The position numbers and the translations under genes were made by a program. A DNA stretch of 31,163 bases, from positions 1 through 31,163 of IMG/VR virus record IMGVR_UViG_3300037276_000071. One strand, written 5' to 3'. This stretch comes from a virus. Lineage: Duplodnaviria > Caudoviricetes. Every line of letters starts with the position of its first letter. Position 1 is the stretch's first letter. A model generated the notes under the pieces. That model was given only the letters and a program-made list of their open reading frames with translations, ran no database searches and was not told the DNA's origin. Shown in pieces: positions 1-31,163 of the stretch.

Positions 1-1220
1 ACAAACATTACACTACGTGTGATGTTATTTCCTGAACCATCTTTTAGTTGGATCGTAATAGTTGCTGTATTCGTTGCGCCTGGGGCAATTGTAATGACAG
101 AACTACCTGGATCAACCATAGCCGCTAGTGTTGCACCCGTATAAATTAGATTTAATTCAGCGGATAACGCAACAACGGTTCCTTCTGTTAAAGATACATC
201 ACCTGATGCTATGGTTAAACCATAAGGCAAGTTAGCGCCCTCTGTTGATTGTTCCTTAATGTTGCCTGATGTATCTGAAAACACGGCCAAATCATTAGCA
301 ACTGAAGGCGAACCAGAAAATGTAACTGATTCTCCAACAAGTGCTAAGGTGCCTGTTGCATCGGGCCATGTGATTGTTTGTGCGACATTAGTATCAGCAA
401 AGACCATATTTGTAATATGCCGAGAACTAGTACCTGTTGCAAAAATAAGAGAAGCGCCAGAAGATGGAACACCGGTTGAGAAATACATAGATTCAACGCC
501 GCTTGATTCAAGCTGCAATGCCACATTTGGACTAGTACCAGCCGTTCCAATTGTCACAACTTCACCCGCTGAATTGCTCATTGTTAAGTAATTAACGGCA
601 TCTGTTACGGCAATAAGATTTAATATCTCATTGTTATTTGAATCATAAATCGTATTAATTGATGGTGAAACAATTGATGGGCCTTCTTGTTTAACAGCTG
701 AACCACTGCCTGTTACTGTCAACGCAGATAATGTAGTTCCGTTTGATTCATAATAAGCAATTTCACCTGCACCACCTGCATTAATTGTACCGCTTCCACT
801 AGCTACTGAAGATATAAAATTAATAGGATCTAATCCTATGAATTCTGGCAATGGCTCTACTAATGTAAATAAAGAGCCTGCGCCTGAAAGCCCAGCAGAG
901 ATTGCTAAATATTGACCAGCCTTCATTTGCTCTAATGATTGTTGATCTGCGGCGCGTTGTAAAACAACAGTTGTATCAATACTATATACAATATAAATGC
1001 CTTGTTCATAAGCTGTAGTTTGCAATTGAAGCAATAATCTATCGCCCACATTCACTTCAACACTGTCAACAGTTAAAGAAGTATCAGCAATAGTTAATGT
1101 GGCGCCTACGCCATTATTAGAAGGACCATTGTAATATTGACCCACAATATTTGATGTTGAAACTAGACGAGCAGGAGTTAACCAAGGTGAGAATACAGTT
1201 TGTGATAATGTAGATGTCAT
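1..1220 (-). CDS. Tail fibre/tail protein, partial (runs off the left edge; absent from the ORF track)
   Basis: ATG at 1220 preceded by AAAGGA; frame open to base 1 (MTSTLSQTVFSPWLTPARLVS...). N-terminal 'VGDRLLLQLQTTAYEQGIYIV...LQRAAD' motif typical of phage tail proteins; contains a module paralogous to the repeats in 29120..30730. Confidence 0.85.
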   Translation of the reverse strand, partial: MTSTLSQTVFSPWLTPARLVSTSNIVGQYYNGPSNNGVGATLTIADTSLTVDSVEVNVGDRLLLQLQTTAYEQGIYIVYSIDTTVVLQRAADQQSLEQMKAGQYLAISAGLSGAGSLFTLVEPLPEFIGLDPINFISSVASGSGTINAGGAGEIAYYESNGTTLSALTVTGSGSAVKQEGPSIVSPSINTIYDSNNNEILNLIAVTDAVNYLTMSNSAGEVVTIGTAGTSPNVALQLESSGVESMYFSTGVPSSGASLIFATGTSSRHITNMVFADTNVAQTITWPDATGTLALVGESVTFSGSPSVANDLAVFSDTSGNIKEQSTEGANLPYGLTIASGDVSLTEGTVVALSAELNLIYTGATLAAMVDPGSSVITIAPGATNTATITIQLKDGSGNNITRSVMF

Positions 1221-1264
1221 TTTTAAAGTCCTTTTAATTGATTAATTTATTATCCCTAAAACAA

Positions 1265-1567
1265 CTAGCTTCCCCATACCAGATTAGTAGCCGTAGTACC
1301 TGATGAATTCACTTTTATAGAGAATACGGGGTGCCATGCGCCAGCTGCCAATCCAACAAGAGTCTGATTTGTTCCATCCCATTTCATATATGAAACATTA
1401 CCTGTTGCACCTACATAAAGCCAGCGTGCGAACTCTACAGAGCCATTATATCCATAGAAGCTATCTAGAGACACGTCGCCTGTTCTAGCAACACCAGCCA
1501 TCACACGCGTAGGCCCTGTATAGGAGTTCGGATCTAATGCGGGAACATTTACTAACTGAACAGCCAT
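1265..1567 (-). CDS. Small virion-associated hypothetical protein (100 aa)
   Basis: AAGGAG RBS; beta-rich sequence; lies between two tail genes. Confidence 0.75.
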   Translation of the reverse strand: MAVQLVNVPALDPNSYTGPTRVMAGVARTGDVSLDSFYGYNGSVEFARWLYVGATGNVSYMKWDGTNQTLVGLAAGAWHPVFSIKVNSSGTTATNLVWGS

Positions 1568-1582
1568 TGTTTAGGCTCCTTT

Positions 1583-3184
1583 TTAAAGTTTTATGAATAC
1601 ATTGAAGAAACTTGTTGGCTGCAAAAGACTAAACGAAGAACCTGATCCAGCGGGCGATGTTGCACTAACTACAGTAAAGTTAGTTCCAGTTCCTCCACCC
1701 GTTGTTGTTGTACTTCCAACTTGAAAAAATCCGCCCGTAGTCGCTGTGTGTGAATGCTCTATCAGTGCTGTAGATGTTGCCGCACCTTCATATTCACCTA
1801 GTACATAAGTCGGCAATCCTTGACCGGCTCCGGCTCCAGCCAAAGCGCGTCCAAGCGACCTAGGCAATGTGAGTGGTTTTAGAGCAAGAAAATCTGTTAC
1901 AGCAGCAGCCATTGTATTTCCAGGTGCAGTACGTCCACCTATTACGGGTGCCCATGCATCCACAACTGAACAATAGATAGTAGAATACAATTGGAACGCA
2001 TAATCAGCAGCAACTAATGTAGCGGAGGAATCTATATTCCCAATTGTCCCATCATTCATTGGAACCCATCCCATGGGCGCATTCGTTAATAAGCTTGTCT
2101 TGATATCCCCTGTTCTTGGAGTTAAATCAATTGAATCAATTTGATCATAACTGTCAAATTCAAGATTATTATCAATGGCGCCTAAAAATAAACAAGGCTT
2201 AGTAAATAATACATCACAAGGCTCGCCCAGAGGCATTTCTATTTGAAGATAAACGGCATCATCATTTGTTTGTAAACCGGGCGTTCCTATTGAATTTCCT
2301 GAAACGTTGGGAACGACAAACTGTATAGTGAAAGGAGTCCATGTAGTCGATAAAGTGCATGATCCAATGAGCGTCCTAGTATCAGGAGTTGCGGCGACTC
2401 CTGATCCATAATATTGCCTCAAATAGATATTTAATGTCACGGGTGTTGTTGTAACAGCGGCCCATAATGTAAATGTCATAGCCTGATTTGATAAGTTTTT
2501 AACCTTTTGCGTTATAGGAAATTGGAAATTTTTATAAGTCTCACCGGTTGGCGTATTAGTGCATTGATATCGAATATAATCGACTGGGGTCACATCTCCA
2601 ACTAATGGAGCACTGGACAATGGAAATAATGGGAATGATATTTGATCTGTGGCGCTGGTGTTATTTTTAATGAACCGTATATCTGGCCCCACTACTCCAT
2701 ACGTCGCAACAAGTGGGTTAACATCTGCTGGTGTAAATCCGTGGTGATTTGATGGTGCAATTACAAGATTAGTTAACGCAATAGGGCTAGCTGTTGGCGC
2801 TATATGATTAATAACCTGATTATTCGTTATATAATTTTGTATTGGGATATAGGTTGTAACATCTCCGCCACCACCTGTCCCATTCGGGAAATAGTTATCT
2901 ATTGTCCATAATAAATTATTATCAGAATCATAGGCTTCAAGATAATAAGTATCATTTAAATTCGTGCTATCAACTTCCCAATAAAATGGACCCTGAACAC
3001 CATTTAAATCAAATAAAATAGGATTTGTCCATGGCTCGGTTCCACCTGGATCTTGAAATACAGGCTTTGGCTGAATCTTATTTAAGGAACGATAAGTATA
3101 GAGTTGAGCGCCACCAGCAGCAGTTCCCTCATTGTTCAAAATCACCCATTTTGGGATAGGTGCCAATAAATACGCTAGTGTCAT
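1583..3184 (-). CDS. Tail fibre/spike: N-terminal head-binding-like domain, central jelly-roll-like region, C-terminal tail-collar domain
   Basis: N-terminal 'LYTY...PVFQDPGGTEPWTNPILFDLNG' resembles particle-attachment domains; C-terminal 'TGDIK...APMGWVPMNDG...LPRSLGRALAGAG...HSH...QPTSFFNVFIKL' matches the phage collar pattern. Start set at ATG 3184 from SD spacing. Confidence 0.8.
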   Translation of the reverse strand: MTLAYLLAPIPKWVILNNEGTAAGGAQLYTYRSLNKIQPKPVFQDPGGTEPWTNPILFDLNGVQGPFYWEVDSTNLNDTYYLEAYDSDNNLLWTIDNYFPNGTGGGGDVTTYIPIQNYITNNQVINHIAPTASPIALTNLVIAPSNHHGFTPADVNPLVATYGVVGPDIRFIKNNTSATDQISFPLFPLSSAPLVGDVTPVDYIRYQCTNTPTGETYKNFQFPITQKVKNLSNQAMTFTLWAAVTTTPVTLNIYLRQYYGSGVAATPDTRTLIGSCTLSTTWTPFTIQFVVPNVSGNSIGTPGLQTNDDAVYLQIEMPLGEPCDVLFTKPCLFLGAIDNNLEFDSYDQIDSIDLTPRTGDIKTSLLTNAPMGWVPMNDGTIGNIDSSATLVAADYAFQLYSTIYCSVVDAWAPVIGGRTAPGNTMAAAVTDFLALKPLTLPRSLGRALAGAGAGQGLPTYVLGEYEGAATSTALIEHSHTATTGGFFQVGSTTTTGGGTGTNFTVVSATSPAGSGSSFSLLQPTSFFNVFIKL

Positions 3185-3244
3185 AATCACAATCCTTGTG
3201 AGGTTTTACCTATTGTATATCATTCTAGATAATAAAAATAATGC

Positions 3245-3274
3245 TTGCTTTTTATACTATCTATGCTCTATAAT
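3245..3274 (+). promoter_or_regulatory. Sigma70-type promoter for the 39-aa gene at 3300
   Basis: TTGCTT (3245-3250), 18-bp spacer, TATAAT (3269-3274). Confidence 0.65.
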
Positions 3275-3299
3275 TAAACAACCATAAAGGAGTTTAACC

Positions 3300-3419
3300 A
3301 TGTTTTCTTTACTATCGCTCATATGTACTTGTTATTGTGCTACACAAATCGTGTCAATTATAATGGATCGCATTGAACGTAAACGCAAAGCAGATCCATT
3401 TTATGGTATGCATCTTTAA
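3300..3419 (+). CDS. 39-aa predicted membrane peptide, opposite strand to the late operon (moron-like)
   Basis: AAGGAG RBS; MFSLLSLICTCYCATQIVSIIMDRIERKRKADPFYGMHL; hydrophobic N-half then basic patch; stop abuts the stop of 3420..4445. Confidence 0.7.
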   Translation: MFSLLSLICTCYCATQIVSIIMDRIERKRKADPFYGMHL

Positions 3420-4445
3420 TTATTGTGCGTGCCATAAATTTTTAATTAAATCAGTCAATGGATTCCTAGGCAAAGCATAAGCAGCAGCAGCTCCTCCTAA
3501 AATCCTAGGATACTTCTTGAATTCACTATATCGCCTAAAATCATTTTGTCCTTCGCGTAATAATTTTGAAATATCATGATGACCTTCTTTTTGTAAGTTC
3601 TCATGAATTGCCTCTAGCAATTTATTTCTTGATTGCATCCCGGCTATACCTTTCAAATGTGTTTCAGGAGCAAAAAGAGATCTTATTTTTCCTGTTCTTG
3701 CAGAAGAAATTTTCCCAACATCAGATTGCAGCTTAAATAATTTATCATATGCATTATGAGATTCATTTATTAAATTTCTTTCGGCTAAATTATTAGGCAA
3801 ATATTGGCGAGCATCTTCAATTAACTCAGGATTGATATCTAATAAATTATTTAAATTATTTCCTTCTTTTTCAGCTAAATCACTAAATTTTTTTTGAGCT
3901 GCTCTTAATTTTTTTGTTGCACCACGCTTTGTTAAATGAGGTATAGACTTTAAAAGGGCATTCCCACCTAATAATAAATCACCATTTCGGCCTATTCCCC
4001 TCAACAATGCATCACCTGGATTTTTTGGCTGACCTATATAATTCTCAATTTCTTCATCTAAACTTGGAGCCATGGGCACATTATTAGCCCATTGCTGAGG
4101 AATTAAATGTAATCTATTTGCCCCATATTGAGCAATGTTATGAGGTGCATGATTAATTGATTGTCCTAATTCCAAAATACCAGCAAGTCCCTGTTTCCCT
4201 CTTTCAATAGGATGACGAATAGTATTCATAGGGTTGAGTAATCCCGGTATTTCTGTTTTAGCTTTATTCCAATATTCAGGAATGTTTTGTGCGCCGTTAT
4301 ATCCAGCACGTAGCAAATCCTCTGCAATCCGTGGTACAGCATAAGCAGCTGAAGCACCAAATGATTCCTGAGACTCAGGCTCTTGCAGCCAATCGCGAGG
4401 CGCTGCTTTATTAATATTAGGAGTAGCAAGCCAATCTCTAGCCAT
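3420..4445 (-). CDS. Putative DNA ejection/internal virion protein (P22 gp16 position)
   Basis: Last of three helical, Ala/Gly-rich ORFs after the gp10-like gene; TAATG coupling with the upstream gene; assigned by synteny. Confidence 0.6.
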   Translation of the reverse strand: MARDWLATPNINKAAPRDWLQEPESQESFGASAAYAVPRIAEDLLRAGYNGAQNIPEYWNKAKTEIPGLLNPMNTIRHPIERGKQGLAGILELGQSINHAPHNIAQYGANRLHLIPQQWANNVPMAPSLDEEIENYIGQPKNPGDALLRGIGRNGDLLLGGNALLKSIPHLTKRGATKKLRAAQKKFSDLAEKEGNNLNNLLDINPELIEDARQYLPNNLAERNLINESHNAYDKLFKLQSDVGKISSARTGKIRSLFAPETHLKGIAGMQSRNKLLEAIHENLQKEGHHDISKLLREGQNDFRRYSEFKKYPRILGGAAAAYALPRNPLTDLIKNLWHAQ

Positions 4446-5803
4446 TACATGTGCCCCGCTGCCTTAAGTCTTTTTTCAAGTTCAGATCTGGATATTTTAT
4501 ATTTATCCATCATGTGCTTTATGTCTTCTTCTGTGATTTTACTTTGCAACAATCTATCTGTTTCACGTTCAATAGCACTTACATCAACCATTTTGTTAGC
4601 TTGCTTTACAGCATCCGATTCATTCATTCCTTGCTGCAACAAATCAGAAATGATTTCATTTTTCTTTTCAGCTATATCATGTAGTGCAATAGATGCATTC
4701 ACTTTACCTTCTGCAACCGGTATGGTGTCATCTCGATTAACCTTCTGCCGTTGAAGCAAATCAAATTCACGCACTAAAGGCTTGCCGCCAAATGCTTGAA
4801 CACCTGATGCAATGATTTGTTCACTGGTTGCGATTAAGTTACCGATCTTTTTTTGTTCTTCTTTTGTGCCCATTTTCTCTAAATAACTTAATTGCTTATC
4901 TTGAAAAAATGGAATTCTTGATCTCATGTTTTCAACTACGGGATCTTTAATTATATCAGCCATTCTATGTAAGGCGGCCCCAGAATTGCTTAATGCCAGC
5001 TGACTCTTACCTATGTCATTAAGTGCTTGGGCTCTATACTTACCAGCCTCTTCACCTTGCTTAACCGTCCCTTTGAATTTCCCTATGTTTTCTTCATAAG
5101 TAGGTTGATTTGTTCTAATTGTCCTTTCTGGATTCTCTGGATTATCAGACCAATCTAGTAATGAATTTTCGATCATTTTTTGAGTTTCATCTTGATTTTG
5201 TTCATTCTGATTAGGTGGCTTATAACCTTTACGCCCAACAAATGGATTCCCTGACGTAATAATTCCTGGTCCTTCGTATGATACGTTTGGATTAGAACTA
5301 TTATCATATGAACTTGGAGCTGCATTCATGGCATTCACATTATTTTGTTCTGAGTTATTTGGACTTTGTGAAAATGCATTTTTAAGTTTGTTTGTAATCC
5401 ATCCTGATAAAGAATTAGTGGATGGTTGCCCAATTCCAGAATATGACGGCATATCATCATTAGATGAACTCGCCACATTATTAATCATAGCATTTCCTGA
5501 TCCACCACCAGTACCAGCCTTATAAATCATATTCAAAGCATTGTTTTTTTGATCTTCGCTGAGATTTGCAAGAGCAGAATCATTTCCCATTATTTTTGCT
5601 AAAAATTGAGGTCCCATTAAATTTGCATAAGCTAATTTTGATGCGGCCTCTGCTTGAGCAGTCACGGGAGCATACTGGGCTTTAATTTCGTTTATTTTTC
5701 GCAATATCATATCATTATGTAATGAATTGATACCGCCCATAGCAGTAACTAGTGGTCCACCGGGTCCAACATCAGCTACAACACGTGGTAAGGGTAATGC
5801 CAT
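4445..5803 (-). CDS. Putative DNA ejection protein (P22 gp20 position)
   Basis: 452 aa with N/Q/S-rich linker and helical C-half; synteny. Confidence 0.6.
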   Translation of the reverse strand: MALPLPRVVADVGPGGPLVTAMGGINSLHNDMILRKINEIKAQYAPVTAQAEAASKLAYANLMGPQFLAKIMGNDSALANLSEDQKNNALNMIYKAGTGGGSGNAMINNVASSSNDDMPSYSGIGQPSTNSLSGWITNKLKNAFSQSPNNSEQNNVNAMNAAPSSYDNSSNPNVSYEGPGIITSGNPFVGRKGYKPPNQNEQNQDETQKMIENSLLDWSDNPENPERTIRTNQPTYEENIGKFKGTVKQGEEAGKYRAQALNDIGKSQLALSNSGAALHRMADIIKDPVVENMRSRIPFFQDKQLSYLEKMGTKEEQKKIGNLIATSEQIIASGVQAFGGKPLVREFDLLQRQKVNRDDTIPVAEGKVNASIALHDIAEKKNEIISDLLQQGMNESDAVKQANKMVDVSAIERETDRLLQSKITEEDIKHMMDKYKISRSELEKRLKAAGHM

Positions 5804-5812
5804 GATTAATCC

Positions 5813-6394
5813 TTATAAAAAACTTCCAAAAATGCCAAGCCCGCCGCCTACTGTATTCCAGAAGTCTTGTTGTTTTCCTGCTTGACCACCATACGCAGCT
5901 TCACCTTGATTATTGTATATATTACCTAATGAGTTTGCGGCGTTTTGTCCGCCATTTATTAAATTCTGTTGGCCTTGACCATATTGCGTATTAATCCCTA
6001 ATACATTTTGTAACCATTGATTTTGGTCTTGTGAGGAAATATTACCGGCATTTTGTTGTAACTGCTGCATTAATGGGGTGCTTCCTGATAATCCACTAGC
6101 AGACGCCGCATTCTGTCCTGCACGTAATGATTGTTTTTGTTGATATTGTGCATAAGGACTTTCGTTATAATCGCCCATCAAGCCATTAATAAATTCAGTT
6201 GGATTTTTTTGACTATTAAGCCACTCCTGATAATTATTAAGGCCTTGAGCACCAGCCTGAGTATAAGGTTGTTGCTGTTGAGCGGCTTTTTCTGCCCATT
6301 GTTGGTATGCATCATATGGCTTGCCTGAATTACCAAACAGACCTCCAAACAATCCTCCAAGCCCACTAGAAAACATTCCTGAATTAAAACTCAT
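5813..6394 (-). CDS. DNA transfer/ejection protein, P22 gp7-like
   Basis: Gly-rich hydrophobic termini, Q/G/A-rich core, 'QQPYTQAGAQGL...SPYAQYQ...AASASGLSGS' pattern typical of gp7-like pilot proteins. Confidence 0.75.
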   Translation of the reverse strand: MSFNSGMFSSGLGGLFGGLFGNSGKPYDAYQQWAEKAAQQQQPYTQAGAQGLNNYQEWLNSQKNPTEFINGLMGDYNESPYAQYQQKQSLRAGQNAASASGLSGSTPLMQQLQQNAGNISSQDQNQWLQNVLGINTQYGQGQQNLINGGQNAANSLGNIYNNQGEAAYGGQAGKQQDFWNTVGGGLGIFGSFL

Positions 6395-6428
6395 CTTCAC
6401 ATTCCTTGTGATAGTGCATTATGTAATT

Positions 6429-6728
6429 TTATACAATTACAGTCCATTGTCCAACACCAGAAACCACCTGCCAAATTCTTAATTGTGCGGTTCTAGGTGA
6501 TGCCGGTGTATTTGCATTGCTAACATAAACCATCTGTCCTTCTTGTGGGTTATTAATAGTATTCAATTGAGCGACTGTTAAACTAGGTATGAACGTGCCA
6601 GTAGATGATAAATATTCTCTTAATGATTCAACAAATGTAGCCATAAAATTGGACCATACACTACTTAAGTACACCTGGTCCCTAATAACAGGGTCATAAG
6701 TTGGAAAATTATCAAAATCTCTAGCCAT
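6429..6728 (-). CDS. Small tail-associated protein
   Basis: Start reassigned to MARDFD at 6728 (GGAG upstream); 'PQEGQMVYVS' beta motif common in phage tail proteins; follows the gp10-like gene. Confidence 0.7.
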   Translation of the reverse strand: MARDFDNFPTYDPVIRDQVYLSSVWSNFMATFVESLREYLSSTGTFIPSLTVAQLNTINNPQEGQMVYVSNANTPASPRTAQLRIWQVVSGVGQWTVIV

Positions 6729-6732
6729 CCAT

Positions 6733-8586
6733 TTACTCCGGTAATATATCAAAATCCCAGGCAGCACCTAGAATAATAAAATATATTTCGTTAAAGAATT
6801 CTATTTTAGGAACAAATCCTTGTCCTCTGGGAGTAGTGCCTAACTTACGCCAAACGGTCCTATGAGTCCTTTCGCCAATCTTACCCATAGTTGCTTGTAA
6901 GTAATTACCGTAAGTTTGTCCACCATCTTTTGATATAGTTAAGAATATAACAGGATTTCCACCGCCGCTCACAAGCTGTTCTTCAATAATGATATTATGA
7001 TTAGATTCAGTCAATAAATCATTATTATCTTCAGTAGTTAGGTCAATCTCATTGAATTGCTCAATGTCTTCTTGGCCTTGCAACACATCAATCTGGAATC
7101 TATCAATTCTCAAACGATTATAGCCTTCAGGCGTAATCTGCCTACCGATTCGCATGCGTCTAATTGTCTCACCATTGTTAGTCGGCGTTTGTGGATCAAC
7201 AATGTAAAACAATGGATTAGCATAATCACCGTAATAGTTTACACCATCGAAGTATGCATGAGTTTGCGCCGGATGCCTATTGCCATTCAATACTTCTTCT
7301 TCATGCCATTTGGGTGACTCAACGGTGCTCATCGATACATTTAAAACAAAGGTATGATTAGCTAGAGTAAAGTTTAATCGGTAAAAAATAATACCGTTTT
7401 CCTTCACAAGAATTCCTCTTGCATCAGCAACACCTGTTAATGGATTTGCGGCATATTGACCTAACTGATAATCAAGCGCCCTATTGCTTACAGGAACCGC
7501 CTCAGTTCCCCGCACTTCCATTACGCCTGCCAAGCCATCTTTATCTTGGGCTAAGAAGAATAATCGATCGAACCCAACCACTACACTACCTAATGCCGGT
7601 GTTCCTACCTCCATGAGCAATGAATTATTGCGCCTGAAAGGCAAATTAGTTCCAGCTCCTGCATTCTCCCACACTTCCGTATAGTTCTGTGAAAACAAAA
7701 ATATACGCCTATGAAGCGTTTGACACGCGACAATTGTGCCAGGGTGCGATGTCATACTGCCTAATTGAATCTCACCTGTAACCGTCACTGTATTGACGGG
7801 AGTTCCCGCATCAGTAATATCGATAGCAATACCCATGATTGCATTATCATAGCTAGATGCTAGTTTAATTTGAGCAGGATTAGTGCTAGGAGACGTAATT
7901 AATATGGAATAATAAACAGTATCTAATTCAAAAGGTGCTGGTAAAGTCCCTGTTGTTGTCAAAGTAACCGGAACCCCTGTTGCAAAATTAGCGCCACTAG
8001 TATCTAAAGTAATGATATCAGTAGTCGCGTCTGCTGTGTAAGATGACGTGCCGCCACTCCATACCATTCCTTGATTGAATTCACATAATTGAAAATTGTT
8101 AGTGTCCCCATTCGCAACTAAAAAGAAACCATCTAAATAACATACGTCTATCGGTGTCGAGGGGAATCCCGTATCAGTGATTTGTTTAAAAGTATTCGCA
8201 TTGATATCCCAAATGTATCCAGAATTCCCTGCATCATCAATAAAAATTACTTGATAGGTATTTGCATCGATTGCAATATAGCCTTCAGTTGTAGTTAATG
8301 TGCCTATCAATGAGGTGACTAATGCCCCTGTTGTTCCAGTTGTTCTGAATACAGATGCACCATATACGTTGTATATTGCATTATTAAAAACAAAAGTGGC
8401 ACGCGCTCCACCTGTTTCGGTGCCTAAGATCAATTCACAATCGATTAAACCACTTGTGGGTAACAATACTTTAGGGCGTTTGCCATTCTCATCCATGTAC
8501 TCAAACATATTGACAGTGCGCTCAGCATTAATAGTGCTCACACGTTGATTATCATAGCTTCCGACTAAGTCGTAGTCTTTACGCAT
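6733..8586 (-). CDS. Tail hub/nozzle, packaged DNA stabilization protein, P22 gp10-like
   Basis: Beta-propeller-like motifs 'YLDGFFLV', 'TEVWENAG...PFRR' and C-terminal 'SKDGGQTYG...MGKIGE...VWRKLG'. Confidence 0.85.
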   Translation of the reverse strand: MRKDYDLVGSYDNQRVSTINAERTVNMFEYMDENGKRPKVLLPTSGLIDCELILGTETGGARATFVFNNAIYNVYGASVFRTTGTTGALVTSLIGTLTTTEGYIAIDANTYQVIFIDDAGNSGYIWDINANTFKQITDTGFPSTPIDVCYLDGFFLVANGDTNNFQLCEFNQGMVWSGGTSSYTADATTDIITLDTSGANFATGVPVTLTTTGTLPAPFELDTVYYSILITSPSTNPAQIKLASSYDNAIMGIAIDITDAGTPVNTVTVTGEIQLGSMTSHPGTIVACQTLHRRIFLFSQNYTEVWENAGAGTNLPFRRNNSLLMEVGTPALGSVVVGFDRLFFLAQDKDGLAGVMEVRGTEAVPVSNRALDYQLGQYAANPLTGVADARGILVKENGIIFYRLNFTLANHTFVLNVSMSTVESPKWHEEEVLNGNRHPAQTHAYFDGVNYYGDYANPLFYIVDPQTPTNNGETIRRMRIGRQITPEGYNRLRIDRFQIDVLQGQEDIEQFNEIDLTTEDNNDLLTESNHNIIIEEQLVSGGGNPVIFLTISKDGGQTYGNYLQATMGKIGERTHRTVWRKLGTTPRGQGFVPKIEFFNEIYFIILGAAWDFDILPE

Positions 8587-8587
8587 A

Positions 8588-9322
8588 CTAATACGCCAAA
8601 ATATTTTGCCAATAGAACGGTTCGGCTCGACTTAGTATTGCAGACGGTCTAACTGTAATATCAGTTTCATTAGCATTTTTAATTGTTTCAAAATAATCCT
8701 TGTATTCTTGTTCAGATGTATCAGGCCAATTTCCTGAAGGATAATAGGATAAAAATTTTCTAGCCAGACAATACTTTAAAAATCCGTAATAAAATGGTGG
8801 TAATTCTTGAAGTGTATCATTGGCACTTAAACTGTTGATCATACTTTTAACCCCTAACAAACAGGGATAAGGTTGATCGGGTGCGGGATAAACCGTTATA
8901 AAACTTTCTACATCTTGTTTATCAAGAAAAATAAATCCTGGTCGTGTATTTAATGGCAGTATTCGTGTTACGCCATAATATTGAGCCTTGTTAATGATTT
9001 GTAATGGATAAATAATGCCTTGGCCAGCACTAGGAACCGTATAATTAGCATATGATAAGTCTACAATCCGATTGCCTACTACATCAGACGGTACAATATC
9101 TGAAATAGAATACGTAGGCTGCGTTTCTATAAAATTAAAATTCAATTCAGTTATATAAGGAATATAAATACTATCAGCGGCGAATTTCGTTAGTAATTCA
9201 TTAAGTAACTCAACGCCTGATGACAACATAAAACTATCAGGAGTTTCGCCCTCACCTAACTCACCCAACAAATAAAGTGAATTAACGATTAACTGATTAA
9301 CTGTCTTCGTTACTTGTGGCAT
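8588..9322 (-). CDS. Head-to-tail adaptor, P22 gp4-like
   Basis: 'TVNQLIVNSLYLLGELGEGETP...LNELL' N-terminus and 'LPPFYYGFLKYCLA' C-terminus; position between coat and gp10-like genes. Confidence 0.8.
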   Translation of the reverse strand: MPQVTKTVNQLIVNSLYLLGELGEGETPDSFMLSSGVELLNELLTKFAADSIYIPYITELNFNFIETQPTYSISDIVPSDVVGNRIVDLSYANYTVPSAGQGIIYPLQIINKAQYYGVTRILPLNTRPGFIFLDKQDVESFITVYPAPDQPYPCLLGVKSMINSLSANDTLQELPPFYYGFLKYCLARKFLSYYPSGNWPDTSEQEYKDYFETIKNANETDITVRPSAILSRAEPFYWQNILAY

Positions 9323-9349
9323 GAGCCATCCCTCATATTTAATAAGTAC

Positions 9350-9383
9350 AAGAAAATCGACACGTCAGCCTCAACATGTCGAT
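9350..9383 (-). terminator. Intrinsic terminator after the capsid gene cluster
   Basis: Minus strand ATCGACATGTT-gaggct-GACGTGTCGAT followed by TTTCTT. Confidence 0.65.
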
Positions 9384-9395
9384 AATTTCGACTCA

Positions 9396-9599
9396 TTATT
9401 TCAAAGGGAATGCATCTTCAAGACCTTTACATAACTTGCGTCCAAAATCTTGTGCATTCGCGCCATCATTGCTCATATACGCGTTAAACTCTTCCATTTC
9501 TTTTTTCATGACAGGACGATTACCCATATGTCCTTTCATTCTCATTTGCTCTGCTTTTACAAACGCATTATTTGATTGAACCATTTTGTTGTCTTTCAT
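9396..9599 (-). CDS. Small hypothetical protein (MKDNKMVQSNN...)
   Basis: AAGGAG RBS upstream of ATG 9599; the longer ORF call overlaps its neighbour. Confidence 0.7.
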   Translation of the reverse strand: MKDNKMVQSNNAFVKAEQMRMKGHMGNRPVMKKEMEEFNAYMSNDGANAQDFGRKLCKGLEDAFPLK

Positions 9600-9603
9600 G
9601 TCA

Positions 9604-9798
9604 TTACTCCTTTGTTTTTTTCGTACAAGACTTTTCAGCCTTCCGAGAGTCCTTCTTAATCTCATCTTCTATCTTTACTCTATATTGCTTTGCCTTTGCC
9701 GGACAATCAAACCAGACGCCCTTTGCTAACAGTTGTTCCGCCTCTTCCTGCTCTACTACACGCATAGCATCAATCGGGTGAAAAATACAAGTCAGCAT
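9604..9798 (-). CDS. Small hypothetical protein (MLTCIFHP...GVWFDCP)
   Basis: AAGGA RBS overlapping the coat stop codon; typical small post-capsid gene. Confidence 0.7.
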   Translation of the reverse strand: MLTCIFHPIDAMRVVEQEEAEQLLAKGVWFDCPAKAKQYRVKIEDEIKKDSRKAEKSCTKKTKE

Positions 9799-9809
9799 CG
9801 GGCAATTCC

Positions 9810-11021
9810 TTATGATAAAACGACAGTCGCATATTGTGGATGCCAAGAGAAGCCACACAATAAGTCAATACGCATATAGTTTTGATAACCAAGAATGTCA
9901 CCCGTTTGCGTAACTGCAAGTGATAGCCCTGTTTCTGGATCTACCGCCACAGATGCATAAGGAACTTGCAATTTGTACAAAGGAGGGCAAACAATATCAA
10001 GCCCACGACTAGGATAAGCCACATTAACGTTGTGACTTCCAATCATTGTAACTGGCGCATTGTCAGGAACAGGGTTACTAACATTTCGGTTAGGATTCGT
10101 TGTGTCTGAAATGATTACAGGACTGACTAGCACAGTTATGTTGCCACCAACATCAGAACTTGCATTGGCCGTAATAACAAATTGCATATCTTGGCCTGTT
10201 GATGCACGCCCAACTGGGTTAACAGATTGAACACCTGCAATTGAGATTAGATCGCCAACTAAGAAATAATTGGTTACACTAGCCGTTGCGCCATTCATAA
10301 CAATTGTATTACCGGAGGACACAGCGCCATTCACTAACAAATCATCGGATGAATGCAATTGTGGACCTGCACCAGCAATATGATGCTTAATGTTCTGAGA
10401 TTGGAAAATGTCAAAATACGACAAGTGCCCAATTGCTGATGAACGCACGATATCTTCGTTGAATACTGGAGTGAAGTTATTCAGTAAAGCGCCTTTTAAC
10501 GAGCTACCATCTCGAACTGTCATTGCCATGTAAGCATCAGATGCGATATTGACACCTTGCTCCAGCAATTTAGCACCCGCCGTATCAACGGTAGTAAATG
10601 AGTTAATCGGTACGCCTGCTGTACCGGTAAAGAAATTCAATTCAGATTCGGCTGCACTTCCAATATCTTTTTCCATCTGTGTAATCATTTCCTGAATTGC
10701 GGGAGCAATAAACAGACGGGAAAAGTCTTCAATACGTAAAGATAAATCTTGAATGGTATAAGCAATCAATGCGTTATATTGATGCGCAATAACGATTGTC
10801 TCTACAGTTTCAATGATTGATTGGGGCGTTGCAACGCTACCATCACCAACGATAAAATGGTTTTGTCTACGAACTTGTAACGTATCACCGATTTTATACC
10901 CAGAAGATACAAAATCGTCTTGATAAATTCTGCTTGCTGTCATAACAAATGGTGCATTATTTGCAAACATTGCTAGAGCGGTGTTCGATACTAAATCGGT
11001 TGTAATAAATTGGTTAGCCAT
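9810..11021 (-). CDS. Major capsid protein, P22 coat family
   Basis: 'MANQFIT...KIGDTLQVRR...GDLISIAGVQSVNP...RIDLLCGF...P' matches the P22 gp5-type coat; follows the scaffold. Confidence 0.9.
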   Translation of the reverse strand: MANQFITTDLVSNTALAMFANNAPFVMTASRIYQDDFVSSGYKIGDTLQVRRQNHFIVGDGSVATPQSIIETVETIVIAHQYNALIAYTIQDLSLRIEDFSRLFIAPAIQEMITQMEKDIGSAAESELNFFTGTAGVPINSFTTVDTAGAKLLEQGVNIASDAYMAMTVRDGSSLKGALLNNFTPVFNEDIVRSSAIGHLSYFDIFQSQNIKHHIAGAGPQLHSSDDLLVNGAVSSGNTIVMNGATASVTNYFLVGDLISIAGVQSVNPVGRASTGQDMQFVITANASSDVGGNITVLVSPVIISDTTNPNRNVSNPVPDNAPVTMIGSHNVNVAYPSRGLDIVCPPLYKLQVPYASVAVDPETGLSLAVTQTGDILGYQNYMRIDLLCGFSWHPQYATVVLS

Positions 11022-11103
11022 TGGCTCGGTCTCCACTTAGTCCATTAAATGGCACCTGGCCGTATCATCGGGTTTCTAGAGTTTTATCCTTAAAACCCCG
11101 CAT

Positions 11104-11952
11104 CTACTTCCATGTGCCAGCTTTCATACGCGCCCTTATAGTTGAAGGAGGCGTTTTGTCCGTAATTGACGCTGATGAATGAGCCGGATTTTGTTTGAGC
11201 GTTCCTAGTGGACTCGCTTTAGAGTGGCTTGATGATTTCGCATCTTTTCCGCCCATCAAACTAAATGACAACTTATTCACTTCACGTGCTTGATCTAGTG
11301 GGTGGAGTCTTGAAATTCTTTCGAGTTCAGATTTGTTTTTGCCCAATTTGTAAGCCACTTCAGCTGGATTCTCAATGAGTAACAGTGCATCCCGCACATG
11401 ATGCGAAAACGGAATATCATCGCCTCGCACTACCTCATCAAAATCATCGTACTTATCAGAAGCTTTGTCGAATTCGTCATTTAAGCGTTGATATTGCTTA
11501 TGTACGTGATTCGCATGCTGTGCTTCTTTAGCTTGTCTCTCTTCGTGGTCCTTCGCGCCAAGAGCAAACCGTACGGCCTTGTGTATTCGCTCCTCTTCTG
11601 ACATTCCAGGAGAGCTAGGCTGTCCAGGTGATGCATAAGGATTGCTACTATGGCTTTGATGATTAGCTGGATTAGCCGAATCCATATTAGCATTTTGAAA
11701 TTGAGCTTGCATTTGCATCATCTGCTCTTGCATTTGCCTAATTTCTCGCTGATGTTTCTTCGCCTGCATGCCTAGTCGTTTTTTTATTACGACTGATGGA
11801 TCATCCTGTCCTGCGTTTTCCTGTTCAACTGCATTGGCTTCCGCCTCATCAGAGTAACCAGGATCTACAGCACCTGTTTGTCCATCTTCATCATCACCGC
11901 TTACTTGTCCTGCAAAAGCATTTCTGTCATCGTCCATGACTTCGTTCTCCAT
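11104..11952 (-). CDS. Scaffolding protein
   Basis: Acidic disordered N-terminus, coiled coil, 'KYDDFDEVV...PAEVAYKLGKN'; between portal and coat. Confidence 0.8.
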   Translation of the reverse strand: MENEVMDDDRNAFAGQVSGDDEDGQTGAVDPGYSDEAEANAVEQENAGQDDPSVVIKKRLGMQAKKHQREIRQMQEQMMQMQAQFQNANMDSANPANHQSHSSNPYASPGQPSSPGMSEEERIHKAVRFALGAKDHEERQAKEAQHANHVHKQYQRLNDEFDKASDKYDDFDEVVRGDDIPFSHHVRDALLLIENPAEVAYKLGKNKSELERISRLHPLDQAREVNKLSFSLMGGKDAKSSSHSKASPLGTLKQNPAHSSASITDKTPPSTIRARMKAGTWK

Positions 11953-12024
11953 CTCGACACATTCTGTGTCCTAGACCATACGGTAGGCCTGAAACCCTAA
12001 GGGATCCTTCCCCTGTTCTTTACA

Positions 12025-12052
12025 ATTATAGGCCAATAAGTTTAATGTTAAA
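12025..12052 (-). promoter_or_regulatory. Possible internal promoter for scaffold and coat
   Basis: Perfect TATAAT (12030-12025) with weak TTTAAC 16 bp upstream, in the portal-scaffold gap. Confidence 0.45.
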
Positions 12053-12078
12053 GCCCATAGGTATACCTAAAACCACTT

Positions 12079-14280
12079 CTATTGTTTTTTATGCGGATGA
12101 TTATGCCGGTGGATATCAGATAAAACTGACGCGATTGTTGATGAAAAGTCCTTCTCTACTTTGTCTGCATCCAGTAATAATTTACCGTGATCAATTTTAA
12201 TTTTCTGCTGTTCCAGTCCCATTTTAGATTGCATTTGTTTAGCTTTTAGAATCATTTCAGCCTGCTCTAGCATATGTTTTTCTTTTCTAATTCTAAGCTC
12301 TTCCATGCGCTCCATGAGTGCTTGTTCTTCAAGATGCATTTTTTGTTCATTCATCATCATTTGTTGCTCTTGCATCTTCATTTGTTGTTCGGCCATCATT
12401 TGCTGAGGATTTGGTTTAGGAGGAGGCGCTGGCTTACCTTCTTCTTTAGCCAATATTTCTGGAGGAACTAAATTCTTAAACCGTTCTGCCATAAGCGGCA
12501 TAAATTGAACATCTAGATTTTTAGCCCATAAATCAGCAATCAATGGGAAAGCTTGGGGATAAACTGCCAGTGTTTCTTGCATGAACTCTAATGACACTTC
12601 TTTTTGCACTGCGAAACTTGGTCCTGTATCAATTTCAATGTCATAATTTCCGCGATCTAATACATTTTCAAGAGTGGGCTTGCCATTCTCATCCTCTCCA
12701 ATGTTTTTATTAAGCGTGATTGATTCGGTTCGTCCATCAATTTTTGATATGACCATATGCCGTTCATTTTCTCCTGCAATAACTGGCAACAGGTCAAGTA
12801 CTACACGTCCACCTTGTTCAATCGCTTGATTTAGGTTATCAAACCAGACATAGGCCGACATAGAGCCCTCTAACTTCCTTTCGCGTCTCGCTTTGCCGGA
12901 CATATCGTGTCCCTGGAGCGCTTCATTTTCAGAAAAGCCAAGTATTTCGCGTATATCTTGGCCGCCACGTTGGAATTGTTGCAACAATGTACTGGACAAT
13001 TCCCACGCTTGCATTTTCTGAGGCATTGATCCCGTTTTTGGATCGGGTTTTGCTATCAACATTCCTGATTGTAATTCAGGATTACGCCACATTTGTTCTT
13101 GACCTAAAATATTGTCCGCAGTTCCTATCCATTGTTCACGTCGTCTATTTTTAATCTCTGCTGCAATTTCCGAACCAACATAGTTTATAAATTTCTGTGC
13201 GTCTTTTGCTTCATGGATGAATGACCGCGTGTACTGCTGTCCATTGATAAAGTTTGAGTTTCCATCCACAAATATAATTGGCAAGTATTTAGATGGCCAT
13301 TCCGTAAACTCAATGATTTGATTCTGAGTGAGAACGTATTGCCTAATCTTGTAATCTTTACTCATTCGTTCGCCAACAATCATAGGAATAGTTTTTCTAA
13401 TAATATCGCCTACTATTTCTGATGCATCAGCTAACTCATTTTGCATTTTGATTTCAGGTTGCATTTCCTCCCATTCATCTTCAGTGACCGATTGGCCATC
13501 AGATAATAAATATAGTTTTAAAGGAAACCACTCTTTACGCGTATACTTACATACCACGATTGTATCGCGTGTTTCCCATTGAAAATCAAGCAGTGATCTA
13601 GGGTCAGCATAAGACACAGGGTTAAGGATATGAGGGTAAGTTGCATAAAACTCTTCCTTTGTGTATACATATTGTCTAGCGCAAAAGTTTCCATCTCCTT
13701 TATGCGGTTTCATTGCCGTGGGATCAAATGACGTACGTGTTACATCAGGAATTAATTCATATCGGATCACCTGATTGAATGATTTTGGATTTTCATACTC
13801 TAGACTAATTTCAAACGCACCATACCCCATCATGAGTGCTTGATTAAATGCAGATTGATAAACTAAATCATTTTCAGATTGATAAGATATTGTCCTAACT
13901 AAGTCAGCCCTTAAATCAATTTGTTTTTGATCTGCTTGACCTGTTAAGGAACGTACCATTAAATCGGGTTTATTTTTTCGTTGTTCACCGGCTACTTTTT
14001 TAACGGGGTCATAAAGTTTATTGAATGTCATAGCGGGTTTGAATAAGCGGCTAAATTCAGATCGCTCTACCGCAGACCATTGGTCCCGCAATAAGAAATT
14101 CATGTCATCTTTACCACGTACTGAGTTCTCGCCGAAATATCCATCCCAAAGCACCATGTCATCACGGGCTTGTTTCAATACTTCAGCTTCGTCAATACCT
14201 GCTTCGTTTAGTCGTTCGATTAAATCGTCATTAAGTGCATTAACTTCTTCGACGTTTCGCTCATGAGCAATGATTTCCAT
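12079..14280 (-). CDS. Portal protein, P22 gp1-like
   Basis: About 730 aa; 'DQWS...KPAMTFNKL...VAGEQRKN', 'KDAQKFINY', 'SGKA', 'YDIEIDTGPSF' and Q/M-rich C-terminal coiled coil. Start 14280 or 14295. Confidence 0.9.
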   Translation of the reverse strand: MEIIAHERNVEEVNALNDDLIERLNEAGIDEAEVLKQARDDMVLWDGYFGENSVRGKDDMNFLLRDQWSAVERSEFSRLFKPAMTFNKLYDPVKKVAGEQRKNKPDLMVRSLTGQADQKQIDLRADLVRTISYQSENDLVYQSAFNQALMMGYGAFEISLEYENPKSFNQVIRYELIPDVTRTSFDPTAMKPHKGDGNFCARQYVYTKEEFYATYPHILNPVSYADPRSLLDFQWETRDTIVVCKYTRKEWFPLKLYLLSDGQSVTEDEWEEMQPEIKMQNELADASEIVGDIIRKTIPMIVGERMSKDYKIRQYVLTQNQIIEFTEWPSKYLPIIFVDGNSNFINGQQYTRSFIHEAKDAQKFINYVGSEIAAEIKNRRREQWIGTADNILGQEQMWRNPELQSGMLIAKPDPKTGSMPQKMQAWELSSTLLQQFQRGGQDIREILGFSENEALQGHDMSGKARRERKLEGSMSAYVWFDNLNQAIEQGGRVVLDLLPVIAGENERHMVISKIDGRTESITLNKNIGEDENGKPTLENVLDRGNYDIEIDTGPSFAVQKEVSLEFMQETLAVYPQAFPLIADLWAKNLDVQFMPLMAERFKNLVPPEILAKEEGKPAPPPKPNPQQMMAEQQMKMQEQQMMMNEQKMHLEEQALMERMEELRIRKEKHMLEQAEMILKAKQMQSKMGLEQQKIKIDHGKLLLDADKVEKDFSSTIASVLSDIHRHNHPHKKQ

Positions 14281-14312
14281 GTATTCCCCATCCATTGGGT
14301 TAATTATCCATA

Positions 14313-14369
14313 AAGAATGACTTAAACACTTCTATGCCTAAGTCATTCTAAAACCTCTAAACTAAGAGG
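14313..14369 (-). terminator. Terminator-like hairpin plus a long inverted repeat upstream of the portal
   Basis: CCTCT-tagttt-AGAGG-TTTT immediately after the 14373 stop, then AGAATGACTTA...TAAGTCATTCT (11-bp perfect stem). Confidence 0.55.
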
Positions 14370-14372
14370 GTA

Positions 14373-14621
14373 TTATTCTGCGGGTGATGCGTCAATAGCT
14401 TCTACAGGTGCTACAGCAGCAACGAAAGGCATCCAGTCATCAGCCCAAAAGTCATCGACTGAAAAAATAAAGTTACCTGCATTAGGATTAGGTATTAACA
14501 CGATTTTCCAAACATACTGCATACCTGTCATTAATTGTAAATAACCATCTTGTTCAGACCAATTTCCTCTAACCATAGGAACACCATTTTGCAGTTGAAC
14601 TAATGCATCTTGAAATAACAT
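14373..14621 (-). CDS. DUF2829 / Thoeris anti-defence 2 (Tad2)-like protein
   Basis: 'MLFQDALVQLQNGVPMVRGNW...FSVDDFWADDW' fits the F..AL..L..G..V.R..W and D..A.DW signature; AAGGAG RBS. Confidence 0.65.
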   Translation of the reverse strand: MLFQDALVQLQNGVPMVRGNWSEQDGYLQLMTGMQYVWKIVLIPNPNAGNFIFSVDDFWADDWMPFVAAVAPVEAIDASPAE

Positions 14622-14654
14622 CTTCACTTCTCCTTGTTGTTTAAAATAATTTAA

Positions 14655-14738
14655 TCAATCAGATTCTCTAGCCATCCTACCGCCATAGCCAGAACCATCA
14701 CCATCACCATATTCCGGGTTATATAGTTCAGTCGTCAT
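14655..14738 (-). CDS. Gly-rich peptide 3 (27 aa, MTTELYNPEYGDGDGSGYGGRMARESD)
   Basis: ATGA overlap with the stop of 14735..14983; first 11 aa identical to peptide 2. Confidence 0.55.
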   Translation of the reverse strand: MTTELYNPEYGDGDGSGYGGRMARESD

Positions 14739-14999
14739 CTAGATTCCCCAGAGCCAAAGACAGAGCCAGAGCCCATACCATAGCCAGAACCAGATCCACA
14801 ACCATAGTCATTACCAGATCCAGAACTAGAACCAAAACCATATTCATTACCAGATACACAACCAGAACCATCCCCACTTGCGGAGCTTTCACCACAACCC
14901 GCACCAGATCCAGAACCATAGTCATAAAAAAAGTAATCGATAAATCCCGTACCATATTCCGGGTTATATAGTTCAGTCGTCATCTAGATTCCCCAGAGC
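14706..14999. repeat. Perfect 49-bp direct repeat (14706-14754 and 14951-14999), with a 13-bp partial copy at 15400-15412
   Basis: ACCATATTCCGGGTTATATAGTTCAGTCGTCATCTAGATTCCCCAGAGC occurs twice; it encodes the junction SGESR-stop/MTTELYNPEYG. Confidence 0.95.
14735..14983 (-). CDS. Gly-rich peptide 2 (82 aa, G-X repeats)
   Basis: MTTELYNPEYG...GSGSGAGCG...GSGESR; ATGA overlaps at both ends. Confidence 0.7.
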   Translation of the reverse strand: MTTELYNPEYGTGFIDYFFYDYGSGSGAGCGESSASGDGSGCVSGNEYGFGSSSGSGNDYGCGSGSGYGMGSGSVFGSGESR

Positions 15000-15078
15000 T
15001 ACAGCCAGAGTCAGAGCCAGAGCCAAAACCATAGCCAAAACCGTCGCAATAATCCAAGGAATAACCCAAGGAATAACC

Positions 15079-15420
15079 TTATTCATAACTATCATCACTA
15101 TTAGATCCGGCGCCATTACCAGAGCCAGAGCCATCACCCCATCCATAGCCGGAGCCAGAGCCATTTTCATAGCCAGAGTCATCGCCATACCCAGAACCAT
15201 AGCCATCGCCACAGCCATAGCCATCGCCATAGCCATAGCCATAGCCAGAGCCAGATCCATAGCCATAGCCATAGCCATCGCCATAGCCAGATCCAGAGCC
15301 AGATCCAGAGCCATAGCCATAGCCATCGCCATAGCCATCGCCACAGCCATAGCCATCGCCATAGCCATAGCCATAGCCAGAGCCATAGCTAGAGCCAAAG
15401 TTATATAGTTCAATGCTCAT
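15079..15420 (-). CDS. Gly-rich peptide 1 (113 aa, GYG/GSG/GDG repeats); frame continues past the TAA to 14980
   Basis: TAATG coupling with the upstream gene; MSIELYNF leader; built from 6-nt units GGCTAT/GGCTCT/GGCGAT. Confidence 0.75.
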   Translation of the reverse strand: MSIELYNFGSSYGSGYGYGYGDGYGCGDGYGDGYGYGSGSGSGSGYGDGYGYGYGSGSGYGYGYGDGYGCGDGYGSGYGDDSGYENGSGSGYGWGDGSGSGNGAGSNSDDSYE

Positions 15421-15719
15421 TAAGCAGACCAGACCGGAACGCTTAATATACTCAATCGTGCGGCTTCTGTTACATCTAATATCTCAATGACATCTAATAC
15501 CTCAACTCTGTCAACTTCACATGGGAATTTGCATTTCTCAGGCAGTTTGGTGCCTTCCATTGCTAGTTGACTTAGACTTGCTGCGCCGTGCCACATCCAC
15601 AGTCTACGTGCGTTTTTTAGAACAACTTCTTGGCCATTCCTTTGCTCTAAAAACCCAGCAAAGCATCCGGCATAATTAGAGCGTACAATTACATATTTTT
15701 TTTCATTACTTTGAGTCAT
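15420..15719 (-). CDS. Small protein with Sm/LSm-like strand pattern (recalled as DUF6948-like)
   Basis: 'KKYVIVRSNYAGCFAGFLEQRNGQEVVLKNARRLW.W.GA.SLSQLA' pattern seen in phage proteins next to Gly-rich ORFs; AGGA RBS. Confidence 0.65.
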   Translation of the reverse strand: MTQSNEKKYVIVRSNYAGCFAGFLEQRNGQEVVLKNARRLWMWHGAASLSQLAMEGTKLPEKCKFPCEVDRVEVLDVIEILDVTEAARLSILSVPVWSA

Positions 15720-15755
15720 ATTAGATCCTATTTTATTGATTTTAAATTATGTTAT

Positions 15756-16025
15756 TTATGGCAAAACCGTTAACTGGCAAGAGCCATTTGAGAATACAGG
15801 TTTAAAAATTTGATGGCCATCTGATGCGACAGTTAATACGAAATCAGTGGGTAATAATGCAATATTTTGAGTATGAAGAAATTGATCTAAAAATCCTGCT
15901 GTGGAAACTTGCTCTAATGTTGCATTGGGGCAATATAATCTACCATCCCGTGGAACAACGCCGTTAGCTTGTCCTGCAAAATTTAATATTAATGTAATTT
16001 GATCTTGTTCTGATTTACTAAACAT
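15756..16025 (-). CDS. Hypothetical protein (89 aa)
   Basis: AAGGA RBS; globular composition; no recognised family. Confidence 0.7.
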   Translation of the reverse strand: MFSKSEQDQITLILNFAGQANGVVPRDGRLYCPNATLEQVSTAGFLDQFLHTQNIALLPTDFVLTVASDGHQIFKPVFSNGSCQLTVLP

Positions 16026-16047
16026 GGGTTTGATCCTTAGTTAATAT

Positions 16048-16197
16048 TTAATCACAGTCACAATTTATACATCTATGACATTCGTTTACAGCGTCACACT
16101 TTTCTAATTTTTTTTCTAGTGCATTAATTCTTGAGTGCAAGTCCATGACTTCTAGCAATAACTCTTTTATATCATTATTTAAAATATTATTTTCCAT
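16048..16197 (-). CDS. 49-aa coiled-coil peptide with Cys-rich tail
   Basis: MENNILNNDIKELLLEVMDLHSRINALEKKLEKCDAVNECHRCINCDCD; starts 3 nt after the previous stop. Confidence 0.55.
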   Translation of the reverse strand: MENNILNNDIKELLLEVMDLHSRINALEKKLEKCDAVNECHRCINCDCD

Positions 16198-16199
16198 TT

Positions 16200-16352
16200 T
16201 TATCTATCTGATCTAGATTCGAGTAAAATATCATAACGTTTCATGACGCGAATAAAAATAGTGTTGTGTTCATGTTGGCATAGCTCACACATTTTATTTT
16301 CATTATACTCATCAACATATTTACTACAAAATCTACAGCGTACTTTTTGCAT
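16200..16352 (-). CDS. 50-aa zinc-finger-like peptide
   Basis: MQKVRCRFCSKYVDEYNENKMCELCQHEH...; two CxxC motifs; TAATG coupling with the terminase stop. Confidence 0.6.
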   Translation of the reverse strand: MQKVRCRFCSKYVDEYNENKMCELCQHEHNTIFIRVMKRYDILLESRSDR

Positions 16353-17908
16353 TAAAATATCCTCATGATAGGGTTAAACATATCAATATCTTTTTTGTCT
16401 ATCATTTTATCGGATGCAATCCTATCACTTGCCATTTCAAGACATGCATATCCTAGCGCATCCATACAGTGACTCGACATATTTTTATTAGGTTTATCTT
16501 TATAACGTTCTTCACCTGAAACAGCTAATCGAGCAAATACGTAATCTTTTACAAATCCTTTGAACAATGACGGACATTTTCGCCTATCAAGAACGAGACT
16601 TGGCTTACCATCAACCATTTTGTTTAAAAAGTACCTCACAGAAGCAAGACGAGGATCAATATCATTAGTACGAGAAGCAACTGTATAAATTCCAAGACTA
16701 CTGAGTTCACCAATACATGACATTTCCTCAATAATTTCATTTCGCGCATTCCCCGCTGGATCGGCTACAGATGTTCTGACTTTACAATAAGGAAAATCTT
16801 TTGCAATACTAGGAATTACAATGTTTTCCGCAAAAGTCCTAATTCCCATTCCATCGCCTTGATACTCTTTGAGGATTAGTAACTGGCCCCTGGCTGATAA
16901 TTGCACAACAACACAAGCTGGAGTCAGCCCAAAATCCCAGCCCAATATTAATCCTTCCCCTTGAATTGCATCAAGTGAATCTAGCGCATGAAAGTCTGGA
17001 TTAAATTCAGGGTACACCCGCTTACCAAAACCGACAGCACCATATTCTCCAAGACAAAAAACTTTGATGAACTCCTGGGATTGTCCTTCTGCCAGCATTT
17101 CGTAGTAATTATCAGGTAAATGACTAGCATTATCAGCATCAGGATTTCGCACATACTTATTATCGTCATTTTTTATTAGCCCGGGCGGTTGTTTAAAAAG
17201 CCTATGGTGCTCATACTTGTTTTGCTCAAAGTCTTTAAAAATCCAGTGATCGTCTTCGGGTGGATTCGTATCGGCAATAATGCCAGACCAATATGGTTCA
17301 GTACAAAACGCTTTAGAAGGGTAACGATTTACTCGCCCTTTCATGTGTGCTAACGCCGCATGCGGGACTTCGGAAAGCTCGTTAATGTAGCACCCTGTCA
17401 ACTCTAGCGATTTAATCTTTCGTACGTCCTCAGGCCTATCTAATGCGATAAATAGCAATTCAAGCTCTACTATCCCATTGCCATCATTAAATGAATGTTC
17501 GTAAGTTAACAATGGTTTTTGACGTTTACGAATATCACCTAATTCGCCAAACCATGACAGCCATGACGCAAGTGTTGTACTACTTAATTCGCCTGTTGTA
17601 TTTCGTACGATTGCCCATCTGCTGCGCCGTCGTCCTGCATGCCACACTGGTCCTGCACAGGCTCGCTTGACAATTTCAGTAATAGCCCATGTACTCTTGC
17701 CGCTTCCGTAAGGGCCCATGATGACACGCACAAAGTTATTATCGAGGTGAGCAAGGTTGCCAGTATGAGTAGGTACATAGATTTTATCGCCGTCGTTAGC
17801 ATGTATCACCATTCCATTGTTGTTAATAGAGATTTGTTTTTGCACACCTTTTTTACACTGCAGCTCGATGTCTGCGATTCGCTTTCTAATTTGCGATGCA
17901 CTCATCAT
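16352..17908 (-). CDS. terL: Terminase large subunit
   Basis: Walker A GPYGSGKS, Walker B variant CYINE, coupling motif DTNPP, nuclease motifs GWDFG and SHCMDALGY. Confidence 0.92.
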   Translation of the reverse strand: MMSASQIRKRIADIELQCKKGVQKQISINNNGMVIHANDGDKIYVPTHTGNLAHLDNNFVRVIMGPYGSGKSTWAITEIVKRACAGPVWHAGRRRSRWAIVRNTTGELSSTTLASWLSWFGELGDIRKRQKPLLTYEHSFNDGNGIVELELLFIALDRPEDVRKIKSLELTGCYINELSEVPHAALAHMKGRVNRYPSKAFCTEPYWSGIIADTNPPEDDHWIFKDFEQNKYEHHRLFKQPPGLIKNDDNKYVRNPDADNASHLPDNYYEMLAEGQSQEFIKVFCLGEYGAVGFGKRVYPEFNPDFHALDSLDAIQGEGLILGWDFGLTPACVVVQLSARGQLLILKEYQGDGMGIRTFAENIVIPSIAKDFPYCKVRTSVADPAGNARNEIIEEMSCIGELSSLGIYTVASRTNDIDPRLASVRYFLNKMVDGKPSLVLDRRKCPSLFKGFVKDYVFARLAVSGEERYKDKPNKNMSSHCMDALGYACLEMASDRIASDKMIDKKDIDMFNPIMRIF

Positions 17909-18099
17909 TTATCTAAAATCTTCTTGGGTTGTGGTGTTTTATAATCAGATCGCTTGTAATTTTCCCTCGAATGCTCTTGAGTTGTAAAACGTGTACCGCA
18001 TCGAATGCACTCACGTCGACGATAAATCTGATTAAGTTTGTCATCTTGAGTTGTCTTAACAACACAGGTATCAGGATAATCACACGAAGTACATTGCAT
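17905..18099 (-). CDS. Stand-alone NrdR N-terminal-like zinc-ribbon protein
   Basis: MQCTSC..DTCVVKT...RRRECIRCGTRFTTQE closely follows the NrdR zinc ribbon; no ATP-cone; ATGA overlap with terL. Confidence 0.8.
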   Translation of the reverse strand: MQCTSCDYPDTCVVKTTQDDKLNQIYRRRECIRCGTRFTTQEHSRENYKRSDYKTPQPKKILDK

Positions 18100-18237
18100 T
18101 TATCGTCTAACTCCACGTAATGTTTTTATCATCGTTGATTTAGTCAGTGTAGGAATATGTTCATTCAAACTCGATTTATCTTTGCTCTTTTTGGGTTCTT
18201 TTGTAGACGGAGTCCATTTATTTCTTATCGATTCCAT
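18100..18237 (-). CDS. 45-aa basic hypothetical peptide
   Basis: MESIRNKWTPSTKEPKKSKDK...LRGVRR; AAGGA RBS; stop abuts the next ATG. Confidence 0.6.
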   Translation of the reverse strand: MESIRNKWTPSTKEPKKSKDKSSLNEHIPTLTKSTMIKTLRGVRR

Positions 18238-18293
18238 GCTGATCCTTTGTATTCAATCCAACAGGTGTGCAATCAATAAATAGCACACCACAC

Positions 18294-18521
18294 TCAGGGC
18301 ATTGTCCGCTTACTTTTTTTTCGACTCAATACTTTATCTGCTTTGGCATCAATCTTTTCTTCCGATGACTTGGAGAGCTTACCTTTGTTCACCATTTCAG
18401 AAGCGCGTGCTTTTGCATTTGCGGCTCTTGCTTTGGTATCAACCGGATATTTCCTAGATTCCGGTAAAGCAAATTCGCCCTTAGGGAGTTTCTTACGTTC
18501 TTTGGTATCTAACTTAGCCAT
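18294..18521 (-). CDS. Small basic phage protein
   Basis: 'RKKLPKGEFALPESRKYPV...AANAKAR' motif recurrent in phage head modules. Confidence 0.75.
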   Translation of the reverse strand: MAKLDTKERKKLPKGEFALPESRKYPVDTKARAANAKARASEMVNKGKLSKSSEEKIDAKADKVLSRKKSKRTMP

Positions 18522-18680
18522 TTATTTTTTCCCTTTTTTCTTAGTTTTCTTCCCTGATCGAGATTCGGCATAGGCTATAGCAACAGCTTGCTTAGGTGGC
18601 TTATTGCCTATTTTAATTTCGGTCTCTATGTTTTGCTTAAACCCTTTAGTCCCTGGCTTAGCGCCTTTAATAAGCGGCAT
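18522..18680 (-). CDS. 52-aa basic phage protein
   Basis: MPLIKGAKPGTKGFKQNIETEIKIGNKPPKQAVAIAYAESRSGKKTKKKGKK; 'KQAVAIA' family common near terminases; absent from the ORF track. Confidence 0.75.
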   Translation of the reverse strand: MPLIKGAKPGTKGFKQNIETEIKIGNKPPKQAVAIAYAESRSGKKTKKKGKK

Positions 18681-18685
18681 AGCAA

Positions 18686-18871
18686 TTACTCCGATGCTGG
18701 AGCAGAAGGCAATATAGACGATGATTTAGCTGCAACCCATTCACCGATTTGCAAAGATAACGCACCTAATTCATTAATAATCTGCGCTTGAATTTCAGGC
18801 TCGTGAGCTAATAATTCACTCTCTATGGCGGGCAATAAATTACTGGTAATAAATGCGCTCATTAAACTCAT
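18686..18871 (-). CDS. Hypothetical protein (MSLMSAFITSN...)
   Basis: AAGGAG RBS before the ATG at 18871. Confidence 0.65.
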   Translation of the reverse strand: MSLMSAFITSNLLPAIESELLAHEPEIQAQIINELGALSLQIGEWVAAKSSSILPSAPASE

Positions 18872-18901
18872 GACAAACTCCTTGTTATTAGTCAATACGT
18901 A

Positions 18902-19069
18902 TTATTTATAATCTTTCTTACCGTAATTATCCATTGTTTGAGCAGGTAGATTTCGGCATGCATCTGATTTAGCAAAAGCTTCTTGTTGCACACGCTTTCC
19001 TCTGACCACTTCAGGTGCCAGGTCATTGTAACCGCGCGATTCTTTTTGAGATACATATTTTCCGCTCAT
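18902..19069 (-). CDS. 55-aa hypothetical peptide
   Basis: MSGKYVSQKESRGYNDLAPEVVRGKRVQQEAF...KKDYK; AAGGAG RBS. Confidence 0.6.
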   Translation of the reverse strand: MSGKYVSQKESRGYNDLAPEVVRGKRVQQEAFAKSDACRNLPAQTMDNYGKKDYK

Positions 19070-19079
19070 GTCATGCTCC

Positions 19080-19217
19080 TTAGTATTTGCAATCTTTCTT
19101 CTTCATTTTATCTTTCAGTACAACATTGCCCATCATTTTTTTATCTTCTTTTTTGTCCTTCACTTCAGAATTCTTGATCATCTTCTTCACTGCTTTCTTG
19201 TCCAATGCATTTTTCAT
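19080..19217 (-). CDS. 45-aa Lys-rich peptide
   Basis: MKNALDKKAVKKMIKNSEVKDKKEDKKMM...KKKDCKY; GAGG RBS; overlaps the 3' end of the terS candidate. Confidence 0.55.
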   Translation of the reverse strand: MKNALDKKAVKKMIKNSEVKDKKEDKKMMGNVVLKDKMKKKDCKY

Positions 19218-19599
19218 TTTTAATTTCCTCTATTTTCTCAAGTCTCTGATTCATTTCAATCATACCAGCTTGATTACTGAAGTGCTTGTAATGCCTTCTT
19301 TCAAGCTTCCATGCGGCGGCTGTCCATTGGCCCTCTTTCATTGCTTTGTCTATTACATCAAGCCATATAAGACTTGTATGGCCTTCAGCTTCCTTTAAAT
19401 CTTGGAAAAATTCTACAAACAATGGATCTTTATTGACCTCTGCTCTAATCCTCCACTTGCAAAATGTAGACACATCTATTCGAGCATAATCACAAGCTAG
19501 TTGATAGGGAGCGCCTTTTCTTATAGCTACTAATATCTTCTCTCTAACCTCAGGCGTTAGCTTGGTTGGACGACCGATAGGTTTAGGATTTTTCATCAA
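19165..19599 (-). CDS. Probable terminase small subunit
   Basis: 'GRPTKLTPE' plus helix-turn-helix and 'WTAAAWKLERR'; upstream of terL. Confidence 0.65.
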   Translation of the reverse strand: MMKNPKPIGRPTKLTPEVREKILVAIRKGAPYQLACDYARIDVSTFCKWRIRAEVNKDPLFVEFFQDLKEAEGHTSLIWLDVIDKAMKEGQWTAAAWKLERRHYKHFSNQAGMIEMNQRLEKIEEIKNEKCIGQESSEEDDQEF

Positions 19600-20770
19600 G
19601 CACCGCCTTCTTACCTGTAAACTGTTCCCAACGATTCACAATAACATCGCAATACTTTGGGTCAAGTTCCATCATGTAGCATTTACGTTTTAGTTTTTCA
19701 CACGCAATCAATGTTGAGCCAGAGCCACCAAATAAATCCAATACAGTTTCACCTTTTGGATTTAACTCATTAAAGCACCATTCTGCAAGTGCAATAGGTT
19801 TTTGAGTAGGATGAACTCTACCCTCACCATGCTCTGAACCTTTAATCATACCTTTCCATAAATGCCTAAATATTCTTACAGATTCTTTTGTAGGGTGTTT
19901 AACATAAGCCATTTCGCAATCCGAATTCATGTCACGTTGCTTTTCTTCAACACGCTTATCCCATATTAACCAGCATGCAGAAGGTGGTATTTTATGAGCA
20001 TAGTAATTTCCACCCCAATAGCAAATAATATCTGATAATGTTTCGCATATTGAATAAGCCGCTAATGCTGTATCAATAGAGTCGTCGCCAATAATCTTGC
20101 TAAACTTATTGCCTTTGGCAACGCGCGTTCTAGATGCAAAATCGCGGTCTGTTTCTTCATTTATACCATAAGGAGGATCAGTAAAAACCATATGAGCCTT
20201 AGTGCCAGACATCAGCTTATCAACCGCATCAATGCTTGTCGAATCACCACACATTAGCCGATGCTCACCCAACAACCAAACATCCCCAAACTTGGCAATA
20301 GGCTCCTCAGGAACATCAGGGCAATGATCTTCATCACAAAATACTTCAATCTCTTCGTGAGGCAATAAATCACATAGTTCCTCGAGACTAAATCCAGTCA
20401 ACTCCAGATTAAAATCATTAGATTTCAAATAATCAAATTGATTATGAAGTATATCCAGATCCCATCCCGCATTAAGCGCTAGCTTATTATCGGCAATGAC
20501 GTAAGCAGCTTTTTCAACGTCGGATAACCCTTTAAGTATCACACAGGGTATTTCGTTAATTCCAACTATATCTGCTGCGGCAACACGACAATGCCCTGCG
20601 CTAATTGTATTATTTTCATCGATAAGCACAGGATTTGTGAAACCAAACTGATGTATAGATTTGCATAGCTGCTCTATTTGGTGGTCACTATGAGTTCGTG
20701 AGTTTTGATCAAACGGCCTTAATATCGCAATTGGACGAGTACATTGTTCATGCATCGGTAAAGCGGTCAT
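19583..20770 (-). CDS. ParB-like N-terminal domain fused to an N6-A/N4-C DNA methyltransferase
   Basis: ParB-N 'NSRTHS...FGFTNPVLID...AGHCR...IADNKLA'; catalytic DPPY precedes SAM-binding DLFGGSGST (beta order); HPTQKP. Confidence 0.9.
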   Translation of the reverse strand: MTALPMHEQCTRPIAILRPFDQNSRTHSDHQIEQLCKSIHQFGFTNPVLIDENNTISAGHCRVAAADIVGINEIPCVILKGLSDVEKAAYVIADNKLALNAGWDLDILHNQFDYLKSNDFNLELTGFSLEELCDLLPHEEIEVFCDEDHCPDVPEEPIAKFGDVWLLGEHRLMCGDSTSIDAVDKLMSGTKAHMVFTDPPYGINEETDRDFASRTRVAKGNKFSKIIGDDSIDTALAAYSICETLSDIICYWGGNYYAHKIPPSACWLIWDKRVEEKQRDMNSDCEMAYVKHPTKESVRIFRHLWKGMIKGSEHGEGRVHPTQKPIALAEWCFNELNPKGETVLDLFGGSGSTLIACEKLKRKCYMMELDPKYCDVIVNRWEQFTGKKAVLDEKS

Positions 20771-20810
20771 TCCACCAATCCTTTGGTATATTTATTTCAA
20801 TAAAAATATA

Positions 20811-21029
20811 TTAATTCTTTTTTTCTTTCAATGCCAACATAATTGCACATAATACAACCGCTTCAAATCCGTCAAGTGATGATAAAAGTTGCACTACCAC
20901 TTCATAATTAAATTGGCGTGTCTTAATAATATTAACAAGACTTACAATAAATTGCACAAAACAGAGAAATGTAGGGATGGACATAGCAATATTAGGCTTA
21001 CTTTTAATGTAATCCCTAATAGTACGCAT
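20811..21029 (-). CDS. Candidate holin
   Basis: 72 aa, two hydrophobic stretches, basic C-terminus, directly after the endolysin. Confidence 0.5.
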   Translation of the reverse strand: MRTIRDYIKSKPNIAMSIPTFLCFVQFIVSLVNIIKTRQFNYEVVVQLLSSLDGFEAVVLCAIMLALKEKKN

Positions 21030-21031
21030 GA

Positions 21032-21445
21032 TTATAAAATTAGCTCAAAATGGTCAGCATCATCAAGCTGAGCCTTAGTATCTAGCTTGCCCAAGCCATC
21101 CCATGCGCCGCCCCAGCGTATAGCGTGAGTCATTTTACCCTCATCCTTTAATTTCTGTGCAATCCCCATGACGTAACCGCCAAACCATAATGAGAGGTGG
21201 TTATTATTCCAATCAACGGGATACGGCATCACATCAACAGCAGTGGACGGCTGTCTATCATGTTTGCCTTCAGGATAGTGAAGTTTTGTTTTCCCAGCCG
21301 CATAATCTTTTTCTTGATCGGCTTGGTTTCGATATCCTTCAATAATTGTGCAATCAAAATTTTTAATCACTTCATAAAATAAGCATTGCAAATCAGGATG
21401 GCATGTACTTAGCTTACTAAACGATTCTTGACTAAATTTAGGCAT
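21032..21445 (-). CDS. Endolysin, peptidase M15 family (L-Ala-D-Glu peptidase-like)
   Basis: 'EGYR...Q', 'KH....STAVD', 'IRWGGAW', 'DADHFEL'. Confidence 0.88.
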   Translation of the reverse strand: MPKFSQESFSKLSTCHPDLQCLFYEVIKNFDCTIIEGYRNQADQEKDYAAGKTKLHYPEGKHDRQPSTAVDVMPYPVDWNNNHLSLWFGGYVMGIAQKLKDEGKMTHAIRWGGAWDGLGKLDTKAQLDDADHFELIL

Positions 21446-21490
21446 TTTAACAAGACCCCTTTGAGCTTAATCTATTAAAATCGAACAATA

Positions 21491-21512
21491 TAAAATCCCC
21501 CTTTCGGGGGAA
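21491..21512 (-). terminator. Intrinsic terminator between replication and lysis/late genes
   Basis: TCCCCC-GAAA-GGGGGA followed by TTTTA on the minus strand. Confidence 0.75.
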
Positions 21513-21550
21513 AGCGGTAAGCCGCTTAGCATGGAAGATGGCCACTAGAA

Positions 21551-21937
21551 TCAAGTCGAGAGATAACTTGTTATAATGTTTTGCCCATCAACAAAACCAT
21601 AGCAGAATTCCCCCGCATAGCCAACCATTTTAACTCTTTCAATAAATTCTTGCTGTGCAATCCATGTATCAGTGCGTCTTTCAGAAGCAGTATATTTTTT
21701 GTTACGCTTAATCTCAAGCCACAAACCAGCATAAGTTTTAGTCGGGTAGTATACAAAAATATCACTTACCCCAGGCCTTAATCCCATTAATTTTAAATTC
21801 CATCCTTGCGCTGCAGTACGCTTACCTTCATTGTTATTTTTACAATAAAAATCTTTCAATACAGGGTGATAACTCAACCATTTCACCAATGCACGTTGCT
21901 CTTGATTCTCTGTCGCTATTTTTAAAATTTCGGCCAT
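21551..21937 (-). CDS. VRR-NUC domain nuclease
   Basis: 'E..EQ', 'GLRPGVSDIF', 'GLWLEIK' PD-(D/E)xK motifs. Confidence 0.8.
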   Translation of the reverse strand: MAEILKIATENQEQRALVKWLSYHPVLKDFYCKNNNEGKRTAAQGWNLKLMGLRPGVSDIFVYYPTKTYAGLWLEIKRNKKYTASERRTDTWIAQQEFIERVKMVGYAGEFCYGFVDGQNIITSYLST

Positions 21938-21948
21938 CCTTGCCTCAC

Positions 21949-22149
21949 TTATTTTCTATATTTTATTTGCCCTTCAAGTAAACGATAGCATTCAATTACC
22001 TGCTCAATTTGCTCATCAGGATATTTCTGCAATATATCATGGCAATATTCATTCAAAAATTTAATATCATCTCCACCGAACCCAATTGATACTTTTTTTA
22101 TCAAAGTCAGTAGGTAATTTTTACGAGAAATCCATAATCCACGATTCAT
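21949..22149 (-). CDS. Hypothetical protein (66 aa)
   Basis: ATGA overlap with the upstream gene. Confidence 0.6.
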   Translation of the reverse strand: MNRGLWISRKNYLLTLIKKVSIGFGGDDIKFLNEYCHDILQKYPDEQIEQVIECYRLLEGQIKYRK

Positions 22150-23024
22150 TTGTCATGAACCCAACTCTTATAGTCCATAGAAGGCGATTTAATGGGCCTC
22201 TCGGACGACTTCTCTGTAACAAGGTGTGTATGTATGTACCCCATATCACGAAGCAACTGAGGCTGCTCACGCATGTTTAGAAACCTGTTGCGATCCATTA
22301 AGTACACAGGCGGTAAAATCATGGTTTCAGTTTCAGGAATACTCATCAAGTAAGCCTTGTACTCATCAAAAACAGCTTGGCTGAACTCTTTATGGCCTTT
22401 CTTAATCTTGTTTTCGTCAAACTCTTTGTAAGTCTTGCCACCGCCAGCAATCTTTTTGCTTTTTAATATTTCTTGGCATTTGCTCATGCATTCCCGAAAC
22501 GCCTTGCTTTCGCTGGTGGTTGGGATTTTAGACGGTGCAGGAATTTCTTTTGGCCGCTGATTATATGCCTCTAGCAACCTCCAGCTACTCTGTTTGTTCT
22601 CTCTAAATTTAGTTAAGGAGTCCGCATAGGCTGATTTGAATTTAGAATCCAAAACCTTTTCAGTTTCATTTTTCATAGCCCAATTGCCTACGGCTTGATA
22701 ACACATTAAAACCAATGGGTGATTGAACTCACGCTTCATAGCAGCTTTTAAGCAATCACTAAGCGAGGGGAAGCCATCGTGAGATTCACATATTTTTATA
22801 AACTCAGAAATACTGGGCGGCCAGTCAACGTTTTTTCTGCAATAGTCCAATGCTTCCTTGATTGTGTTCACATTCACATCTTGAAGACCGAAACACCACT
22901 CATTCTCCCAAAGAGATTTAAACTCTTCTTCGTGGTAGCTCTTGACAAACTTATGGTCATAAATGGCGGCAAACCTCAAATACAACGCTTTAGCATGCAT
23001 GCTATTAAACTTATCCATCAACAA
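22146..23024 (-). CDS. Replication protein P-like (helicase loader/inhibitor type) with C-terminal extension
   Basis: 'W..GL......I..AL...R....WPPSISEFIK.C' motif; directly downstream of the initiator. Confidence 0.65.
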   Translation of the reverse strand: MLMDKFNSMHAKALYLRFAAIYDHKFVKSYHEEEFKSLWENEWCFGLQDVNVNTIKEALDYCRKNVDWPPSISEFIKICESHDGFPSLSDCLKAAMKREFNHPLVLMCYQAVGNWAMKNETEKVLDSKFKSAYADSLTKFRENKQSSWRLLEAYNQRPKEIPAPSKIPTTSESKAFRECMSKCQEILKSKKIAGGGKTYKEFDENKIKKGHKEFSQAVFDEYKAYLMSIPETETMILPPVYLMDRNRFLNMREQPQLLRDMGYIHTHLVTEKSSERPIKSPSMDYKSWVHDK

Positions 23025-23027
23025 TCC

Positions 23028-23816
23028 CTAGTTTAACAATGCCTTACATTCGCGTGATTGATAGATTTGCTTAAACTCTCGAATAGATGCCGTTACAGGG
23101 TGTTCGAATTTTTTAAAAGATTTTTTAGTTATTTCATCATTCCATAGTTCGTTTTGTAGATAAGTTGAGGGGTGAGGGATGAATTGCTCATCAGCCCATG
23201 AACTGTCATTGGATTGGCGATTGCTTATATCCTCGCAGATTAGGATCCCTATTTTATTTAGCTTCTTTTTGTCCCATATCCTTTTTGCTCGTACCTTGTT
23301 TTTCTTTATGGGATACCCATTCCAAAATTCATCAAAAGAACATTCTTGGCTAGTTGGTGCATCGTCAGATGCACTATTGTTTTTAGATATTTCTTTTTTA
23401 CTTTCTTTGTTTTCTATCTTATTTCTTTTATAGGTGCTGTTATCCGTTGCACGGTTTACCGTATCACGGTTTTCATTAAACGGTGCACAACTTTCATCTA
23501 AGGGATTGATTATAAAGGAACTTCCGTCGTCAACTTCCAGATCAAAGTGTGCAAATCTACCCTGAGGGGTCCTAATCTGCACAGTCTTTATCAGTGCATG
23601 TTTTTCAAGGATTTTTAGAAGGGTATTAAGCTTATTTATTCCTATGTTGGCATGATTTTTTAAATGATTTTTATGGAATTCCCAATTGTTGGGTAAGCTG
23701 TGAAGATAACAATATAATCCTAGCGCCTCCATGTTCCGCAAGTTTTGAAGTACCTTGTTTGGGAATGTTGTAAAATTACCTTCATTCTTTTTAATTCGAT
23801 ATTTGTTTACGCTCAT
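23028..23816 (-). CDS. Phage replication initiator (lambda O-like organisation)
   Basis: N-terminal 'NFTTFPN...ALGLYCYLHSLPNNWEF' winged helix; C-terminal 'FDEFWNGYPIKKNK..A...W...IPHPSTYLQNELWND'. Confidence 0.82.
   Translation of the reverse strand: MSVNKYRIKKNEGNFTTFPNKVLQNLRNMEALGLYCYLHSLPNNWEFHKNHLKNHANIGINKLNTLLKILEKHALIKTVQIRTPQGRFAHFDLEVDDGSSFIINPLDESCAPFNENRDTVNRATDNSTYKRNKIENKESKKEISKNNSASDDAPTSQECSFDEFWNGYPIKKNKVRAKRIWDKKKLNKIGILICEDISNRQSNDSSWADEQFIPHPSTYLQNELWNDEITKKSFKKFEHPVTASIREFKQIYQSRECKALLN
23380..23486. other. Candidate replication origin within the initiator gene
   Basis: Tandem CCGT-N3-ACGG palindromes at 23444 and 23459, a degenerate third near 23473, next to a strand-biased T-rich tract (23380-23430). 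Confidence 0.55.
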
Positions 23817-23828
23817 TGATAAATCCTT

Positions 23829-23972
23829 TTAATTGTTAGAACAGCACGTATTGTGCATGTATGAACTATAAGGTTTGAGATGGGATAGTGCCAGAAAAGG
23901 TTGCGATTTACTGAAAACATGATTATAATTTGCCCTGTGTATGGACGCACTTTGCCGTTTTATGCCAAACAT
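23829..23972 (-). CDS. Putative 47-aa leader peptide upstream of the initiator
   Basis: MFGIKRQSASIHRANYNHVFSKSQPFLALSHLKPYSSYMHNTCCSNN; its TAA lies in the hairpin that contains the initiator SD. Confidence 0.45.
   Translation of the reverse strand: MFGIKRQSASIHRANYNHVFSKSQPFLALSHLKPYSSYMHNTCCSNN
23901..23929 (+). promoter_or_regulatory. Sigma70 promoter antisense to the initiator leader
   Basis: TTGCGA (23901-23906), 17 bp, TATAAT (23924-23929); no ORF-track ORF follows before 24257. Confidence 0.75.
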
Positions 23973-24108
23973 TGGCGTCCGGTTGTTCTATTAGTGCGAT
24001 TGACTTAACTTGGCGGTCTTGCAATCACACGCTGTTTTCAAAAGTTCCAGCAGCTTGGAACATGATGTAACTTGCTGCTAACCCTCTTAGCTTACATCTT
24101 AATTTTTA
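23936..24108 (+). ncRNA. Putative antisense RNA of about 170 nt
   Basis: Consecutive stems GGACGC/GCGTCC, GATTG..GAC/GTC..CAATC with UUGGCG loop, GTTCCA/TGGAAC, GATGTAA/TTACATC then a U-rich tail. Confidence 0.55.
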
Positions 24109-24111
24109 ATA

Positions 24112-24140
24112 ATCCTAATACAGTAAACTTCTAATGTAAA
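24112..24140 (-). promoter_or_regulatory. Leftward promoter for the replication operon
   Basis: TTTACA (24140-24135), 17 bp, TAGGAT (24117-24112). Confidence 0.55.
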
Positions 24141-24187
24141 TGAACAATCTAATTTTAATTATTTTTGAAATTTATTGTATTTTACTA

Positions 24188-24216
24188 TTGTGTAATTAAA
24201 TAATTATTGCTATAGT
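24188..24216 (+). promoter_or_regulatory. Rightward early promoter
   Basis: TTGTGT, 17 bp, TATAGT with extended -10 TG; TAATTAAAT repeated at 24193 and 24222. Confidence 0.6.
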
Positions 24217-24256
24217 ATTCTTAATTAAATTAAATAACACAAAAAAGGATATAATT

Positions 24257-24475
24257 ATGAGAGAATATATAAACATGACAACATTTAATATGAGAATAGA
24301 TAGAGACGTATTAAAATTTTTGAAGATGCAAGCTATACATCTAGACTGCTCTATGACTGATTTGGCAAACAAATTATTTAGTGATTATAAAGTGAAAATA
24401 GAGAAAAAAAGAAAAGACGATATCATCAGAGCAGATTCGACTAAGGATTACTTAAATGGAATCACCACTAATTAA
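24257..24475 (+). CDS. Ribbon-helix-helix (Arc/ParG-like) regulator
   Basis: 'TTFNMRIDRDVLKFLKMQAIHLDCSMTDLANKLF' strand-helix-helix pattern. Confidence 0.75.
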   Translation: MREYINMTTFNMRIDRDVLKFLKMQAIHLDCSMTDLANKLFSDYKVKIEKKRKDDIIRADSTKDYLNGITTN

Positions 24476-24764
24476 AATAGAAGAAAAATTAAAAGACCAA
24501 GTAAACCATGTCTGTAGGTTTCATGAATACAGCGAACTAAAACATAAAATGTTTGACTTATGTTTTGAGTGGTACATAAAAGGATTGCACGCAGGAACAG
24601 AAGCAGAAAGAAACCAGGGAATAAAAGTATTTTTACTCTTCAATATTCATCATGGATCATTTGAAGGAGTATACGCACAGCGTAAAGATGCAGAATACAT
24701 GATGGAAAGTTTTGGTAGAGACAAAAACAAGTTCGCAGTAGAAGAACATGAAGTAATAGTATAG
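24456..24764 (+). CDS. Hypothetical protein (102 aa)
   Basis: AAGGA RBS; C-terminal 'GVYAQRKDAE...VEEHEV' motif common in small phage proteins. Confidence 0.7.
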   Translation: MESPLIKIEEKLKDQVNHVCRFHEYSELKHKMFDLCFEWYIKGLHAGTEAERNQGIKVFLLFNIHHGSFEGVYAQRKDAEYMMESFGRDKNKFAVEEHEVIV

Positions 24765-24836
24765 AAGTAAAGGGCTGAGGCCATAGGTTCGTACCCTATA
24801 ACCTCGGTGTTCAATCAAAAACATAGGTGAATTATT

Positions 24837-25361
24837 ATGAACGAATTAAGTTTAGCTCATAGTTACGAAGAAAATCAACCATCATGGAAAGATGATCCGT
24901 TTAATCTCGGAGTGAATTACGTCAAGGAAATGACAAGCATGAGCCATGAAACACGATTCATTAACTACACATCAGAACTTGTTTATCAGCATGCAATCCA
25001 TGTAGATGGGCATTACGAATTAACAATTGATATGTTATCTATTGAAGAAAAAAACAAATTATCTCGTTTATACATAGAGTTAACAGATCGCGAAGTCAGC
25101 GAGTGTATATTCGGTGATGACTTCACAATTAACAACGATTTTACTTGTGCAATTCTATTTCTTCTTAAAGAAAACACAGAAATAAATCGAGAAAAACTAG
25201 CAAAAATAATCTGCAAAAACATTCTAATTTATTACAAAGACACTTTAAATGACTTGTTATCGGATGCATGCGAACGATTTTTTCGTACAGAAATGACGGA
25301 ATTAGGTTATCAATCGTATGAGGACCGTGATAGCGGCGATATCATTTGGAGTAAATTCTAA
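24837..25361 (+). CDS. Hypothetical protein (174 aa)
   Basis: AGGTG RBS; long ORF in operon orientation. Confidence 0.75.
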   Translation: MNELSLAHSYEENQPSWKDDPFNLGVNYVKEMTSMSHETRFINYTSELVYQHAIHVDGHYELTIDMLSIEEKNKLSRLYIELTDREVSECIFGDDFTINNDFTCAILFLLKENTEINREKLAKIICKNILIYYKDTLNDLLSDACERFFRTEMTELGYQSYEDRDSGDIIWSKF

Positions 25362-25561
25362 TGATAGAAAAATTCAGTGAATATCACTTTTCTATTAAAA
25401 AACTTAAAGACAACAAATGGATCTATTTTATTTATCCTGAAGGCTGTTATCCATATGATGATGGCGTTATTGAATCAGATGATTATTATGAGGCTGAGCA
25501 AGAGGCACGATTTGCAGCAATAGGACATATCACTAAACTTGAAAACGGGGAAAGATCATGA
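25361..25561 (+). CDS. Hypothetical protein (66 aa)
   Basis: TAATG coupling; GGAG RBS. Confidence 0.7.
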   Translation: MIEKFSEYHFSIKKLKDNKWIYFIYPEGCYPYDDGVIESDDYYEAEQEARFAAIGHITKLENGERS

Positions 25562-25776
25562 TCATGAAAGACTTAATCACTGCTAGCGAAAGAGTGTCTA
25601 TTGCCTCTACATTATTAATTGATTATTCAGGATATGAATGCACCGGCTGCGGGACGTTATCAGATGATTTAGCATTAAGCGATGGTTGGACTGATGACCA
25701 CTTTGATGAAAATTCAGTAACAACCCTTTGTGGTCACTGGTACTGCCATATAGATTGTTTTAGAGATTCTCGTTGA
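25558..25776 (+). CDS. Small Cys/His zinc-binding protein
   Basis: CTGC...CGHWYCHIDC; ATGA coupling. Confidence 0.65.
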   Translation: MIMKDLITASERVSIASTLLIDYSGYECTGCGTLSDDLALSDGWTDDHFDENSVTTLCGHWYCHIDCFRDSR

Positions 25777-25799
25777 TAATTTAATTTTAAGGAATACTC

Positions 25800-25964
25800 A
25801 TGGTTACAACACAACAAGTTACTGATTTTGTTACAAAACAACTCAGTGAAAATACAGAAAAGCTTGATAATGAATCACTAAGTCAATTGGATAAAATCGA
25901 ATACCTATCAATAAATAAAGGTCTTTATATGGTATTGAAGTTTATACATACGCCCTGTAGATAA
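25800..25964 (+). CDS. 54-aa hypothetical peptide
   Basis: AAGGA RBS; MVTTQQVTDFVTKQLSENTEK...IHTPCR. Confidence 0.6.
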   Translation: MVTTQQVTDFVTKQLSENTEKLDNESLSQLDKIEYLSINKGLYMVLKFIHTPCR

Positions 25965-26155
25965 ATGCTTTATGCACATTAATGATTAGTACGTATTGAG
26001 GATAAAAAATGGAAATGCAATGTTTTTGTGAAAAACATGTGTGTGAGAACACAACGGACTACATGCACCACCATGATTGGTCAGAACCCCAAGACTATTG
26101 TTGCGAAGAATGTGCGGAGTCATGTTACCCAGAATAGATAAATGCTTTATGCACA
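25958..26155 (+). repeat. 21-bp direct repeat flanking a one-gene cassette
   Basis: TAGATAAATGCTTTATGCACA at 25958-25978 and 26135-26155. Confidence 0.9.
26009..26137 (+). CDS. 42-aa Cys/His-rich acidic peptide
   Basis: GAGGA RBS; MEMQCFCEKHVCENTTDYMHHHDWSEPQDYCCEECAESCYPE. Confidence 0.6.
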   Translation: MEMQCFCEKHVCENTTDYMHHHDWSEPQDYCCEECAESCYPE

Positions 26156-26239
26156 CCATTTAGAGAATATGCGCGAAATGGTATGCATATGGAATTTATT
26201 TCGTAAGACCTTAAGTGGTCATAATTAGTGGAGATGTAA

Positions 26240-26428
26240 ATGAGTAATGTAAATAACTGTAATACACCAATTTCTATTGAAGAGGTAATGAATAATAACT
26301 TTGATATTATTTGTCGTATGAAAACATATGTTGAATATGCAAAAGGGGATATGAATCTTCTTAATCAGTTCATAGATAGAGCAATAGAGCAAACTAAGAA
26401 GCGTATTTATTCAAGAAGAGAGGTGTAA
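26240..26428 (+). CDS. Hypothetical protein (62 aa)
   Basis: GGAG RBS; abuts the next gene. Confidence 0.65.
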   Translation: MSNVNNCNTPISIEEVMNNNFDIICRMKTYVEYAKGDMNLLNQFIDRAIEQTKKRIYSRREV

Positions 26429-26429
26429 A

Positions 26430-27275
26430 ATGGCGTTAAAAGCAAAAAAACCTGCAATGATTGAGTCAAGACTTAAAGCATTGTTTTATGGTTGTGCCGG
26501 TGTTGGTAAAACGATGGCTGCAATCCAATTCCCACGGCCTTATATCATTGACACCGAAGGTTCAACAAATAAGCCACAGTACGTCAGAGCAATTGAAGCT
26601 GTAGACGGCGCGGTTCTTATGACCGTTGATTTCGATGAAATGGTTAATGAAGTGCGAGAGCTTTTAACGACAAAGCATGAATATAAGACATTAGTTATAG
26701 ACTCGCTTACTCTGTTATATAACGATCTGTTAGAGAAAGCAGAGCGTAAGGTAGGCACTGAATTTGGCCGTCATTATGGCGAGGCAAATAAGCGCATGAA
26801 GCAACTTTTAAACTTGCTATTCCGTCTTGATATGAACGTCATCATAACGTCACACAGCAAGAACGAATATGGTGCAAATCTATCTGTATTAGGACAAACA
26901 TTTGATTGCTACAAGAAATTAGATTACCTTTTCGATCTGGTATTTGAAATTCAGAAGCGAGGAACACATAGAGTAGGGCTTGTTAAGAAGTCACGCATTG
27001 AAGCATTTCCAGATAGTGACAGCTTCCCATTCTCATACGAGGAGATTGCACAACGCTATGGCCGTCACATATTAGAGCGCGAAGCCGTTGCTCAGCAATT
27101 AGCTAGCCCAGAACAGGTTTCCGAAGTAGTTCGGCTGATTGATTTGTTAAAAGTTCCGCAAGAAACGTACCAAAAGTGGCTTGATAAAGCGAGTTCGGAA
27201 AAGTGGGAGGAAATGCCTATTGATGCAATAGAAAAATGCATCAATCATTTAACATCTAAAATCAAAGGAGAATGA
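26430..27275 (+). CDS. AAA_24 / Sak4-like ATPase (phage single-strand annealing protein)
   Basis: Walker A GCAGVGKT, 'IDTEGS', Walker B LVIDS, 'IITSH'; followed by an SSB-like gene. Confidence 0.78.
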   Translation: MALKAKKPAMIESRLKALFYGCAGVGKTMAAIQFPRPYIIDTEGSTNKPQYVRAIEAVDGAVLMTVDFDEMVNEVRELLTTKHEYKTLVIDSLTLLYNDLLEKAERKVGTEFGRHYGEANKRMKQLLNLLFRLDMNVIITSHSKNEYGANLSVLGQTFDCYKKLDYLFDLVFEIQKRGTHRVGLVKKSRIEAFPDSDSFPFSYEEIAQRYGRHILEREAVAQQLASPEQVSEVVRLIDLLKVPQETYQKWLDKASSEKWEEMPIDAIEKCINHLTSKIKGE

Positions 27276-27278
27276 TTT

Positions 27279-27764
27279 ATGTTTACATATCAAGTTTATA
27301 CAGAAGAAGAGGCAATTGAAGAACGATTCAATCTACTTAAAGAAGGCGAATATGATGCGGTGATCATATCGTCAGAAGATAGGGTTTCCTCTAGTGGTAA
27401 CCCTATGATGGCTATTATGTTGCAAGTTTTTGATGAAAATGGCAAAGCGCGTGACGTACGCGATTATCTAGTATTCACAAAAGGAATGGCCTGGAAAGTT
27501 ATTGATTTTGCAAATTCAGCCGGTGTTTCAAAACAATATGTAGAAGGCAAATTATGCTCTGAAATAGTAGTAGGGAATTGTGTTAGGGCTAAAATAAAAG
27601 TTCAAGAGGGTGACGAAATATCTCAAGATAAATTAAAAGGTAAACCGGATGGCAGTAAATACCCAAGCAAAAATGTAGTGGACTATTACATTAAGCGTTC
27701 AATAGTGATACAAAAAGAAAGTAAACCTGTCGATCAATTCAAGGATGACATTCTACCTTTTTAA
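27279..27764 (+). CDS. DUF669-like protein (probable single-stranded DNA-binding protein)
   Basis: 'LLKEGEYDAVI...SSSGNPMM' N-terminus and acidic-aromatic tail DDILPF. Confidence 0.72.
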   Translation: MFTYQVYTEEEAIEERFNLLKEGEYDAVIISSEDRVSSSGNPMMAIMLQVFDENGKARDVRDYLVFTKGMAWKVIDFANSAGVSKQYVEGKLCSEIVVGNCVRAKIKVQEGDEISQDKLKGKPDGSKYPSKNVVDYYIKRSIVIQKESKPVDQFKDDILPF

Positions 27765-27790
27765 TTATTGTATATATTAAGGATAATAAA

Positions 27791-28105
27791 ATGAAATTTA
27801 ATATTAAAAAATGGCGTGAGTTTTATGACAATACACAATATATAGGTAAAATGTTAAATGACGCACGTACAACAATAGATGACAATAAAGTGGTTCATCC
27901 TCCTATCTCATATCTAAATATTGATGTTAAATATTCGTTAGAAAATGACATTCAAGATATAACTAAAAAATGTAGTAGATACCTTGATGCTTGCGGCCTT
28001 TATATGCCAAGGGCATTATGGGGCTATGACCATGAAGACTCTACAACGTGGGCTTCTCATGAATCGTTTGCCTACAAACACCTGTTAAATCATCAAATAA
28101 AGTAA
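27791..28105 (+). CDS. Hypothetical protein (104 aa)
   Basis: AAGGA RBS. Confidence 0.7.
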   Translation: MKFNIKKWREFYDNTQYIGKMLNDARTTIDDNKVVHPPISYLNIDVKYSLENDIQDITKKCSRYLDACGLYMPRALWGYDHEDSTTWASHESFAYKHLLNHQIK

Positions 28106-28128
28106 TGCATCACGTGTTATATTTTATG

Positions 28129-28160
28129 GTTGCGACTAGAGAAGATATTCCAGTCGCAAC
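28129..28160. other. Intergenic hairpin
   Basis: GTTGCGACT (28129-28137) pairs with AGTCGCAAC (28152-28160); no plus-strand U tract. Confidence 0.6.
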
Positions 28161-28240
28161 AGATTAATAGTAGATTAGTTGATCACATGAGAATGTATTT
28201 ATAATCAAACACTTACTTTCAAAAAATGATAGGGAATCAC

Positions 28241-28615
28241 ATGAACTTCATAGAGGCAATGAATTGTTTAACATCTGGATCAAAAGTAACACGGTACCCA
28301 TGGAAAGAAACAGTTTATTTTTTAAAAGTAGGCGATGAAGTAAAGTCTTTTCAACCTGTCGTAGGACCTTATCTTTTTGATCAAGACATTATGATATCGG
28401 ATGGCTGGATTATATCAGGAGAAGAAGGAGAGCATAAATTTTCAAATACAATCCCTTATTTACAAAAAGGATGCGCAATAAAACGTAATGATTGGAATAA
28501 ATTAAACGTATCGCTAGACAGAGAAACAAAAACTCTTTTAATTACCTCCATTGAAATATCGCCCTATATTCCAACGTTTGAATCATTTTGTGCTATAGAC
28601 TGGATTGAATTATGA
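28241..28615 (+). CDS. Tandem DUF2829/Tad2-like two-domain protein
   Basis: Unit 1 'MNFIEAMNCLTSGSKVTRYPW...DIMISDGW'; unit 2 'KFSNTIPYLQKGCAIKRNDW...PTFESFCAIDW'. Confidence 0.65.
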   Translation: MNFIEAMNCLTSGSKVTRYPWKETVYFLKVGDEVKSFQPVVGPYLFDQDIMISDGWIISGEEGEHKFSNTIPYLQKGCAIKRNDWNKLNVSLDRETKTLLITSIEISPYIPTFESFCAIDWIEL

Positions 28616-28851
28616 GCGAAAATGATATGAATTTAGGATGTTTCAGGGATAAGACATACTGCGCCTCTCCACAATGCAAGAATGACTGTGGCCGGGATAT
28701 AATCCAAGAAATAAATCGTACATTACAAGATAGTAAATATTCACGCATCAGCTATGCCTATTTATGCGGGAAACCGTGCACACATGAATTTGAGTCAAGT
28801 TCATTTTTAGTTACTATTTGTACATTATGTGGAGAAATAAAAAATGAATGA
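28612..28851 (+). CDS. Cys-rich hypothetical protein (79 aa)
   Basis: 'CFRDKTYCASPQCKNDCGR' and 'CTH...CTLCGE'; ATGA coupling. Confidence 0.65.
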   Translation: MSENDMNLGCFRDKTYCASPQCKNDCGRDIIQEINRTLQDSKYSRISYAYLCGKPCTHEFESSSFLVTICTLCGEIKNE

Positions 28852-29041
28852 CAAAAAATAAATTTGCACACATAATCTGTTTATTGTAGGATGCGCAACC
28901 TTTGGACATAGGTATGCATTTATGCGATTTTATAACGTTGATGGTATTGAAGAAGACGTACAAGACCCCTCATTTTTTATTGATGAAGATTCATTAATTG
29001 ATCAAAAAGACGCAATTAATGAATTACTCGACTATTATTAA
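28844..29041 (+). pseudogene. Probable interrupted 65-codon gene
   Basis: GGAG RBS, MNDKK, TAA (28859-28861), then the same frame stays open for 59 codons (ICTHNLFIVG...ELLDYY). Confidence 0.45.
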
Positions 29042-29119
29042 CAATAATTTTACATTCATATTCACAACGCCAATCCAATTATTTTGCAATTCTTGCAATT
29101 GGCATTGCGAATATATTTA

Positions 29120-30730
29120 CTATTGATAATACTCCGTGACTATAATTTGCCCTGATCCACCATCGCCACCGTTCCAACCACCCACCCCAGCCACACCGCC
29201 CGAACCACTAGCGCCTACAGAATAAGAATATGTCGATAAAGGACTTGCGACAATTGCATTTAAATAAGCACCTGAAGAACCACAATTAGATGAAGTAAAC
29301 GTAGTACTGCCTGACGCGCCCGAACCACCTGATCCACTATTTGGAGCCGCCGAATTTCCAGCATATCCTGTAAATGCACCAGCACCTGCACCACCCAAAG
29401 CAGAAGAACCACCTGGAAATGATGACGGAGGGCCAGCAGATCCGGAAGAAAAACCGCTATTACCTTCCGCCCCATTTACCCCCCAACCATATGCTGGAGA
29501 ATTAATAGTAAATGAACCAGGACTACCACCATTAGGCATTCCTCCAGAACAGATTAAAAGTGATGAGCCGAATGTCGAATCTCCGCCAGAGGTACCACCT
29601 GTAGAGCCAGAACTACCTGACCCACTGCCTCCACCACCACCACCCACCATCTGAATACTAAGGTAAAGCACACCAGCTGGAGTAGTGTATGTTCCTTCTC
29701 CAGATAAAAACACCTGCATGGTGGGGGGGAGAGGGGAACCACTTCCGCCGACGAGTGCTATAGTTCCCGAGGCATCTGGAAAACTATAAGTTTGCGTTGC
29801 GTTCGTATCAGGGAACACAAAGTGCGAATTGTGCTGAATTTCCGTTCCTGAGTTAATCGCAAGAGAAACATTATCTCCAGGAACTGAAGTCTGGAGGATT
29901 ACGGCGGCATTCCCTTGTGATTGAATTAATATGGGAATGTCGGTATCAGCACCCGCAGATGAAATAATAGGGGATCCAACTTCTGATGCTGAATTACTTA
30001 TCTCTACGTAATTTACCGCACTAACTACAGGGTTTAACAATAAGATTTCATTTCCATCAACATCATTAATCTGTGCAATAATTGGGGTTGTAATTTCAGG
30101 TGAAGTAGACAATACAGGCAGTCCTGTTCCCGAGCCAGTCACTCCCGATACGGCAGTCCCATCAGTAGCATAATAAGCGATTTGGTTCATTAAACCAGAA
30201 TTAACAGTGCCCGAACCACTAGTAAGCGCTATTGTCCCTGATGCATCAGGCCACGTATAGGTGCGTGTAGCCTCCGTATCAGGAAAAACCATATTTGTTT
30301 GATGTTGTAACTCTGTTCCAGAATCAACTTGAATAGTAGTTCCTGTTCCGGTTACCGCACATTGAAAATATACACCGGCATTCCCTTTGGACGTCAAACC
30401 TATTGATATATTTGAATCCGTACCGGCTGAACTAATTAATGGATTGACACCTGTTGATGCGTTTGTTATTTCAATATAGTTAACAGAATCTGAAATAGCA
30501 TTAAATCCTAGCATTTCATTACCGTTTAAATCATAAATAGCAGTTGGGCCTTGGATGCCACCTGTCAATCCTGATAAGGAGGTAATATTTGAATTGTCGC
30601 CTGCTGTTGCAAATAAGCTAGAAAGTTGTGTCATGCTTTCTTTGTATGTTACTCCACTTTGAACAACGGCAAATATATCCGACATTTCTGGCGTAGTAAT
30701 TGACGGCAATAAACTTATTTTAATACCCAT
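29120..30730 (-). CDS. Tail fibre with two internal repeats and a Gly-rich C-terminal domain
   Basis: GGAGG RBS before MGIKISLLP; duplicated 'D.NGNE.L....VNY.EI.N...FPDT.AT.TY..PDASGTIAL'; C-terminal 'SGEGTYTTPAGV...VGGGGGGSG...GGSGQIIVTEY'. Confidence 0.82.
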   Translation of the reverse strand: MGIKISLLPSITTPEMSDIFAVVQSGVTYKESMTQLSSLFATAGDNSNITSLSGLTGGIQGPTAIYDLNGNEMLGFNAISDSVNYIEITNASTGVNPLISSAGTDSNISIGLTSKGNAGVYFQCAVTGTGTTIQVDSGTELQHQTNMVFPDTEATRTYTWPDASGTIALTSGSGTVNSGLMNQIAYYATDGTAVSGVTGSGTGLPVLSTSPEITTPIIAQINDVDGNEILLLNPVVSAVNYVEISNSASEVGSPIISSAGADTDIPILIQSQGNAAVILQTSVPGDNVSLAINSGTEIQHNSHFVFPDTNATQTYSFPDASGTIALVGGSGSPLPPTMQVFLSGEGTYTTPAGVLYLSIQMVGGGGGGSGSGSSGSTGGTSGGDSTFGSSLLICSGGMPNGGSPGSFTINSPAYGWGVNGAEGNSGFSSGSAGPPSSFPGGSSALGGAGAGAFTGYAGNSAAPNSGSGGSGASGSTTFTSSNCGSSGAYLNAIVASPLSTYSYSVGASGSGGVAGVGGWNGGDGGSGQIIVTEYYQ

Positions 30731-30743
30731 GATATACCTCCAA

Positions 30744-31163
30744 TTATCGAATCCTAACCGCACCTAATTGAACTTGAATTGACGGTGCTGTTGTAAATGT
30801 TGCGCTAGTTTCTAAGTAGACAGTTACTGAACTACCAACTGATATGAACAATCCTAGAGATTGAGACCGATAATCAGTGGACGCTAATGAATTTGTCATA
30901 ATAAATTGACCTAATCCGAATCCAGTGATACTTGGATCTAATGATGTAATAGATAATCCACCAAAAGCACTGGTAGTATCTATTGTGGGCTGTACTACAA
31001 CATACGCATTAACAAGCCAGTTTCCGGGTGTCAACTGCAGTCCTACTATGTTTTGCAAAACGCCCGATGCACTATAGGTTACATTTTCAAGCCCTGTTAG
31101 TGTCGGCTCTCCCACATAGCCAGTCGCTGCATAACTGCCATCAGTCACGCCAACAATCCCACC
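30744..31163 (-). CDS. Tail protein C-terminal part, partial (enters from the right edge)
   Basis: Frame open to base 31163; 'GGIVGVTDGSYAATGYVGE...LTPGNWLV...AVRIR' is a recurrent phage tail C-terminal pattern. Confidence 0.75.
   Translation of the reverse strand, partial: GGIVGVTDGSYAATGYVGEPTLTGLENVTYSASGVLQNIVGLQLTPGNWLVNAYVVVQPTIDTTSAFGGLSITSLDPSITGFGLGQFIMTNSLASTDYRSQSLGLFISVGSSVTVYLETSATFTTAPSIQVQLGAVRIR

Follow-up and report, generated by a model that had tools for sequence, protein, structure and literature searches.

Between the portal gene of a P22-like podophage and the gene for its terminase large subunit, on the minus strand, a small gene predicted to encode an Sm-like barrel is followed by open reading frames (ORFs) in which Gly alternates with a second residue (Gly-X). 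Are the barrel and the peptides a dedicated pair, how did the peptide array arise, and what could a barrel do with a peptide of such low complexity? The window that we analyzed is a stretch of 31,163 nt that carries portal, coat, scaffold and terminase genes and has a CheckV completeness of 89%. Its sequence is shared with DNA runs from peat and permafrost, 14 of which contain at least half of its words, and one of these 14 may be the run that it came from. In run X4, a single contig of 32,141 nt connects both sides of positions 14600-15800, which implies that the genome is circular, with a size of about 32.8 kb.

A two-gene cassette between core phage genes

The stretch that holds the barrel and the peptides (Table 1) is missing at this site from each of the 61 relatives whose terminase-portal interval is complete; in 48 of the 61, the flanking genes are adjacent at an empty site, about 6-23 nt apart. 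The cassette is a mobile two-gene unit, inserted at the terminase-portal site in this phage. A contig of run X6, in which the end of the 89-aa ORF (15755-15790) runs into sequence resembling the start of the Tad2-like ORF, probably comes from a related phage with an empty site. The 89-aa ORF, possibly a head-assembly gene, is found at 50-80% identity across the terminase-portal intervals of the relatives that carry it. The Tad2-like ORF sits before the portal gene with the 89-aa ORF always nearby, a constancy that is unusual for an anti-defence gene; a second Tad2-like ORF lies at 28226-28615(+). Scanning for promoters and terminators gave signals at chance level only.

Table 1 Features of the cassette and its flanks (positions in the window).
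Feature	Positions	Strand	Remarks
Inserted cassette, approximate extent	14641..15755	-	Between two core genes of the phage group
89-aa ORF, no known family	15756..16025	-	Flank, not part of the module; in 60/61 relatives
DUF6948 (PF22253) gene, 99 aa, predicted Sm-like barrel	15420..15719	-	E 4e-30, 104 bits
Gly-X peptide 1, 113 aa	15079..15420	-	Starts MSIELYNF; net charge -14; TAATG overlap with barrel gene
In-frame remnant, 29 codons	14980..15069	-	After the TAA of peptide 1; ends GESR; purity 0.30
Gly-X peptide 2, 82 aa, degenerate	14735..14983	-	MTTELYNP...GESR; purity 0.33 (5/120 family members lower)
Gly-X peptide 3, short (27 aa), degenerate	14655..14738	-	MTTELYNP...RESD; purity 0.47 (13/120 lower)
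49-bp exact direct repeat, copy 1	14951..14999	.	Tail codons, GGGGA, ATGA overlap, leader codons
49-bp exact direct repeat, copy 2	14706..14754	.	Collapsed as a 49-nt contig in other runs
Tad2-like ORF (PF11195; 22.2 bits against a cut-off of 25)	14373..14627	-	Flank, not part of the module; in 61/61 relatives

The original prediction held that the barrel and the Gly-X ORFs form a two-part system, and suggested counting how often such ORFs follow homologues of the barrel gene. The linkage proved to be close in both directions. A Gly-X ORF lies downstream in 137/137 distinct barrel copies that have at least 150 nt of downstream sequence. The full set has 154 distinct copies, drawn from genome bins, viral contigs and four phage records of GenBank; most were collected by pattern and are close relatives at 52-74% identity, and the 7 without a Gly-X match have less than 70 nt downstream. 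Barrels of GenBank phages at 34-41% identity likewise have a Gly-X partner in 4/4 records examined, of 15 matches. Conversely, a DUF6948-type gene lies upstream of 61/69 Gly-X loci, the other 8 being without a barrel match; this count is based on a DNA repeat-pattern scan of 10 of the 64 parts of the collection (121 loci), is restricted to the 69 non-duplicate loci with 700 nt upstream (51/120 shorter loci were omitted), scores as upstream matches four 'fused' labels that are other-frame overlaps, and includes three barrel matches that are 744-1377 nt away and several that are weak (E to 6e-4).

Across 152 barrel loci the pair has no conserved third companion: among ORFs of at least 70 aa within about 3 kb of the barrel, the largest true neighbour cluster, SSB, occurs in 13/152. 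The commonest neighbours (SSB, YopX, Gp157, integrase, helicase and annealing proteins) are of the replication and recombination type, so the module usually sits in early accessory regions. One locus (L050) has three barrel matches, implying that the whole two-gene module can be repeated. Another (L024:1147-1497(+)) has a second, more distant barrel-like ORF near the DUF6948 gene, without a Pfam match and belonging to a cluster found in 3/152 loci. Homologues of the barrel, which is present once in the window record, are abundant, forming no fewer than 2768 close clusters and, at an identity of 50%, 2466 representatives, and occur in genome bins of many phyla, with 52-74% identity kept across distant hosts; none was found in 14 control genomes.

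The arrangement of the reading frames indicates that translation of the barrel and the peptide is likely coupled. In 123 loci the peptide frame crosses the codon for the last conserved Trp of the barrel, and the triplet there is ATG in 112/123, compared to an expected rate of 27% taken from A-ending Val/Ile codons elsewhere in the same barrel genes (binomial p about 1e-50, a statistic that ignores relatedness); this excess favours coupled translation. More broadly, an ATG lies within -25..+30 nt of the barrel stop in 136/147 loci. The window is an exception, in that the triplet over the Trp codon is CTG and the start of peptide 1 has shifted to the TAATG overlap. We rejected a programmed -1 frameshift that would fuse the two proteins; a slippery heptamer occurs in only 5/123 overlaps, all of them A7 runs, and the overlaps have ATG instead.

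Local duplication in the peptide array

The 99-aa ORF and the three ORFs that start MxxELYN (113, 82 and 27 aa) are present as first described, and the details of how they are joined needed correction. The barrel gene and peptide 1 do overlap at TAATG, and peptides 2 and 3 are joined by ATGA, but the ATGA overlap that leads into peptide 2 comes from the 29-codon remnant and not from the 113-aa ORF. Similarly, the endings GESR and RESD hold for peptides 2 and 3, but the first ORF, which was also said to end GESR, ends ...SDDSYE at an in-frame TAA (15079-15081), with GESR following 33 codons later in the same frame. A restart of the remnant at TTG 15069, behind TAAGG, is possible. Contigs of runs X7, X2, X4, X5 and X9 span the TAA without a differing letter, and we therefore rejected an assembly error as its origin, although these five confirming peat runs may be one campaign. 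The repeat count in the core of peptide 1 is that of the record itself, since contigs of the other runs leave out 15180-15401.

The common starts and ends trace to a 49-bp exact direct repeat that reads GGGGA, six bases, then ATG, so that the simplest account of GESR is that it translates a stretch resembling a ribosome-binding site together with the ATGA overlap. In other runs, the 49-nt contig has a depth about 2-3 times that of the flank, contig depth not being a copy number. The codons for ELYN are identical in all three starts, with no synonymous change, as expected from a recent duplication. Moreover, MxxELYN is specific to the window: ELYN occurs in 1/125 complete partner peptides, and that one is the window-identical locus. 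These observations do not support the idea that a constant leader and a variable core reflect design. Gly-[SYD] purity is 0.79 in peptide 1 (0.94 over residues 1-78, the end having decayed), compared to a family median of 0.83 (n=120). The array is thus probably a tandem duplication of the junction, with peptide 1 intact and the others decaying duplicates, and peptide 1 is the probable working copy. Tandem Gly-X arrays occur in 13/113 loci, including the window-identical one, and mostly repeat their own local starts. As a local and probably decaying amplification, the window's own array is less informative than first thought.

The predicted barrel and its acidic partner

The barrel belongs to DUF6948 (PF22253), a family without a described function, far above the gathering cut-off of 27 bits and over positions 1-84 of the 85 in the profile. 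The Sm-like fold that had been proposed from its strand pattern is supported by a predicted model (pLDDT 94) with strands at 9-14, 18-28, 31-39, 69-74 and 77-82, a helix inserted in loop L4 and a further, C-terminal helix (85-93) after beta5. In a wide structural search with this model, Sm/LSm chains make up nearly all of the top 37 rows, Lsm1, Lsm8, SmF and SmAP being the best matches; the highest score is Z 6.8 (rmsd 2.4 over 62 residues), and a Z under 8 can reflect a common arrangement. Foldseek matches in the PDB are all of the Sm/LSm type, with a best E of 3e-3 and none reaching 0.001, and in BFVD the model matches DUF6948 with a TM of 0.93. Searching PDB sequences with the barrel profile gave no real match to solved chains. 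In a profile search, DUF6948 is the sole family at E up to 0.01, a search that remote LSM/Hfq members can escape.

Across 151 rows, an Arg/Trp set (R13, R38, R39, W41, W43 and W97) is conserved at 88-99%, together with G45, A46, S50, C63, F65 and E79. Sm proteins have an N-terminal helix before beta1 and a loop-L5 Arg-Gly that lies in the uridine pocket. The barrel model has no helix before residue 9, ahead of beta1, and neither a loop-L3 Asp nor a loop-L5 Arg-Gly is conserved; with the loops assigned from the strands of the predicted model, positions 26-31 and 74-77 are variable in the 151 rows. The mid-beta2 Gly, named with the loop-L3 Asp as a conserved Sm feature in the accessible part of PMC3710371, is kept (G22 in 99% of rows). 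The barrel is not strongly basic, with a median net charge of +1 and 0 in the window's copy; given this near-neutral charge and the missing Asp, RNA binding is not implied. The protein is therefore predicted to have an Sm-like fold, yet it misses features that define RNA-binding Sm proteins, and we do not class it as one.

Sm-like proteins are already known from phages. [quoted passage not shown] A putative cyanophage protein is an Sm-like pentamer, according to the available portion of PMC3710371, and this structure (PDB 3by7) aligns with the barrel over 73 residues (Z 6.1).

The partner peptides have a median length of 81 aa, half of it Gly, and their starts and ends are not conserved. X is Ser in 35%, Tyr in 28% and Asp in 22% of cases; His (1.3%) and Cys (0.7%), whose codons are one transition away from that of Tyr, are scarce, suggesting selection on residue type. 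Net charge is negative in 122/125 complete peptides (median -9), and disorder is predicted (Atlas pLDDT 0.37). We found no Pfam or PHROG family above cut-off for the Gly-X partner. These genes are often mis-called, for example under the names 'fibroin' or 'Lamprin', and in MT192033 (L083:3279-3540) the GenBank annotation over the Gly-X gene is in the wrong frame, as an Ala-Met repeat. We rejected the target of a diversity-generating retroelement as an explanation of the variability, as there is no reverse transcriptase among the 34 window ORFs or the 23 neighbour clusters, and the codons are mostly TCY, TAY and GAY, not evenly adenine-derived NNY.

Codon use within the cores is strongly skewed. 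GGC makes up 63-82% of Gly codons even in loci under 40% GC (background 18%), TCY makes up 93-96% of Ser codons (background about 34%), and Shine-Dalgarno-like 5-mers are depleted (202 vs 369 +/- 23). The dominance of GGC and TCY extends across 125 Gly-X loci irrespective of genome GC. A survey of low-complexity regions in prokaryotes and phages found GGC to be the commonest Gly codon in such regions, and does not mention the barrel/Gly-X pair in its accessible part (PMC6821194). We rejected an anti-Shine-Dalgarno explanation, by which GGT would be avoided ahead of Asp so that no such match arises (0.18 vs 0.14-0.16).

Behind 38/120 Gly-X ORFs, the frame continues into a non-repeat tail of at least 40 aa. 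Of these tails, 27 belong to one unnamed 150-aa family and 9 are weakly DUF7666-like (best E 0.0011, below cut-off); wherever the flank suffices, a barrel lies upstream, in 18/18 cases for the former and 3/3 for the latter. The 150-aa domain (L245:1036-1485(-), L258, L279 and 24 other loci; P0282-P0401) has conserved His, Ser, Cys and Arg residues and no Pfam, PHROG or PDB match; it falls into 5067 clusters, and one source names Bacteroides caccae. The DUF7666-like tails (L276, L314, L320, L324 and 5 others) are paired with a divergent barrel subgroup. Sequence searches of the PDB with both partner-domain profiles gave no real match, and we found no relevant paper on DUF7666 or ECX21941. Co-evolution of barrel and partner domain was rejected as a conclusion: partner-domain labels do group together when placed on the barrel tree (9 changes vs 22.7 when shuffled), but kinship suffices to explain this.

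A Gly-X stretch of 6-92 residues is present in 120/120 of the listed homologues of the 150-aa tail family, and its order is scrambled between near-identical flanks, which argues that order is irrelevant; judging from these sequences, composition and register seem to matter. In-frame fusions of barrel and Gly-X are rare. Five are clear among 150 representatives, in both orders (P0136, P0230, P0269, P0164 and P0165); each forms a cluster of its own and might reflect a frameshift error or a faulty gene call. None was found among the 154 barrel loci or among the 11 matches of a search for longer proteins, and a single-sequence fold of P0230 was uninformative (pLDDT 37).

Possible roles of the pair

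Hfq offers a precedent, combining an Sm-type core with an acidic disordered segment that mimics nucleic acid on that core, as described in the accessible part of PMC5606850. By this analogy, we propose that the acidic peptide, defined by its composition, binds the Arg/Trp surface of the barrel as a detached Hfq-like acidic tail, sometimes carrying a folded domain; we put the probability of this reading at roughly 0.38. The barrel and the predicted-disordered peptide would be made in step. With Tyr, Asp and Ser spaced by Gly, the peptide would resemble a single-stranded nucleic acid and dock repeatedly on the surface formed by the invariant Arg and Trp residues. Once docked, it could gate the access of the barrel to RNA or a host target, as the Hfq tail does in cis, and in phages where the Gly-X ORF carries a folded domain it would tether that domain.

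The facts beneath the detached-tail proposal are the two-way linkage, the kept ATG, the limitation to Ser, Tyr and Asp, the variable order and length, the rare fusions and the insertion of the pair. Several points speak against it: the barrel is near neutral, a purely protein-level role leaves the GGC/TCY bias unexplained, the fusions are singletons, 8/69 Gly-X loci have no barrel match, and the structural scores (Foldseek E 3e-3, Z under 8) weaken the Sm-like premise. The differences from known tails are also clear. Unlike in Hfq, the segment is encoded by a gene of its own, its Gly-X alternation is strict and its length varies, and the barrel has the L4 insertion and the C-terminal helix, its structural match to Hfq being Z 3.6-3.8. 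Arg-Gly dipeptide-repeat tails exist in the Sm/LSm family (PMC3710371, accessible part), whereas the repeat here is acidic Gly-Ser/Tyr/Asp and is encoded in trans. We regard as doubtful a bolder form of the proposal, in which, across phages, an Sm-type ring would read the shuffled polymer as a peptide substitute for single-stranded nucleic acid, with each subunit taking a single side chain. The polymer would serve as a docking tag by which exchangeable folded domains, from two or more unrelated families, are brought to a scaffold while infection proceeds.

Alternatively, and close to the role listed first in the original prediction, [G/S]Y[G/S] motifs might let the peptide associate with itself, giving condensates or reversible fibrils that the barrel would nucleate or load with RNA. 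Eukaryotic RNA granules, which contain LSm domains accompanied by low-complexity regions, provide a parallel; the predicted disorder and order-independent composition fit as well, as do the 19 motifs in peptide 1. The four stretches of the array contain 19, 2, 1 and 1, however, with one motif each in peptides 2 and 3, and the negative charge would disfavour both self-association and RNA binding unless a counter-ion or basic partner were present. We consider this role unlikely.

It also seems unlikely that the peptide serves in counter-defence, as an abundant decoy for host enzymes with single-stranded nucleic acid as their ligand or with Ser, Tyr or Asp as the residues they modify, or that it is an antidote to a barrel harmful on its own. 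Tight translational coupling is typical of toxin-antidote and counter-defence pairs, and the module is accessory, mobile and very widespread; its insertion here adjoins the Tad2-like gene. But that gene is core, present without the cassette in all 61 relatives, and the scanned neighbour clusters include no recurring gene related to defence. The identity kept by the barrel across distant hosts would be more in line with a constant partner than with an arms race.

A role for the hexamer-repeat RNA or its translation, with the barrel binding the mRNA or the repeat sensing tRNA supply to control genes downstream, and with the peptide as a by-product, is quite unlikely. The codon bias and the depletion of Shine-Dalgarno-like 5-mers point in this direction, and Sm proteins usually bind RNA, as the accessible text of PMC3710371 states. 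Against this, the third bases of Tyr and Asp codons in the cores track genome GC, almost a third of the Gly-X ORFs (the 38/120 above) run in frame into tails, there is no fixed downstream gene to regulate, and repeat homogenisation could yield the codon bias without selection. The proposal of an array of RiPP-like precursors, which drew on three ORFs with a common start and variable cores next to a recognising partner, is largely refuted and very improbable: an exact DNA duplication found at this one locus makes up the leader and tail, the later copies are degenerate, and no enzyme recurs among neighbours whose top clusters are replication and recombination genes.

While phage Sm-like proteins were already known, the barrel/Gly-X pair is a widespread, unstudied module. 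It is common and near-obligate in both directions in phages of hosts from many phyla, and our search, made mostly outside subscription journals and supplements, found no paper on DUF6948 or on the pair. If binding of the peptide by the barrel is shown, the ligands known in Sm-fold biology would include a hypervariable peptide besides RNA, and the pair would provide a small, testable bacterial model of how low-complexity domains are recognized.
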